This document shows, one piece after another, positions 1 to 64,000 of a stretch of 64,000 bases of DNA. The stretch covers positions 68,046 to 132,045 of the forward strand of contig JACPJN010000007.1 of NCBI GenBank assembly GCA_016187515.1. The letters run 5' to 3'. The notes beneath the pieces were generated by a model, which had not been told where the DNA came from, ran no database searches, and saw nothing but the letters and a program-made list of their open reading frames with translations. The DNA comes from Candidatus Uhrbacteria bacterium (lineage in GTDB: Bacteria; Patescibacteriota; Patescibacteriia; GWA2-47-26). The position numbers were made by a program, and so were the translations under genes. Within the stretch, counting starts at the first letter, position 1; each line of letters opens with the position of its first letter.

Positions 1-508
1 TGGTCACAATCAGGCCATCCTTACTCACAACAAATCCGCTCCCGCCGCCGACTTGTTGTTTTTTGGGCGGGCCTGGTGGTTGCTGCGGTGCCGGCTCCTG
101 CGGGATTTCAATCTCAAATCCAAATTGGCGAAACAGATCTTCGGGAAATGGTGAGGTCACACTGCGCTGCGCTACTTCTTTACTAATTACAATAGATACC
201 ACGGCGGGCGAGACCCGCCTGACCACCTCAACTGTAGAATCACTCTCTTGTCCCCCTCCCCTAACCCCTCCCACCAAGGGAGGGGAATTCCCTTTTGCTT
301 CCTCCCCCTTGATGGGGGAGGATTGAGGAGGGGGTGCGGCACGCGGCACGATCCATTGTAACGATGGCGGAAGTGACGCCAGCAACCTCTGCCCGATATT
401 ACCCGCGGCAACCTGGGAGGCCACAATACCGCCGGTTACTCCGGCAACGCTCCCCACCAAAAAACTGATGGTAATCGAGGCCAGAATTGTTTTGCGAAAA
501 TCATTCAT
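1..508 (-). CDS. HtrA/DegP-family trypsin-like serine protease, N-terminal part (runs off window start)
   Basis: Manual translation from ATG 508: MNDFRKTILASITISFLVG...VRRVSPAVVSIVISK...GGGSGFVVSKDGLIVT. TM anchor plus PAVV and GSGF motifs. Contains an in-frame palindromic insert. Confidence 0.85.
   Translation of the reverse strand, partial: MNDFRKTILASITISFLVGSVAGVTGGIVASQVAAGNIGQRLLASLPPSLQWIVPRAAPPPQSSPIKGEEAKGNSPPLVGGVRGGGQESDSTVEVVRRVSPAVVSIVISKEVAQRSVTSPFPEDLFRQFGFEIEIPQEPAPQQPPGPPKKQQVGGGSGFVVSKDGLIVT
253..336. repeat. CCCCTC..GAGGGG palindromic element (family K), in frame inside htrA
   Basis: Nested inverted repeats; nearly the same sequence occurs at 2211-2296. Confidence 0.85.
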
Positions 509-690
509 ACTGCAACCTGATTTTACCATGCGCTGGCACGGGATTTCAATGGCGGAGCGCAAAGGACTGTCCTTGTCCAAATCAATCCCCCTCTCTTAAG
601 ATAAGAGAGGGTGGGGTGAGTTATGAACTCTCGTGATATGTGATACGTATTACGTATATCGTGATTTTATTCTATCAAACCCGCTTGCTA

Positions 691-719
691 TTGACAAAGG
701 TATTTTTCTATGCTATCAT
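691..719 (+). promoter_or_regulatory. sigma70-type promoter
   Basis: TTGACA-17 nt-TATCAT with extended TG. Confidence 0.7.
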
Positions 720-781
720 TATACGTCATACTCGCCCTCTCCAGAAGGCGGGGATATGACTCACCTTCACGGAGGACAACC

Positions 782-1252
782 ATGGACACAGGACAGCAAG
801 ACGACAAGGCATACGGAGCGCGGCTGTTGCGCGCGATGTTGCGCACCATGACGCACGCAACGCACCCCTTCACTCGCGACCAAGCGCGGGTGATCATCCG
901 AGAAAACCGGAGACGGGAGCAGGGTGTCCTGTTCCTGGGCTACATCACCGCCGACAAAAAGTCCTCGCGGTGCGAAAGCTGCTCAAAGCCCTTGCCAGCG
1001 GGTGAGATTGCCCTGCTCCTTCTCGAGCAGACGGACGGACATCCGGGCGGAAGAGGACCGAACCACGGAGCGCACATGTACTGCCACATGCTGTGCCTCA
1101 TGGACGGCTTCACGACCCAAAACGACTCCATCCTCAAGATGGCACCGACGATCAAAAAGATTCTCGCCAGGGGGAAGGAAGAAGCGCGTCGGAGTCGCGC
1201 CGCAAGCAAGTCCGCGCCCAAGACCGACCCCGAGAAGCGCAAGCAGCGCTAG
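782..1252 (+). CDS. Hypothetical protein, possible Zn-binding (CxxC...HxxC)
   Basis: GGAGG SD before ATG 782; CESC and HMLC motifs; own promoter and downstream hairpin plus T-run. Confidence 0.6.
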   Translation: MDTGQQDDKAYGARLLRAMLRTMTHATHPFTRDQARVIIRENRRREQGVLFLGYITADKKSSRCESCSKPLPAGEIALLLLEQTDGHPGGRGPNHGAHMYCHMLCLMDGFTTQNDSILKMAPTIKKILARGKEEARRSRAASKSAPKTDPEKRKQR

Positions 1253-1343
1253 CTGCACCGTCTCGCACCCGCGTCCGTGACGCACATCTCGCCTTCCGCT
1301 CCAGCGAGATCTGTGCCACGGCGCTTTTTTTATTTATTGCCCC

Positions 1344-1790
1344 TCACCTCGACCTCTCCCCCTCCAGAGGCGGGCAGGCGCGGGGAGAGGTGATGCTAAT
1401 TGATACCTTATTCAACTCCCCTCTCCCTCTGGGAGAGGGTGGCTGGAGGCCGGGTGAGGGTTTTTGGAGCATACTTAAAATAGTTTCTATCACCGCTTTA
1501 GTTTCCCTCACCGCAGCATCTGCTCCAAATCGTATCACTCGATATCCTTGACCTTCTAAATATCGCGTGCATGCCGCATCTTTTTCTATTTGCGTCCCGT
1601 GTTGGCTTCCATCAATCTCGATGATCAAAAATTTCTCCTCACAACAAAAGTCGGCAATATATTGCCCTACCGGATGTTGCCGCGGAAATTTATATCCGCC
1701 AAGTCGTCGGTCTCGCAAAAAACTCCACAATTTCCTTTCGCCGTCTGTTTGCCTGTGACGCAGTGTGCGGGCAAGTTTAACATTTGACAT
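1344..1790 (-). CDS. DUF559 / Vsr-like endonuclease-domain protein
   Basis: ARTLR..T..E..LW..LR, RQHPVG.YIADF, IEIDGSQH, GYRVIRF motifs; flanked by family-K palindromes. Confidence 0.85.
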   Translation of the reverse strand: MSNVKLARTLRHRQTDGERKLWSFLRDRRLGGYKFPRQHPVGQYIADFCCEEKFLIIEIDGSQHGTQIEKDAACTRYLEGQGYRVIRFGADAAVRETKAVIETILSMLQKPSPGLQPPSPRGRGELNKVSISITSPRACPPLEGERSR

Positions 1791-1840
1791 ATTGCCCCTC
1801 ACCCCGTCCTCTCCCGCGGGGAGAGGGGTATTGTTAAAAA

Positions 1841-2482
1841 TCAAAAATCCACCCCCTTCTGCGCCAGCACTCCTTTGTCATACGGGTGTTTTACTTTTTC
1901 CATTTTGGTTACCAGATCAGCCATTTCCGCAAGCTCGGGATATTCATTGTGTCCGGTCATCAGTAGATGCACCTCCGGCGGCTTGGCGCGGATTAAATCT
2001 TTTATATCATCCACGCTCAAAAGCATACTATCCACGGCCGACAATATCTCATCCAAAATCACCACTTGGAATTTGTTATTTGTAATTTGTGATTTCGCGA
2101 AGGCCAGGCCTTCGCGCGCGGCTTGCTCGTGATCCTCGATCGGCTTGGCATCCCCAAGGATGCGTACCCACCCTTTGCCGACGATGTGGTATTCCAAGTG
2201 TGCACCATCTTCCCCTCCCCTAACCCCTCCCACAAGGGGAGGGGGATTTTTAATTACTCCCTCTCCCTTGATGGGAGAGGGTTGGGGTGAGGGTGAGGAC
2301 TGCTCCAACCATCTAAACATCCTCCCCTCTCCGGTCTCCCACCCCGCCTCGGCCCCGCCTTTCATAAATTGCATAAACAACACGCGCTTCCCCTGTCCCA
2401 GCGCGCGCAAAGCCAGCCCAATCGCGGCTGTGCTTTTCCCTTTGCCATAACCCCAATAAATCATGACCAAACCTTGTTCCAT
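1841..2482 (-). CDS. cobO: Cob(I)alamin adenosyltransferase (CobA/CobO/BtuR)
   Basis: G.GKGKSTAA.G...RA.G, QFMKG, ILDEI, ADLVT.M..VKHPY..G..A..GVDF. Confidence 0.92.
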   Translation of the reverse strand: MEQGLVMIYWGYGKGKSTAAIGLALRALGQGKRVLFMQFMKGGAEAGWETGEGRMFRWLEQSSPSPQPSPIKGEGVIKNPPPLVGGVRGGEDGAHLEYHIVGKGWVRILGDAKPIEDHEQAAREGLAFAKSQITNNKFQVVILDEILSAVDSMLLSVDDIKDLIRAKPPEVHLLMTGHNEYPELAEMADLVTKMEKVKHPYDKGVLAQKGVDF

Positions 2483-2608
2483 ATTCACTCATTCTATCAA
2501 ATTCAAAGCGGGGGATAAACCCCCGCAATTTGTGTGCTATTCGTTATCAATTATTCGTGAGTCATTCGTTTTATATCCGTGATCCGTGGCCATCCGTGTG
2601 TTGTGGCA

Positions 2609-5074
2609 TCAGCCACAACGAGAAAATCCGCAAGCATTGCATTTGGCGCACCCCTCTTGAAAAGCGAGTAACCCGCCGCAATCCGGACAAGCTGGCGCAA
2701 ATCCTAGATCCATGACATCCCCGGTCCCTTTCTCCAGGACCAAGCGCACCGGTTCTTTAAGTCCGCGATCGCCCTCGGGAACCCACTGTAAATCCAATTT
2801 GCTCTGCCGGAACTTCATGTGTTTTTCCAAGATCTGTCCAATCGCGTCCGGCAGAGAAAGGATCATTTCGCCTTTATACCAAACCGGTTGCGGATCGCGA
2901 ATCCCTTTGAGCTGACGAATAACCGATTCAATGTGCACGCCGGAGCGCAAGGAGAGCGAGATCATCCGACAGATGGCTTCCAGATTGGCCGCGAAGAATC
3001 CTCCGGCCTTGCCCATTTGGGAAAACACCTCAAAAGGACCATGCTCATCCTCGTTAATGGTGATATAAAGATTGCCGTAAGCGGACTTGAGTTTATAAGT
3101 CGTACCGCGCAAAACTTCCGGGCGCGGGCGCGGCTCTAAAACATGAATCGTCTGGGCGGTCGCGGTAGCAGTCGCGGAATCAACTTTGCCTTTTCCATCC
3201 TCGGTTTTTCGGCTATTTAAATTCAGTACTTGCTCCTCGCGTGATCCGTCGCGGTAGACCGTCCCGCCTTTGCAGCCCAGCTCCCAGGCCAGCATATAAC
3301 CCTGGCGCACGTCATCGCGGGTCGCGCGGTTGGGAAAATTAATGGTTTTCGAAATGGAATTATCGGTGTGCTGCTGGAAAGCGGCTTGCATGCGGATATG
3401 GTCTTCCGCGGAAATATCCATCGCCGTAACATAAGTCCGCCGCAGATCTTCGGGCAGATCCGTACGGTGCGCAATCGTGCCTTTTTCCATAACATCCTGC
3501 ATCAGCTCCTCGCTCCACAAATTCCGCTCTTTGAGTTTGCGTTCAAAATAGGGATTGGCGTAAAGCAAACTATCGCCGCCCATGATGTTCTCTTTTTTGT
3601 AAGCCAGCGCGAAAAACGGCTCCACTCCGGAAGAACAATCAAAAAACATCGAGATTGAACCGGTGGGCGCCACCGTGGTGAGTGCGGCGTTGCGCTGGAG
3701 CCGATTCTGCCCGGTCGGCCCAAAAATACTCCCTTCCCAATTCGGGAATACTCCTTTTTTCTTGGCAAGTTCTTCGGAATAGTCATGGGCCGTATCGTTT
3801 ACTATTTTCATGACCCGCCCCGCCATAGCCAATCCTTCCGGAGAATTGTAGCCAAGGTCGAGCTGGTACAGCATGTCGGCAAAGCCCATAATTCCCAGTC
3901 CGACTCGGCGATTGTTTCTAAAAGTACGATTAACTTTTTCAACCGGGAAGTCCGACACATCTACGACATTGTCGAGCATGCGCACCGCCATTTTAGTGGC
4001 ATGGCGCAATCCTTCCTCGTCAATGGCCCCGCCTTTTACAAACTTCGCTAAGTTCACTGAACCAAGATTGCACACATCCCCGTCATGCAGCCACTGCTCG
4101 CCGCACGGGTTAGTCGCTTCCAGCCGCCCCAAGGCCGGAACCGGATTAGTCCGATTGGCCGCGTCCGGAAACAGCACGCCCGGCTCGCCGTTTAGCCAAG
4201 CCGACTCAACTATTTTATCCATGAGTTCCCGCGCCGTCAGAGTAACGTCTTCATGCGCAACATACGCGCCGCGGTTGTTGCGCTTAATTAACCGCGGTTT
4301 CATCTTTTGGCCTTTCCACTCGCAAAGCCAGGGCTCTTTGGAATTTGTTTTAACTTGCCGCATAAACTCATCCGTCATTCCCACCGACACATTGAAATTC
4401 ACGATCGTGCCTTCTTTGCGTTTGCAATCAATGAATTCCAAAATATCCGGATGGTCAACCCGCATGACTCCCATGTTCGCCCCATGCCGGCCTTGCTGTT
4501 TGATTACTCCAAACGCGGTGTTATAAGCGTGCAAAAATGAAATCGGTCCGGACGCTTGTCCGCGGCTGGCAACCGTAAGATTCCCCGCCGGACGCAAAAG
4601 ATGCCAGGCAAAGCCAAGGCCCGAACCGGCTTGCTGAAGAAGCGAGGCGTCGCGAAGCGTGCTAAAAATTCCGTCCATGCTGTCTCCAAAATGCAAAACA
4701 ATGCAGTTGGCCACTACTCGGGTCGGTCCTCCCGCATTGGTAATGGTTCTTCCGGCCGGAGTAAACTCAAATCGCGACAGGACCCCATAAAACTCCTTTT
4801 CCCACCCGCGCGTTTCTGCTTCTGTCGCGCCATACTGATATTCAACTTCCGCCAAAGCGCGGGCCAGGCGCAAAAACATTCCTTTCGGCGTTTCCACCAC
4901 CTCGCCCTTTTCATTACGCACCAAATAACGTTTTTCAATCACCCGAATCGCGTTATCGGTAAAACCGAGCTCGCGGCCGTCTTTCCAAATCTGCTCTTTG
5001 GTTACGGATTGCGCTTTGGCAAGATCGCTTTTTGTGGCGTAGGTATAGGAGGTTGAAGAGGCAACCGGCGACAT
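2609..5074 (-). CDS. nrdJ: Class II (adenosylcobalamin-dependent) ribonucleotide reductase with C-terminal TSCPD/Zn-ribbon
   Basis: TNPCGEQ, CNLGSVNL, APTGSIS, SKTINFP, TVYRDGSR; C-terminal CxxC..EGC..C..CGFSRC. Confidence 0.93.
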   Translation of the reverse strand: MSPVASSTSYTYATKSDLAKAQSVTKEQIWKDGRELGFTDNAIRVIEKRYLVRNEKGEVVETPKGMFLRLARALAEVEYQYGATEAETRGWEKEFYGVLSRFEFTPAGRTITNAGGPTRVVANCIVLHFGDSMDGIFSTLRDASLLQQAGSGLGFAWHLLRPAGNLTVASRGQASGPISFLHAYNTAFGVIKQQGRHGANMGVMRVDHPDILEFIDCKRKEGTIVNFNVSVGMTDEFMRQVKTNSKEPWLCEWKGQKMKPRLIKRNNRGAYVAHEDVTLTARELMDKIVESAWLNGEPGVLFPDAANRTNPVPALGRLEATNPCGEQWLHDGDVCNLGSVNLAKFVKGGAIDEEGLRHATKMAVRMLDNVVDVSDFPVEKVNRTFRNNRRVGLGIMGFADMLYQLDLGYNSPEGLAMAGRVMKIVNDTAHDYSEELAKKKGVFPNWEGSIFGPTGQNRLQRNAALTTVAPTGSISMFFDCSSGVEPFFALAYKKENIMGGDSLLYANPYFERKLKERNLWSEELMQDVMEKGTIAHRTDLPEDLRRTYVTAMDISAEDHIRMQAAFQQHTDNSISKTINFPNRATRDDVRQGYMLAWELGCKGGTVYRDGSREEQVLNLNSRKTEDGKGKVDSATATATAQTIHVLEPRPRPEVLRGTTYKLKSAYGNLYITINEDEHGPFEVFSQMGKAGGFFAANLEAICRMISLSLRSGVHIESVIRQLKGIRDPQPVWYKGEMILSLPDAIGQILEKHMKFRQSKLDLQWVPEGDRGLKEPVRLVLEKGTGDVMDLGFAPACPDCGGLLAFQEGCAKCNACGFSRCG

Positions 5075-5355
5075 ATTTACTATAAAATTATGAGAGTTTT
5101 TAAAGAGAAAAAAATACACCTCCTTTGCGCTTCAAAATTGGGCGTGAAAAGTGGAGGTTTATCCCTACTCCTTATCCATTGTACGCTATCCCCTCCATGG
5201 GCTGTCAAATTTGCAAAAATACCCGCACTTTACTGCTGTTTTTCTGCCTGGCCGTCGCGACAATTTATTTTCTGTGGATAACCGTCTGAAATGTCTCGGT
5301 GGATAAAATCAAAACCGCCCCTTATGGGTCGGTTTTGATTTCGTGCTGCTTCGTT

Positions 5356-6540
5356 TTACGAACCAAGTTTGCGCCGGATAAACGCGGGGATTTCGAGATC
5401 TTCTTCGCTTTGCCCGGCGGCCGAGGCCGCGGCGGTCTTTTTGGGCTCTTCGCGGCGTACGGGTCTGGCCTCAAAGGACTTGGCGGTCTTTTCTTCGAAT
5501 TTGCGCTCCACCCGGGGCGGAGCATAAGAGGCAATCGGCTGAACCGGCGCCAGGCGAGGAGCGGACATAAATGGAATGGGCTGCGGCGCTCCGGAAAATC
5601 CAGTCGCAATTACCGTAATCTTGACCTCGTCTTTAAGGCCTTCATCCAAAACGGCTCCGAAAATCACTTTGGCGTGCGGATCAGCGCTGCTGGTAATCAG
5701 TTTGGCCGCTTCATTGACCTCATGCATGCCGAGCGATGTCCCGCCGGCAATGGTAAAGAGGACGCCTTTGGCGCCGTCAATGGAAATTTCCAAAAGCGGC
5801 GAGGCGATCGCGGCTTTGGCCGCCTCGGTCGCGCGATTTTCTCCGGTGGCCCGTCCAATGCCCATGAGCGCCGAACCCGCTTGCGACATGATGGCTTTAA
5901 CATCCGCGAAATCAACATTGATGAGTCCCGGCACGGTGATGAGCTCGGAGATCCCCTGGACCCCTTGGCGCAGCACTTCATCAACTGTATCAAAGGCCTC
6001 CAACAGCGAGGTCTTTTTATCAATAATCTGCAGCACGCGGTCATTGGGAATGGTGATAATGGTGTCGACTCGCTCGATGAGTTCCGCGTGCGCGCGTTCG
6101 GCAATCTCGCCGCGCTGACTTCCTTCAAAAGAAAACGGTTTAGTAACTACCGCGACAGTCAGCGCTCCGGAGTCCCGCGCGATCTCCGCGATAATGGGAG
6201 CGGCTCCGGAACCGGTGCCGCCGCCCAGTCCGCAAGTAATAAAGACCATATCCGCTCCTTTGACCGCGTCGCGGATTTCATTTTGCGCTTCTTCGGCCGC
6301 GCGCCGCCCGGACTCCGGATCCATTCCGGCGCCCAATCCCTTGGTAACGGTTTTGCCCAGCTGCAGCTTGCCCGGAGCAAGACAGTAATGCAGCGCTTGC
6401 AAATCGGTGTTCATGGCCACAAATTCCACACCGCGAATTTTGCTGCGCACCATCCGATTGAGCGCGCTGCCTCCTGATCCCCCGACGCCGACAACTTTGA
6501 TTTTTGCAAACGTCTCGATCTCCGGCTTGACTTCTGGCAT
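5356..6540 (-). CDS. ftsZ: Cell division protein FtsZ
   Basis: GGGTGSG tubulin signature; C-terminal LEIPAFIRR. Confidence 0.98.
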   Translation of the reverse strand: MPEVKPEIETFAKIKVVGVGGSGGSALNRMVRSKIRGVEFVAMNTDLQALHYCLAPGKLQLGKTVTKGLGAGMDPESGRRAAEEAQNEIRDAVKGADMVFITCGLGGGTGSGAAPIIAEIARDSGALTVAVVTKPFSFEGSQRGEIAERAHAELIERVDTIITIPNDRVLQIIDKKTSLLEAFDTVDEVLRQGVQGISELITVPGLINVDFADVKAIMSQAGSALMGIGRATGENRATEAAKAAIASPLLEISIDGAKGVLFTIAGGTSLGMHEVNEAAKLITSSADPHAKVIFGAVLDEGLKDEVKITVIATGFSGAPQPIPFMSAPRLAPVQPIASYAPPRVERKFEEKTAKSFEARPVRREEPKKTAAASAAGQSEEDLEIPAFIRRKLGS

Positions 6541-6626
6541 ACGTTTTCTAAGTTATTGGGTTATTGGGTTATTGGGTTATTTTTGAGTCAATTCGTAATA
6601 ACTCAATAACTTAGTAACTTAATAAC

Positions 6627-7886
6627 TCACGGTATTAGTGATTTAAATAATTTTTTCAAACCCATACTCACTTTGCCCAGTCCGCGAATAGATACGAACT
6701 GCGACAGGCGTCCTTTTGGCGCGCGATCTTTGGACATCTCATAACCCCACACGGTTAGTCCGACCGCGGTGGCAAAGGAAGTGTCGCTGCCCCGATCCAA
6801 AAGCGAGGAAACGCCGCCGGGATAGCCAAGGGAAGCGGGTAAACGCAGTTTTTCTTTAGCCAGCTCAACCAAGCCATTAAGCCGCGCTCCTCCGCCGGTA
6901 AAAATGATTCCGGAAGGCAGCATCGCGGAACGCCCGATTTTTTTCAGTTCCCGATCAATCCGTTCAAAGATCTCTTCCACGCGCGCCTGAATAATCTCGG
7001 CAATGTAACGGCGGGAAACCAGCTCATTTTCTCCGCCAAGATCCCCCAGGTTGATTTCTTCCTTTTTATTAATTTCCTTGGGCAGCGCGGTCCCATGTTC
7101 TATTTTTACCCGTTCCGCCACGTCAATGGAAGTACGCAGACCAATCGCGATATCAGAAGTAATATGATCACTGCCGATGGGAATGATGCCGGTGGTTAAA
7201 AGATCTCCTTCTTCAAAGACCACGTAACTCGTGGTGGATGAACCCAGATCAACCACGGCCACGCCCAATTCTTTTTGGCGCGAGCTGGTAATGGTTTCGG
7301 TGGCCGCGAGAATGGACAAGACCAGATCCTCGATATCCAAGCCGGTACGATATACGCATTTGGTTAAATTTTTAATCTGCGAACTTAACCCTTGAATAAT
7401 CTGCGCGTCCACTTCCAGCCGAATCCCGGTCATCCCGACCGGATCCTTTACGCCGGATTGCCCATCAACCGTAAACGACTTCGGGATGACGTGTAGAATT
7501 TCGTAGTTTAAGGGAGTGGCCACCGTGCGAGCCGCCTCAATCGCGCGTTCCACATCTTCCTCGGTAATCTCGCCATTGGGTTTGCCGACCGCGACCACGC
7601 CGCGAGATTCTTCGGTCAAAATATGCAGTCCGGAAATCCCGACCCAGGCCCGCTCCAGCGGCGCTCCCAGCACGCGTTCGGCTTTTTCAAGGCAGGAGGA
7701 GACCGCCGCGGTGGCATCTTCAATGGAAGAAATCACGCCTTTGGAAATACCGGCGGAGGGAACTTCAAATGCGCCGACGACCTGCAGTTCGCTTTCTTTC
7801 TCGCTTACGGACACGCGCTGACCCACGGCCAGACGAATCGCCGAAGATCCCAAATCCAGCCCGACAATAAATGGTTCGTTGTTCAT
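6627..7886 (-). CDS. ftsA: Cell division protein FtsA
   Basis: GLDLGSS, DPVGMTGIRLE, TGGGA; start re-assigned to MNNEPF. Confidence 0.96.
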   Translation of the reverse strand: MNNEPFIVGLDLGSSAIRLAVGQRVSVSEKESELQVVGAFEVPSAGISKGVISSIEDATAAVSSCLEKAERVLGAPLERAWVGISGLHILTEESRGVVAVGKPNGEITEEDVERAIEAARTVATPLNYEILHVIPKSFTVDGQSGVKDPVGMTGIRLEVDAQIIQGLSSQIKNLTKCVYRTGLDIEDLVLSILAATETITSSRQKELGVAVVDLGSSTTSYVVFEEGDLLTTGIIPIGSDHITSDIAIGLRTSIDVAERVKIEHGTALPKEINKKEEINLGDLGGENELVSRRYIAEIIQARVEEIFERIDRELKKIGRSAMLPSGIIFTGGGARLNGLVELAKEKLRLPASLGYPGGVSSLLDRGSDTSFATAVGLTVWGYEMSKDRAPKGRLSQFVSIRGLGKVSMGLKKLFKSLIP

Positions 7887-8092
7887 ATCGGTATGTTCGG
7901 TATGTATATAGACATGATAGTCCAAAAAATGACACCCCGCAAAGGTGTCAATGTGGATATATTGGACAAAAAATGTGTTCACTGTTGTGGTTGGCGGTAT
8001 AGCAGCTCGTATCGGTGTAGTGATACGGTTTCGCCAATTGACGTACGACCACACCATTTAACGATACGGGCGGCGACACCTACACCGCCATC

Positions 8093-8452
8093 CTACTCAA
8101 TGAAATACGGCACAAAGATAAGCAGTCCGACAATTAGGGCGCCGAGGGAGGCGATAAGCACCGCCCCGGCCATCAGATCTTTAATCTCCTCCACCATCGG
8201 GTGGATGCGCGGCTTAAAAACGTCGACAAATCGCTCCAGAATACTGTTGATGATCTCCAGAGTCAGCACCAGAATAATCAGCATCACCAGCGCGACCGTC
8301 TGCCAAGGCGGCACACGAAACCAGATGATTAAGGCAATCACGACCAGCGCAGAAAAAATTTGAACTCGAAAACTCTGCTCGCGCTGCCAAGCCACCGCAA
8401 TTCCGCGCGAAGCGTAGTGGAAACTCTTTATAAGACGACGGATGCTGAGCAT
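8093..8452 (-). CDS. dgkA: Diacylglycerol/undecaprenol kinase (DgkA family)
   Basis: SFHYA.RGI, EIINS.LE..VD, KDLMAGAV. Confidence 0.9.
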   Translation of the reverse strand: MLSIRRLIKSFHYASRGIAVAWQREQSFRVQIFSALVVIALIIWFRVPPWQTVALVMLIILVLTLEIINSILERFVDVFKPRIHPMVEEIKDLMAGAVLIASLGALIVGLLIFVPYFIE

Positions 8453-8516
8453 AATTGATAATTAATCTAATTGACCTAATTGTTCTAATTATTCTAAACA
8501 AATCCCAATAATCCAA

Positions 8517-8894
8517 TCATTCCTTTTTCTTCACCTTTTTATAGATTGCATTAAATATAAGATTCAGCTCCTTTGCTTCTTGCCAGAGAACTCGTGCCTC
8601 ACTCGCAAGTTCTACTACGGCTACAGCAATCATGCGAAGAAAATGTTTTGCTTCCCGTGATTCTTTTTTACATATACCAATTTTGTGCCGAAAATCCTGT
8701 CCACTTTCAGCATCATCAGCTTCACAATAATTGGCTCCTATACTCGTGCCCGCACCCACCAATTGTGGAACAAGACGCTGGGTTACTGGAGTCATGGGCA
8801 CTCTCTTTGCAAATTTAATGATATCTTCCCCAAATTTCGCTGTTCGTTCTTCTAAATCCCACTTCTTATCATTGGGGCTTTCTTCTTTGGTCAT
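8517..8894 (-). CDS. Four-helix-bundle protein (23S rRNA IVS-protein / TIGR02436-like)
   Basis: DLEERT..F, QL..AGTSIGANY.EA..A.S..DF.HK..I..KE..E; AT-rich short repeats on both sides. Confidence 0.88.
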   Translation of the reverse strand: MTKEESPNDKKWDLEERTAKFGEDIIKFAKRVPMTPVTQRLVPQLVGAGTSIGANYCEADDAESGQDFRHKIGICKKESREAKHFLRMIAVAVVELASEARVLWQEAKELNLIFNAIYKKVKKKE

Positions 8895-8924
8895 TGTTTA
8901 GGTCAATTAGGTAAATTAAAATAA

Positions 8925-9401
8925 TTAGGTTAATTCTTCGAGCACTTTCGCTTCTATCTTCTCCATCTTCCTCGCCTCTTTCTCTTGAACATGATCATAC
9001 TCCAGGAGGTGCAGGAAGCCATGCAAGGCCAGTCGAGCAATTTCGTAGTTCATGGTCCACCCGCACTTTTTTGCCTCGCGCTTTGCTTCCGGAAGGGAAA
9101 TAAAAATATCACCCAAGTCAACTGAAGAACGTAGGGACTTATGAACTAAAGAACTCGATTGTTCTTTCGTTCTTTTATTCTTTCGTTCTTTTGTTGTTCC
9201 AAACGCCAGCACATTCGTCGTCCTATCTTTCCCGCGATACTGACTGTTGAACGCGCGCATTTTTTCATCACCGACAAAACTGACTGATACGGCTGTACCG
9301 CTAGGATATTTTACATTCTTCGCGGCGTGCTCAATAATTTTTTTTACCACGCCGTCATATTTTTTTGCAGATGACAGTTCGTATCGAACAACAATTTCCA
9401 T
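8925..9401 (-). CDS. ybeY: rRNA maturation RNase YbeY
   Basis: N..YRGKD..T.VL.F, LGDIFIS, HGFLHLL.YDH. Confidence 0.93.
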   Translation of the reverse strand: MEIVVRYELSSAKKYDGVVKKIIEHAAKNVKYPSGTAVSVSFVGDEKMRAFNSQYRGKDRTTNVLAFGTTKERKNKRTKEQSSSLVHKSLRSSVDLGDIFISLPEAKREAKKCGWTMNYEIARLALHGFLHLLEYDHVQEKEARKMEKIEAKVLEELT

Positions 9402-9413
9402 GATTCATGATTC

Positions 9414-10316
9414 CTAATTCATAATTCTCAAACTATTGAGCATCATCGTGAAGGTCGTCCGGTAGGTTGGCCGGGCTCCGTCTTCCAGATCTTCCAGGAG
9501 GTATAGGCGCGCGGGTCCTTTGATCGCGGCGCGCCGCCGGTCCGCTCCCGCCTGGATCTCCAGCCCGGCCTTACTATCGCGCCAGGGGGAGGACGGCTCT
9601 CCCGGCCAATTTTGGCTATACCAGTCCTTAGCCGACAATCCGGCGGAATTTTCTCGCGCCTGTATCGAGAAAATCGTCCCGCCCTCGCCATCCGCGATAG
9701 TGACCTTACCAGGTGTCTCCAGATTGGTCTGGATCTGCCAGGGGGACGGAATCAGTACGGCGTAACCGAAAGAATTTTCATTAAACCAGCGCACCAGATT
9801 GGTTTCTTCCAGGCGCTCGGGGGCATTACCAGAGGCGTTATACAAGTGAAAAATCTCATGGCCGTCCAGAAACCCGTCTTTATCCGTATCGGGTTGCGTG
9901 GGGCCGCTGTGATACAAAATTTCTTCGGCATTACTTAAGCCATCCCGATCCGTATCTTCCCAGACCGGCGGAGGAGCGGGCGCCTCGGAGACGGGTTCGG
10001 TTAAAGGCGGCTCTGGCGCGGGTGGAATTTTTGGTTCTGCGCTGGGCGCTATCAGCGCTTCGGTTTCCGCCGGCGGGGCTGGAATTTCCACTGGCGGCGG
10101 CAGGACTGGCGCGGGCTTGACCCGCAGCGGACGGGTAAAGTACCAAGCCGCGGCCGCCACGACGATCAAAAACATCCCGCCCACCACAATCCAAAAGAGC
10201 GCTCGCGGAGATAATGCTAATTTTCGCGCCGCTCCCGCTTCCTTTTTCCGCGCGCCTTTCGGAATCCGGCCTCCCCAATAGGCGTCCGGAATGACATGGA
10301 TGATTAGATCGGACAT
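9414..10316 (-). CDS. Membrane-anchored protein with DxDxDG Ca-binding (thrombospondin type-3-like) repeats
   Basis: TM helix, Pro-rich linker, DTDRDGL and DTDKDGFLDG.E. Confidence 0.75.
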   Translation of the reverse strand: MSDLIIHVIPDAYWGGRIPKGARKKEAGAARKLALSPRALFWIVVGGMFLIVVAAAAWYFTRPLRVKPAPVLPPPVEIPAPPAETEALIAPSAEPKIPPAPEPPLTEPVSEAPAPPPVWEDTDRDGLSNAEEILYHSGPTQPDTDKDGFLDGHEIFHLYNASGNAPERLEETNLVRWFNENSFGYAVLIPSPWQIQTNLETPGKVTIADGEGGTIFSIQARENSAGLSAKDWYSQNWPGEPSSPWRDSKAGLEIQAGADRRRAAIKGPARLYLLEDLEDGARPTYRTTFTMMLNSLRIMN

Positions 10317-10395
10317 AAAGGGAGTAAATCAAGCGAGACAAGCAAGGCAAGTAAATTAAGTACTGGACTTGCCTGATTTACCTGATTCACTTGAT

Positions 10396-11115
10396 TTACT
10401 GACTTGGCACCGTAAACAGCCGCCCCTCTCCTTTGGGATTATACCCGTTGGAGACCTCGGCGCCGTCTTTATATCCATCGCCGTCCGTATCCGGATTTAA
10501 TGGATCGGTCTGATAAGTAAAAACCTCCTCACCGTCAAACAAGCCGTCATTATCCGAGTCGGGGTTTCCCGGATCAGTGCCGCGGTCTTGTTCTTCTCCA
10601 TTAGTCAGCCCATCGCCGTCAGAATCAGCATCATCACCCTCGGCCTCCTCACGCGCTGGCGGAGCCGCTTCTTCTTCCGGGGGCAAGAAAGACGCGGATC
10701 CTTCCGGGGTTTGTTCCGGGGTCTCCGGAAGCGTGGGGATGGTTGGTTCAACACTCTCGTCAAGCATAAACGCCGCGGATTGCGGAGGAAGCGGCGCCGT
10801 AGCGCGGCGGACAAAACGCAACACCCCCAAAGCCACCCCCAAGACGGCTAAAACTCCCACCACAATTCCGGCAAAAATAATCACTTTCCGAGACGCGATA
10901 AGCGGGGGCTTTACCTCGGCGGCCGTCGGCGTAGGTTGGGGTAGAGGCGGCGCTGCGGATGGGGGCGGCTCGGGCATCGGCGCCGCGGGTTTAACCGCTG
11001 GACCCCCCCCTTCGCGAAGAGGGGGATGGGCCGGTTCTATCTGGGCAAAAATATCATCCGGCTCTTTATCGCCGGTAGGTAGATTAGCCGGAGGCGTGGG
11101 TTGATCGTCAAACAT
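10396..11115 (-). CDS. Membrane-anchored protein with DxDxDG repeats
   Basis: TM helix; DSDGDGL, DSDNDGL, DTDGDGY.DG.EV. Confidence 0.78.
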   Translation of the reverse strand: MFDDQPTPPANLPTGDKEPDDIFAQIEPAHPPLREGGGPAVKPAAPMPEPPPSAAPPLPQPTPTAAEVKPPLIASRKVIIFAGIVVGVLAVLGVALGVLRFVRRATAPLPPQSAAFMLDESVEPTIPTLPETPEQTPEGSASFLPPEEEAAPPAREEAEGDDADSDGDGLTNGEEQDRGTDPGNPDSDNDGLFDGEEVFTYQTDPLNPDTDGDGYKDGAEVSNGYNPKGEGRLFTVPSQ

Positions 11116-11343
11116 ATATGGGGAATTAAGAATTTAGAATGAAGAATAAGGGTTTCTTGTTGAGATTGTGTATAACTATCATGAAACCGTTGAATAATCA
11201 ATTATTCGTGGTCATTTGTCAGGCCGCCTGGTAAGCGCCTCGCCGGAATACTGCGGTTTTGGCGGCCGTCTATTCGTGTATATTCGTGTGAACCGTCGAA
11301 GGTGTTAATCCTTCAACACTCTCATCATACCACAAAAAACCGC

Positions 11344-11372
11344 TTGACACCAGGCCGAAAATAACCTATGCT
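11344..11372 (+). promoter_or_regulatory. sigma70-type promoter
   Basis: TTGACA-17 nt-TATGCT. Confidence 0.65.
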
Positions 11373-11403
11373 AAAAGTGGCTCTACCAACAAAGGAGGAA
11401 GCC

Positions 11404-13728
11404 ATGCGTACCTTGACAATGACCGCGTTTTTGCTGGCGTTCTTTGCCGCCTGCGGAGGCGGCGACTCCACCACCGCGCAGGAAGGCGAGGGTGAGGAAA
11501 GCGAAGAAGGCGAGGCCGAAGGCGGACGCGAAGGTGAAGGTGAGGGCGAAGGCGAAGGTGAAGGCGAAGGTGAAGGTGAATCCGAGTCCGAAGCCGAATC
11601 CGAGTCCGAGTGCGAACGCGAGGACTGCGACGACGGCGTGGACTGCACTGACGATCGCTGGAACGCACCGTCGTGCAGGTGTATCCACACGATCGTGCCG
11701 GCGCTCTGTGAGCCGGGCGAGTACTGCGACCCCGAGGAGGGTTGCATCGAAACACCTCCGTGCGATGAGCCCTCGGACTGTCCGGACCGCGGCAGTGAAG
11801 ACGGACTTTGCCTGGATGAGGGCTGTGACCTTTCTACGGCTTCGTGCACCTACACGATCCATGACCGCGACCGGGACGGCCACGCGCCTAGGCGATGCGA
11901 AATTGAGGGTGGGGATGACTGCGACGACGATAATCCCCTGATCTATCTCGGCGCGCCAGAGCGCTGTGACGGGGAGGATAACGACTGCAACGGCGAGGTG
12001 GACGATCTTCCCGAGCTTGGCCAGCCCTGTGATGGGCGGGATGCGGACGAATGCGAGGAAGGGGTTTGGGTCTGCGAGGGCGGTGAAGGTGAGAGTGAAA
12101 GCGAGGGCGAATACGACGACCTATATTGCAACGATTTCACCAACGACAGCCGCGAGACCTGCGACGGGCTGGACAACGACTGCGATGGGGAGGTGGATGA
12201 GAACTTCAGATGGCGCGATCCGGAAACCGGATCCCAGCGCGAACTGGGACAATCCTGCACGGTTGGACTTGGTGTTTGCGAAAACACCGGCAATGTGATC
12301 TGCTCCGTATTCGGAGAATCTGCCCGCTGTCCAGTCAGCCCCTTGCCCGCAGAGTCGCCCGAGGTCTGCGATGGGCTGGACAATGACTGCGATGGCATCA
12401 CAGATAATGGTCCGCCCGAGGTCTGCGACGGGGAGGACAACGATTGCGACGGGGAGACGGACGAAGGCGTTGTCAATGCCTGCGGTACCTGCGGACCTGT
12501 ACCATCCGAGATCTGCGATGGGGAAGACAACGACTGCGATGGGGAGACGGACGAGGACTTTGGTGGAACATCCTGTGGTGTTGCTTCCACTGCCTGCATA
12601 GCTGGCGAGATCGTGGAATGCGATTGCTGTGACGGACTGGACAATGATGGGGACGGTTTGATTGACCAAAACGATCCAGATTGCCCGGCCGATGACTATT
12701 GGTGCCCGACCTCCACCGCTGGCGCGCCTGCGGTGCGCCAATCCCATACCGCCATCTGGACCGGGTCCGAAATGATGGTGTGGGGAGGATGGGGTGGTGG
12801 TTCGCCTCTCAACACCGGCGGACGATATGATCCGGAAACCAATACTTGGACTGCGACTTCCACTGTTGACGCGCCTACGCCGCACTGGCTCCATACCGCC
12901 ATCTGGACCGGGTCCGAAATGATGGTGTGGGGAGGATGGGATGATGAATTCAATCCCCTCAACACCGGCGAGCGATATGATCCGATCACCAATACCTGGA
13001 CTGCGATTTCCACTGCTGGCGCGCCTGCGGGGCGCTACTCCCACACTGCCATCTGGACCGGGTCCGAAATGATGGTGTGGGGAGGATGGGGTGGTGGTTC
13101 GCCTCTCAACACCGGTGGGCGGTATGATCCGGAAACCAATACTTGGACCCCGACTTCCACCGCTGGCGCGCCTGTGGCGCGAGGTAGCCACACCGCCATC
13201 TGGACCGGAAGTGAAATGATAGTGTGGGGAGGAGCGGATGATAGCGGTCGTTTCCACACCGGCGAGCGATATGATCCGATCACCAATACCTGGACTGCGA
13301 TTTCCACTGCTGGCGCGCCTGCGGGGCGCTACTCCCACACTGCCATCTGGACCGGAAGTGAAATGATAGTGTGGGGAGGAAGGGATTGGGACTTCATCCC
13401 CTTCAACACTGGCGGACAGTATGATCCGACAACCAACTCCTGGAGCTCGACCTCCACCGCTGGCGCACCTGTGGCGCGCACCAGCCACACCGCCATCTGG
13501 ACCGGGTCGGAAATGATGGTGTGGGGAGGAATGGATAATGGTCGGAATCTGATCAACACTGGCGGCCGGTATGATCCGACAACCGACTCCTGGAGTCCGG
13601 TCTCCACTGCTGACGCGCCTGTGGCGCGTGGCTCGTACACTGCGGTTTGGACCGGGAGTGAAATGCTGGTGTGGGGAGGATATGGTAGTGGTGGTTATCT
13701 CAACACCGGCGGGCGGTACGTGCCCTAG
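11404..13728 (+). CDS. Lipoprotein with (EG)n linker, DNDCDG metal-binding repeats and 7 Kelch-like repeats
   Basis: Lipobox FAAC; repeated E.CDG.DNDCDG; seven HTAIWTGSEM.VWGG units; AGGAGG SD. Confidence 0.85.
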   Translation: MRTLTMTAFLLAFFAACGGGDSTTAQEGEGEESEEGEAEGGREGEGEGEGEGEGEGEGESESEAESESECEREDCDDGVDCTDDRWNAPSCRCIHTIVPALCEPGEYCDPEEGCIETPPCDEPSDCPDRGSEDGLCLDEGCDLSTASCTYTIHDRDRDGHAPRRCEIEGGDDCDDDNPLIYLGAPERCDGEDNDCNGEVDDLPELGQPCDGRDADECEEGVWVCEGGEGESESEGEYDDLYCNDFTNDSRETCDGLDNDCDGEVDENFRWRDPETGSQRELGQSCTVGLGVCENTGNVICSVFGESARCPVSPLPAESPEVCDGLDNDCDGITDNGPPEVCDGEDNDCDGETDEGVVNACGTCGPVPSEICDGEDNDCDGETDEDFGGTSCGVASTACIAGEIVECDCCDGLDNDGDGLIDQNDPDCPADDYWCPTSTAGAPAVRQSHTAIWTGSEMMVWGGWGGGSPLNTGGRYDPETNTWTATSTVDAPTPHWLHTAIWTGSEMMVWGGWDDEFNPLNTGERYDPITNTWTAISTAGAPAGRYSHTAIWTGSEMMVWGGWGGGSPLNTGGRYDPETNTWTPTSTAGAPVARGSHTAIWTGSEMIVWGGADDSGRFHTGERYDPITNTWTAISTAGAPAGRYSHTAIWTGSEMIVWGGRDWDFIPFNTGGQYDPTTNSWSSTSTAGAPVARTSHTAIWTGSEMMVWGGMDNGRNLINTGGRYDPTTDSWSPVSTADAPVARGSYTAVWTGSEMLVWGGYGSGGYLNTGGRYVP

Positions 13729-13752
13729 CTCTTTTTCCGTGAGGATTGCAAA

Positions 13753-13789
13753 GCCGAGGTTCCCATTCGGGAACCCCGGCCTTTTTTTA
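13753..13789 (+). terminator. Intrinsic terminator
   Basis: GCCGAGGTTCCC-ATTC-GGGAACCCCGGC then T7. Confidence 0.7.
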
Positions 13790-13821
13790 TCCCCACATCT
13801 TTCGCTCACAATTTTAAATTC

Positions 13822-16800
13822 TTAATCTAAGGCCGCCCCCTCCTCGACTAGCACTCCACCGGAAAGAGTGGAGATGTTGCACTGATTGTCACAATAGGTA
13901 CAGCCCACTAAACCATAGCCCGGCGTACACCGAGTCCCATTGGAAGTTCCTTCATCACATTCCTCTGGATCAGTACACCGGCCACGACCGCAATCCTGGT
14001 CGCGCCGACAGGTCACGCCGTCACGATTACGATCGCCAGTGCCCACACACACCAGTCCCTGATTGAATCCGTCGCCACATTTTGCGTGCTTGCAGTCGTT
14101 AATGCAGCCATCCGCATTTTCCGCCGCATCGTTTTGCCCGTCGTTCGTGGTTCCATCGTCACACTGCTCATTTCCTTCGCGCGCGCCATTGCCGCATTGT
14201 CCTTGGGCAACTGTAGTGAGACCGCCCCAACGACATGGACCACCACTACGGCAGGCCTGCCGCCAGAGATACGGGTAGCCCTCGGGCTCTGTAAACTGTT
14301 GACTGTCATAAACATGCGTTCCATCCCACTGGATTGGCCCAGTAAATTTACAGCTACCAAATGACGTATCGCAATCAGAATCTTGGCGGCAGGGCTTTCC
14401 AAAATCCGAAGCCCCCCACACCCACATACACACCTGTGGACTCTGGCGAGTATCTCCCGCTTCGCACTGCTCATTCCACTCTTCCTGTATCTCATTGTCT
14501 CCGCACCGCGCCCCTGGCCCGGAGCAGTCAAACCGACAACACCCATAATCGCCATTGACACATGCTGCACCGCTGGAATTTGTAGAATCACATACTTCGG
14601 GTCCATTGCGCGTACCGTCGCCGCAATAGGCACTAAGTGCGGTTGCTGAACATTGACCCCACGGGAAACAATTATTATCCTCGGTGCAGATATTTCCCTG
14701 ATTAGGCCCCCCGATGCAGGTCCTAGCGCATACCGTATTGCACTTGCCATACTGACCATTTAACAGCCCATCATCACATACTTCGCTTCCTTCTCTTATG
14801 CCATTACCGCAGATTACGCCGCCTTGGCATATGTCAAGGTTGGATGTCGGGTTTTGGGATCCACCCCATATTTGCCAGTCAGTCACCTGCGGAGCATCAT
14901 TCCACTCGCACCTATTCGTGCACGCCCGTACTGCCTGGCACTGCGATGAAAGAATACAAACCCCTTCATTGTCAGCGCAGTTTTCATCATTAACACACTC
15001 CTTCGAAGGATTCAAACTGCATGAACGCAACGGAACACATGAAGAACCTCTCGCATGCAACGTACAGGTTGAACCAGAATCTGGGAACCTTGGGGCTGTT
15101 GATATTACCCCGGTTTCTGGATTACACCTTTGCCGAAATCCCCCCTCAAAGGGGGCACCAGGGTCACCACAGTATCCAAACCAACGGGCTTGCTGGACCT
15201 CTTCCTGCCCCACTTCGCAGAATTCCTGGCAATTATTCACCCCGCACGAAACCCCGGGATAATTTGCGCAGGTTCCGTCCGGGAGACATTCACCACGTTC
15301 AAGAATTCCATTGCCGCAGGTCGCCGTGGCATTGGACCATAATCCCCCGGCTGGCGCGCCCGGCGCGCTCACCCAGGAACAATTGCTCGGGGTTAGCAGG
15401 TTGGTTCCCGCCGGATCAAAATTAAACACTTCCCAGCGGCTCTGCCCGGGAGCTGGCGGACGATACAGCAGTTCAAAATCTACGCCCAATTCATAGTCCA
15501 CTGCCCCAATCGCGCGATACTGATACACGTGGGATCCAGCCGGACAGCGGTAGGTTTGGGTCTGTTCATTCCAGCAAGTCGCGGGATCAAATTGCCCGCG
15601 CTCGCCTGGAATCGCGGCACAGCCCGGCGCGAAGCTATTGAGCGGATCTTGCGGCAAGGAGGCGCCCAATGTTGCGCCAAGCGTGGCCTGCCAAGAAGGC
15701 CATTTGGAGGTGGACATGGAACGGATAAAAGTGCCGGCCTGAAGCGGCGGATAGCGTCCGTGAGTATTGCGGTAATCCTCCAGTGCGGATTGTATCGAAC
15801 TGATATGATTTAAACGCAATAGATCTCGGCGCAGCTTGTCTCGGTTGGAGTTCTCGACATTCACATTAAGCTGGAAGTTGGAAACAAACTGGTCAAACAC
15901 TTGCTGCATCGCGCTGGGCGCGTTTTCAGAAAGCGAAAGCACGTAGATATTGCTGTACACTACTTTTAATGTGGGGACGTACCTATCAGTAACCGCGTTT
16001 GTGCCAGCGACATACACCGTATTCCGGTCCCGGATCGCCTCATAACCATCCACCCCGGGATTAATTGGCGCCGGAGTTCCAGTAAAGCCCATTTGCTCAT
16101 ACCAAGTTCTGACCGGCAAACGCCTCGGGTTTGGAAATACCCGAATTCCAATGGCCTGCTGTTTTTCTGCTGATTCAACCAAAAGATACTCCTTCAGCGG
16201 AGCAGGGCCAGTATGGCTGGTGGCGATACGGAAGGTGTCCAAAGTAACCGGCGCACCCTCGTCCGCGCCTGCCGCGGGAGGACGAATCGCGCCCGGGTAA
16301 ATTAAAGCCGGCAAATCGCCTGCGAGGCCCTCCTCACCACTGTCGCGGCAGTACCAAGTGCGAAAATTCATGGGGTCTCCTCCGCCAAGGAGTGCGCCTT
16401 CGCGATCCTCAAACCGCGGCAAGGGGTGCTCAATACGCGATGGCCAGGGATTTTCGCACAGCGTGGTAATAAATTCCGCGCTCCCCTCGCGCACCGCGTC
16501 CTGATGATCCTCCGGCTGCGGAAGCGCGCTGGCGTCAGTAATTGTGGCAGTGGCATTCACGTCCGTCTCGCCATTGCGATTCCCGGCAGTTACGGTTTGA
16601 TCTGGATCAGCGTTGATCGGATCCGCAGCGTTGATGGGATCCGGCTCATTGGTAACGCTGGCCACGGTATTTTCCGCTGATCTCCAGGACCAGGCCCAGG
16701 AATATCCGGTTGTCCGCTGCAGCGCCTGCCCGCTGCTGGAGAGCGCCTCGGCCCGAACTTGGGCCTGCTGCCCGGGACGAGAAAAACCCGCGCCGCCTTC

Positions 16801-19800
16801 TCCTTCAAAAATGCTCACCGCTTCATCCGCGCCAGTTACGTTAACGCGCACGTTTTCCACGGTACAGATCTCGGATCCGGTAGTGAAGTTCCAACTTGAA
16901 TCTGTTCCGCCTTCGGCAGCGGGACCGCGGAAGGCCACGCCGAAAATCGAGCGCACTCCAGAAGCGATCAAATCATTAAGGTTCGGGTCGCCAGCAATGG
17001 TGATCTGATAATCTGTCGCGTTATCCAAAATCCGCGAAGGTTGCAGGACTAAACGACTCCCCTGTGCTGCCGATTCAACCGACGCCTTTAAGCTCAAGGA
17101 CGGATCAGCGCACCACACCGAATTTCTTGCCCGGCCCTGAAGAGTCAGGCCATCCGGACACGTCGCAGTGTTTTCAACACGCTTGGCAATTCCGATCGCT
17201 TGATCAAGATTTGCGGAATCCATGGGTTGATCAAAAGTTACTTCCAAAAGTCCATTGGGACAGGCGTCTGGCGTATTGATGCCCGGCACGCGCTCCACAA
17301 TTTTCGGGCGAAGATAACAACAGTTGTCGCTCCCGCGGCCCACGGCCTCGGATGGCCCTTGTCCGGGCGTTGGACAATCGGCTTCGCTGCGGGCCACGCA
17401 AAATACGGTAATACTGGCGCTGCCCGGCGCGCCCGCTTGTCCCTCCACCGCCGCCTCTACCGCCACCGTACTCCAAGGATTAGGCGGAGCGCAGACCGGA
17501 AAATTCTCATCCGTACAATTGCCATTGCTGCTACAGGGCGCGCGCGGTTCCTTAAATTCTCCGGTCTCTTTGCGGCAGAACTTCCGAATCCCCAAGGCCC
17601 TGGCTTGCTGAATTGGATCAATGCGCCGAGGCGACTCCGCAACCGTCCCTTCATTAAGACAGCGCGCGGAACAGCCGTCTCCGGCAGCCGTATTGCCATC
17701 ATCACAGTCCTCAAAACGATCAATCCTCCCATTGCCGCAAAACGGCGAAGGAGTTCCTTCATTAAGACACCGGGATGAACAGCCATCGCCATTGGCGCGA
17801 TTATTTAACTGATCGCATTCTTCACCGGCCTCCACTAATCCGTTGCCGCAGGTGGAAACCGGAAGAGTGCCTTTTAAAAGACACGTGGCTGGGTCGCAGA
17901 ATTCCGAAAGAAGGGGGGCACCTAAAAGGTCGCGGTAACGCTGCTGGTCTTCGGGATCACATTCTTCCCCGCGATCAATCTGCCCGTTTCCGCAAGTAGT
18001 CGCCCGAGAAGTCCCTTCATTCCGACACTGCGTAGAGCAGCCATCGCCCGGTAAAACATTGCCGTCGTCGCAATCCTCGCCATTTCCGGGTTCCGGGTCT
18101 CCGCCACTGCCGCAGCAATTGGTTTGCTCCGGAGCGACACAGCGCGCCAGCGCTCCGGCGTGCAGACAACTCGCGGTGCACCCGGGCAAGCCGGGCGGGT
18201 CGCATTCCTCGCCCGGATCAATAATACCATTCCCGCAGGCGAATCTTCCGAGAATTCCCGCGCTGGATCCCTCGTTTAAACACTGCGCTAAACAGCCATC
18301 GCCATCTATTAAATTTCCGTCATCGCAATCTTCCGCGTATTCCCGCACCCCATTGCCGCAGGAAGGCAAACGATCCACTCCGGTCCGCACTACTCCGGCA
18401 ATCATGGTATTGCCCACCACGCCGGCGACCCGATCATCTTCTTCAAGTTCCGGATCGTCAATCTTCCAACCCCAATCGTAGGACAGCGAATTTAAGCGCT
18501 GGCCCTGCGGATCGCAGGCATCCGGAGCGCTCCGCGGCTCCGCGGAAAAACTCGCGCGCGCGCCGATAAGATAGAGCGCGGCTTGCGGAGGGCTTAATTC
18601 CACGCGATCAACCTGACAGGATGACGCGCCGGTTTTAAAGGTCCAAGAAAAAGTATTGCACTGCGCGCCCGCGCACTTCCCTGGCCCGGGAGCGAGCATC
18701 GCTCCGGTTATCGCGTCACGGCCGGCCCAATTGTAGGAAAAGTTCAGTCCGGCCAGCGGCTTGCCCGGTACGGAGCTGTCGCGGCGGCTTGAATGTAGGC
18801 CAGCGCTGCCGCCTTTGAGTAAAACCCGATAAAAAGTATTGGGCAGTAAGAGATCTTCTCGCGCCGAGGTGGCCGGGTTATCGGTAAGTCCGATCTCCAG
18901 GGTATTTTCTGCGCTCTTCCAAGAAAGTGCGGGGCTCAAAACTCGCTCCGCCAAGCGGCCGGGTTTAAGACAGCGGACGGTGCAGAGCGGATCACGCTCG
19001 CCCCCATCGCAACCGATATCTTCGCCATTGTCCAGCACGCCATTGCCGCAAAGCGCGGGTTCGGATCCCTCGTTTAAGCACTGCGGTAAGCAGCCATCGC
19101 CGGAAAGGCGATTGCCATCATCACAATCTTCCGCGTACTCGCGCAAACCATTGCCGCATTGCGCGAAACGCGTTCCTTCATTAAGACAATTGGGGGAGCA
19201 GCCATCGCCCGCGTTGGTATTGCCGTCATCGCAATCCTCCGCTTCCGAGGCAAGGATCCCATCGCCGCAAGCCGGTACTGACCCGGCGGCAATTGAACCT
19301 TCATTAACACATACTTCGGAACAGCCGTCTCCGGGCCGCAGATTGCCGTCATCGCAGTCCTCGCCCAGTTCAATGCGGCCATTGCCGCAGCCCTGACCTC
19401 CGGCGGAAGAGGGACGACGCGTGCCGGTCCACTGACAAATACTGGTGCAGAGATTGCGCTTGGCCGGGGTGTTTAAAAGCGGCGAATTAGGGTCGCACTC
19501 CTCGCCCGGATCAATCTGGCCATTGCCGCAAAGCAGCGGACTTACCGGATTGCCCCGCCTTAAACAGTCCTGCGGATCGCACCACGACGCAAATTCGTGA
19601 TCAAAATTCACTTCACATTCCTCGCCCGCTTCCAAACGGCTATTGCCGCAAACCGCGAAGTTCGAACTGGTCCCCTCGCGAAGGCATTGCGCGGAACAGC
19701 CATCTCCGGCTTGTCGATTCCGATCATTATCACACTCCTCACCCGGATTAATTTTACCGTTTCCACACAGCGCGGGTCCGGTTCCCTCGTTTAAACACTG

Positions 19801-22800
19801 CGACGAACAGCCATCGCCGTTTTCCAGGTTGCCATCATCACAATCTTCTCCGCGGTCAAGACAGCGGCCGCCTTGGCAGCTCTCTCCTGGCCCGCACTCG
19901 GAAGCATTGCGGCACGCCCGTCCGTCTCCGCAGCGCAGAGAAAAGTTTGATCCCTCATTAAGACAAACTGCGGAACAGCCGTCTCCGGAAGTCGTGTTGC
20001 CATCATCACACTCTTCTCCCGTCTCCACGCTGCCATTGCCGCAAGGCACGGCCCAGAGTAACGCGTTTTGAACATTGGTCACGCTTTGGGGATGCAAAGT
20101 GTTTGAGGAGGTAAACATGGCCACATTAAACCGCGCGGCAATCTTGGCGTTGGTACAGGCCTCTCCGCAAGCCGGCCACCATTGTATTACTTGCGGGTCC
20201 ATAAATGAAATCTTGAGCTTCCCAAAACCGGTGGTCCGTGGGGGCTGCGGCGGAGTATGCGCGCGGACTCTGATCTCTTCGCCTTGGGTGTCTTCCAAGG
20301 CAATTACGGTTACGGTCCAGGGCATGTGCTTACAATACCCTCCAACACAGGCCTCGGTCACGCAAGTATTGGGCTGACCGCCGCAGTCGGCATCTACCTG
20401 GCACGGCGCGTCGTAATTGTTGGAACAATGGCTGTACCCGATCGCGCACTCCGCGTCTTCACTACAGGCCTTGCCGATCGCCGGGGAAATTCCGCTGGAA
20501 TTATAAGTAACCGCCGCGCGCTCCGGATTCTCCGTATCATAGACATCCCAGGCCCACGAATAGTCGTCCGACGACGGCACTACGCAAGGATCGTCAAGCG
20601 CCACGGGAATTGCTAAATAATCAATCGGCTCATTTTCCGTAGTGGCCTCATAAGGGCTGGGCACCACCGCGATCCCGCCGACTTGACAAAGATTATTGTC
20701 CGGATTGGACTCGTTTTTGGTTTGAAACGCAAAACAGTACGCGGCGCGCGCGTCTCCGCAGCGGGATAAGCCGTCTGGAAGCGGGATCATGGGCTGGCCT
20801 TGAAGAGCGCCGCGATCTTGCGCGGTAATTCCTCCGGTCCCGCCCAAAAGTACCACGCGATACCAGGAACCGGCTGAAAAATTATCCGACAGCCAGAAAC
20901 TAAATCCTAATCCGCCGGAATACGGCCCAAATTTACGGCCGAGCGCCTGATCTTCAACTTGGCTGCAGGCCTCCCCTTCAATCTGGACATCATCAACATA
21001 AACCGCGAAGTCCTCTCCGGAACTCGCCTCCTCGCCAACCTCATAAGGATCGCCTTCCAAAAATACGCGCACATAGCCGGGAGCATTGCCATTAGGACTG
21101 GCATCAAAGGTCATGGTTACCGACACCGGCTGCCACTCATTGGTGAGCGTAATTTCGGACCGAACTTTTTGCCAAAAACCACGGGTGGCCAGACAGGTCC
21201 TTTGTCCGGCATTGGTTTGGCTCGCGCACCCGGTGTCCGCAGTACAAGCCACTCCGCCGGATATTCCGCCGCAACGCATTCCGTCAGCGCCGCCCGCGCG
21301 TTGAATTAAAATTCCGGCGCGCTTCCCCGCCCCCGCGGCATCAACCGCTTTCATCCACGCGGTTGCCGTATATATTTTCCCGCTGGTATCGGCAATGGCA
21401 TTGGCTTGGTACCCAAACCAATGCTCATAATTTTGTTGCAGTCCGCGAGTATCTCTCCATCCTGGGCCGGTGTCGTTGTCCAGCTTGGTAAGGGCGAGCG
21501 CAAAATTGCCCGGATCCGCACTAGAAGCGCCGCGCCCAGCGCCTAGCACGGTTTCCACCCCCAACAAATCCTCGTGGCGAAGGTTTGTCGGCGGATCCAG
21601 CGTGGGCTCTGGCGGGCGGCCCCACACGGCAGTATCCGCGGTGAAATTCGGACTTCCAAAAGTGGTGTCCGCGCCATTCAACAGTTCGGTCGGCGCCGTG
21701 CACTTTTGGAGCTTAATCGTCTGCGAATTTAAGGTCGCCGGATCAACCCGGGCGTCCGGATTAAAACTCACTGCCACGGCCGCGTTAACGCATACTCCGG
21801 TATTTGATCCTCTTCCGGATTCGACAGCCGGCGACGGCGAAGGCGGATATTGCGGAAAACCTTCCGCGTCGGCTGCTTTATCGCATCCTTCAAACACCGT
21901 CGGGGTAAGCGGGGCCTGGGAGGTGGTAAACTGCCAAGCAAACGCGGACTCCCCGGGCTGCGCGCCAGCGCAGTCCGCCCTACAAGTTCCGTCTCCACAG
22001 CAAGTCAGACCTCCGAGCGCGGCGCAATCCAAGCGCGCTTCATCAGGGGCCGGCAACCGGCAATCACCAACCAAAAACGTCCGCAAATTCGAAGCGCGCG
22101 TGATCTGGCCTCCTCCAGCTTGCGGAAAATCATTTTGTATAATTACCTCTCCGGCTGGAGTCCCAGCCACGGTGTTTCCGGGCACTTGCGCGCATACTTC
22201 TTGCGCGTCCCAGCCACCGCGCGGACAAGCATCCAAACGGATACCTCCGACATTGGTGAGCGTGGCCGGTAAAGTCGGCGCCCAGGACTGATCCGCGGAA
22301 CTCCTGCGCGCCGTAAATAGCGCCCCGCGGCCGGAAGCCGGCGCGGATCCAAACCGATCTCCAAAAATGCTGACATTGGTAAACGTTGGGCCGGAGGCCG
22401 GCTCAATACAAGCTAAAAATGGCGCGGCTGACTCTTGATCTAAAACATCAAAATCCTTGGGACTGGACTGCTGACGATCATAACGCTGCACATAAAGGTA
22501 GGCGCCATCATCAAAAAGAAGATCGGAGGCGCTGCCATCTTCATCCGCGTCGTGGATATCCAAAATGCGCGGCACTTTAACCGTGATCTGTATTGGACTC
22601 CACCAACTGCTCCCGCATTGCGAAGGAAAGTCCACGTTTCCCTGCACTCCTCGCCCATCGGAAGTAACAAACCAAACCATTCCGGGGGTATCGCCGAAAT
22701 TCCGTCCGGAAATGGTGCACCCGGCCCCTGGCCCGCCGCGCGCCGGATTATCTTCCGGCGCGCCCGCGCAAACTACCGTCGTAATAATTGGCAAAGTGCC

Positions 22801-24813
22801 GGCATCCGGAGAAAGCACGGTAAAGGGAAGGGCGTTGGAGGGAACTTTTTCGGTGTTTTCAACTTGCACCTGGGTTGGGCCAAATGCCAGCGCCGGCACG
22901 CGGCTTAAAATGGCAGTCGCGGACCAGGCGTCCACGGCGCCCGGCTGTCCGCCAAACCGCGCTTGCGCCCGCAGAATCTGCTTGCCCAGGCGGCGGGTCT
23001 GCTCGCCAAACTGCACACCGGTAATATTCACTGGCGCATTCCAAAGCCCGGCGATTGGATTCACGCTGCAAATCCCGGGGTGCTCCACCTCGTTTACTTC
23101 AAATAAACCGGTCGGAGTTGACGATCCGCGCGGCGGGGGATGAACCGGAACGATCGGGCCCCGCGAGTCATTGCTGGTGTCGCGGCACAGATTATCATTG
23201 TCCGCACACCCATCAGCGACCACCGTAACCGGCCCGACCTGCGCGCCCTCCGGAAGACCGACTAAAATATAATTATCAGACCAGGTCGTGTTACCCGCGC
23301 AGGCCTCCGGAGCTTGAGCGCGGACTCCGTTATGGAAAAATGCCGCGCCCGGGGTCTGGCCAAAATTTAATCCGGCGACCGTCACGAGTGTCCCGGCTTT
23401 ACCGTCTCCCGGAGAAATGCCGGTAATCGTCAAGGGCGTAGTGCACTCTTTATCTCCATCACCATCTAGATCCGTGCAAACCCCGCCGGAACATTGGATA
23501 TTATCCGTACAACTGCTGCCGTCGCACAATCCGCAGCCGGAGGGGCCGTCTGCCGCGCTATCGCAATTCGGCCCATCTTCATCATCATCTTGAAGCGGGA
23601 ACCCTAACTGGTCGCGATTAAAGCAGTGACTGGGACGGACGATCACCCGCACCGGAGCAGACCATACCGCGTTATCATCAATATCAAAAGCGCGCGCGCG
23701 CAACTGATGCTGGGCCGGAGCCGGCGGATTCGCCGGAAAACATGGTAAGGTTAAAATAATTTCCAGCGGATAAGTGCCTTCCGGCGGAGTAAGCAGGCCG
23801 TCTAGAAGTGCCGTCCCATCCGCATAGATTTCCACGTGCTCCACTCCCCCATCATCTTTGACTCTGACCTGAACCGGCACGCAAGTGTCCACTTCCACTG
23901 CCGCGCCGTCATCCGGCGACTCAATAGTTACTTCCGGCGGCGCCACATCAATAATACTTCCCGAACGAAACTCTACCCGACAAGTTGGCGCAAATCCGCC
24001 GCAAAGCAAATCCCGGCCATCAAAGCGTTTGACGCCGTCCGCCCCGTCTCGGATCTGCACCACAAATTCAGTATCCGCGTCAAAACAGCGCCGATCTTGA
24101 TTCGGTTCCGGACACGCCGCGGATGGGCGCAATTCTACGATATTGCCAACCACGGCCGCCGGCTCCAAGGCAACCGCTGCGCCGCTGTCTTTGCGCGTAA
24201 GGTTCAGATTTCCGGCCAGGGTCTCCGGGTCGGGCGCGCCGCTAAAAAATACCCGTACCACAATGTTGCGAATCGGCACCGCTCCGGAAGGGGCAATGCG
24301 CCGCACGATAAACGCGTCGGACGGTAAAAACGGGCAATCCGGTCCGGGACAGCGAACATCCGCGGGAATCGTGAGCGGCCCTCCGGCCGCTAACTGTAAA
24401 CGATTCAATACGAATTGGACAATTCCAAACGCCGAAAGAATAATCGCGAGTCCAATCACGGAATTAACCAGCACTTTTTTGGCCTTGTCAATTTGCTCTT
24501 CATTGCCGGCCGAAGTCAGCCATAAAAAACCGCCGTAAAGAATCAAGGCCACGGCCACCAGACCGAGAAAACCCAGCGCCACGCGAATGATGCGCGCCAC
24601 AATCACTCGCGGATCAGCCGTGGGCAAAATCAGTCCGGCTTGCCCGGGAACCGCCGCGATCTCTGCGCCGGTTTGAATCTGGGAAGGCAGCGGCACGCCT
24701 TGAGCCAGCGCCGTCGGAATGGAGAATGCAGAATGAAGAATGAAGAATAAGAAAATCACTACAAACCAGCGAAATATCCATCGGCAATGTTCAATCCGGC
24801 ATTCTAAATTCAT
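13822..24813 (-). CDS. Giant 3663-aa surface protein: N-terminal CPR pilin-like TM domain, Ig-like/IPT domains, many DUF4215-type Cys-rich repeats, pseudopilin-like segment
   Basis: GGFLWLTSAGNEEQIDKAKK; repeated CGNG..E.GE.CDDGN...GDGCS..C; RDLLRL.HI..IQSALEDY....GRYP. Confidence 0.85.
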   Translation of the reverse strand: MNLECRIEHCRWIFRWFVVIFLFFILHSAFSIPTALAQGVPLPSQIQTGAEIAAVPGQAGLILPTADPRVIVARIIRVALGFLGLVAVALILYGGFLWLTSAGNEEQIDKAKKVLVNSVIGLAIILSAFGIVQFVLNRLQLAAGGPLTIPADVRCPGPDCPFLPSDAFIVRRIAPSGAVPIRNIVVRVFFSGAPDPETLAGNLNLTRKDSGAAVALEPAAVVGNIVELRPSAACPEPNQDRRCFDADTEFVVQIRDGADGVKRFDGRDLLCGGFAPTCRVEFRSGSIIDVAPPEVTIESPDDGAAVEVDTCVPVQVRVKDDGGVEHVEIYADGTALLDGLLTPPEGTYPLEIILTLPCFPANPPAPAQHQLRARAFDIDDNAVWSAPVRVIVRPSHCFNRDQLGFPLQDDDEDGPNCDSAADGPSGCGLCDGSSCTDNIQCSGGVCTDLDGDGDKECTTPLTITGISPGDGKAGTLVTVAGLNFGQTPGAAFFHNGVRAQAPEACAGNTTWSDNYILVGLPEGAQVGPVTVVADGCADNDNLCRDTSNDSRGPIVPVHPPPRGSSTPTGLFEVNEVEHPGICSVNPIAGLWNAPVNITGVQFGEQTRRLGKQILRAQARFGGQPGAVDAWSATAILSRVPALAFGPTQVQVENTEKVPSNALPFTVLSPDAGTLPIITTVVCAGAPEDNPARGGPGAGCTISGRNFGDTPGMVWFVTSDGRGVQGNVDFPSQCGSSWWSPIQITVKVPRILDIHDADEDGSASDLLFDDGAYLYVQRYDRQQSSPKDFDVLDQESAAPFLACIEPASGPTFTNVSIFGDRFGSAPASGRGALFTARRSSADQSWAPTLPATLTNVGGIRLDACPRGGWDAQEVCAQVPGNTVAGTPAGEVIIQNDFPQAGGGQITRASNLRTFLVGDCRLPAPDEARLDCAALGGLTCCGDGTCRADCAGAQPGESAFAWQFTTSQAPLTPTVFEGCDKAADAEGFPQYPPSPSPAVESGRGSNTGVCVNAAVAVSFNPDARVDPATLNSQTIKLQKCTAPTELLNGADTTFGSPNFTADTAVWGRPPEPTLDPPTNLRHEDLLGVETVLGAGRGASSADPGNFALALTKLDNDTGPGWRDTRGLQQNYEHWFGYQANAIADTSGKIYTATAWMKAVDAAGAGKRAGILIQRAGGADGMRCGGISGGVACTADTGCASQTNAGQRTCLATRGFWQKVRSEITLTNEWQPVSVTMTFDASPNGNAPGYVRVFLEGDPYEVGEEASSGEDFAVYVDDVQIEGEACSQVEDQALGRKFGPYSGGLGFSFWLSDNFSAGSWYRVVLLGGTGGITAQDRGALQGQPMIPLPDGLSRCGDARAAYCFAFQTKNESNPDNNLCQVGGIAVVPSPYEATTENEPIDYLAIPVALDDPCVVPSSDDYSWAWDVYDTENPERAAVTYNSSGISPAIGKACSEDAECAIGYSHCSNNYDAPCQVDADCGGQPNTCVTEACVGGYCKHMPWTVTVIALEDTQGEEIRVRAHTPPQPPRTTGFGKLKISFMDPQVIQWWPACGEACTNAKIAARFNVAMFTSSNTLHPQSVTNVQNALLWAVPCGNGSVETGEECDDGNTTSGDGCSAVCLNEGSNFSLRCGDGRACRNASECGPGESCQGGRCLDRGEDCDDGNLENGDGCSSQCLNEGTGPALCGNGKINPGEECDNDRNRQAGDGCSAQCLREGTSSNFAVCGNSRLEAGEECEVNFDHEFASWCDPQDCLRRGNPVSPLLCGNGQIDPGEECDPNSPLLNTPAKRNLCTSICQWTGTRRPSSAGGQGCGNGRIELGEDCDDGNLRPGDGCSEVCVNEGSIAAGSVPACGDGILASEAEDCDDGNTNAGDGCSPNCLNEGTRFAQCGNGLREYAEDCDDGNRLSGDGCLPQCLNEGSEPALCGNGVLDNGEDIGCDGGERDPLCTVRCLKPGRLAERVLSPALSWKSAENTLEIGLTDNPATSAREDLLLPNTFYRVLLKGGSAGLHSSRRDSSVPGKPLAGLNFSYNWAGRDAITGAMLAPGPGKCAGAQCNTFSWTFKTGASSCQVDRVELSPPQAALYLIGARASFSAEPRSAPDACDPQGQRLNSLSYDWGWKIDDPELEEDDRVAGVVGNTMIAGVVRTGVDRLPSCGNGVREYAEDCDDGNLIDGDGCLAQCLNEGSSAGILGRFACGNGIIDPGEECDPPGLPGCTASCLHAGALARCVAPEQTNCCGSGGDPEPGNGEDCDDGNVLPGDGCSTQCRNEGTSRATTCGNGQIDRGEECDPEDQQRYRDLLGAPLLSEFCDPATCLLKGTLPVSTCGNGLVEAGEECDQLNNRANGDGCSSRCLNEGTPSPFCGNGRIDRFEDCDDGNTAAGDGCSARCLNEGTVAESPRRIDPIQQARALGIRKFCRKETGEFKEPRAPCSSNGNCTDENFPVCAPPNPWSTVAVEAAVEGQAGAPGSASITVFCVARSEADCPTPGQGPSEAVGRGSDNCCYLRPKIVERVPGINTPDACPNGLLEVTFDQPMDSANLDQAIGIAKRVENTATCPDGLTLQGRARNSVWCADPSLSLKASVESAAQGSRLVLQPSRILDNATDYQITIAGDPNLNDLIASGVRSIFGVAFRGPAAEGGTDSSWNFTTGSEICTVENVRVNVTGADEAVSIFEGEGGAGFSRPGQQAQVRAEALSSSGQALQRTTGYSWAWSWRSAENTVASVTNEPDPINAADPINADPDQTVTAGNRNGETDVNATATITDASALPQPEDHQDAVREGSAEFITTLCENPWPSRIEHPLPRFEDREGALLGGGDPMNFRTWYCRDSGEEGLAGDLPALIYPGAIRPPAAGADEGAPVTLDTFRIATSHTGPAPLKEYLLVESAEKQQAIGIRVFPNPRRLPVRTWYEQMGFTGTPAPINPGVDGYEAIRDRNTVYVAGTNAVTDRYVPTLKVVYSNIYVLSLSENAPSAMQQVFDQFVSNFQLNVNVENSNRDKLRRDLLRLNHISSIQSALEDYRNTHGRYPPLQAGTFIRSMSTSKWPSWQATLGATLGASLPQDPLNSFAPGCAAIPGERGQFDPATCWNEQTQTYRCPAGSHVYQYRAIGAVDYELGVDFELLYRPPAPGQSRWEVFNFDPAGTNLLTPSNCSWVSAPGAPAGGLWSNATATCGNGILERGECLPDGTCANYPGVSCGVNNCQEFCEVGQEEVQQARWFGYCGDPGAPFEGGFRQRCNPETGVISTAPRFPDSGSTCTLHARGSSCVPLRSCSLNPSKECVNDENCADNEGVCILSSQCQAVRACTNRCEWNDAPQVTDWQIWGGSQNPTSNLDICQGGVICGNGIREGSEVCDDGLLNGQYGKCNTVCARTCIGGPNQGNICTEDNNCFPWGQCSATALSAYCGDGTRNGPEVCDSTNSSGAACVNGDYGCCRFDCSGPGARCGDNEIQEEWNEQCEAGDTRQSPQVCMWVWGASDFGKPCRQDSDCDTSFGSCKFTGPIQWDGTHVYDSQQFTEPEGYPYLWRQACRSGGPCRWGGLTTVAQGQCGNGAREGNEQCDDGTTNDGQNDAAENADGCINDCKHAKCGDGFNQGLVCVGTGDRNRDGVTCRRDQDCGRGRCTDPEECDEGTSNGTRCTPGYGLVGCTYCDNQCNISTLSGGVLVEEGAALD

Positions 24814-24832
24814 AATTCTTCATTCTCAATTC

Positions 24833-26875
24833 TCAAAATCCGCACGGCCCAGCTTGCGCCACGCCATTGCAACAATAAGGAGTGGCTGCCGTGAGATCTC
24901 CTTGACACTCGCCTGACGGGAAATAACAATTCTGGAAAAGATCTTTAACGTCCGAGTCAATCCGACTGGTATAATCGGTTTCTTCCCAAAGTCCGCCGTT
25001 TAAAATATCCGCCCGGGTTTGTCCATACGGGAAATCATCCAAATCCTCGGCCAGATTTTGACTGCCCACAGTCCACCAAGTGTCCCAGAACCCGCCGGTT
25101 AGCTTATCAGTGCCGGCCAAGTTCAGATTTCTGGAATTAAGCGTCGCGGCCGCCATGGCTCGGTTAAAGGTAATGCCCAAGGTCGTCTGTAAAGGCACTC
25201 CCGGCGTAACTGCACCGGCGGTCACCGTGGGAGTCGTGAGCGTTACCTCGGGCGCCCCGAGCAAAATCTCGTGGGAAGTATAAAATGACCAACGCACGTT
25301 ATCACCTCTGGCCGGATTTTCCGCGTTACGGCTAAAGAAAGTCGTCTCTGCTAAATCACCCGGGCCTTGCGCGGCGCCATTGCCATTGCCATCCAGCGAA
25401 TTGCCCGCGACATCTTCTATGCCGTCCAAGCCACCGGACGAGGTCGGACCGCCTTGGGAAGACAGCGTGGCGGCCAGGACCTCCCCGCGAATCTGACGGC
25501 CGCCCGGCAAGCAAAACACGTCTCCGCCGCAAGAATTAACCGCGCACCGATCTTGACTGATAAATTCCGCGGTCTGGTATTGATTGGCCAGCTCAAACCG
25601 ACCGGCCACAAAACGATACTGATTATCCGGGGCTGGCTCGGAGACCCGCATGATCTGATAGGTTCCCTTCTTAATCTCCCCTTGGTCAGTAACCGCGGTT
25701 ACTCCCGAGGCCACGGTCGGCAGAATCGGTTCGCTGAAATTAATCTGGACAATGGAGTTGCGCGGAACATCTTTTCGGCAGGGCGGACTGGCGCACGCGC
25801 TTTCATCTCCGGCATTATCCGGCAGCGGAATTACGCTGGTGATGCGCGGCGGAGTCAAATCTAAAAAGGTGCCGACTTCAAACGACCACTGATAATCCGG
25901 AAAGCGCCCGGCAAACGCGGGTAGGCCGTTTAAGAGTTTAATCCCCTCCCGCCGACAATTACCTCCGCGGGAAGCGGTGCCGCATAAATAGACCGTGTAG
26001 GGGGTGTCTTCTTCCGCGCTGCCAAAATAAGCCCGCTGCGCGTGGTTATCGCGAGATACCGGCGTGAGCACCAAAGTGCGCAAATCGGTAAAACTTACCA
26101 GCACGTCCGCGTCTCCGGCCGCGCTTCCCAAATACCGATCCTTATCGCTTTCGCGCACCGAACCCTCAATATCGGCGGTGCGGATAATTTGAATCGCGTC
26201 CGGACGCAGCGTCAGTCCCGGAACTGACTTACGTGTATCAATTACGCCATCTTGATCCGCGTCCACCGCGTCAAAATACTGCGGGTTACCTTGCGCGTCT
26301 TTTGCGAGAGTATCCGCAAAACTCGCCGGATCAACCGCGTCTTTAAAAGTAATCAAAATTCGCACGTTGCGCGGAACTCCGCGTTGTCCGCGAGTGGGAT
26401 AATGGCTCTCCACCATGCCGGAACCGAGCGCTCCTCCGCCAACTCTTGCGGCGGCAGCGGAGGGCGGCGGCAAGGGCGGCGCCTCCAATCCGGAGGTCAG
26501 CGCGCGCAGCACAAACAAAACAATGCCATAAGCCGAAAGAATAATCGCGAGCCCAATGGTCGCGTCAATCAACACCTTTTTGGCTTTTTCAATCTGCTCT
26601 TCATTGCCGGCCGAGGTCATCCAAAGATACCCGCCCCAAAGAATTAAGATGAGCGCCACGACCCCTAAAAACCCTAATGCCACTTGAATGATCTTAGCCA
26701 CAATCACCCGCGGGTCACTCACGGGCAAGATCAGTCCGGCCTGCCCGGGGACTGCCGCGATCTCCTCCCCGGTGCGGATCTCGAGGGTAGGCGGAATTTG
26801 CGCCGCGACAAAAACCGGCCATACCAAAAGTACGCCTAGGGCTATGGTAATGATTATCGCCTGAAATCGACGCAT
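24833..26875 (-). CDS. Pilin-domain plus Ig-like surface protein, N-terminal paralog of the giant protein
   Basis: Shares EIAAVPGQAGLILP..DPRVIVA.II.VALGFLG...TSAGNEEQI.KAKK; PRN..(I/V).I.F Ig-like starts. Confidence 0.82.
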   Translation of the reverse strand: MRRFQAIIITIALGVLLVWPVFVAAQIPPTLEIRTGEEIAAVPGQAGLILPVSDPRVIVAKIIQVALGFLGVVALILILWGGYLWMTSAGNEEQIEKAKKVLIDATIGLAIILSAYGIVLFVLRALTSGLEAPPLPPPSAAAARVGGGALGSGMVESHYPTRGQRGVPRNVRILITFKDAVDPASFADTLAKDAQGNPQYFDAVDADQDGVIDTRKSVPGLTLRPDAIQIIRTADIEGSVRESDKDRYLGSAAGDADVLVSFTDLRTLVLTPVSRDNHAQRAYFGSAEEDTPYTVYLCGTASRGGNCRREGIKLLNGLPAFAGRFPDYQWSFEVGTFLDLTPPRITSVIPLPDNAGDESACASPPCRKDVPRNSIVQINFSEPILPTVASGVTAVTDQGEIKKGTYQIMRVSEPAPDNQYRFVAGRFELANQYQTAEFISQDRCAVNSCGGDVFCLPGGRQIRGEVLAATLSSQGGPTSSGGLDGIEDVAGNSLDGNGNGAAQGPGDLAETTFFSRNAENPARGDNVRWSFYTSHEILLGAPEVTLTTPTVTAGAVTPGVPLQTTLGITFNRAMAAATLNSRNLNLAGTDKLTGGFWDTWWTVGSQNLAEDLDDFPYGQTRADILNGGLWEETDYTSRIDSDVKDLFQNCYFPSGECQGDLTAATPYCCNGVAQAGPCGF

Positions 26876-27033
26876 GTAATCCCAGATTATGCTCAAATTT
26901 CCTAATGATTAGTATAGCATAAAATAAAAAACCCCGCACCAGCCGTCTACGCAGGGCGCGGGCTCCGAGGAGTAGGGACAAAGTGCTGGTTTCATCCGGC
27001 CTAGGTCCCACAAACCCCGAGAAACAGACGGAA

Positions 27034-27252
27034 CTATCCACCTGCAAATACTCTGAAGCCATGTGACATGAGTTCTGTCTCTGCTGGAGTGGCTGTGCAC
27101 AGACCGTACAAGAAGGCGGTGAGCACTACCGTGATAAACGCACTGCTAGAGAGATTGGGATACCTCTCTACGAAGGCAATCACTACCCAGACCAGCAATC
27201 CAGTACCGGGGAACATAAGGAGCAAACCTAGACCTTCATCGAGATTCGCCAT
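27034..27252 (-). CDS. Small two-TM hypothetical protein
   Basis: GAGGAGG SD before ATG 27252; two hydrophobic segments. Confidence 0.5.
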   Translation of the reverse strand: MANLDEGLGLLLMFPGTGLLVWVVIAFVERYPNLSSSAFITVVLTAFLYGLCTATPAETELMSHGFRVFAGG

Positions 27253-27352
27253 GGAGACCTCCTCGATTATCAGTGTACAAAAGAAGATGATAAATGTCAA
27301 CGCATACTTTCTGCCGTTCCACCTCACCCATCCATACGACACAAAAACAACC

Positions 27353-27388
27353 TAACAAAATAAGGTCCGGCCGGACCTTATTTTGTTA
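27353..27388. repeat. 36-bp perfect palindrome, copy 1
   Basis: TAACAAAATAAGGTCCGG|CCGGACCTTATTTTGTTA. Confidence 0.97.
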
Positions 27389-27500
27389 TACACAGTTTTG
27401 ACTTATTTTAGACAATTTTATACTTTAGACTATCGACTCCTTTCAATCACGGCGTCCTCCACTCCCTAATCACACTCCTTTGTGATATAATTCCTACACT

Positions 27501-28103
27501 ATGTCCGGCGCACCTCCTACACAATCCGCACAATCAAAAGAGCGGCTCGCTGATGTGCGGGATTATCTTCATGGTCTTGCGGAATGGGCGGAGTGGGCAA
27601 GCTCGGGTAAGGCCTGGATGAGCATCGCAGAGTATCAGGATTGGAAACGCCGCGAGATCATGAGAGAGAAAAAAGAAATGCTCTATGAACTAAAGCGTCG
27701 TAAATGGATTGAAACTAAAACCATCGGTAAGCGACTGGTGGGACGGCTCACCGAAGCCGGATGGCAGATGGCGCTGCGAAATCGGATACGGAACGAGGAC
27801 AAAAAATGTACCAGCGGTAACTGTTTTATAATTTTTGATATTCCCGAATCACAACGGTATATACGAAAACTGTTAAGACAGTTCATCAAAGAATGCGGCT
27901 TCAAGCGATTACAACATAGTGTATGGATTACTGACAAAGATGTGGCAAAACCTCTCCTACTCCTTCTTCAACGCCGCAAACTCAATCGCTGGGTCCAGAT
28001 AATCCAGGGTCACGTACTTACCTCTTCCACAATCGACACTATCCGAGCTATAAGGACCACTGCAAATACGAATACTTCTCATTTATATCATCCAACAAAA
28101 TAA
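27501..28103 (+). CDS. PaaX-like protein (wHTH plus Cas2-like ferredoxin domain)
   Basis: LKRRKWIE...RLTEAG wing; FDIPE..R..R..LR....GF..LQHSVW. Confidence 0.8.
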   Translation: MSGAPPTQSAQSKERLADVRDYLHGLAEWAEWASSGKAWMSIAEYQDWKRREIMREKKEMLYELKRRKWIETKTIGKRLVGRLTEAGWQMALRNRIRNEDKKCTSGNCFIIFDIPESQRYIRKLLRQFIKECGFKRLQHSVWITDKDVAKPLLLLLQRRKLNRWVQIIQGHVLTSSTIDTIRAIRTTANTNTSHLYHPTK

Positions 28104-28128
28104 GGTCCGGCCGGACCTTATTTTGTTG
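28093..28128. repeat. 36-bp perfect palindrome, copy 2
   Basis: CAACAAAATAAGGTCCGG|CCGGACCTTATTTTGTTG; contains the ORF's TAA. Confidence 0.97.
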
Positions 28129-28151
28129 CTAACCTTACATACTAGAATACT

Positions 28152-28556
28152 ATGTTGTTCTGGCAACGAAAACCCAAAGAACCGGATTGGTCATCCCGAC
28201 GCGAGGTGGGCGCCTGGGGCGAGCGCGTGGCGCTCGACTACCTCAAGAAAAAAGGGTATCGCATTCTAAATCAGCACTGGACGCACCGGATTGGCGAGAT
28301 TGACATTGTGGCGCAAAAAGATCAGCGCGTAATATTCGTAGAGGTCAAAACCCGCACCAATCTCCGCTTCGGTACCCCGGAGGAAGGCATCGGCTGGCAC
28401 AAACAGCAGAAACTCCGCCGCACTGCCAATGTCTATATGTTGAAACACAAACTTGTCGACGTCCCTTATCAAATTGATGCCCTGGCGATTATTCGCGACA
28501 TCTTACTCCAAGAAACAAAAATTCGCCATCTTGAAAATGTGATCGAAGGACGCTAA
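28152..28556 (+). CDS. yraN: YraN family (UPF0102) endonuclease-like protein
   Basis: G..GE..A..YL.KKGYRIL, GEIDIVA, FVEVKTR. Confidence 0.92.
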   Translation: MLFWQRKPKEPDWSSRREVGAWGERVALDYLKKKGYRILNQHWTHRIGEIDIVAQKDQRVIFVEVKTRTNLRFGTPEEGIGWHKQQKLRRTANVYMLKHKLVDVPYQIDALAIIRDILLQETKIRHLENVIEGR

Positions 28557-29251
28557 CCCGGCGGACTCTTCCGCTCAATCATAATGTCGTGGAAAATTTT
28601 TTCTTGTTTTACTTCAATTAAGCGCTGTTTGCAAAGCTCAAGCAGCGCCAGGAAACTGACAATCACTTCGGTCTTGTCGCCGGCCTGACCGCCCACGAAA
28701 CTCCTGAACGAGGTAGTGAGTTTTTCAAGGATTAAATCGCGCAGTTTTTGGATCCGTTCGGAAATAGAGATCGCTTTCATCACCATGGTTTTGGGGATGC
28801 GCACCAAGGGTTCCAGGGTTTTAATCACGGCCAGAAAGGCCTCGCGCAATCCGCCCGCTTTTAACTTTTGCGGCGGACGAAATACGCGCTCCACCGGCAT
28901 TTTTTCCCGGAAATACACAAAATGTTTCTGCTTGATCATTTGTTCAATTACGCGCGATGCATCATGGTACAGCTTTAACAGTTTAAGCTGGGACTCAAGC
29001 GCCGGCCCTTCGTCTTCCAACGGCAAATTCGGAAACAGCGCTTGCGATTTGATAAGCAGAAGTTTGGAAGCCGTGAGCAAAAAATCCGCCACCTCTTCCG
29101 GCGGCAGCTTCGCGGCCTTCACATGCTCCACAAATTCATCCGCGATCTTCGCGAGCGACACCTTGGTAATATCCAACTCCTCCTCCTCAATCATGGAAAG
29201 CAGCAAATCCAACGGCCCTTCGAATTGTTCTACTTTTACGGCAAACGGCAT
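28553..29251 (-). CDS. scpA: Segregation/condensation protein A
   Basis: FEGPLDLLL, LL.IKS..L, FLALLEL.K. Confidence 0.93.
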   Translation of the reverse strand: MPFAVKVEQFEGPLDLLLSMIEEEELDITKVSLAKIADEFVEHVKAAKLPPEEVADFLLTASKLLLIKSQALFPNLPLEDEGPALESQLKLLKLYHDASRVIEQMIKQKHFVYFREKMPVERVFRPPQKLKAGGLREAFLAVIKTLEPLVRIPKTMVMKAISISERIQKLRDLILEKLTTSFRSFVGGQAGDKTEVIVSFLALLELCKQRLIEVKQEKIFHDIMIERKSPPG

Positions 29252-29431
29252 ATCCGACTTTTTCTCCCCCTTAGGTTAAGGGGGAGCTAGAGGGGGTTAC
29301 GAATCATCCATAACTCCCCCTACCCCCTCTTACCTTAAGAGGGGGAAATTATTTGATGCATTGTACCAAACCCCGGCGCTATTGACAAAAAATGTGGGGG
29401 CGTGGTAGAGTCGTGGTTAAGGAGGAAAACG

Positions 29432-29707
29432 ATGCAACTATACGATCCGCGCAAAGGCGAATATGTCAAGCTGCAGAGCCGTGACCGAATCGTAGTAGAA
29501 CTAGATCAGGGTACGGTCTATTTCGAACGCAATGGCGCTGCCCTGTTCATGGCCCCCGGCGGACAAAAGTGGCGCATTCTCACGCGCTCTATGACACACC
29601 TGGAGGCTAATAATCTCATCATGGGCCTGGCCCAACTCGCGGGAATGGCCGTGATCACGCCTACCGGTGAACTCGGGGGAAACATCCGGAGCGCAACCTT
29701 ACTCTAA
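29432..29707 (+). CDS. Hypothetical protein
   Basis: AAGGAGG SD, upstream TTGACA..TGGTAGAGT promoter, downstream hairpin plus T-run. Confidence 0.6.
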   Translation: MQLYDPRKGEYVKLQSRDRIVVELDQGTVYFERNGAALFMAPGGQKWRILTRSMTHLEANNLIMGLAQLAGMAVITPTGELGGNIRSATLL

Positions 29708-29791
29708 GAAAAGCGCTAGCTCTACATCTCTGACACCTTCCCACTCCCCGCCCGCCCCGCGATCACGATCGCCGGGCGGCGTTTTTTTATC

Positions 29792-29862
29792 AAAACCAAA
29801 ACCCCGCTTGCGCGGGGATTGGAAAAACTCTACAGGTTTGCAGTTTGCCCGGTTTGTCAACC
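29792..29862 (-). ncRNA. Small partner RNA A (5' end complementary to tRNA-like RNA A; possible tmRNA-like mRNA domain)
   Basis: GGUUGACAAACCGGGC-AAACU-GCA AAC CUG UAG...CCCCGC-GCAA-GCGGGG-UUUU; bounded by own promoter and terminator. Confidence 0.7.
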
Positions 29863-29868
29863 ATTATT

Positions 29869-29897
29869 ACCATACCACGGTTGCCATAGTATGTCAA
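29869..29897 (-). promoter_or_regulatory. sigma70 promoter of partner RNA A
   Basis: TTGACA (29897-29892), 17 nt, TG-n-TATGGT (29874-29869); predicted +1 at G29862. Confidence 0.75.
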
Positions 29898-29922
29898 GTA
29901 TCAGTTATCCCCATAGGGGCAC

Positions 29923-29991
29923 TGGAAGTGCGGGGAATTGAACCCCGAGAGCCCTGGCTGACAAACCGGGCTCTGCGAACCTGCCACTCCC
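29923..29991 (-). ncRNA. tRNA-like RNA A (tmRNA tRNA-like-domain type, Ala identity)
   Basis: Acceptor GGGAGUG/CACUUCC+A with G3.U70; T-arm CGGGG-UUCAAUU-CCCCG; no D-stem (GCAGGUUCGC); arm AGAGCCC/GGGCUCU with 13-nt loop; CCA not encoded; extended -10 TGGTAAACT at 30012-30004. Confidence 0.8.
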
Positions 29992-30181
29992 AATGCCGTG
30001 CATAGTTTACCACACATGCACAAACGTCACTACCTTAAATGCTCACTTTTTCTTTCGCCCGTACACGCCAAGTTTGCCACCGCTCGCTTTTCCGCCTCTC
30101 GAGCCACCGCGCATACCATTCGGTTCAGTGGCACCCGCACACTCGGCGGACTTCGCCAGTCGAGATGTACTGCCACGAGAA

Positions 30182-30661
30182 TCACTTCGACTTTTTCTTC
30201 CCGTAAACGCCAACTTTGCCGCTAGCGGCTCGCATAAAATCCTTGGTCTTCATCTCCAGCGAGTCGGTGTAGGTTCCGGCGCCGGCGATCACCCGCTTGG
30301 CACGGGAAAACGCGCGATCCACCAGGACTTCGGCGCCTTTGTACAGTCCGCCAAACGCGGTTAGCGCTCCGGCCTTAACCTTAAACGCTTTCGCCATTAC
30401 TTTCTCCGAGGCCAGTTCCACTTTTTTCGCCTTAAGCGCGGCCTTCAACTTTGCGAAATCCACCTGATACGAGGCCGGTACGACCACAATAATGTGCCGC
30501 TTTTTGTCCGCCACCACATGCAGGACCTTGGGAATCTCATTAAGCTTGGCTTTCATTGTAGCGGCGGCATCATAGGCAGTGTACACGGTTTTGTGCACAA
30601 TCGGCTTGGCTTTGATTTTTAGCGCGGCAAGATAGTTAGTAACTTTTTTTGATATGGCCAT
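30182..30661 (-). CDS. YbaK/EbsC/ProX family aminoacyl-tRNA deacylase
   Basis: H..VYTA..AA, IPK.L, VVVPA...VD..KL, GAL..FG, AGT.TDS. Confidence 0.85.
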   Translation of the reverse strand: MAISKKVTNYLAALKIKAKPIVHKTVYTAYDAAATMKAKLNEIPKVLHVVADKKRHIIVVVPASYQVDFAKLKAALKAKKVELASEKVMAKAFKVKAGALTAFGGLYKGAEVLVDRAFSRAKRVIAGAGTYTDSLEMKTKDFMRAASGKVGVYGKKKSK

Positions 30662-30764
30662 AGTTATTTTGTGTACGAATTACGAATCTTGCACGAATAT
30701 TACGAATGTGTACTCAATTCAAATTCGTTGTATTCGCAATGTCATTCGTTGATTCGTACACAGA

Positions 30765-33131
30765 TTACTTCAATGCGACCTTTAATACTTCGTCCATATT
30801 CTCCGCAAAAATAAACTTCAGCTCTTTCTTCACCTGGGAGGGCACGTCCACCATGTCCTTTTCATTGTCTTTGGGCAGGAGCACGGCGGTCATCTGCCCG
30901 CGGTGCGCGGCAATCACTTTTTCTTTGACTCCTCCGATTTCCATAACTTTTCCGCGCAGCGTAATCTCGCCGGTCATGGCCACGTCTTTGCGCACCGGTC
31001 TTCCGGTAAGCGCCGAGATTAAGGCGAGCGTCATGGCCACTCCGGCGGAAGGGCCGTCTTTGGGGATCGCGCCGGAAGGGACGTGCACATGGAGATCGGA
31101 ATTTTTGTAAAACGCGTCTTTGATCGCGAGTTTCTTGGCCCGGCTGCGCGCGTAGGTAAACGCGGCTTGCGCCGACTCCTGCATCACCTGTCCCAGATGT
31201 CCGGTTAAAATCAGCTGGCCCTTGCCCGGCACTTTGGTGGCCTCAATATGGAGCACATCTCCTCCCGCCGAGGTCCAGGCCAGGCCGTTTACCACCCCAA
31301 CCTCGTCCTCTTTTTCCGCCATGGTAATCCGGTACTTTTGCGGTCCCAAAAATTCGCGCAAATCATCAATGCCGATTTTTCGAAGCGCCAGCTTTCCTCC
31401 GTTTTCCGCCACTTTGCGCGCTACTTTCCGGCACACCGCGGCAATCGTCCGCTCCAACTCCCGCACTCCGGCCTCCAGCGTGTACTCGCGGATAATCACG
31501 CGCACCGCCGCTTCTGTAAATGAAATAAGTTTGTCAGTCAGGCCATTATCTTTTATTTGCTTCGGTATTAAAAACTTTTGCGCGATCCAATATTTTTCAT
31601 CTTCGGTGTAACCGGCAAATTCAATAACTTCCATGCGGTCTTTGAGCGCGGGTGGGATCGGGTCCAGCAAATTCGCGGTGGTAATAAACATCACGTCGGA
31701 CAAATCAAACGGCACCTCCAGATAATGGTCGGAAAACGCGTTGTTCTGCTCCGGATCAAGCGCCTCCAAGAGCGCCGCCGAAGGATCCCCGCGAAACGCG
31801 TCAAATCCCATTTTATCCACCTCATCCAGCATAAATACCGGATTGCGCGTTCCGGCAGTGGCCACGCCTTGGACAATCCGTCCCGGAAGCGCCCCGACAT
31901 AGGTGCGCCGGAACCCGCGGATTTCGGCTTCGTCCCGCACCCCGCCAAGCGACATGCGGACAAATTTGCGGCCCAGCGCTCGCGCGATTGATTTTCCAAT
32001 GGAGGTCTTTCCGGTTCCGGGCGGCCCGACAAAACATAGAATTGGCCCGCGAATTTTCCCCACGAGTTTTTGCACGGAAAGATATTCCACCATGCGTTCT
32101 TTTACCTTATCCAAGCCAAAGTGATCGTCGTCAAGCACCTGCTGTGCTTTTTTCACGTCAATTGCGGATTCATCCTTCTTTGACCAAGGGAGCTTTACCA
32201 ACCAATCCAGATAAGTGCGAATGTAGGAGATCTCGGGCGAAAACGACGGCATCCGTTCAATCCGCGCCAGTTCTTCCAGCGCGACTTTTTTTGCCTCCTG
32301 CGTCATGCCGGCTTTTTCAATTTTATCTTTGAGCTCTTCCGCCTCATTGCGCCCTCCGGCCATGCCCAGTTCTTTTTCAATCGCTTTAAGCTGTTCGCGC
32401 AAAAACACTTCGCGCTGCATTTTGTCCAGCTCCTTGCCAACTTCGGCCTGCAGTTTCCGAGCTTGACGAAGCACTTGCGCTTGTCGTCCCAGGGCTTGAC
32501 GCAGCACTTCCAGTTTATTCTCAACCGTCACGGCTTCGAGAATCGCTTGGCGCTCCTCGACCTTAAACTCCAGGTTACTGGCAATCAGATCGCCCAAGAC
32601 CCAGGGATCGGTAATATTCAAAATTACGAAAAGGACATCCAGGGGCACCGGCGCGCCCATCGATACGATCTCGCGAAATTGATTGATCGCGGAATACATG
32701 AGCGCTTCGATTTTTTCGGTCTTTTTTATAAGCGGCGGCGGCAGGGGCTCCAGGCGGACCCGCACAAACGGATCTTCGTGCACAATGCTAATGCCCTTGG
32801 CGCGCATCACCCCTTCAATAAGCACGCGCACCGCGCCGTCTTCCGCGCGGTTCATTTCCTTGATCTTGCCGATAACGCCGACCGCGTACATATCCGCCAT
32901 GGTCGGCTTGTCATGCTCTTCGGTTTTTTGCGCGACAAAAAAAGCCAGGTGATCGTGCTTCATGGCAAAGTCCAGCGCGGCGAGCGATTTAGGACGCTGC
33001 ACTAAAATCGGGAGCGCAATTCCCGGAAACACCACGGCATCGCGAAGCGCCACGAGCGGCAATTCGCGTTTATCTTTTACCGACTGAAAGGTCTTCACAA
33101 ATTTTGGAATAGGAGGTTGAATATCGGGCAT
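30765..33131 (-). CDS. lon: ATP-dependent protease La
   Basis: LON N-domain, [30 protein letters not shown]. Confidence 0.97.
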
Positions 33132-33211
33132 AGATTTGAGTAAATTAAGTAAAGCAAGTAAATCAGGTGAATCAAGTGCTTGATTTACTTGTCTCGCTTG
33201 ATTTACTTGAT

Positions 33212-33505
33212 TTACTTCAACGGCAACTTCTGTTGTTCTCCCTGCAATCTCTTGGCCGCCTTGCGCCCAGCCGGGGTCAACCGCACCTCTTTAATATACC
33301 ACCTTTTCGGAGTTCTGACACCTATCCCTATGAGTAACCCTTTATCAATCAGCCGTTCCAGCGTCTTGGTTACCGTATCCACCACGTCTTTATGCTTCAC
33401 CACCTTTCCTTCGTAAAACTTATGCAACGGCGCCCGCCCCACTTTCCCGCGCGCTGCAAGACACACCCCCAAAACATAGCGTTGAAGTGCTGAAAGGCGC
33501 AACAT
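33212..33505 (-). CDS. Small winged-helix-like hypothetical protein
   Basis: TKTLERLIDKGLL...VRLTPAGR. Confidence 0.65.
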   Translation of the reverse strand: MLRLSALQRYVLGVCLAARGKVGRAPLHKFYEGKVVKHKDVVDTVTKTLERLIDKGLLIGIGVRTPKRWYIKEVRLTPAGRKAAKRLQGEQQKLPLK

Positions 33506-33564
33506 ACCATTACCAGTATATCACATCCATCTGATGTATGATAAAATATCAGACCCGGTGTGGC

Positions 33565-33637
33565 GGGCCGTTGTGTCCGGTGACCAAGGATGCCTATCAA
33601 ACATCCTAGAGGGGTCCGACTCCCCTACGGTCCACCA
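33565..33637 (+). ncRNA. tRNA-like RNA B (Ala identity, CCA encoded)
   Basis: Acceptor GGGCCGU/ACGGUCC+ACCA with G3.U70; T-arm AGGGG-UCCGACU-CCCCU; at most a 3-bp D-stem; arm AGGAUG/CAUCCU with 9-nt loop; extended -10 TGATAAAAT at 33539-33547. Confidence 0.82.
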
Positions 33638-33660
33638 CCGGGTTTGTGGATAAACAATAC

Positions 33661-33689
33661 TTGACAAAATTTAACGCATTTGCTAGAAT
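33661..33689 (+). promoter_or_regulatory. sigma70 promoter of partner RNA B
   Basis: TTGACA-17 nt-TAGAAT with TG extension; predicted +1 at ~G33696. Confidence 0.8.
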
Positions 33690-33695
33690 ATAATT

Positions 33696-33759
33696 GTTTG
33701 ATAGGCATCCTAGTCGCTGGGATCTCGGATCCCAAACAGGAGCCCCGCAAGGGGCTTTT
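33696..33759 (+). ncRNA. Small partner RNA B (5' end complementary to tRNA-like RNA B)
   Basis: GUUUGAUAGGCAUCCU-AGUC-GCU, internal hairpin UGGGAUC/GAUCCCA, terminator AGCCCC-GCAA-GGGGCU-UUU. Confidence 0.72.
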
Positions 33760-33866
33760 GTGTTATAAAAATGTCCTATTTCATGGTCTTGACAGGGGTT
33801 GGCTATTGTGTTATCATTAAAGCACGAAAGTCGTTCTTCAACCCAGAGCAAGGAGGCAAGGTAATC

Positions 33867-34154
33867 ATGGCGCGTCAAACGTTCCGCTTCAATGCGGGGG
33901 ACATCGTCTGCAAGATGAACGGCAACAGCGATGAGGTGCTGGCGGTGGTTTTGCAGTATGTTGGAGGTCTCACAAACCTTCCGAAGTACACCTGTCGCAG
34001 ACCTGACGTTTCTGATCATGACTTCTTCGATGACGAACTCGAACCTGAGTGGGAAGGTCGCACTCCTGGCATTTACGATAAGTGCCCGGACGACGTGGAG
34101 CGGTGGCGCAATAGGAATCGCCGACGTAGTGCATCAGGGATGTCTGCACAATAG
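33867..34154 (+). CDS. Hypothetical protein
   Basis: AAGGAGG SD; own TTGACA..TATCAT promoter; downstream hairpin. Confidence 0.6.
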   Translation: MARQTFRFNAGDIVCKMNGNSDEVLAVVLQYVGGLTNLPKYTCRRPDVSDHDFFDDELEPEWEGRTPGIYDKCPDDVERWRNRNRRRSASGMSAQ

Positions 34155-34279
34155 TAGAGCATCCCGCCCATCTACGTGTAGCATTCCACCTCTCGCTTCC
34201 GCCCGCGGCGACCTTCAATGGTTCCGCGGGTTTCTTATTTTTGCGCCTATCACCACATGCAAAACGTCCACATGCAAGT

Positions 34280-34317
34280 CGTTCCTCGATTTTCGCGATC
34301 GCGAAAATCGAGGAACG
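34280..34317. repeat. 38-bp perfect palindrome
   Basis: CGTTCCTCGATTTTCGCGA|TCGCGAAAATCGAGGAACG. Confidence 0.95.
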
Positions 34318-34329
34318 CTTAAAGACGGG

Positions 34330-35733
34330 CTACTTAATAACCTTTATGTGGACTTCTTTTAGTCCTTTTTCAGGTAATTCACTTGGAGCATTCATCATCG
34401 GATCCCGCGCGTCGCCGGTTTTGGGAAAGGCCATGACCTCCCGAATGTTTGGCTCGCCTGCGAGGATCATCACAATCCGGTCCAGACCAGGCGCAATGCC
34501 GCCATGCGGAGGCACGCCGTAGGTAAAAGCCGTGAGCATGTGCCCAAAACGATCTTCAGCTTCTTTTTCCTCCAGCTCCAGAATTTTGAAAATCTTGCGC
34601 TGAATGTCGGGTTTATGAATTCTGATGCTGCCGCCGGCAATCTCAAAACCGTTCAAGACAAAATCATGCTGTTTGGACTTGGCTTTTTCCGGCGCGTTAT
34701 CAAGCAAATGTTCATCCGCGTCTTTGGGCGCGGTAAAGAGATGATGGCTAGGCACTAGATGCCCATCCGTCTCGGAATATTCAAACATGGGAAAATCTAC
34801 CACAAAGCAGAATCCCAGCTCCTGCGGATCATTTTTATTTTTGCGAATGTCTGGCCGGTCGCTTTTGTACTTTTTCATGGCTTCATCATAAGATATGCGC
34901 GGGAAGGGAACCTTGGTGATTTTATACGGCCCATAACCATGCTCATTCAGGTGCTCTACAAGCCCCATAAATAACTTCTCTACAAGATCCAAAACATCTT
35001 CTTGCTCCACAAAACTCATCTCTAAATCAAGCTGGGTAAATTCTGGCTGACGATCGCCGCGCTGGTCTTCATCGCGGAAGCATCGTGCGATCTGAAAATA
35101 GCGCTCTACACCGGCCACCATCAGCAGTTGTTTGAATTGCTGCGGCGACTGCGGGAGCACGTAGAATTTTCCCGGATGCAAACGCGCCGGCACAATGTAC
35201 TCTCGCGCGCCCTCTGGCGTGCCTTTGGTCAAAATCGGGGTTTCCACTTCAATAAAGTCCTCGCCATGCAGCCAATCGCGCATAAACTTAATCACGCGAT
35301 CGCGCAGGACGATATTTTTGTGCATGCGCTCGCTGCGCAAATCCAGATAGCGATATTTGAGACGAGTTTCTTCATTTACTGCGCGGGTGTCTTTGTCCAG
35401 TTCAAACGGCGGGGTTTTTGCTTCGGCTAAAATTTTCAAATCCGCGGCCAGTACTTCCACTGTTCCAGTGGGAATTTTCGGATTTACGGTTTTTTCTGTG
35501 CGCTTCTGCACTTTGCCATGGACTTCCACCACATATTCGGAGCGCAAGGTCTTGGCAAACTCATATGCGCCGCCTACTTCTTTGGGCGCAAACACTACCT
35601 GTAATAGTCCTGTCCGATCGCGCAGATCAATAAAAATAATCTTGCCCATGTCGCGACGGGCATGAATCCAACCCTTAACTACGACTTCCTGACCTACTTT
35701 GTTAATTGTGTCTGTATTCCATGTACGGGACAT
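34330..35733 (-). CDS. aspS: Aspartate--tRNA ligase, short form lacking most of the GAD insertion
   Basis: OB fold FIDLRD, LPQSPQ.FKQLLM, CFRDED.R.DRQPEFTQ, GVPPHGG.A.GLDR. Confidence 0.95.
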   Translation of the reverse strand: MSRTWNTDTINKVGQEVVVKGWIHARRDMGKIIFIDLRDRTGLLQVVFAPKEVGGAYEFAKTLRSEYVVEVHGKVQKRTEKTVNPKIPTGTVEVLAADLKILAEAKTPPFELDKDTRAVNEETRLKYRYLDLRSERMHKNIVLRDRVIKFMRDWLHGEDFIEVETPILTKGTPEGAREYIVPARLHPGKFYVLPQSPQQFKQLLMVAGVERYFQIARCFRDEDQRGDRQPEFTQLDLEMSFVEQEDVLDLVEKLFMGLVEHLNEHGYGPYKITKVPFPRISYDEAMKKYKSDRPDIRKNKNDPQELGFCFVVDFPMFEYSETDGHLVPSHHLFTAPKDADEHLLDNAPEKAKSKQHDFVLNGFEIAGGSIRIHKPDIQRKIFKILELEEKEAEDRFGHMLTAFTYGVPPHGGIAPGLDRIVMILAGEPNIREVMAFPKTGDARDPMMNAPSELPEKGLKEVHIKVIK

Positions 35734-35886
35734 ACTTAATTTTCTAAATAAAATTACAAATTACAAATCCCAAATTACAAACAAATTCTAAATTCAAATT
35801 TCCAAACTTGATTTTGTAATTTGGAGCTTGGGATTTCCTTGTAATTTGGTACTTGGGATTTGGAATTTAATGGGTCATTCAGCATA

Positions 35887-36708
35887 TCACACTCCTGCCA
35901 TTTCAGGAAGCTCTTTAGCAATACTCTCCACAAAATAGCGCGCTTTGGGTTCTTCTCCAAAGTGCGCACGGATCATGGCATTGGCAATGGTCTTGAGCTC
36001 GCGAGCCACGGTCTCGGGCATCTCCAAATGCGAAAGAGGAGAAACGAGGATAGTGTCGAGGGTATCGAGGGTGAGTGATGACACTGGAAACGCTGCTGTG
36101 CCGGTCTTGTGGAAGCACTCTTCACACAATACTCCTCCCCGAATCGCGTCAAAATGTCTAGAAAGTCCTTCCACCCCGGCTTTGCACAGCACACAATTGC
36201 GCAACTCCGGCCCAAACCCGGATTCTTTAAGGAGTTTCAGCGCAAAACTATTCATAACCCCTCCTGCACCTCCCCTTATCTTAAGGGGAGGATTGTTGGC
36301 GGCTCCCTCCCTTAAGGTAAGGGAGGGTTGGGGAGGGTTATGTAACAACTTCAATACATCCAACAACAACTCAAACACTCCCCACTCTTTTGTGCCGGGC
36401 CGCAGTACCAGATCAACCAGTGATGCCGCGTACATCGCTTCCCCCATTTTTTCCAAATCACCCCACAATTCCGGCCAACGATTCTGCACCCGCACCTGCG
36501 CAATCCGGTCAAACCGCCGTCCGCGCGCAAACATCAGGTCGCACAAGTAGAGCGGCTGCAAATGCGCGACCAATTTGCTTTGCGGCTTGCGCACTCCTTG
36601 TGCCCAAGCGTCAACTTTGCCATGATCAGCCGTGAGCACGCTGTAAATCCGGTCGTACTCGCCAATATCGCGATAACGGAGAATGATACCTGTTGTATTA
36701 TACGTCAT
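35887..36708 (-). CDS. recO: DNA repair protein RecO
   Basis: GIILR....EYDR..SVLT..HGK...A.GVRKP.SK; C..C...C..C zinc motif. Confidence 0.92.
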   Translation of the reverse strand: MTYNTTGIILRYRDIGEYDRIYSVLTADHGKVDAWAQGVRKPQSKLVAHLQPLYLCDLMFARGRRFDRIAQVRVQNRWPELWGDLEKMGEAMYAASLVDLVLRPGTKEWGVFELLLDVLKLLHNPPQPSLTLREGAANNPPLKIRGGAGGVMNSFALKLLKESGFGPELRNCVLCKAGVEGLSRHFDAIRGGVLCEECFHKTGTAAFPVSSLTLDTLDTILVSPLSHLEMPETVARELKTIANAMIRAHFGEEPKARYFVESIAKELPEMAGV

Positions 36709-36820
36709 AATAGGCGACTAAAACGACAAATTCTTATAATAATACAGTTTAACAAAAAAAGAGCTCCCGCACCAGTTGCCCAGTGCGGGAGATGAAATGG
36801 AGCGAGGGAAGTTGGACGGG

Positions 36821-37396
36821 CTACTCGCTGACGAAGCCAACGAGAGAGTCCCGAGCCCAGGCGCCCCTGACCGCGCCGCGGCCCAGGCCGCGCCAGCCGG
36901 AAGAGCCGCGAAGGTAGAGCACGAGACCATCGCGCACGGAGCCGAGCTCCACGATGAACCGCTCGCGCTGCTCGTTCGGAAGCCCTGCGGCAATGCCCAT
37001 GAGATGCGCGACCGCGATCGGCTCCTTGCCGTTCGCCACACCCCAGGCGATCGCTTCGTTCCTCCACCAGTCGCGATTGAACTCCACGAGGTCGATCCTC
37101 ACCGACTTGTCGAGTCCCACCCACTCCTTGGCGAACTGGCGAACGATGTTGCCGGTGTCGTTGTCGAACTTGCCGAGCCGAACCGCCTCGGCAAAGTCCT
37201 CCGCCGTGTAGGCCGGAACGATGATGGTCTTCACCACCTTGCCGGCAAGCGGCGGCTTCGGCTGCTCGGGCCGCGCGATCTGGTTGATCGTCAGCGTGCG
37301 CTCACCGCGGAGCACCGCCCGCGCCACGTCCACGCCACCCACCACGTTCAGAAGCGCCTCGGTCTCGCCGAGGGTCCAGCCATCGTACTTTGCCAT
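36821..37396 (-). CDS. Hypothetical protein with DGR variable-region-like C-terminus
   Basis: GGGAGG SD; A-poor NNC-rich 3' end, VLYL...R.L......W......GFVSE*. Confidence 0.6.
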   Translation of the reverse strand: MAKYDGWTLGETEALLNVVGGVDVARAVLRGERTLTINQIARPEQPKPPLAGKVVKTIIVPAYTAEDFAEAVRLGKFDNDTGNIVRQFAKEWVGLDKSVRIDLVEFNRDWWRNEAIAWGVANGKEPIAVAHLMGIAAGLPNEQRERFIVELGSVRDGLVLYLRGSSGWRGLGRGAVRGAWARDSLVGFVSE

Positions 37397-37555
37397 TGTG
37401 CTATCCTCCCGGGCTGAAAGCCCGAAAAGCAATTTGCCCCTGCCCGGGGCCCGGGTCTCCACCTCAACATAAGGAGAGCTTTTGAGCCGTTTTAGACGAA
37501 CCAAAAGCCCTCTTCATATTTTTTCAATTATAAAGAACAATCAATTATAACCCAT

Positions 37556-37951
37556 TTAAGCACGGCTGTCAAGCCACCCTTGTAGAATAAGCGCCGCAGC
37601 GGCTGAATCTTTATCGATTCTCTTGCGGTCTTTTCCATAATTTTTCATAGTTTTTTCAATCTGCGCAGTGGTAAAATGTTCATCTACAATCTCCACGCGC
37701 ACAAACTTCCGCAACTTTTCCGCAAACTTCCGCACCTTCTCCTCCATCGGCCCCCTCCCGCCTTGCCCAATCACAATCAATTCCACACCCTCTTCTTTCA
37801 CAATCTTTACAATCGCATCAACAACGTTTCGAATTTCGAATTTCGAATTTCGAATTTCAAGCATAGCGAGCGGCGCCGCCACCCGCGCCTCGCTGTCCCC
37901 AATCGCGACTCCAATTCGCTTGGTGCCGTAATCAATACCTAAAACCCTCAT
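37556..37951 (-). CDS. ruvX: RuvX/YqgF family nuclease
   Basis: LGIDYGTKRIGVA, VDEHFTT, DSAAAALILQ. Confidence 0.92.
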   Translation of the reverse strand: MRVLGIDYGTKRIGVAIGDSEARVAAPLAMLEIRNSKFEIRNVVDAIVKIVKEEGVELIVIGQGGRGPMEEKVRKFAEKLRKFVRVEIVDEHFTTAQIEKTMKNYGKDRKRIDKDSAAAALILQGWLDSRA

Positions 37952-38049
37952 AATAATCTACTCTATCAAAAAAAGGGTCCCCACACCAGTGCAACCCGGT
38001 GTGGGGCAAACCGCCGGCGCGGTCGCTGGCATATTCTCCTCCTTACATC

Positions 38050-38487
38050 TTACACCACCTTAATAAGCCAGAGCCAGGAGACGACGAAATCGCCGTAGGC
38101 CTCACGGACGCGCGAGCCGCCGCCGTACGCATCCACGAACGGAAAAAAGGGCAGGCCGCGCGGATCAATCCATGAGGCATCGGCGATCCCGCGGGGATGC
38201 TGACCGTCGGGCGCGAAGGTCCTGGCCACCGCCTCGCGCCATTGCCCTTCCGGGATCTTGCCGCACGTCTTGAGCATGATGCGAACGTCCGCGAAGGTGG
38301 GACGGTGGCCGATCGCGACCCATCTGAACCGCTGGGTCGGCGTACCTTGGATAGTTGGTCCGCTATGTTTCCATTCACCGGCGCGGGGCTCGTCTTGCAC
38401 CATCACAAGCGGATGATTCTCCGGCGCGCCGCCGTCAAGGGTGAGCTCGAACACTTCACCTTGGGGGTAATGCGGAAGTTTATCCAT
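38050..38487 (-). CDS. Hypothetical protein with DGR variable-region-like C-terminus
   Basis: AGGAGG SD; C-terminal W.DP.G...FP.V......DF...W.WL. Confidence 0.55.
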   Translation of the reverse strand: MDKLPHYPQGEVFELTLDGGAPENHPLVMVQDEPRAGEWKHSGPTIQGTPTQRFRWVAIGHRPTFADVRIMLKTCGKIPEGQWREAVARTFAPDGQHPRGIADASWIDPRGLPFFPFVDAYGGGSRVREAYGDFVVSWLWLIKVV

Positions 38488-38646
38488 GAACTACTCCTCC
38501 TGTTCTTGTTGCGTTGCCTGGTGAGCCCCGCACCACGCGGAATTTCCAAACAACCGGTGTATCCGCCTACCCTATATCCTCCCGCATTTTGACATATCTG
38601 TCAAGGGCTGACTCGGTCATGAAATTGTTCTGCCATACGCTAGTAT

Positions 38647-39504
38647 TTATGTTACCACCTCCGCCCCGCGCTTGCGCACAATCACCGTATGCTCAAAATG
38701 CGCCGAGGGTTTGCCATCGGCCGTTACGATGGTCCAGCCGTCGGGTTGCACATTGACGCGCCAGGTTCCTAAATTTACCATCGGCTCAATCGCAATCACC
38801 ATTCCCTCTTGCAGTATGCAATCCGGAAATCCTTCCACCCAAAAATTCGGGATCTCTGGCGGTTCGTGCACGCGGTAGCCCACGCCGTGTCCGACGAGTT
38901 CGCGCACAATCCCAAACCCAAATTTCTCCACATACTTTTCAATGGCTTTGGAAATATGGCTAACGCGATGACCGGCGCGCACTTGTTTGATGCCAATCTT
39001 TAACGCGCGCCCGGTTACTTTGATCAGTTCACGCACCTTGCGATCCACGCGGCCGACCATGACTGTGCGTGCCGTATCAGTATAGAGACCCCTCCTAACC
39101 TCCCCTTGTAAAGGGGAGGAAATTGTTTCATTTCTCCCCCTCTCGGAGGGGGAGTGAGAGGGGGTCCGTAGAACCGGCCACCGCATGCCGATGTCTATTT
39201 TCACAAGATCTCCATCCTTAATTACCCGCGACGGCACCGCCGGCGCGTGCACTACTTCCTGATTTAGGCACGCGCAAATCGTCGTGGTAAACGGCGGATG
39301 ATCCGGCCGCGGCGCGTAGCCCTTAAACGCCGGCTCTCCGCCGGCCTCCCGAATCATCCGCTCCGCCGCCACATCAAGTTCTTCGGTCGTTACTCCCGGC
39401 TTTACCATTTTACAAAGTCGCTCCAAAATCTTCGCCAAGCGCTTTCCGCCTTGGCGAATCAACTCCAGCTCCTTGGGGTTCTTTATAGTTGCTCCGCGTT
39501 CCAT
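38647..39504 (-). CDS. map: Methionine aminopeptidase type I
   Basis: VKIDIG, TD.ART, GHGVG..VHEPP, AIEPMV, SAHFEHT. Confidence 0.95.
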   Translation of the reverse strand: MERGATIKNPKELELIRQGGKRLAKILERLCKMVKPGVTTEELDVAAERMIREAGGEPAFKGYAPRPDHPPFTTTICACLNQEVVHAPAVPSRVIKDGDLVKIDIGMRWPVLRTPSHSPSERGRNETISSPLQGEVRRGLYTDTARTVMVGRVDRKVRELIKVTGRALKIGIKQVRAGHRVSHISKAIEKYVEKFGFGIVRELVGHGVGYRVHEPPEIPNFWVEGFPDCILQEGMVIAIEPMVNLGTWRVNVQPDGWTIVTADGKPSAHFEHTVIVRKRGAEVVT

Positions 39505-39642
39505 AGTCCCACTATCTTATCACAGAACGTAAAAAGAAAAAAGCCGCTCGGACTCCCCTTTGCTCCAGGGTGTCCCGCGGCTCTCGAGGTCGACCGCTCA
39601 ACTTCACGCGGCTTGACCGCTCTCCTGGCCGGTCTTTTCCAA

Positions 39643-39999
39643 TTAGGCCTGGAGCATGCGCTCCAGGTCCGCGACTGCCTGGCGAATCCGCGCGTCTTTC
39701 TGAATCCGCGCCTTAGTTTTACGGCAAGCCGTAATCACGGTCGAGTGATTCATGCCGCCAAAACGCCGGCCAATCTCCGGATAGCTCAAGTCGCACAGTT
39801 GACGCATCAGATACATCGCGATCTGGCGCGGGACGCTAATTGCGCGATGCCGCTTTGGTCCGCGCAGGTCCGCGACCGTGACGTGAAAGTAGTTGGCCAC
39901 GGTCCGCTGTACAGTTGGAGCATCCAGCGCCTCTTGACGCTGACGCGGGAAAGTGTAGCCGGGATTAAGCCCCGACCAGGTTCTACTGGCTGATTCCAT
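39643..39999 (-). CDS. Stand-alone DnaA C-terminal (domain IV) HTH protein
   Basis: VA.YF.VT..DL.G..R...I..PRQIAMYL.R.L..LSYPEIG..FGG..HSTV..A..K. Confidence 0.85.
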   Translation of the reverse strand: MESASRTWSGLNPGYTFPRQRQEALDAPTVQRTVANYFHVTVADLRGPKRHRAISVPRQIAMYLMRQLCDLSYPEIGRRFGGMNHSTVITACRKTKARIQKDARIRQAVADLERMLQA

Positions 40000-40137
40000 T
40001 AATCTTGTCCTCCTCGCTTTTATTCTGGCATACTCTTACACCCGTGTCAACTGCAAGTCAAACCTTGCGACCAATACTTGTGAAAAAAAATACGAATCTT
40101 TTCAAAATATTTCTGGACTCTTTTCGCATTCAAATTT

Positions 40138-40791
40138 TTAAAATCCCGTTTGCAGCGCTTGCATGATATTTTCGTGGATTTTTTCAATTGAGGAAGAGGC
40201 CTCTATTTCACGCAAAATTCCGCGATGGCGGTAAAGATCCAGCAGGGGTTCGGTTTCGGCGCGGTAGATTTGCAAACGCTTGGATACGGCTTCGGGTTTG
40301 TCATCATCACGCGAAGTTAAGGGCACGCCGTCTTCATCGCAATGCCATACTCCCTCGCCGCGGGATTCTTTAGGCGGAGCATAAACCACATGATAATTAG
40401 TGCCGCATTTGGTGCAGACCAGTCGGCCGGTCATGCGCTTGAGCGCTTCGTGGTCGGAAAGATTAAGTACCAGCACCTGGGTGGCCGCGATAAATTCACC
40501 AAGCAAATCATACTGCGCGCGGTTTCGCGGGTAGCCATCCAGAATAAACCCCTTTTGCGCATCTGCCTGGTTCAAGCGCGCGCGCACCACTTGCGCGGTC
40601 AAATTATCCGGCGCCAGGTTGCCGCCGCGAATAATTTCCTCGGCGCGGCGCCCCAGCGCGGTGCCGGCCGCGATTTCCGCGCGCCAAAGCGCTCCGGCCG
40701 AAATCAAAGGGATGCTCAATTTTTCCGACAGCAATTTGCCTTGGGTGCCTTTGCCTGAACCCTGGGGGCCTAAAAGTAGAATGCGATACAT
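40138..40791 (-). CDS. adk: Adenylate kinase
   Basis: GPQGSGKGTQ, GFILDGYPR, LID region, RDDD. Confidence 0.95.
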   Translation of the reverse strand: MYRILLLGPQGSGKGTQGKLLSEKLSIPLISAGALWRAEIAAGTALGRRAEEIIRGGNLAPDNLTAQVVRARLNQADAQKGFILDGYPRNRAQYDLLGEFIAATQVLVLNLSDHEALKRMTGRLVCTKCGTNYHVVYAPPKESRGEGVWHCDEDGVPLTSRDDDKPEAVSKRLQIYRAETEPLLDLYRHRGILREIEASSSIEKIHENIMQALQTGF

Positions 40792-40851
40792 AGTGATTGA
40801 GTTATTAAGTTAAGGGTTATTAAGTTATTGAAATCACTACTTAATAACTTA

Positions 40852-41676
40852 CTAACTCAATAACCTAATAACTCCAAATCCGGCCAAGGTTCCCAGCACA
40901 ATTGAAGGCAGCGCCGGCAAGGGGCGGCGATGACCCAACTGGAACAAGAGATCCGTGCCTAAAAGACCGAGCAGTGACCCGGCCGCGGCGCCGACGCCAA
41001 ACCAAAATCCTTCCCGCGCCGCGGCGGCCACAAATACCGCGGGGAGCGCCAGGTCTCCGGTTCCCAGAAAGAAAAAACCCTCGCCCGGGGTAACCGCGCG
41101 CAGCTTTTTAAAAAACCATCTTGGACGCTCGGGAAGGATCAGCGCGAAAATCACTCCCTTATCAAGCAGACCCTTAAACATGGTTACCATGTGGTGGGTT
41201 CCATAAACCGCGATCACATCATAGAGACCCAGAATAATCAGCACCACTGCCATTGATTCCCAAGCAATCACGCTTCCCAACGAGGCCGCGATACCGGCAA
41301 TCCCCCCGAGCATAATCACATTCTGCGCGATAATCAGAGGAAACAAGTAGCGCAGGGCAATCAGCCCCAGGGCTAAAAATAACGCCTCCTGCGGAAGATA
41401 CAGCTCCAAAAGCGCCCAAAGACCAATCAGAATCGACAAGCCAAAAATCGCTTCAAATACGACTCGGCGCCGGAGCTTGCGGATCAGAAAAAAAAGCACT
41501 GCCGTGGATAATAAAAAAGAGAAAATCAGCCGCGGCGCGGATAATTCCAGCGTTGTTCCGGAACCGACCAGGATATCGGCGCTCCTTAAGCGCGCGGCGG
41601 CCGATAAAACCAGCGCCTCGGTTGCCGCCAGCAGAAGCACGGTTTGTAAGATAAGAAAAAGCTGCTTTTTGGACAT
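40852..41676 (-). CDS. Presenilin/PSH-type GxGD intramembrane aspartyl protease
   Basis: Polytopic; YD, LGTGD and PALP motifs in order. Confidence 0.85.
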   Translation of the reverse strand: MSKKQLFLILQTVLLLAATEALVLSAAARLRSADILVGSGTTLELSAPRLIFSFLLSTAVLFFLIRKLRRRVVFEAIFGLSILIGLWALLELYLPQEALFLALGLIALRYLFPLIIAQNVIMLGGIAGIAASLGSVIAWESMAVVLIILGLYDVIAVYGTHHMVTMFKGLLDKGVIFALILPERPRWFFKKLRAVTPGEGFFFLGTGDLALPAVFVAAAAREGFWFGVGAAAGSLLGLLGTDLLFQLGHRRPLPALPSIVLGTLAGFGVIRLLS

Positions 41677-41726
41677 AAGACCTCTTGCAAAACAATATGT
41701 TCTACTGTAATTGGTTTGGCCGAGGG

Positions 41727-41951
41727 TTACTGGCCGAAAATGGCTTGCTCAATGGCCGAGGCGTCTCCTTCGGAGATTTTGAACTCGGCGCGCAGCTTAC
41801 GCAGACCTTTGCGCAACTCCGCTTCATATAGCCCGCCGGACCGCGCTTGCTTAAGCAGCTCTTTGACCTGCGCCTGTTCTTTCCAGCCCAACCGCTCGCG
41901 AAGTTTATATAAAATCGCGTTGATTTCCCGATCGGAGAGTTGTTTAGCCAT
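41727..41951 (-). CDS. Small hypothetical protein
   Basis: ORF co-oriented between secY and the protease gene. Confidence 0.55.
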   Translation of the reverse strand: MAKQLSDREINAILYKLRERLGWKEQAQVKELLKQARSGGLYEAELRKGLRKLRAEFKISEGDASAIEQAIFGQ

Positions 41952-42036
41952 ATATTTAGTCATCAGTTCACAGTCGTCAGTTCACGGCATTGTATTGGCG
42001 CAACTGTGAACCGACGTCTGACGACTGTAGACTCAA

Positions 42037-43317
42037 TTAGGTTTCATACTCATGCATAGTCAGCTGCGCTTCAATCTGCGTAAGGGTCTCAATCACCACC
42101 GAGACCACGATGAGCACGCTGGTTCCGCCAATCGCGAGCGCCTGTAATCCGGTCAGCCGCTGCATGGCTAAAGGAAGTACCGCGATGACTGCCAGAAATA
42201 AGGCGCCCACGAGGATCACGCGCGAGGTGACGTATTGAAGATAAGCCGCGGTGGGCTTTCCCGGACGAATCCCGGGGACAAAGCCGCCTTGTTTTTGAAG
42301 ATTTTCGGCAATCTGACCCGGATGAAAGACCACGGCCGTATAGAAGTACGTAAAAATAAACACCAAAATAAAGTAGAGTATTCCATATACTAAATTATTT
42401 TGAAAAAAATTGACTACCCATTGCGCGAGGCGGACGACTGTGAGATTGCTGGCCTGCAGGAAAAACTGGGCAATCATTGGCGGAAAAAGCACGATGGAGA
42501 TCGCGAAGATAATCGGGATAACGCCGGCCATATTCACCTTCAGCGGCAGGTGCGTGTCCACTCCGCCATACATTTTCATGCCGCGCACGCGCCGAGCGTA
42601 GGAAACCGGGATATTGCGCTGCGCTTGAGTGATGAGCACCACGCCCACCACCGTCGTAAGCGAAAGGGCGGCAAACAGCGCGAAATTGAGCGCTTGGGTA
42701 GGATCAAAACTCACCAGCACCTGCTGCGCCGCGGTCGGCAGACCGGCGATAATGCCGGCAAAGATCAAGAGTGAGATTCCATTGCCAACCTTGCGTTCCG
42801 TGATCAACTCTCCAATCCACATCAAAAACATGGTTCCGGCCGTAAGCGTCAGGATGGTAATGATATAGGCCTGGGGAGTGAGAATTCCAATAATCTGAAT
42901 CGGCGACTGGCGCAGCAGAGTAATCAGTCCAAACCCCTGGAGAGCCGCCAGCGGAACCGCGGCGTAGCGGGTCCATTGGTTGATTTTCTGGCGACCCGCC
43001 TCGCCTTCTTTCTGAAGCGCTTCCAGCTGGGGAACGACCATGGCGAGCAGCTGAAAGATAATCGAGGAAGTAATGTAGGGCGCCACCCCCAGAGCCACTA
43101 CTGAAAAACTCTCCATGGTCCCGCCGGAAAAGACATTCAAGAGTCCTAAAATCGCGTTGCTTCGAAAAAACGCCTGCAGATTCTCGGTATTCACGCCGGG
43201 AATGGGAATGTGCGCGGCTAACCGAAAAATAAAAAGCATCGCCACCACGTACAGGATACTACGGCGCAAATCCTTAAGACGCCAGATTCGGATGATCGTG
43301 CTCAAGATGCGATTCAT
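42037..43317 (-). CDS. secY: Preprotein translocase SecY
   Basis: LGVAPYITSSII, GNGISLLIFAGI, PGIRPG; start re-assigned to MNRIL. Confidence 0.97.
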   Translation of the reverse strand: MNRILSTIIRIWRLKDLRRSILYVVAMLFIFRLAAHIPIPGVNTENLQAFFRSNAILGLLNVFSGGTMESFSVVALGVAPYITSSIIFQLLAMVVPQLEALQKEGEAGRQKINQWTRYAAVPLAALQGFGLITLLRQSPIQIIGILTPQAYIITILTLTAGTMFLMWIGELITERKVGNGISLLIFAGIIAGLPTAAQQVLVSFDPTQALNFALFAALSLTTVVGVVLITQAQRNIPVSYARRVRGMKMYGGVDTHLPLKVNMAGVIPIIFAISIVLFPPMIAQFFLQASNLTVVRLAQWVVNFFQNNLVYGILYFILVFIFTYFYTAVVFHPGQIAENLQKQGGFVPGIRPGKPTAAYLQYVTSRVILVGALFLAVIAVLPLAMQRLTGLQALAIGGTSVLIVVSVVIETLTQIEAQLTMHEYET

Positions 43318-43360
43318 AGTTGCGTTGAGTAAATCAGGTAAATCAAGCGAGACAAGTGAA

Positions 43361-43843
43361 TCAAGTGTTTGACTGGCCTGATTTACTTGATTCACTTGAT
43401 TTACTCTCAACAGAGCCACCGGCCTGCTCTATTTTAGCACGCGCGGACTTAGAAAGCGAACAACCCTTAACCGTTAGGGCCTTTGTCAGCGTACCCTCTC
43501 CCAGAATTTTAATCGGCGCTCGTAGATTCTGTACCAAATCAAACTTTACTAAAAGTTCCGGCGTAATTGACGTGCCGGCCGCGAAACGCTCATCAAGCAC
43601 TCCGACATTCACCACCGCGGGTCTTCGATGAATGGAAGTAAAGCCGCGCCCCTTGGGGATTCTTTGCATAATCCGCTTCAGTCCGATGCGCTTAAGTCCA
43701 CGGCGTCCGCCTGATCGCGCGCGCTGACCCTTAGTTCCCTTTCCCGCGGTAGTCCCTCGCCCGGAACCGGCGCCGCGACCAATTCGTCTGACTCTGGTGC
43801 GCGAGCCGGAAGCGGGTTTTAGATTGGAAAGCGTGAATGTCAT
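43361..43843 (-). CDS. rplO: 50S ribosomal protein L15
   Basis: GRGAGSG.G.TAG.G.KGQ.ARSG. Confidence 0.95.
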   Translation of the reverse strand: MTFTLSNLKPASGSRTRVRRIGRGAGSGRGTTAGKGTKGQRARSGGRRGLKRIGLKRIMQRIPKGRGFTSIHRRPAVVNVGVLDERFAAGTSITPELLVKFDLVQNLRAPIKILGEGTLTKALTVKGCSLSKSARAKIEQAGGSVESKSSESSKSGQSNT

Positions 43844-43938
43844 ATTGGGCGGGATGGCCACGGATTTTCTACGGATGGCCGACGGATCACGGATCCGTGA
43901 TCTTGTGGCTATCCTGTCTTCTATCCGTGGCTATCTAT

Positions 43939-44403
43939 TTAACGCAGCTGTTCAATCGCCTGGAGCGTCGCTCTGATAATATTAATTTTATTCTTGGTCG
44001 TCCCCAGAATTTTTCCCACTACATTGGGCACTCCCGCGAGCTCAAAAACAATCCGCATCGGGCCTCCGGCTTTAATACCGGTTCCGCGCGGAGCGGGTTT
44101 TATAAGGACGAGCGCCGCGCCGGATTTGGCGCGAACTTCAAAAGGAATCGTCTCATTCATTATTGGAACCTGGATAAGATTCTTGCGCGCCCGTCGAAAC
44201 GCCTTGGCGGTGGAAAGGGCGACGTCGGCGCCTTTGCCTAAGGCAAAACCAAGCTGTCCTTTGCCATTGCCGACCAGTACCGTCGCGCGAAAAGTCAGGC
44301 GTTTTCCTCCTTTAGTCACCCGCGTAACCCTGCGCAGGTCTATCACGCGCTGCTCAAATTCTTTTTCCTCCGGTGATCGCGTACCAACTCGTCGTTCTCG
44401 CAT
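43939..44403 (-). CDS. rpsE: 30S ribosomal protein S5
   Basis: RVTRVTKGGK, PAPRGTG. Confidence 0.95.
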   Translation of the reverse strand: MRERRVGTRSPEEKEFEQRVIDLRRVTRVTKGGKRLTFRATVLVGNGKGQLGFALGKGADVALSTAKAFRRARKNLIQVPIMNETIPFEVRAKSGAALVLIKPAPRGTGIKAGGPMRIVFELAGVPNVVGKILGTTKNKINIIRATLQAIEQLR

Positions 44404-44439
44404 ATTGATGTATAGGACCTATAGGTCTTATGGGACTTA

Positions 44440-44811
44440 TCAAAACTTCAACCCGCCCTCGCGCGCTCCTTCCGCAAACGACCGCACTCTTCCGTGATAG
44501 GTTTTTGATCCCCGATCAAAGACCACCTGTGCAATCCCTTTTTGCAAGGCCAGCTCCGCGAATTTACGGCCCAGCGCGCGCGCGGCCTCCACTTTAATAT
44601 GTTTTGCCGCCGGCGGTCCCAATATCGCGTCGGAAACCGCTACCAGAGTTTGCTGTACTGCATCATCAACGCATTGCGCGTACATGTGTTTATTGGTGAC
44701 ATGCACGCTTAACCGCGGACGTCCGCTTTCGCCCCTGATCTTCGCGCGAACTCTTCGCGCCCGCTTTCCAGCTTTTACTTTGATACGCGTAATAGATTCC
44801 TGCATATTCAC
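44440..44811 (-). CDS. rplR: 50S ribosomal protein L18
   Basis: RPRLSV, VFDRG...YHGRV. Confidence 0.95.
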   Translation of the reverse strand: MNMQESITRIKVKAGKRARRVRAKIRGESGRPRLSVHVTNKHMYAQCVDDAVQQTLVAVSDAILGPPAAKHIKVEAARALGRKFAELALQKGIAQVVFDRGSKTYHGRVRSFAEGAREGGLKF

Positions 44812-44815
44812 TATA

Positions 44816-45370
44816 TTAGGCGCCCGCGCCGGCGGTCTTCGCGGCCTTACCGGCCTTTCTTCTGATCACCTCGCCGGCATACTTAATACCCTTGCCTTTA
44901 TAGGGTTCCGGCTTGCGAATCGCGCGAACTCTAGCGGCAAAGGCGCCCACGCGCGCTTTGTCAAAACTCCCCAGATTAATTGTACTCTTTTCCACCGTAC
45001 AAGTAACGCCCTCGGGGATATCCAGCTCCACCGGATGAGAAAAGCCCGCCTCGACGATAAGCTTTTTTCCCTGCACGGAAGCGCGATATCCGACTCCCAC
45101 CATTTCAAGTTTTTTCTCAAACGGAGTAAACACTCCTTGCACTAAATTGGCCAGCAGCGCCCGATGCAGTCCCCAAAGCGCGCGTTCGGCTTTTACCTGC
45201 GGATTCTTTACCGAAACCGCCAGTAATCCTTTTTCCTGGATTACCTGAACCGCCGGGTGAATTTTAAGCTGATTTTCTCCCTGGGGGCCCTTGGCCGCGA
45301 TAATATCGCCGGCAATCACTACACTGACTCCGGACGGAATTGGGATTGGTTTTTTTCCAATGCGCGACAT
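44816..45370 (-). CDS. rplF: 50S ribosomal protein L6
   Basis: MSRIGK, PEPYKGKG. Confidence 0.97.
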   Translation of the reverse strand: MSRIGKKPIPIPSGVSVVIAGDIIAAKGPQGENQLKIHPAVQVIQEKGLLAVSVKNPQVKAERALWGLHRALLANLVQGVFTPFEKKLEMVGVGYRASVQGKKLIVEAGFSHPVELDIPEGVTCTVEKSTINLGSFDKARVGAFAARVRAIRKPEPYKGKGIKYAGEVIRRKAGKAAKTAGAGA

Positions 45371-45451
45371 AATTTTAGTCGTCAGTCATCAGTTCACGGT
45401 TCACAGTACCGATCGATACTGTTGACTGTGAACTGACGTCTGTGAACTCAA

Positions 45452-45853
45452 TTAATAAATCTCACAGATAATCTCTCCGCCCAACTTTCTCTTGATGGCT
45501 TCTTTATCCGTCATTAATCCTTGCGGGGTCGATACAATTCTAAATCCGCGCACCACGCCGCTTTTCTTGAGATCAGCATGTCCCATGTAGATTCTGCTGC
45601 CCGGCTTTGAAATTCTTTTTAAAATATGGATCGCGTTTTTCTTACCCTCGCCGTATTTAAGGACGACCTGAAGATCGTCAAAGCTGCCTATCCGGGAGCG
45701 TACTTTCTCCGCCGACAAAATATAGCCCTCTTTAAGCAAGATCTCGGCAATCGCGAACTTGATCTTGGAGTACGGCAAACTTACCTCGGTCTTCCTGGCC
45801 AGCGAGGCGTTACGGATACGGGTGAGCATGTCAGCGATAGGATCAGTCATCAT
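45452..45853 (-). CDS. rpsH: 30S ribosomal protein S8
   Basis: DPIADMLTRIRN. Confidence 0.97.
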   Translation of the reverse strand: MMTDPIADMLTRIRNASLARKTEVSLPYSKIKFAIAEILLKEGYILSAEKVRSRIGSFDDLQVVLKYGEGKKNAIHILKRISKPGSRIYMGHADLKKSGVVRGFRIVSTPQGLMTDKEAIKRKLGGEIICEIY

Positions 45854-45946
45854 AGGTTGAGGAAATGAGTTATTGGGTTATTGAGTTATTCGTATCGTTT
45901 CAGCGTACTTAATAACCTAATAACTTAATAACTCTTAACTAATATT

Positions 45947-46132
45947 TTACCAACTACTCTTCCTTATCCCCGGAATCTGCCCAACGCTGGCCAGTTCCCG
46001 AAAACAAATTCTGCATAAATCAAAATCTCGGATATATCCGCGCTTGCGCCCGCATCTCCAACACCTCCGCACGTTACGGGTGCTGAATTTTGGATTCCGT
46101 TTAGATTTTTCGATTTGCGCTGAAGTAGCCAT
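45947..46132 (-). CDS. rpsN: 30S ribosomal protein S14, Zn-binding type Z
   Basis: RC.RCGR...CRICFRE. Confidence 0.95.
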
Positions 46133-46179
46133 ACAACCACTCACGAATATTTGTGGGCTATTCGTAAACCATTGGTGCG

Positions 46180-46731
46180 TTATTTGTTACTTTCACGAAA
46201 CGGGAAGCCCATTAATTTAAGCAAAGCCAGTCCTTCTTCCCGCTTTTTGGCCGTAGTAACTACGGTGACTTCCAGGCCATGCTGATGCTCGAGTTCTCCG
46301 GCTTTAACTTCGGGAAAAGCCACCGCCTCGCGAAATCCGATCGAAAAACTTCCGCGGCGGTCAACCATTTTTGAATCCAGACCGCGGAAATCGCGGACCC
46401 GCGGCAGAGTGAGGCGCACGAATTTTTCCAGAAAATCATACATCCGCTTGCCGCGCAGCGTAACCTTAAATCCGACCGTCTGACCTTTGCGAACCTTAAA
46501 ATTGGAAATGGACTTTTTTGCCGGACGCGCGACCGGGTTCTGCCCGGCAATAGTACGCAAGGTTTCACTCATTACTTGCAGGGCCTTTTGTTCTTTAACC
46601 CCGGACGGAACTCCAATATTAAGCACCACCTTGACAATTTTTGGCACGGCCATCACGTTTTTATATCCAAAGCGCTCCTTCAATACCGAGACGACTTGGG
46701 TGCGATAGTGTTCTTGCATAGACATAGACAT
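46180..46731 (-). CDS. rplE: 50S ribosomal protein L5
   Basis: [17 protein letters not shown]. Confidence 0.96.
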
Positions 46732-46736
46732 ACTGA

Positions 46737-47048
46737 TCAATCAATGATCGTGCGGCATTTTTTACAAACGCGGCGCTTTTTTTCTCCCGCTTTCATCACG
46801 TATCCTACTCGCGTGGTTTTACCGCACTTCGGACAGACCAGCGCCACTTTTGAGGACGGCAGCGGAGCGGGAAACTCCACTACTTGACCCTGTTGTCCTT
46901 GTTTGCGGGGACGAGTGTGCTTTTTGTGCAGATTAACCCCTTCCACCGTGACTGTTCCATTTTGAAGAAATACATTTAACACTTTCCCGGTTTTACCCTT
47001 CGAGGTTCCGGTTAGTATTTTTACAATGTCTCCTTTTTTAATCTTCAT
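46737..47048 (-). CDS. rplX: 50S ribosomal protein L24
   Basis: MKIKKGD.V KOW motif. Confidence 0.95.
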   Translation of the reverse strand: MKIKKGDIVKILTGTSKGKTGKVLNVFLQNGTVTVEGVNLHKKHTRPRKQGQQGQVVEFPAPLPSSKVALVCPKCGKTTRVGYVMKAGEKKRRVCKKCRTIID

Positions 47049-47127
47049 ATTGAAGTCGTCAGTCATCAGTTCACGGTTCACAGTACCGCTCGATACTGTC
47101 GACTGTGCACTGACGTCTGTGAACTCG

Positions 47128-47499
47128 TTATAGCAGTTCCGGAGCGAGCGAAACAATCTTCTGAAACCCTTTGGCTTTCAGTTCGCGCGCGACCGGTCCG
47201 AAGATGCGCGTGCCTTTGGGTTCCTTGCTCTTTTTATCCACGATTACCGCCGCGTTGTCATCAAATCTGATATAGGTACCATCCTCGCGCCGAGATTCTT
47301 TCCTGGTTCGGACCAGGACGGCGTGGACTACATCGCCCTTTTTAATTTGACTATGCGGAATCGCCTCTTTCACCGCGCAAGTGATGATATCTCCAATTCG
47401 CGCGTAACGCTTTTGGTATCCGCCAAGGACGCGAATACACTGGAGCTTTTTAGCGCCAGTATTGTCCGCCGGTACTAACATTGAGCGATGTTGAATCAT
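47128..47499 (-). CDS. rplN: 50S ribosomal protein L14
   Basis: [15 protein letters not shown]. Confidence 0.97.
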
Positions 47500-47566
47500 A
47501 TTTTAATAACTAATTGCTCGCGAATGTTTACAAATGGCCCACCAATATTCGTGAGTTATTCGTAAT

Positions 47567-47806
47567 TTATTCGTGAGTGATTCGTGTCAGAACCCGCCAG
47601 CGCTTATCTTTCGAAATTGGCCGAGTTTCTTCAATAATTACCTGATCACCCGCATGATATTCGCCTTTTTCGTCATGGACTTTGAATTTTGTGCTGACCC
47701 GATACCGCTTCTTGTATTTCGGGTGAATTTTCATCCGCTCAACTTTAACCACCACGGTTTTTTGCATTTTATCGGAAACAATCGTGCCTTGCAGTCGCCG
47801 CCTCAT
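47567..47806 (-). CDS. rpsQ: 30S ribosomal protein S17
   Basis: SDKMQKTVVV, ETRPISK. Confidence 0.96.
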   Translation of the reverse strand: MRRRLQGTIVSDKMQKTVVVKVERMKIHPKYKKRYRVSTKFKVHDEKGEYHAGDQVIIEETRPISKDKRWRVLTRITHE

Positions 47807-47808
47807 AT

Positions 47809-47994
47809 TTATTTTGACGGTTTATCAATAGTTAAAATGCGCGCAACGGTCTTTTTGGTCTCGCGTATTTCGCGGATATTCTTAAGCTCTCTCCGAGCCG
47901 CCTTAAAACGCAACTCCCGCATTTTATCCTTCAGTTCTTGAAAGAGTTTTTGCCGCTCTTTTTCTCCCAGTTGACGCAATTCCTTAATGGTCAT
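47809..47994 (-). CDS. rpmC: 50S ribosomal protein L29
   Basis: KELR...LRF...ARILT; operon position. Confidence 0.9.
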   Translation of the reverse strand: MTIKELRQLGEKERQKLFQELKDKMRELRFKAARRELKNIREIRETKKTVARILTIDKPSK

Positions 47995-48074
47995 ATCTTG
48001 GGTTATGAGTTATTGGGTTATTGAGTTATTCGTATTGATTGGCCGTACTTAATAACCTAATAACTTAATAACTC

Positions 48075-48488
48075 TTAACTCTTATTCACAATTATCGCTT
48101 TTACCGGCAATTTGTGACCAGCTAGCCGCAGGGCCTCGCGCGCGGAAGCGCTATCAACTCCATCAATCTCAAAGAGGATTGCCCCGGGCTTGACCGGAGC
48201 CACATAATGGTCAACCGCTCCCTTGCCTGAACCCATGGGAATATCAATGCCTTTGGTCGTGCGGGCTTTGTCCGGAAAAATGCGAATCCAGATTTTTCCG
48301 CCTTTTTTGGTATAACGGGTGAGCACTTTACGCGCCGCTTCAATCTGGCGGGAGGTAATCCAGCCGATCTCCGTGGTTTTCAGTCCGAAGGATCCAAAAC
48401 CAAGCTCCACCCGCCGAGTCGCAATGCCGGTACGCGCCCGCCGGCCTTTGTGCCATTTACGATGTTTGACTTTTTTGGGTAAAAGCAT
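48075..48488 (-). CDS. rplP: 50S ribosomal protein L16
   Basis: RQIEAAR, WIRIFPD, MGSGKG. Confidence 0.96.
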
Positions 48489-48552
48489 ATTGTGTTGGGT
48501 AAATCAGGCGAGGCAGGTGAATCAAGCTCTTGATTTACTTGATTTACTTGAT

Positions 48553-49197
48553 TTACTTGCGATCCTTCTCAAATATCTCCCCCCGATACACCCAAACCTT
48601 AATCCCGATCTTGCCGTAGATCGTCTGGGCTTCTCCGAAGGAATAATCAATATCCGCGCGAAGATTCTGCAGGGGAATTGAACCAAAGGAAACGGTCTCA
48701 TCGCGGGCAATTTCCGCGCCATTCAGCCGCCCGGAAACGGTAATCTTGGCGCCCAGCGCTCCGGCCTTGGAAATACGCTCCAGGGACTGCTTAATCGAAG
48801 TCCGAAACGGAATTCTTTTTTCCAGATCAAGTTTAATGCCTTCCGCCACTACCGCTCCGTGCAAAGACGGCTTGTCGATCTCTTGGATGTTAATGGTCAG
48901 CGTGGTCAGCGTTTTAAACTTCGACTTGAGCTTGCGCTTCAGCTCCTCGATCTGCGCCCCGCCGCGGCCGATAATCAGGCCCGGCTTGGCGGCAAAAATC
49001 GTGGCCACTGCTCCGGAACTGGAGCGTTCAATCTCTATTTTAACCACCCCGGCCCCGACCAATGATTTTAGGATAAAATCGCGCATCAGCACGTCATCTT
49101 TAAGATAGCCCCGCATATTCTTACGGGAGAACCATTTGGATGGCCAGGTATAAATATTGCCGATTCGGAAGGCGAAAGGATGGACTTTTTGACCCAT
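48553..49197 (-). CDS. rpsC: 30S ribosomal protein S3
   Basis: MGQKVHP, GRLNGAEIAR. Confidence 0.97.
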   Translation of the reverse strand: MGQKVHPFAFRIGNIYTWPSKWFSRKNMRGYLKDDVLMRDFILKSLVGAGVVKIEIERSSSGAVATIFAAKPGLIIGRGGAQIEELKRKLKSKFKTLTTLTINIQEIDKPSLHGAVVAEGIKLDLEKRIPFRTSIKQSLERISKAGALGAKITVSGRLNGAEIARDETVSFGSIPLQNLRADIDYSFGEAQTIYGKIGIKVWVYRGEIFEKDRK

Positions 49198-49288
49198 GTT
49201 TTTGTAGTTATTAGGTTATGAGTTATTGGGTTATTAAGTTATTCGTATTGATTTCGACGCATTTAATAACCTAATAACTTAATAACTA

Positions 49289-49621
49289 TTAACTCTTTTC
49301 TGTCAATACGATTGTTATATGGCTGGTTCGTTTGCGAATCGGAGCGGCGCGTCCCATCGCTCTGGCTCTAAAACGTTTAAGCGTTGGACCGGGATCAACA
49401 GTAATCTTCTGGATATACAATTTTTCCGGATTCATTTTTTTCCCTTCCGCGTTGGCTCTTGCGGATTGAAGAAGTTTTAAGAGCGGCCCTTTGGCGGCCT
49501 TGGTAACCACCTGCAGCTGAAGTAAGGCCTGCGCTAATGATTTTCCCCGCACCAAATCCGCAAGCAGGCGAATCTTGCGCGGTGACATTCGGATGAATCT
49601 TGCGGTGGCTTTTGCTTCCAT
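49289..49621 (-). CDS. rplV: 50S ribosomal protein L22
   Basis: SPRK.RL, RA.GRA..I.KRTSHI. Confidence 0.96.
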   Translation of the reverse strand: MEAKATARFIRMSPRKIRLLADLVRGKSLAQALLQLQVVTKAAKGPLLKLLQSARANAEGKKMNPEKLYIQKITVDPGPTLKRFRARAMGRAAPIRKRTSHITIVLTEKS

Positions 49622-49703
49622 ACAATCGAGTCGTCAGTCATCAGTTCACGGTTCACAGTACGATCGGAATCAATACTGTCGACTGTGAACTGACGTCGGT
49701 GAA

Positions 49704-50039
49704 CTACTTCTTAGTTTCCGTCTTCGCCGCCTCGGTCTGCGCTTTGGCGGCCTCCGCCGCTTTGGTCTCCAGCTCGCGCTGCATCTTACCGCCGTGTCTG
49801 ACGAATTTACGCGTCAGCGCGAACTCTCCAAGCTTGTGTCCCACCATATCTTCAACGATAAAGACGGGAAGGTGATTTCTGCCATTATGCACGCCGATGG
49901 TAAACCCAACCATTTCCGGAGCGACTGTCGAGTCGCGCGACCAGGTTTTAATGACAGTTTTATCGCCCGGCCGCAGACGGCGAACTTTATTCAGCAATTT
50001 CTCATCAACAAACGGGCCTTTTTTTAAACTTCGCGACAT
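49704..50039 (-). CDS. rpsS: 30S ribosomal protein S19
   Basis: [17 protein letters not shown]. Confidence 0.97.
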
Positions 50040-50123
50040 ATTGTGTGTCGGGTAAATCAAGTAAATCAGGCGAGGCAAGTGAATCAAGCGCTTGATTTAC
50101 CTGATTTACTTGCTTCACTTGAT

Positions 50124-50954
50124 TTACCGTCGTCTTTTTATAATTAAACTGTCAGACCATTTCTCGCGTTTGCGGGTTTTGACTCCCAAGGCCGGCTTGC
50201 CCCACGGAGTTTTTGGACGAGTCAAGCCGATCGGATTATGACCTTCTCCGCCGCCGTGGGGGTGATCGACCGGATTCATGGCCTTACCGCGCACCGTCGG
50301 CCGGCGTCCTTTGTGGCGCATCCGGCCGGCTTTTCCCCAGCGAATAAGCCGCCGATCCGGATTGGAGACCTGTCCCAGGGTCGCCGAGGCGTCTTGCGAA
50401 ACCTTGCGCACTTCCCCGGAAGGGAGCTGAACTTGCGCGTAACCATTTTCCAGAGCCAGCAGTACCGCGCTTTCTCCCGCGCTGCGAACCAGAATGCCCC
50501 GGGTGGCCGGCTCCAGTTCAATGCTAAAGATCGGCTGACCAACCGGAATGTATTTCAACGGCATGCGGTTGCCCGGTTTTGGCTCGACCGGCTTTCGCGA
50601 GGAAATCACGGCCGCTCCGACTTTAAGACCGTTGGGCGCGACAATATACCGGCGCTCGCCATCTGCGTATTTAATAAGCGCAATCCGCGCGCTGCGGTAG
50701 GGGTCATATTCAATGGCCTCCACCACGGCGGGAAGATCGTACCGATCCTGCTTAAAATCAATCAAACGATAATAGCGCTTGGCTCCGCCGACCCGATGGC
50801 GCACCGTGACTTTTCCTTGGATATTGCGGCCGGCGTGAGTGGGGAGCATGACGGTAAGCGATTTCTCCGGTTCATGCTTGGTAATATCTTCAAAGGCATC
50901 CACGCTGATATTGCGGCGTCCGGAACTGGTAGGTTTTAGAATTCGGATTGGCAT
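50124..50954 (-). CDS. rplB: 50S ribosomal protein L2
   Basis: [13 protein letters not shown]. Confidence 0.98.
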
Positions 50955-51035
50955 ATATTGAGTCATCAGTCATCAGTTCACGGTTCACAGTATTGTTGGA
51001 CTCAATGCTGTTGACTGTGAACTGACGTCTGTGAA

Positions 51036-51461
51036 CTATTTCTTGTACACATCAATGGTTTTCCCGGCTGGTAAAGCCACCACGGCCTTTTTCCAATCCT
51101 TGGTCTGGCCTCCGGACCGGCCGAAACGCACCAGTTTACCGGCCATCCGGGTCATATTTACCGCCGTCGGCTTTATCCCGAACAGTTCCTCCACCGCTTT
51201 CATTACTTCGCCTTTGGAGGATGAAATTCCCACTTCAAAGATATACTGGCCGGACGCTTGCAGCAGGGAGGACTTTTCGGAAACATGCGGACGCAGCAGG
51301 ACGTGCGCGTATCGGCCGGCGCCCTGCGGCGCAGAGCTTAGGGCGGGAAGCGGAGAGCTTTTAGCCGCTACCGCTTGCGCTTTGCTCGCCGCGCTTTGCT
51401 CGCCGCGCTTTGCCCCAAAGGGCTTCTTTTTCCAACGAAATAATTTATCAAGAAAGGCCAT
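51036..51461 (-). CDS. rplW: 50S ribosomal protein L23 with N-terminal extension
   Basis: P.VSEKS, WKKAVV.L. Confidence 0.92.
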   Translation of the reverse strand: MAFLDKLFRWKKKPFGAKRGEQSAASKAQAVAAKSSPLPALSSAPQGAGRYAHVLLRPHVSEKSSLLQASGQYIFEVGISSSKGEVMKAVEELFGIKPTAVNMTRMAGKLVRFGRSGGQTKDWKKAVVALPAGKTIDVYKK

Positions 51462-51537
51462 ATATTGAGTCGTCAGTCATCAGTCCACGGTTCACAGTAC
51501 CGATCGATACTGTCGACTGTGAACTGACGTCTGTGAA

Positions 51538-52167
51538 CTATCGTGCGTATATCTTCTCCATTTCCTTAACTCCTTCCACCGTGGTAATCAGATTTTGATG
51601 CCTTAAAATATCCACGACATTAAAGCTGCCAACCCACATCGCCGTCACACCCCGGGCATTGGCCGCCAGATGTCCCACCTCTTTTAGCGCGGAGGGCAGC
51701 GCGAGAATGGTTTTTCCGCGCTTAAGCGGCAGCTTATTCAATATCTCCATAACCGCTTTGGTTTTTTTCAGCGCCGGAGTCAAATTTTCAAGCACCAGGA
51801 ACTGCTGTCCGAAAACCTTATCGGAAAGAGCCATCGCGAGCGCGGCTCGCCTGACCTTGCGGTTGACTTTTTGCTTAAAATTACGATTGGAGCGGGGACC
51901 AAAAGTAATGCCTCCGCCGCGCCAGAGCGGTGAACGGATTGAGCCATGACGAGCGCGACCCGTGCCTTTCTGCTTCCAAGGTTTTTTACCTCCGCCGCGC
52001 ACTTCTCCGCGTTTTTTGGTATGCGCAATACTGACTCGCGCGTTAGCTTGCTGGGCAACGACGGCTTGGTGCAGCACCGCCGCCTTTGGTTTTACTCCAA
52101 ACAACGCCTGGCTTACCTCAAGCGTGCTTACTTTTTGACCTTGCTGGTTGTAAACGGGTAATTGCAT
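51538..52167 (-). CDS. rplD: 50S ribosomal protein L4
   Basis: KPWKQKGTGRARHGS. Confidence 0.97.
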   Translation of the reverse strand: MQLPVYNQQGQKVSTLEVSQALFGVKPKAAVLHQAVVAQQANARVSIAHTKKRGEVRGGGKKPWKQKGTGRARHGSIRSPLWRGGGITFGPRSNRNFKQKVNRKVRRAALAMALSDKVFGQQFLVLENLTPALKKTKAVMEILNKLPLKRGKTILALPSALKEVGHLAANARGVTAMWVGSFNVVDILRHQNLITTVEGVKEMEKIYAR

Positions 52168-52235
52168 ATGCGGGATACTGATGGCCACGGATTTTTTACG
52201 GATGGCCAACGGATCACGGATCCGTGATCTTGTGG

Positions 52236-52838
52236 CTATCCAGTTATTACGACCAACCCTCCCCTCGCGCCCGGAATCGCCCCTTTGATCAGCAACTGAT
52301 TTTTATCTTTATCAACTTCCATAATTTGGAGATTCGCGACGGTAACATTTCCTCCGCCCATGCGTCCGGCCATCCGCTGTCCTTTACGCACATGCTGCAC
52401 GCCTCCGGCGCCGATTGATCCCGGCATCCGGAGCTGATCCTTGTGGCCGTGGGTCGCCGGACTGCCATGAAAGCCATGGCGTTTAACCACGCCTTGAAAC
52501 CCTTTCCCTTTGGAGACACCGGTCACCTTAACTTTGTCACCTGGCGCAAACATACTGACATCCAACACATCGCCGCGCTTGACTTCTGCATCGTGAATCA
52601 TGATCTCGCGAAGCCACCTTAACTGCGGCAACTCTTTCAAGTGTCCGCGCAGCGGTTTAGTGAGCTGCTTTTTTAGACCGCTACCAAGCTGAACCGCTTC
52701 GTAGCCGTCCTTATCTTTGGTCTTGACCTGGGTGATGTAGCAAGGCCCGGCCTGAACAATAGTTACCGGCACTACGCGGCCCTTTTCGTCCCACACCTGG
52801 GTCATGGATAATTTTTTTCCGAGGATGCACTTCACCAT
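52236..52838 (-). CDS. rplC: 50S ribosomal protein L3
   Basis: KGKGFQGVVKR. Confidence 0.97.
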   Translation of the reverse strand: MVKCILGKKLSMTQVWDEKGRVVPVTIVQAGPCYITQVKTKDKDGYEAVQLGSGLKKQLTKPLRGHLKELPQLRWLREIMIHDAEVKRGDVLDVSMFAPGDKVKVTGVSKGKGFQGVVKRHGFHGSPATHGHKDQLRMPGSIGAGGVQHVRKGQRMAGRMGGGNVTVANLQIMEVDKDKNQLLIKGAIPGARGGLVVITG

Positions 52839-53058
52839 AAAGCAAAAGCCAGAAACCCGCCGGATACGAGTTTCTAGCCCTTAATTACACAAAGGCCCGC
52901 TATTTTCTTGATCTCAAGTTACGCGATACGCTTTACTTTCTATGCTTCCGGCAGGTTGCGGATGTTTTCTTGAAGATCTTATCCGCCCCATTTTGAAGCA
53001 TGGTTCGATTTTTCATTCGTGAGTCATTCGTAAACATTCGCGAACGATTCGTGTATAC

Positions 53059-53421
53059 TTACATCTTGATCTCCACGTCCACTCCGGCCGGCAGATTCAA
53101 ACTGGTCAGCGCTTCGATGGTGCGCGGCGTGGGATCAACAATATCCAGGAGTCGTTTATGGATGCGCATCTCGTACTGTTCCCGGCTATCCTTGTGCACA
53201 AACGTGGCGCGATTTACCGTATACTTGCGCTTCTCGGTCGGAAGCGGAACCGGCCCGTGAATGGCGGCGCCGGTACGCAAGGCGGTATCCATAATGGTGC
53301 GCGCTGATTGATCAATGATCTTATGATCATAAGCGCGAATCCGGATGCGAATCCGCTGATGCGTCTCTTCCTGGCTTTTTTTGGCGCTTGGACTTTGAGG
53401 ATGGTGATGAGCTTCGGTCAT
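53059..53421 (-). CDS. rpsJ: 30S ribosomal protein S10
   Basis: [16 protein letters not shown]. Confidence 0.97.
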
Positions 53422-53496
53422 GAAAGAACAAGGTTTAGTTATTGAGTTATTAAGTTATTATTTACTCAATAACCCAATAACTCATAACTTAATAAC

Positions 53497-54690
53497 TCAC
53501 TTTATAATTTTCGTCACCACCCCGGCGCCCACGGTTTTACCGCCCTCACGGATCGCAAACCGCTGCTTCTCTTCCAGCGCCACCGGGGAGATAAGTTTGA
53601 TTTTAAGCGCTACCGTATCGCCCGGCATGACCATTTCCACTCCGGCCGGAAGCTCCGTAATGTCTCCGGTGACGTCCGTAGTGCGAATGTAGAACTGCGG
53701 CTTGTATCCTTTGAAGAACGGCTTATGCCTTCCGCCTTCTTCTTTGGTCAAACAATACACTTCCGCCTCGACTTCCGTATGCGGGGTAATCGAACCCGGC
53801 TTGGCGAGCACCATCCCGCGCTCCACTTCTTCTTTTTTGGTGCCGCGCAGCAAGATTCCGGCATTGTCCCCGGCGCGCCCTTCGTCCAATTGTTTGTTAA
53901 ACATCTCAATACCGGTTACGACGGTCTTGCGCGTGTCTCCCAAACCCACAATCTCGATTTCCTCGTTGATCTTAACCTGGCCGCGTTCAATACGGCCGGT
54001 TACGACCGTACCGCGGCCTTCAATGGAAAAGATATCCTCAATCGGCATCAGGAAGGGCTTGGCGACATCGCGCACCGGTTCAGGAATATATTCATCCAGG
54101 ATTTTGACCAACTCCAAAAGCGGTTTAGCGGACTCTTCATCCTTGGGATTCTGCAGGGCTTTGAGCGCTGAACCGCGAATAATCGGGGTGGTGTCCCCGG
54201 GAAAATCGTATTTTTTAAGCAGTTCGCGAACCTCTTCTTCCACCAGATCAATCAGCTCCTTATCTTCCACTTGATCAACTTTATTCAAAAATACCACAAT
54301 AAAAGGCACGCCGACTTGACGGGCCAGCAAAATGTGTTCGCGGGTTTGCGGCATCGGGCCGTCGGCGGCGGAAACCACCAAAATCGCGCCATCCATCTGG
54401 GCCGCGCCGGTAATCATGTTTTTTACATAATCCGCGTGCCCGGGACAGTCCACGTGAGCGTAGTGGCGCTTGTCCGATTCATACTCCACATGAGCAGTGG
54501 CAATCGTAATTCCGCGCGCCTTTTCTTCCGGCGCGTTATCAATTTGATCCACTGATTTATCCTGCGCTTTCATGCCATGCGCGCGCAGCACGTTTAAAAG
54601 CGACGCCGTCAAAGTCGTCTTGCCATGGTCAACGTGGCCAATGGTGCCCACGTTAATATGTGGTTTAGTGCGCTCAAATTTCTCGGCCAT
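53497..54690 (-). CDS. tuf: Elongation factor Tu
   Basis: [17 protein letters not shown]. Confidence 0.99.
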
Positions 54691-54778
54691 ACTTTTTTAG
54701 TGAGTGATTGAGTTATTAAGTTATTGAGTTATTAAGGCATGAAAAACCTAATAACCTAATAACTCAATAACTTAATAA

Positions 54779-55102
54779 CTACTCCGCTGGTTCCATGTAA
54801 TAACGGTCCTCTTCAGCCGCCCCATCGCCGCCCCACTCCCCGGCGCCGGTCTGGCGGGTTTCTTTCCAAAGGGCTAAATCCGGATCTATAATACCAGAGG
54901 CCTTATTTTCCGTCAAGGACGGTGGACGAAGGGGGGATAATTCCGGTCCTTTTACGATTGGGCCGGAGCGCATTGCCAAACGCTCATATTCATCAATGTT
55001 CATAAGGGCAAATGATGCTCCGGAGATCGAATCAACAACAATCACCCGCTCCCCTGTTTTAGCAATAATTCCCATTATTTTAGCCAAAATTTCCGGTGTC
55101 AT
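54779..55102 (-). CDS. Hypothetical protein
   Basis: ORF ending EEDRYYMEPAE directly upstream of tuf. Confidence 0.65.
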   Translation of the reverse strand: MTPEILAKIMGIIAKTGERVIVVDSISGASFALMNIDEYERLAMRSGPIVKGPELSPLRPPSLTENKASGIIDPDLALWKETRQTGAGEWGGDGAAEEDRYYMEPAE

Positions 55103-55190
55103 AGCCAATGTGTCTATAGAATACCATGCCGCTTAAAACTGGTCAATAGCGCCTGGCAATACGCAATATATCCCATAATCTAATGGTCGG

Positions 55191-56507
55191 CTATGGTTTT
55201 TTTCGCAAACACCCATCACAACTCCGGCAATTCACGATCCGCGCGGCATCCGGATCGCCGAAGTACTCCAGAATTTTGCGGCGGCGGCACTGGCGGGTCG
55301 TAACATAACGGGTCATGCGCGTGAGGCGCGCGGTGCGGAGCGCCGCAAACGCTTCAGCATCTTTCTTGCTCTGGCCTTTCTCCAGCATATCCTGCAATCC
55401 TTTCCTGATAAAATATTCCTGCAAATTTTTATCCGCCCAGCAGTGCAGTAAAATACACTGCGCCGGTTTGCCATCGCGTCCGGCGCGTCCGGCTTCCTGA
55501 TAATAGGCCTCCAGCGATCCGGGCATGGCGCCGTGGATTACAAACCGCACCTCCGGCTTATCAATGCCCATGCCAAAGGCCACCGTAGCCACAATCACCC
55601 GCGCCTGATCGGCCATAAAAGCGTCCTGTACTTCACGGCGCACCTCCGGATCAAGTCCGGCATGATAAGGCAGGGCCTCAATCCCGGCTTCACAAAATAG
55701 TTCGGCAAGCTCTTCCGCGCGATCGCGAGTTCCGGAATAAACAATACCGCTGCCCGGTGTGTTTTTTACCAGGTGCAAAAGCTCTGCATCGCGATCGTAA
55801 CTCGTCATTCCTTGCTCCACGCCATAGTGTAAATTCGGCCGGTCAAATCCGCGCACAAACACTGCGGGCTGTTTAAGTCCAAGTTGCGCCACGATGTCAT
55901 CTTTTACCTCCGGTGTGGCCGTGGCCGTGCAGCCCACCACCGTGGGGCGGCGCGGCAATTTTTTCACCATCTCGCGCAGCGTCAAATAATCCGGCCGAAA
56001 ATCATGCCCCCAGTGCGACACGCAATGCGCTTCATCAATCGCAAACAGCGCCACCGGCAGTTTTTCAAACGCGCGCACAAAATCTTTTGACCCAAAGCGC
56101 TCCGGCGCAATATAGAGAATACGCACGTCGCCACTTACCACCGCGTCCATAATCGCGGAAATTTCATTCGGGTGAAGCGTGCTGTTTACAAACTCGGCCG
56201 GAATCCCGCGGGCCTTCAGCGCACCGACTTGATCTTTCATCAGCGCAATTAAGGGCGACACTATCACGGTTATCCCCGGCATGGTCAGCGCCGGCAACTG
56301 GTAACACAAGGACTTTCCCGCGCCGGTGGGCATCACCGCCAGCACATCCTGACCGCGCAAGACCGCCGCGATCACTTCCTGCTGTCCATGCCGAAACTCC
56401 GCAAATCCCCAATACTGTTTCAGAAGTTCATGGGGCGGCGCAATAGATAATGGTTCCAAAAGTGTGGGGGTGGACTTTACGGAGGAACGAAAAGAAAAAA
56501 ATGGCAT
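55191..56507 (-). CDS. recQ: RecQ-family ATP-dependent DNA helicase, short form
   Basis: MPTGAGKSLCYQ, DEAHCVS.WGHDFRP, QEAGRAGRDG, Zn domain. Confidence 0.93.
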   Translation of the reverse strand: MPFFSFRSSVKSTPTLLEPLSIAPPHELLKQYWGFAEFRHGQQEVIAAVLRGQDVLAVMPTGAGKSLCYQLPALTMPGITVIVSPLIALMKDQVGALKARGIPAEFVNSTLHPNEISAIMDAVVSGDVRILYIAPERFGSKDFVRAFEKLPVALFAIDEAHCVSHWGHDFRPDYLTLREMVKKLPRRPTVVGCTATATPEVKDDIVAQLGLKQPAVFVRGFDRPNLHYGVEQGMTSYDRDAELLHLVKNTPGSGIVYSGTRDRAEELAELFCEAGIEALPYHAGLDPEVRREVQDAFMADQARVIVATVAFGMGIDKPEVRFVIHGAMPGSLEAYYQEAGRAGRDGKPAQCILLHCWADKNLQEYFIRKGLQDMLEKGQSKKDAEAFAALRTARLTRMTRYVTTRQCRRRKILEYFGDPDAARIVNCRSCDGCLRKKP

Positions 56508-56545
56508 TGAACTGATATATGCAAAATTATTACAAACTCCCACTT

Positions 56546-56785
56546 TCAAGAAATCAAACCTAAACGGCGAAGATCATCATCAGTCCATCTTGCTCCATCA
56601 ATCATACTTTTGAGTGTTTTGGGCGGAAAGGTTGCACTCGGCCGATGGAACGAAACAATAACGCGTCTGCCATCTTTATGATAGTAGACGCGATGACTTC
56701 CTTTATTGCGTGTCCAAATAAATCCATCGGCTACAAGCGCGCGGATAAATTCCTGCGCTGTAACATTACGCAGTTCTGGATGCAT
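56546..56785 (-). CDS. HicA-family toxin
   Basis: L...GF....KGSH; TLKSM. Confidence 0.88.
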   Translation of the reverse strand: MHPELRNVTAQEFIRALVADGFIWTRNKGSHRVYYHKDGRRVIVSFHRPSATFPPKTLKSMIDGARWTDDDLRRLGLIS

Positions 56786-56788
56786 AGT

Positions 56789-57058
56789 TTATGCGGCGAC
56801 CACACTCACCAGCGGCGCCGCAATAACTTCTTTGGCGCCACTTATTGATTCATTGTGCGCTTGCATATCTTCAACATATGCCTCCACTGCTTCGCGAATA
56901 TTTTTAAGCGCCTCAGCTTGCGTATATCCCCAGGTGGCGCATCCAGGAAGCGCAGGACACGAAGCAGCCCATCTACCATCCTCATCCTGTTCTACCTTCA
57001 CCTCAAACACATAGGTCTTAAAACCACTTTGATCTTTGGTAAAAATTTCATGAGCCAT
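56789..57058 (-). CDS. HicB-family antitoxin
   Basis: P.LPGC.T.G.T..EAL.N.REA. Confidence 0.88.
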   Translation of the reverse strand: MAHEIFTKDQSGFKTYVFEVKVEQDEDGRWAASCPALPGCATWGYTQAEALKNIREAVEAYVEDMQAHNESISGAKEVIAAPLVSVVAA

Positions 57059-57212
57059 AGTAAATATTATGATCTTATTCTTTTCAGTATACCACCACAA
57101 ATTTCTGTGTCAAATTGAAAAAGCGCCTCGCTTCCGATCGTTGGTCGGACCGCGCTACATCGCGTCCCGCCATGGCGGGACGACTACATTCTGCATTCTA
57201 CATTCTGCATTA

Positions 57213-59297
57213 TTACTTCCCTCCGCCTTTGGCCTCAATTATTCCTTGCGCCACGTTGTTGGGCACTTCGGCGTAGTGGGAAAATTCCATGGAATAGGAG
57301 CCGCGGCCTTGGGTCATTGAACGGAGCGAAGTCGCATAGCCGAACATTTCGGCCAGCGGAACATCCGCGTCAATGACTTTGATATTTTGCCGATCGCGCA
57401 TTTCCTTGATGATGCCGCGCTTGGAGTTTAAGTCGCCGATGACCGTACCCATGGCTTGCTCGGTGGTCAGCACTTCAATTTTCATCACCGGCTCCAACAG
57501 CGCCGGACTGGCGCGCTTGACCGCGGCTTGAAGCGCCATGGATCCGGCAATCTTAAAGGCGATCTCGGATGAGTCCACGTCGTGGTAGGAACCGTCATAC
57601 ACGAACACGGTAAGGTCGATTACCGGATATCCGGCCACTACGCCTTTATCAATGGCCTCGCGCACGCCTTTTTGAATCGCCGGAATAAATTCTCGGGGAA
57701 TGGACCCGCCTTTGACTTCATCTACAAATTCATATCCGCTCCCGCGTTCTTTCGGTTCCACTCTTAAATAGCAATGCCCATACTGCCCATGCCCGCCGGT
57801 CTGCCGTATGTATTTGCCTTCGGCCTGCGCCGGCGCGCGGATGGTTTCTTTGTAAGCCACTTGCGGACGGCCCACATTGGCTTCCACTTTAAACTCGCGC
57901 TTCATGCGATCCACGATAATGTCCAAATGCAGCTCCCCCATGCCGGAAATAATGGTCTGCAATGTCTCCTCGTCCGTGCGGATGCGAAAAGTCGGATCTT
58001 CTTCCGCGAGTTTCTGCATGGCGATCCCCATTTTTTCCTGGTCCGCCTTGGTCTTGGGTTCAATGGCCACGGAAATAACCGGCTCGGGAAACGTAATGGA
58101 CTCCAAAAGCACCGGATGCGCCGGATCGCATAAAGTGTGTCCGGTAAAAGTGTTTTTGAGTCCCACGGCCGCGGCGATTTCTCCGGCATACACCTCATCC
58201 ACATCTTCGCGGGCATTGGCATGCATGCGCACCAGGCGGCCCACGCGCTCGCGCTCGCCGGTAGTGGAATTCAAAACATAGGAACCGGCTTTAAGCGTGC
58301 CGGAATAAACGCGAAAATAGCAAAGCTTGCCAATAAACGGATCCGCCGCGATTTTGAAAGCCAAGGCGGTAAAATGCTCATCGTCCGCCACCCGACGCTG
58401 CACTTCTCTCGCGTGATCTTGGGGATCCAGGCCGCGCGGCGCGGCAATGTCTACGGGTGAAGGCAAATAATCCACCACCGCGTCCAGCATAAACTGCACG
58501 CCTTTGTTTTTAAGCGCGCTACCGCAGAGTACCGGCACAATATGGAAATCAACCACGGCCCGGCGCAGGACGCGCTTTAAATCCGCCACCGGAATTTCTT
58601 CGCCCTTTAAGAATTGCTCCAGCAAGGTCTCATCATTTTCGGAGATGGCTTCCACCAGCTTGGCGCGGTATTCTTCCACTTGGTCTTTCATCTCCTCGGG
58701 CACCGCGGTCTCCTCAATCACTTTGCCCAAATCGTCTTGGTAAATATAGGCGCGACGGGCTAAAAGATCAATGATGCCGCGAAAGTTCTCCTCGGTTCCA
58801 ATCGGCAGCTGAATCGGGTAAGCGTTCTTGGTCAGGCGGGCGTGAATGGAATGCAAATCCGCGTAAAAATCCGCGCCTAAGCGATCAAGTTTATTTATAA
58901 AACAAATCCGCGGCACTTTGTACTCGTCCGCGTAATGCCAGTTGGTCTCGGACTGCGGTTCTACTCCCGCCACTCCGTCAAAAACCACTACGGCGCCATC
59001 CAACACGCGCAGCGAGCGCTTGACTTCCACGGTAAAATCAATATGGCCCGGGGTGTCAATAATATTGATCCGGTGCTCCTTCCAAAAACAAGTGGTGGCC
59101 GCGGCGGTAATCGTAATCCCGCGCTCGCGCTCCTGTTCCATCCAATCCATGGTCGTATCGCCCTCGTGCACTTCCCCGATTTTGTGTTTGCGTCCCGTAT
59201 AAAAAAGAACGCGCTCGGTCACCGTTGTCTTACCGGCGTCAATATGGGCAATGATTCCGATGTTTCTGGTGCGTTCTAATGAATATTCACGTGGCAT
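57213..59297 (-). CDS. fusA: Elongation factor G
   Basis: [14 protein letters not shown], five-domain length. Confidence 0.99.
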
Positions 59298-59389
59298 AAA
59301 TTATGAGTACGAATTACGAATCTTGTCCGAATACTACGAATCGTATTCGTGGTATTCGCAACGCCATTCGTTAATTCGTACACAGAGCG

Positions 59390-59857
59390 TTAGCGGGCGA
59401 AGTGGGCGAACGCCTTGTTCGCTTCCGCCATCCGGTGCACGTCTTGCCGCTTTTTTACCGCCGCGCCTTCTCCCTTGGCCGCGCTCATGAGCTCCTCGGA
59501 AAGCTTAACGCCCATGGGAGCGCCTTTGCGGGAGGCGGCCGCGTCAATCAGCCAGCGCGAAGCTAGAAAAAATCTCCGCTCCGGGCGCACGGGAAAGGGA
59601 ATCTGATAATTGGCTCCGCCAACCCGTTTGCTGCGAACCTCCAAAGTCGGGCTCACGTTCTTAAAGGCCTCCTCAAATACTTTGAGCGGATCCTGCTTAG
59701 ACAGCTCGTGAACGCGCGTAAGCGCCGCGTAGACGACCCGGCTCGCCGTCGATTTTTTGCCGCGGCGCATCACATAATTAATAAACTTGGCGACATCGTC
59801 GCGTGAGTATTTAACATCCGCCTGAATTTCTCGTTTGGAGGGTTTTTTATGCCTCAT
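59390..59857 (-). CDS. rpsG: 30S ribosomal protein S7
   Basis: RVGGANYQ, MAEANKAFAH. Confidence 0.97.
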   Translation of the reverse strand: MRHKKPSKREIQADVKYSRDDVAKFINYVMRRGKKSTASRVVYAALTRVHELSKQDPLKVFEEAFKNVSPTLEVRSKRVGGANYQIPFPVRPERRFFLASRWLIDAAASRKGAPMGVKLSEELMSAAKGEGAAVKKRQDVHRMAEANKAFAHFAR

Positions 59858-59942
59858 AAAACGCTGAACGTATGCGGAACTTTAGCTGAACCTATGCGGA
59901 ATTCAGTGTATGTTCCGCTTTGGTTCAGTGTAGGTTCCGTGA

Positions 59943-60359
59943 TTATTTCGGACTCTTGACTCCGTACAAACTCCGTCCGCGCTTGCGTCCTTCCACGCCG
60001 GTCGCGTCATAGACGCCGCGCACAATATGATAGCGCACGCCGGGCAAGTCCTTGACGCGGCCGCCGCGAATCAGCACAATGGAGTGTTCTTGGAGATTGT
60101 GTCCAATTCCGGGGATATAAGCCGTTACTTCTTTGCCATTCGACAGCCGGACGCGCGCGATTTTCCGCAGCGCCGAGTTGGGCTTCTTCGGGGTCATGGT
60201 CGTAACCTTAAGACAAACTCCCCGCTTAAATGGCGCGCCCTTAGGCAGCTCATATTCATAACGATTAAGCGTATTGAGCACGCTTTGAAGCGCCGGGGCT
60301 TTGCTCTTATAACTCTGCGCCTGACGGGGTTTGCGAATAAGCTGATTGATAGTAGGCAT
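59943..60359 (-). CDS. rpsL: 30S ribosomal protein S12
   Basis: [19 protein letters not shown]. Confidence 0.98.
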
Positions 60360-60525
60360 AGATTGCTTTGAGTAAATCAGGTGAATCAAGCGAGACAAGT
60401 AAATCAAGTACTTGATTTACCTGATTTACTTGCTTTACTTGATTTACTTGCTTTACTTACAAGTGCATTCATCCTACCCCACCCCCCAAAATTAGTCAAG
60501 GACATGGCTATGGATACCGCTATTT

Positions 60526-60780
60526 TCAATAAATATCATGTGGCCCTACATCAATAAAGTCCACCATACTGGAATCTGTAAAACGAAAAATCACCCGGAA
60601 ACCATCAACCAAATAGAATGATAGTGCTCCTCGGTGAATTCCTTGTAATTTGTGAGTATGCAGCCTCGGATCGCGCGGATTTACTGCAAACAGTTTTGCT
60701 TTTTCAAAAAAATCCTCTCTCACATATTGCGGCAATTTTTTAAACGAACGATCAAATCGCGGCAACCTCCTCACCATCAT
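60526..60780 (-). CDS. RelE/YafQ-like toxin
   Basis: F.RSFKKL, L.THKL.G, RVIF, DVGPHDIY. Confidence 0.85.
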   Translation of the reverse strand: MMVRRLPRFDRSFKKLPQYVREDFFEKAKLFAVNPRDPRLHTHKLQGIHRGALSFYLVDGFRVIFRFTDSSMVDFIDVGPHDIY

Positions 60781-60785
60781 AGAAT

Positions 60786-61019
60786 TTACGTGTTGCGCAA
60801 ATCATCAACCATTTCACCTACGCTTGCAAACTGCTTATAGTTACCGGCGGCAATATCAAAATCTGCCTCGACCAAAAGTTCGTCCAGGGTCCTGGGCTCG
60901 TTGACCATCCGTAATTGTGCGAGATCAATCTCACACACTACGCGCTTTTCCCGTGGTTTTGCGCTTACACACCGAACCGCGGCTAAGGGAATGTTAATTG
61001 TTGCACCTTGTGGATTCAT
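60786..61019 (-). CDS. Probable cognate antitoxin
   Basis: EA..DI.AG....F.SV.E...DL directly upstream of the toxin. Confidence 0.7.
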   Translation of the reverse strand: MNPQGATINIPLAAVRCVSAKPREKRVVCEIDLAQLRMVNEPRTLDELLVEADFDIAAGNYKQFASVGEMVDDLRNT

Positions 61020-61107
61020 AGCAATTTCACTATACCACGCTATACCCATTTTTATCCTACCATGCCACAACCAGGATGTCAAATACGTGTAGTACACTAA
61101 CCCCGCC

Positions 61108-61725
61108 TTAAAGGGGTAATGGCGCGCCGGTAAACAGGTAATAGATCGCGGTAATCAGGGGAAAAATCCAGCGGAATCCCACCACAAACAGGAAGAACAG
61201 CAGGATAACAAATCCATACCGCTCCATCGTGTATTTCAGGTGATCCAATGAGTCGGGCAGCAGCGGAAACAGGACTTTTGAACCGTCCAGCGGCGGGATG
61301 GGAATCAAATTGAATACCCCCAGCAAGACATTCGCGTACACAATAAGTCCAAGAATACTGACAAACGGCGACGCCGGGAGGAAACGTATCAGCGCGCCGA
61401 GCGCCGCGGCGGTCACAAAATTCGCCAGCGGGCCGGCCGCGGCCACGAGCGTTCCGGCGTATTTGCCGCGCAGGAGCATCGGATTGACCGGCACCGGCTT
61501 GGCATAAGCAAACAAAAACTGGCCGCCGGAAAAAAGAAACAGCGTGAGCGGCATAATAATCGTTCCCCAAAGATCAATATGTGACACCGGATTAAGCGTC
61601 AGCCGCCCGGCGTACTTGGCCGTCGGGTCGCCAAAATAATTAGCCACCCAGCCGTGCATATACTCGTGAATAATGGCCGAGGGCACAATAATGATGAAAA
61701 AGAAGATCAGATTTGCCGTTTCCAT
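61108..61725 (-). CDS. Site-2 protease (M50) family protein
   Basis: HEYMH, AGP.AN, FNLIPIPPLDG. Confidence 0.93.
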   Translation of the reverse strand: METANLIFFFIIIVPSAIIHEYMHGWVANYFGDPTAKYAGRLTLNPVSHIDLWGTIIMPLTLFLFSGGQFLFAYAKPVPVNPMLLRGKYAGTLVAAAGPLANFVTAAALGALIRFLPASPFVSILGLIVYANVLLGVFNLIPIPPLDGSKVLFPLLPDSLDHLKYTMERYGFVILLFFLFVVGFRWIFPLITAIYYLFTGAPLPL

Positions 61726-61882
61726 AGGGATAGTGTATACTAAGCTCTGCTTTGAATACTATCATATAATACCCGCCCGCGCCACTGGCTTAGCATCAGT
61801 TAATTAGTTAATTTGTTAATTGGCAATTAGACAACAGACAATCGAATTAACGAATCAACTAATTAACCAATTAACCAATTTT

Positions 61883-62086
61883 ATGGCAAAAGTATGTGAA
61901 CGTTGCGGCCGCGGACCGCAAATGGGCGTCTCCCGCAGCCACTCCATGATTAAAACCCGCCGCCGGTTTAATCTCAATCTGCAAACTAAAACGGTGGACG
62001 GCAAACAAATGCGGCTTTGCACCGCCTGCATCAAAACCGGAAAAAAGAACGCGGCCAAAGCCGAAGCCAAAAAAGCCCGGGCCTAA
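61883..62086 (+). CDS. rpmB: 50S ribosomal protein L28
   Basis: C..CG.....G..RSHS..KT.R.F..NLQ. Confidence 0.93.
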   Translation: MAKVCERCGRGPQMGVSRSHSMIKTRRRFNLNLQTKTVDGKQMRLCTACIKTGKKNAAKAEAKKARA

Positions 62087-62263
62087 CCCGGGCTTCTTGT
62101 TTCAATAATCCAATACCACAATTAACTAATCACTAATCGTCTAATTAACCAACCGCTATTCCACCAGCTCTTCTTTCTCCTGTGGATAGACATAACTTGA
62201 CTTATCCCCCCTATATGATAAAGTAAACTTGGTATTTAATTTATCATGTAATTCTGCGGGGTT

Positions 62264-63403
62264 ATGTTTAAAAGATCGCAAAAATTCGCGGGCCTAAAAT
62301 CAGAAAGTTGTTTCTTCTGGGGTCCTCGCCAAAGCGGCAAAAGCACTTTGTTAAAAGCGACCTTCCCCGACTCTCCTTATTACGACCTGCTGTTATCCAA
62401 CGAATTCGAGCGGCTCACGCGACGACCCGCACTGCTTCGCGAAGAACTGCTTGCTCATAAATTAAATGCTCCAGTTATCATTGACGAGGTGCAAAAGATT
62501 CCCCATTTACTTGACGAGATCCAATGGCTGATCGTCAATAAAAATATTCAATTTATTCTGTGCGGTTCAAGCGCCCGGAAACTCAAACGCGGCAGTGGAA
62601 ATCTCCTTGGCGGTCGAGCGCTTCGCTATGAACTTTTTCCTCTGGTGTCGCGGGAAATACCGCAATTTGATCTTAAAAAAGCCCTTAATCATGGTCTGCT
62701 GCCGCGCCATTATCAGACGGACCAGCCGAGGCCTTTACTCCGAGCGTACATTGGCGATTATCTAAAAGAAGAGATCGCCGCGGAAGCGCTTACGCGAAAT
62801 GTCCCCGCCTTTGCGAGATTTCTTGAGATCGCGGCATTTAGCAACGGCGAGGTAGTAAATTTTACTAATGTTGCCCGCGAATGCGGGGTCAGTGGACCGA
62901 CCGTGAAGGAATACTTCCAAATTCTAGTGGATACACTCCTGGCGCGCTTTGTTCCTTCATTTCAAAAAAAACCAAAACGGCGCGTCATTCAAGCGCCGAA
63001 ATTCTATTTGTTTGATGTTGGTGTCGCTAACACACTGCTCAAGAGAGGAGCGATTGTTCCGGGCAGTGAAGCATTTGGGCGGGCATTCGAGCATTTTATA
63101 TTTCAGGAAATTGTCGCGCATAGCCACTATTCCGGGTTAGAATATCCCATTGCTTACTGGCGCACCGCGTCTGGATTTGAAATAGATTTCATTCTTGGCG
63201 AACAAGATATCGCTCTTGAAATAAAGGGCGTCCCCGAGGTGCACGCTCATCATTTGCGAAGCGTATACGCGTTTCGCGAGGAGTATAAACCAAAAAAAAC
63301 CATTATCGTATCGCTGGACGCGAAACCTCGCAATGTTGACGGCATCAATGTAATGCCCTGGGAAGTATTCCTTCGCGATTTGTGGTCGGGTGCTATTATT
63401 TGA
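62264..63403 (+). CDS. AAA_14 ATPase with DUF4143 domain
   Basis: GPRQSGKST, IDEVQK, CGSSA, KFYLFDVG, YWRT..G.EIDF. Confidence 0.9.
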   Translation: MFKRSQKFAGLKSESCFFWGPRQSGKSTLLKATFPDSPYYDLLLSNEFERLTRRPALLREELLAHKLNAPVIIDEVQKIPHLLDEIQWLIVNKNIQFILCGSSARKLKRGSGNLLGGRALRYELFPLVSREIPQFDLKKALNHGLLPRHYQTDQPRPLLRAYIGDYLKEEIAAEALTRNVPAFARFLEIAAFSNGEVVNFTNVARECGVSGPTVKEYFQILVDTLLARFVPSFQKKPKRRVIQAPKFYLFDVGVANTLLKRGAIVPGSEAFGRAFEHFIFQEIVAHSHYSGLEYPIAYWRTASGFEIDFILGEQDIALEIKGVPEVHAHHLRSVYAFREEYKPKKTIIVSLDAKPRNVDGINVMPWEVFLRDLWSGAII

Positions 63404-63470
63404 GGGGGAAGATTAATGAAAAAGCGGGGTGCGCGACTGTACGTCGCCACACCCCGCCGAAACGAAAAGA

Positions 63471-64000
63471 TCAACTCTGAAGACGCGCCGCGGACTCCTT
63501 CAGCACGCGCTCCACCTGTGCCACCGCGATCGGGTGATAGCCGGCCCTGACGCGCTCAAACACGCAGCGCGCCCACGTGAGACCCTTAACCGTTTGCGCC
63601 ATGGCTTGGTAGATGGGCTTCAAGTACACGGTGCGCCCGTAGGTGGCCAGAAATTCCTCAATCGCGGGTTCGGCCGCCGAGTAGCCGGACTCGGAGGCCA
63701 GAAGCAGGAACGCCTGGCGCACTTCGGTGTTTTTGTGCGTGGACAAGGAAAATCTGCCTTCCAGGCCGGAAACGAGCTCCGGCGTTTGCGGACGCGGCAG
63801 AAGCTCCAAGTAAAGCTTCCACTGCCGCGGCGACCATCCGGCAATCATCTGTTGGGACGGTACCGCGGAGATCCGCGCCTGCTCTTCCACCTCTGCGATA
63901 AGCGGCGAGGCGACCTCCGGCGTGTTTCCCGGCAGTCCCGGCCCATAGACGAAGCGCCAGGCCTGTACCTCTTCCAGTACGCCGGGCAATTCCACCGCCA
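63471..64000 (-). CDS. M1 aminopeptidase / leukotriene-A4-hydrolase-like C-terminal part (runs off window end)
   Basis: W.YGPGLP, N.EV, FL..YGR..Y..P.Y, YHPIA. Confidence 0.8.
   Translation of the reverse strand, partial: AVELPGVLEEVQAWRFVYGPGLPGNTPEVASPLIAEVEEQARISAVPSQQMIAGWSPRQWKLYLELLPRPQTPELVSGLEGRFSLSTHKNTEVRQAFLLLASESGYSAAEPAIEEFLATYGRTVYLKPIYQAMAQTVKGLTWARCVFERVRAGYHPIAVAQVERVLKESAARLQS

Follow-up and report, generated by a model that had tools for sequence, protein, structure and literature searches.

Anatomy of the two loci

Two loci, A and B, in a 64,000-nucleotide stretch of DNA from a Candidatus Uhrbacteria bacterium (the window) each combine a short tRNA-like sequence with a second small RNA gene, and the question is what these paired RNAs are. 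An earlier note on this DNA took them for a tmRNA divided into a closed tRNA-like domain and a trans-paired message, with a tRNA mimic and its antisense regulator (an RNA-only toxin–antitoxin pair or switch) as the fallback. Its two RNAs, cognate pairing, alanine identity and antisense fallback stand, whereas the split tmRNA and the link to the neighbouring Lon and YbaK genes do not. All the parts described for the loci are present at their positions (Table 1), and two RNAs per locus, each with its own predicted promoter, are supported. Judging from the sequence, A and B are two independent RNA modules of two genes each, a mini-tRNA gene (gene 1) and an antisense partner RNA gene (gene 2).

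Table 1. Features of loci A and B and of the neighbouring genes in the window
Feature	Coordinates	Strand	Basis
Extended −10 promoter-like site of gene A, TGn + TAAACT	30004..30012	−	predicted
Precursor of A; acceptor stem lengthened to 13 bp by pairing of a 6-nt 5′ leader with A73 and trailer	29918..29997	−	predicted fold; family tendency
Mini-tRNA A, 69 nt to A73	29923..29991	−	sequence anatomy
Asp anticodon GUC of A, flanked by U33 and A37	29960..29962	−	assigned from sequence
Sigma-70-type promoter of partner A, TTGACA-17-TATGGT, 10/12	29869..29897	−	predicted
Partner RNA A, ~70 nt	29794..29863	−	predicted promoter and terminator
Terminator stem of partner A, then U-run	29817-29802	−	predicted
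YbaK/ProX-family editing-domain gene (PF04073)	30182..30661	−	neighbour, outside module
Lon protease gene	30765..33131	−	neighbour, outside module
Extended −10 promoter-like site of gene B, TGn + TAAAAT	33539..33547	+	predicted
Precursor of B; pairing of 5′ leader and 3′ trailer covers most of CCA end	33552..33644	+	predicted fold
Mini-tRNA B, 70 nt to A73 (33634), then encoded CCA	33565..33637	+	sequence anatomy
Asp anticodon AUC of B, flanked by U33 and A37 in a 7-nt loop	33596..33598	+	assigned from sequence
DnaA-box-like 9-mer directly upstream of partner B −35	33645..33653	+	motif resemblance
Sigma-70-type promoter of partner B, TTGACA-17-TAGAAT, 11/12	33661..33689	+	predicted
Partner RNA B, ~65 nt, internal hairpin	33695..33760	+	predicted
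Terminator-like hairpin of partner B, then four T	33741-33756	+	predicted; terminator scan made no call

Mini-tRNA A has a 7-bp acceptor with G3·U70 and A73, a 2-bp D-stem, a long anticodon arm in which a 3′ A is bulged, and a 5-bp T-arm; the acceptor–D connector and the variable loop are absent, and CCA is not encoded. Mini-tRNA B has an acceptor with G3·U70, a 3-bp D-stem, a long anticodon arm, a 2-nt connector and a T-arm. The sequence signature of alanine identity (G3·U70, A73, T-arm) is present in both. Two elements should be described differently from before: the D-arm, said not to be normal, is tiny (2–3 bp, with a GG-containing loop), and the long arm thought to replace the anticodon arm is the anticodon arm itself, with an anticodon-shaped loop (U33, NNN, A37).

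Neither A nor B is a canonical tRNA, as judged by an RF00005 or ARAGORN call and by U8, a full D-loop, a 5-bp anticodon stem and a variable loop. ARAGORN called nothing in the window (its low-threshold output was noise), and Rfam returned no family there at gathering score. The best Rfam E-value of mini-tRNA A is to tmRNA (23.2 bits versus a gathering score of 47), and its acceptor is similar to the ssrA ends of the same genome; mini-tRNA B is absent from the Rfam tmRNA matches. The B-type acceptors equal the family tRNA-Asp acceptor save positions 70 and 73. No blastn match was found for mini-tRNA B among annotated phages or for mini-tRNA A among plasmids. The DnaA-box-like 9-mer upstream of partner B has counterparts in only 14 of the 85 downstream-tandem modules described below.

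The proposed quality-control role of Lon and YbaK finds no echo elsewhere: neither family occurs among the 142 ORFs flanking other modules, which are unrelated housekeeping genes with no enrichment of phage or defence genes. Synthetase genes make up 9/142 neighbours, several of them from the same families, and do not match the anticodon. The locus A site is empty in all three relatives where it was read, and the gene downstream of B has its own predicted promoter (11/12).

Cognate pairing

Each partner begins with a predicted complement of its own tRNA-like arm, and the complementarity is cognate and co-varies between A and B, as had been proposed. In locus A, the anticodon loop and 5′ stem strand (29971-29955) are matched by 29863-29847 (17 bp, one G·U), and 29843-29832 adds 11 bp with the D-arm (29984-29973). 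In locus B, 33695-33711 pairs with 33587-33603 at 17 of 17 positions, followed by 9 further bp between 33713-33721 and the D-arm (33576-33584). The computed cofolding gain is −19 (A) and −21 kcal/mol (B) for own pairs versus −0.2 and −3.7 for swapped pairs. Among 20,000 random genome windows, two paired as well for A and none for B; the lowest of the two A windows is near the perfect complement and is therefore probably locus A itself. Co-resident modules are insulated from one another: all 24 own pairs, but 6 of the 36 crossed ones, reached a computed −8 kcal/mol or lower.

A third module of the same genome (C7:88882-88954) was predicted from a mismatch of acceptor and anticodon before its partner was searched for and found. 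It folds as a normal cloverleaf, with an alanine acceptor and an isoleucine anticodon, and scores 56.7 bits for RF00005. An acceptor-agnostic scan of the genome returned exactly three promoter-driven partners, those of A, B and this copy, and all three modules carry G3·U70 with a non-alanine anticodon. The genome also encodes AlaRS, RNase P RNA, RNase III and a CCA/poly(A) polymerase-family gene.

Occurrence in other genomes

On sequence grounds, these modules are apparently an undescribed two-gene RNA device of many ultra-small Patescibacteria. Gene 1 keeps G3·U70, A73, the D-loop GG and the T-arm, the features read by alanyl-tRNA synthetase, RNase P and EF-Tu, and combines them with the anticodon of another amino acid, in most cases RNC (Asp, Val, Gly), within a loop of 7–9 nt. 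Gene 2 is a 42–90-nt RNA behind a strong predicted promoter, its 5′ bases being complementary to the anticodon loop and 5′ stem strand of gene 1 and often, next, to the D-arm.

Among the loci examined, a complement of at least 12 bp covering the anticodon lies near 126 of 171 genes that have alanine identity and are non-cognate or non-canonical (kin not being independent), compared with 6/157 ordinary tRNAs (3/66 tRNA-Ala and 3/91 others). Targeting of the anticodon loop by all scored partners is built into the scoring; in a promoter-first test, the partner 5′ end also meets the anticodon loop, on inspection. That test found partners for 74 of 96 module genes (kin again not independent) and for none of 37 ordinary tRNAs with a strong promoter nearby (0/15 and 0/22), and the complement begins 5–8 nt past the −10 box in 77/96 cases. 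The 45 genes without a partner of at least 12 bp within 350 nt include contig-end cuts and bulged partners and, probably, some non-members. Two of the 126 partnered genes are apparently false positives, L220 and the tandem paralog L227, and the scored match of L358 is not its real partner.

Alanine identity was preset in most searches, and an RHC anticodon with A37 in some; one partnered member, L128, lacks G3·U70. A and B have a 7/5 acceptor branch, as do all members by selection. With a loop-blind pattern, 30 of 38 members had an RNC anticodon, most of the rest having a normal-looking Ile, Tyr, Arg, Leu or Glu loop. The dominance of C36 might be explained, as a guess, by an origin from tRNA-Asp or by no need for A37 modification. 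The predicted loops have 7 nt in only 33/125 members, 8 nt in 33 and 9 nt in 23; the anticodon stems are mostly 7–9 bp, and most members have no variable loop, while the distance from position 37 to the T-stem is 9–11 nt, the same as that of ordinary tRNA-Ala. A canonical D-arm is present in nine partnered members, and all six such loci tested score as RF00005. Alanine anticodons with loops of 8–9 nt also occur in partnered members (AGC three times; GGC in L123 and L336).

Four orientations of the partner relative to the tRNA gene can be noted, among them tandem downstream (n = 85), convergent (n = 20), with the partner running towards the tRNA gene, and upstream (n = 15), with the partner ending at the tRNA promoter. 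A TGnTAnnnT motif lies 6–35 nt upstream of 54/125 module genes versus 6/63 ordinary tRNA-Ala genes. By one narrow pattern, modules occur in at least 24 of 401 genomes of the phylum; the counts are lower bounds because some variants, for example the B-site copies of genomes G004 and G005, escaped the T-loop filter. Sites are occupied patchily, and three family genomes share the use of one intergenic site. A covariance model built from 7 sequences matched in 137/151 genomes; it scores ordinary tRNAs too and was therefore used only for picking candidates. In viruses, the first pattern returned 31 stretches, mostly ordinary tRNA-Ala plus four unpartnered oddities, and an anticodon-free control gave a promoter-led partner in 1/67 ordinary tRNA-Ala and 1/17 others. 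ARAGORN misses family members or labels them by anticodon as tRNA-Asp, -Ile or -Ser. Replacement of a missing tRNA-Asp by the module is unlikely, since A73 and G3·U70 are not Asp identity and a normal tRNA-Asp was found in three of the five family genomes searched; G004 has it together with modules.

The split tmRNA reading

Several features speak for a tmRNA in two pieces: the alanine identity, the tmRNA-like acceptor of A, a GCN codon about 20 nt past +1 in both window copies and a duplex end that would fall near the elbow. We nevertheless reject this reading as highly improbable. A one-piece, full ssrA (112.8 bits) adjoins smpB about 3 kb before the window, so the genome contains both, intact. 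The supposed resume codon, GCN at +20 to +22, occurs in 14/96 partners versus 16.0 ± 3.6 in shuffled ones, and in B-type homologues it is ACU, AUC or AUG, with D-arm pairing retained. Since the complementarity runs on into the D-arm (−8 kcal/mol or lower in 83/126 own versus 34/126 swapped combinations), the resume context is a part of the antisense stretch. Across the partners there is thus no conserved resume codon with a tag reading frame. In addition, some partners are as short as 42 nt, and full-cloverleaf members exist; with these and the anticodon-type loops, the family does not show the missing anticodon stem-loop of tmRNA.

Possible function

The fallback reading, in which an antisense regulator acts on a tRNA mimic, is supported by the predicted pairing. 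The anatomy, the computed cognate pairing, the four gene arrangements, the several insulated pairs per genome and the patchy occurrence are all visible in the sequences themselves. We consider it probable that gene 1 is an Ala-charged tRNA that corrupts decoding by missense, frameshift or stall and is silenced by an anti-anticodon RNA, the two forming an RNA-only toxin–antitoxin pair. The precursor would be held by leader–trailer pairing and then matured and alanylated; the free mini-tRNA would enter the ribosome at GNY codons and insert alanine, and those with longer loops would shift the frame or stall. The partner, produced in excess, would unfold the anticodon arm, and the duplex would probably be passed to RNase III. 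If partner synthesis were halted by module loss, phage shut-off or stress, translation would be poisoned. In E. coli, G3:U70 allo-tRNAs insert alanine, and missense allo-tRNAs kill cells (PMC5389517); M. alvus tRNA-Pyl functions although it lacks an acceptor–D connector, its D-loop has only 4 nt and its lengthened anticodon stem contains a bulged A (PMC7609411). Entry into the ribosome cannot be taken for granted, given that only 33/125 loops have 7 nt and the variable loop is mostly absent, and the members with alanine anticodons (AGC, GGC) cannot be missense toxins. The wider proposal has about an even chance of being right: a widespread natural class of "anti-tRNA" modules of about 250 bp, in which a deliberately miscoding Ala-charged tRNA toxin (some with four-base frameshifting loops) meets an anticodon-masking antisense antitoxin. 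They would be protein-free addiction or abortive-infection modules of genome-reduced Patescibacteria and some phages, with specificity rewritten by joint change of arm and complement.

The same molecules might instead switch on useful, low-level alanine misincorporation under stress. The identical anatomy, the stable position among housekeeping genes with phage and defence genes unenriched and the shared intergenic site would suit this, but the anticodons vary between co-resident copies and between relatives, the pairs are privately insulated and most searched genomes show no module (the 24/401 being a lower bound from one pattern); we regard it as unlikely. A comparably small probability is given to a decoy outside decoding, which would titrate SmpB, AlaRS or EF-Tu or absorb an anticodon nuclease, with the partner as its off-switch. 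Although SmpB replaces the anticodon arm, so that neither a D-stem nor a conserved anticodon-type loop is needed for its binding (PMC4131195), and although cloverleaf members exist and the partner targets the anticodon loop (by construction or on inspection, as above), the tmRNA-like score and acceptor of A are in keeping with a decoy, as are the tmRNA inhibition by TLD-only RNAs (PMC4131195, PMC11915505) and the members with alanine anticodons and 8–9-nt loops, which suit a missense-free role.

Very little probability remains for a C4/CI-like effector, in which the tRNA-like RNA regulates and the "partner" is a leader with controlled termination. The partner does have a predicted promoter, 5′ pairing site, hairpin and terminator, and C4 (P1/P7) and CI (P4) are RNase P-processed antisense RNAs; C4 and CI have no T-loop equivalent (PMC5499578). 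Alanine identity would be unneeded, no shared downstream gene appears among the 142 neighbouring ORFs, the gene after B has its own promoter, the 20 convergent partners point to the tRNA gene and the 15 upstream ones stop at its promoter. It is equally improbable that the complement is the targeting guide or duplication scar of a mobile, self-addressed element: the patchy, site-swapping distribution and the extended leader–trailer stems would fit, but the complement begins 5–8 nt past a −10 box in 77/96 cases, matches the anticodon arm and not the tail, contains G·U wobbles as usual in RNA pairing and is missing at the 37 ordinary tRNAs with strong promoters nearby.

Significance and comparison with known systems

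The family is common enough to be of note (at least 24/401 genomes of the phylum, three copies in the host genome), and standard annotation is blind to it. If the miscoding reading is true, bacteria possess a natural, switchable corruption of the genetic code, a minimal tRNA architecture is added for testing against the ribosome, and more than 100 natural, mutually insulated RNA switch pairs become available. In a literature search, thin on subscription journals, neither control of a tRNA by an antisense RNA of its own nor a tRNA as the toxin of a toxin–antitoxin pair was found to be described.

Several systems share features with the modules. Like the modules, as judged from their sequence, allo-tRNAs have an identity (Ser, or Ala via G3:U70) at odds with the anticodon, GUC being a common one; they are toxic in E. 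coli and found near TA loci, but have 8/4 or 9/3 acceptor branches, whereas the modules are 7/5, short and mostly devoid of a variable loop; the word "antisense" is absent from the main text of that paper (PMC5389517). M. alvus tRNA-Pyl and mt-tRNA-Ser(UCN) share the 0–1-nt acceptor–D connector, small D-loop and lengthened anticodon stem, but they are cognate, with a 6-bp anticodon stem (mostly 7–9 bp in the modules) and a 3-nt variable loop, and the part of PMC7609411 consulted describes no antisense partner. TLD-only (CDS-less) tmRNA of phage DS6A and Mallomonadaceae plastids, with an inhibitory role on record, is also ~65–70 nt long, with an alanine acceptor, a T-arm and no message (PMC4131195, PMC11915505); the modules add a D-stem, an anticodon-type loop, a cognate partner RNA and cloverleaf members. 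C4/CI RNAs target leaders of protein genes. They are small processed RNAs (PMC5499578) that pair sequence-specifically with nearby complements, as predicted for the modules; the modules have a T-loop, no conserved protein-gene leader as target and no Rfam C4 match.

In organization, the modules are like type VIII toxin–antitoxin systems (SdsR–RyeA, CreTA), which consist of two neighbouring small RNA genes on the same or on opposite strands, and in SdsR–RyeA the antitoxin masks the RNA toxin through antisense pairing (PMC10767807, PMC8610362). By prediction, the modules share the adjacent protein-free RNA genes and the computed cognate antisense pairing; they differ in that Rfam finds no sequence relation, a tRNA would be the toxin, the two genes are non-overlapping and there is no CRISPR effector. 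If toxicity is shown, the modules would formally be a third, unrelated type VIII family, although the two components, like the mechanism, would remain new.

Modules A and B and the Third Module

Modules A and B, each a tRNA-like gene with an Ala acceptor (G3·U70, A73) and a separately promoted partner RNA pairing with its anticodon arm, belong to a 1.2 Mb genome in 10 contigs, of which the window is C6:68046-132045. Both loci were re-read in sequence, and their parts are as the earlier note described them. Its anatomy was right, but three features escaped it. A tiny D-arm is present in A and B, the long arm closes with an anticodon-shaped loop (GUC in A and AUC in B), and a second partner/D-arm helix comprises 11 bp in A and 9 bp in B. 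The cofolding gain is 19–21 kcal/mol for the own pairs of tRNA-like RNA and partner and 0.2–3.7 kcal/mol for the swapped A/B pairs. No ARAGORN call was made within the window.

A whole-genome scan ignoring acceptor identity returned only A, B, and the tRNA gene of a third module, whose acceptor/anticodon mismatch was noticed before its partner was sought and found. The predicted partner promoter, TTGACA-17-TAGTAT, is located upstream of this gene, and the leader can sequester the acceptor 3' strand. The genome also encodes a normal tRNA-Ile(GAU) beside the Ala-acceptor GAU gene. For the unannotated tRNA-like fold on contig C4, an antisense partner was sought and none was found.

Coordinates of modules and other features (C4–C9, contigs of the genome under study; L-numbers, individual member or candidate loci)
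Feature	Position	Strand	Description
Module A	window 29991-29792	-	
Module B	window 33565-33759	+	
Third module	C7:88769-88954 (L376 locus)	+	canonical cloverleaf, Ala acceptor, GAU (Ile) anticodon, partner upstream
tRNA gene of third module	C7:88882-88954 (L376:1483-1555)	+	ARAGORN label tRNA-Ile
tRNA-like fold	C4:323027-323117 (L008:1501-1591)	+	unannotated, 91 nt, long variable arm, C3-G70 acceptor, AUC loop
tRNA-Asp piece	C6:62928-62986	-	5'-truncated, behind ribosomal-protein-like gene, then partial repeat
ssrA and smpB	C6:64713-65732		one-piece ssrA, 112.8 bits
RNase P RNA	C5:30832-31355; C4:171301-171817		two matches above cut-off
RNase III	C9:12285-12674; C5:33022-33408		two genes above cut-off
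16S rRNA gene	C6:303785-307071	-	matches in two pieces, over-long
Degenerate ybaK end copy	window 30041-30181	-	last ~45 nt of ybaK-like gene, 90 nt past its stop (by eye)
Palindromic repeats	window 30666-30771; 33135-33220		two intergenic families
Cysteine-rich protein	window 13822-24813	-	3663 aa, many cysteine-rich repeats
Member L336	L336:1501-1569	+	GGC (Ala) anticodon
Member L128	L128:1473-1540	-	G2·U71, C3-G70

Distribution and Genomic Context

Relatives were collected by a DNA search of 61 genomes, by T-arm/acceptor patterns in 401 class genomes and 401 phylum genomes, by a covariance model in 151 genomes, and by collection scans of 17 viral stretches and at least 121 genome stretches. 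Matches to the class pattern and the covariance model were sampled in part, those of 68–72 nt or of odd appearance being chosen. The 336 distinct tRNA-like folds were sorted into 66 ordinary tRNA-Ala, 91 other ordinary tRNAs, and 171 oddities that combine an Ala identity and either a non-canonical fold or a non-cognate anticodon; eight were left out. At least 24 of the 401 phylum genomes contain a member (37 matched; eight with tmRNA only and five with ordinary tRNA only were removed). Among the matches listed, most titled records that have a module of this kind belong to Patescibacteria. Partnered members are also present on four viral contigs and in records whose titles name Vulcanimicrobiota, Gemmatimonadota, Baltobacteraceae, and Acidobacteriaceae; other titles may reflect mis-binned contigs.

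The place of A is empty in G003, G004, and G005, three genomes of the same family. In G004 the place of B is taken by another module, whose partner is divergent; in G005 it holds a tRNA-like gene with no partner in the stretch read, and in G003 it holds nothing. The genes next to modules are housekeeping genes unrelated to one another; several modules lie between genes of one pathway (purN/purD, pyrB/pyrD, and rmlB/rmlD, names inferred from Pfam). The Lon and YbaK link drawn in the earlier note was not borne out: neither a Lon nor a YbaK/ProX domain occurs among the 142 ORFs beside other modules (76 long-flank members, the window's own pair being left out).

Several other features of the genome can be noted. 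The degenerate copy of the ybaK-like gene's end looks like an insertion scar, and the stretch between the gene's end and this copy recurs in other class genomes. The two palindromic families have several copies in the genome and its family. Before the 3663-aa protein comes a related ORF of 687 aa whose N-terminus is similar, and the form of the 16S rRNA gene suggests that it carries insertions.

Partner RNAs

An anticodon-covering complement of at least 12 bp within 350 nt was found for 126 of the 171 oddities, compared with 3/66 ordinary tRNA-Ala and 3/91 other tRNAs. Inspection of the 126 revealed two apparently false cases (L227 and L220) and one, L358, whose true partner is a different one. 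To avoid circularity, promoters scoring at least 10/12 were taken first and the 26 nt downstream were tested for pairing with the gene; 74/96 oddities paired versus 0/15 ordinary tRNA-Ala and 0/22 other tRNAs.

Partners are placed downstream in tandem (85), convergently (20), upstream (15), or divergently (6), and these four layouts point to two transcripts acting in trans. Pairing begins 5–8 nt past the -10 box in 77/96, a terminator-like hairpin ends 113/126 partners, and the median length is 65 nt. Cross-pairing of at least 12 bp between members was observed in 117 of 15,750 combinations; for co-resident modules, 6/36 crossed pairs and 24/24 own pairs reached ≤ -8 kcal/mol.

The partner of L336 matches GAC better than the GGC present, and this member was possibly detoxified through an anticodon change. 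L128 is the sole partnered member seen without G3·U70, and its partner is intact. Three canonical tRNAs on viral contigs (L381, L410, and L484), with an Ala-type acceptor and Arg(UCU), Trp(CCA), or Leu(UAA) anticodons, have no partner within 350 nt.

Anticodons and tRNA Architecture

Because both collection scans required A37 and an RHC anticodon, the fair anticodon sample is the loop-blind phylum pattern (401 genomes). Six automatic assignments among its 38 members were corrected by eye. An RNC anticodon was found in 30/38 (GUC 12, GAC 9, AUC 4, AGC 2, GCC 1, ACC 1, GGC 1), where random triplets would give 12.5%, although related members do not count as independent; the remainder are GAU (two), GUA, ACG, GCG, UUC, AAG, and one unclear case.

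The distance from position 37 to the T-stem is 9–11 nt, equal to that of ordinary tRNA-Ala. A shorter D-arm goes with a longer anticodon stem, and the D and anticodon stems together amount to 11–12 bp in 65/125 members; this compensation resembles the rule for odd mitochondrial tRNAs. The loop is of 7 nt in 33/125, 8 nt in 33/125, and 9 nt in 23/125, and nine partnered members, one of them in the genome under study, have a canonical D-arm. The tRNA-Pyl of M. alvus is similar (PMC7609411): it lacks the connector, its D-loop is small, and it has a bulged A.

Except at positions 70 and 73, B and one G003 copy have the same acceptor as tRNA-Asp in the family genomes; this suggests that B-type genes may have arisen from tRNA-Asp through a switch of identity. 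The assembly yielded no intact tRNA for Asp, His, Gly(GCC), Glu(CUC), or Arg(ACG, UCU), and tRNA-Asp is represented by a truncated piece only.

Possible Function

The earlier note read A and B chiefly as a split tmRNA. The genome has both a one-piece ssrA and smpB, and the Ala resume codon proposed about 20–21 nt past +1 is not enriched: a GCN start at +20 to +22 was found in 14/96 clear-promoter partners, compared with 16.0 ± 3.6 in shuffles. The supposed codon sits within the second partner/D-arm helix; in three B-type homologues it is ACU, AUC, or AUG, with the D-arm pairing kept (by eye). The partner continuation pairs at ≤ -8 kcal/mol with its own D-arm in 83/126 cases and with that of another member in 34/126. 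These findings leave the split tmRNA practically ruled out. The anatomy in that note stands, and its fallback, a tRNA mimic with an antisense regulator, is probably correct.

Leader–trailer pairing extends the acceptor stem by at least two pairs in 70/126 members versus 6/66 ordinary tRNA-Ala, and CCA is encoded in only 49/126. Judging by predicted signals, an extended -10 box is frequently all that precedes the tRNA genes (54/125), and the partners have promoters close to consensus. The genome contains genes for AlaRS and a CCA/poly(A) polymerase-family protein, together with RNase P RNA and RNase III, each of these last two twice. The precursor would be processed and then charged, and the charged tRNA would enter the ribosome at abundant codons; in long ORFs GGC ranks 4th, GAU 6th, AUC 17th, and GAC 19th. 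The partner would mask the tRNA, and its decay would release it. Private pairs, several of them in one genome, patchy presence, a strong promoter for the antitoxin, and a precursor that folds back on itself are all typical of antisense-controlled TA loci. Anatomy, pairing, specificity, and distribution are observed in the sequences; the module is probably a TA-like RNA pair. According to PMC5389517, AlaRS recognition depends mainly on G3:U70, natural tRNAs that have this pair insert Ala regardless of their anticodon, and missense allo-tRNAs stop the growth of E. coli and kill the cells.

Ala anticodons occur in a few of the partnered members, and loops longer than 7 nt make up two thirds of the total. 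Both points weigh against a toxin that acts by missense alone, and frameshifting, stalling, or a decoy role may apply. As the main reading, a decoy, which the same features would fit, is considered unlikely, and a regulated mistranslation switch is considered unlikely to the same degree. A C4-like effector is very improbable, and a mobile guide is just as improbable; the module failed the C4 feature tests.

Comparison with Known Systems

Rfam assigns A and B to no ordinary known family; the matches of A (tmRNA, 23.2 bits; mascRNA, 25.6) and B (tRNA-Sec, 22.6) are sub-threshold. Among 14 member loci only six cloverleaf genes match, as plain tRNA, and none of the partners has a match. The module failed the tmRNA feature tests and, as an allo-tRNA, the 8/4 or 9/3 acceptor test. 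No such tRNA/antisense pair was found in the literature search, in which passages of PMC5389517, PMC7609411, PMC4131195, PMC11915505, PMC10767807, PMC8610362, and PMC5499578 were compared; supplementary lists of allo-tRNA or tmRNA candidates might hold members. The two-RNA module is real, widespread, and apparently undescribed. Type VIII TA systems consist of an RNA toxin and an RNA antitoxin, with two validated kinds, creTA and SdsR-RyeA, named in PMC10767807 and PMC8610362. The module shares their layout and pairing features and, without being declared a type VIII system, appears from its sequence to work like one.
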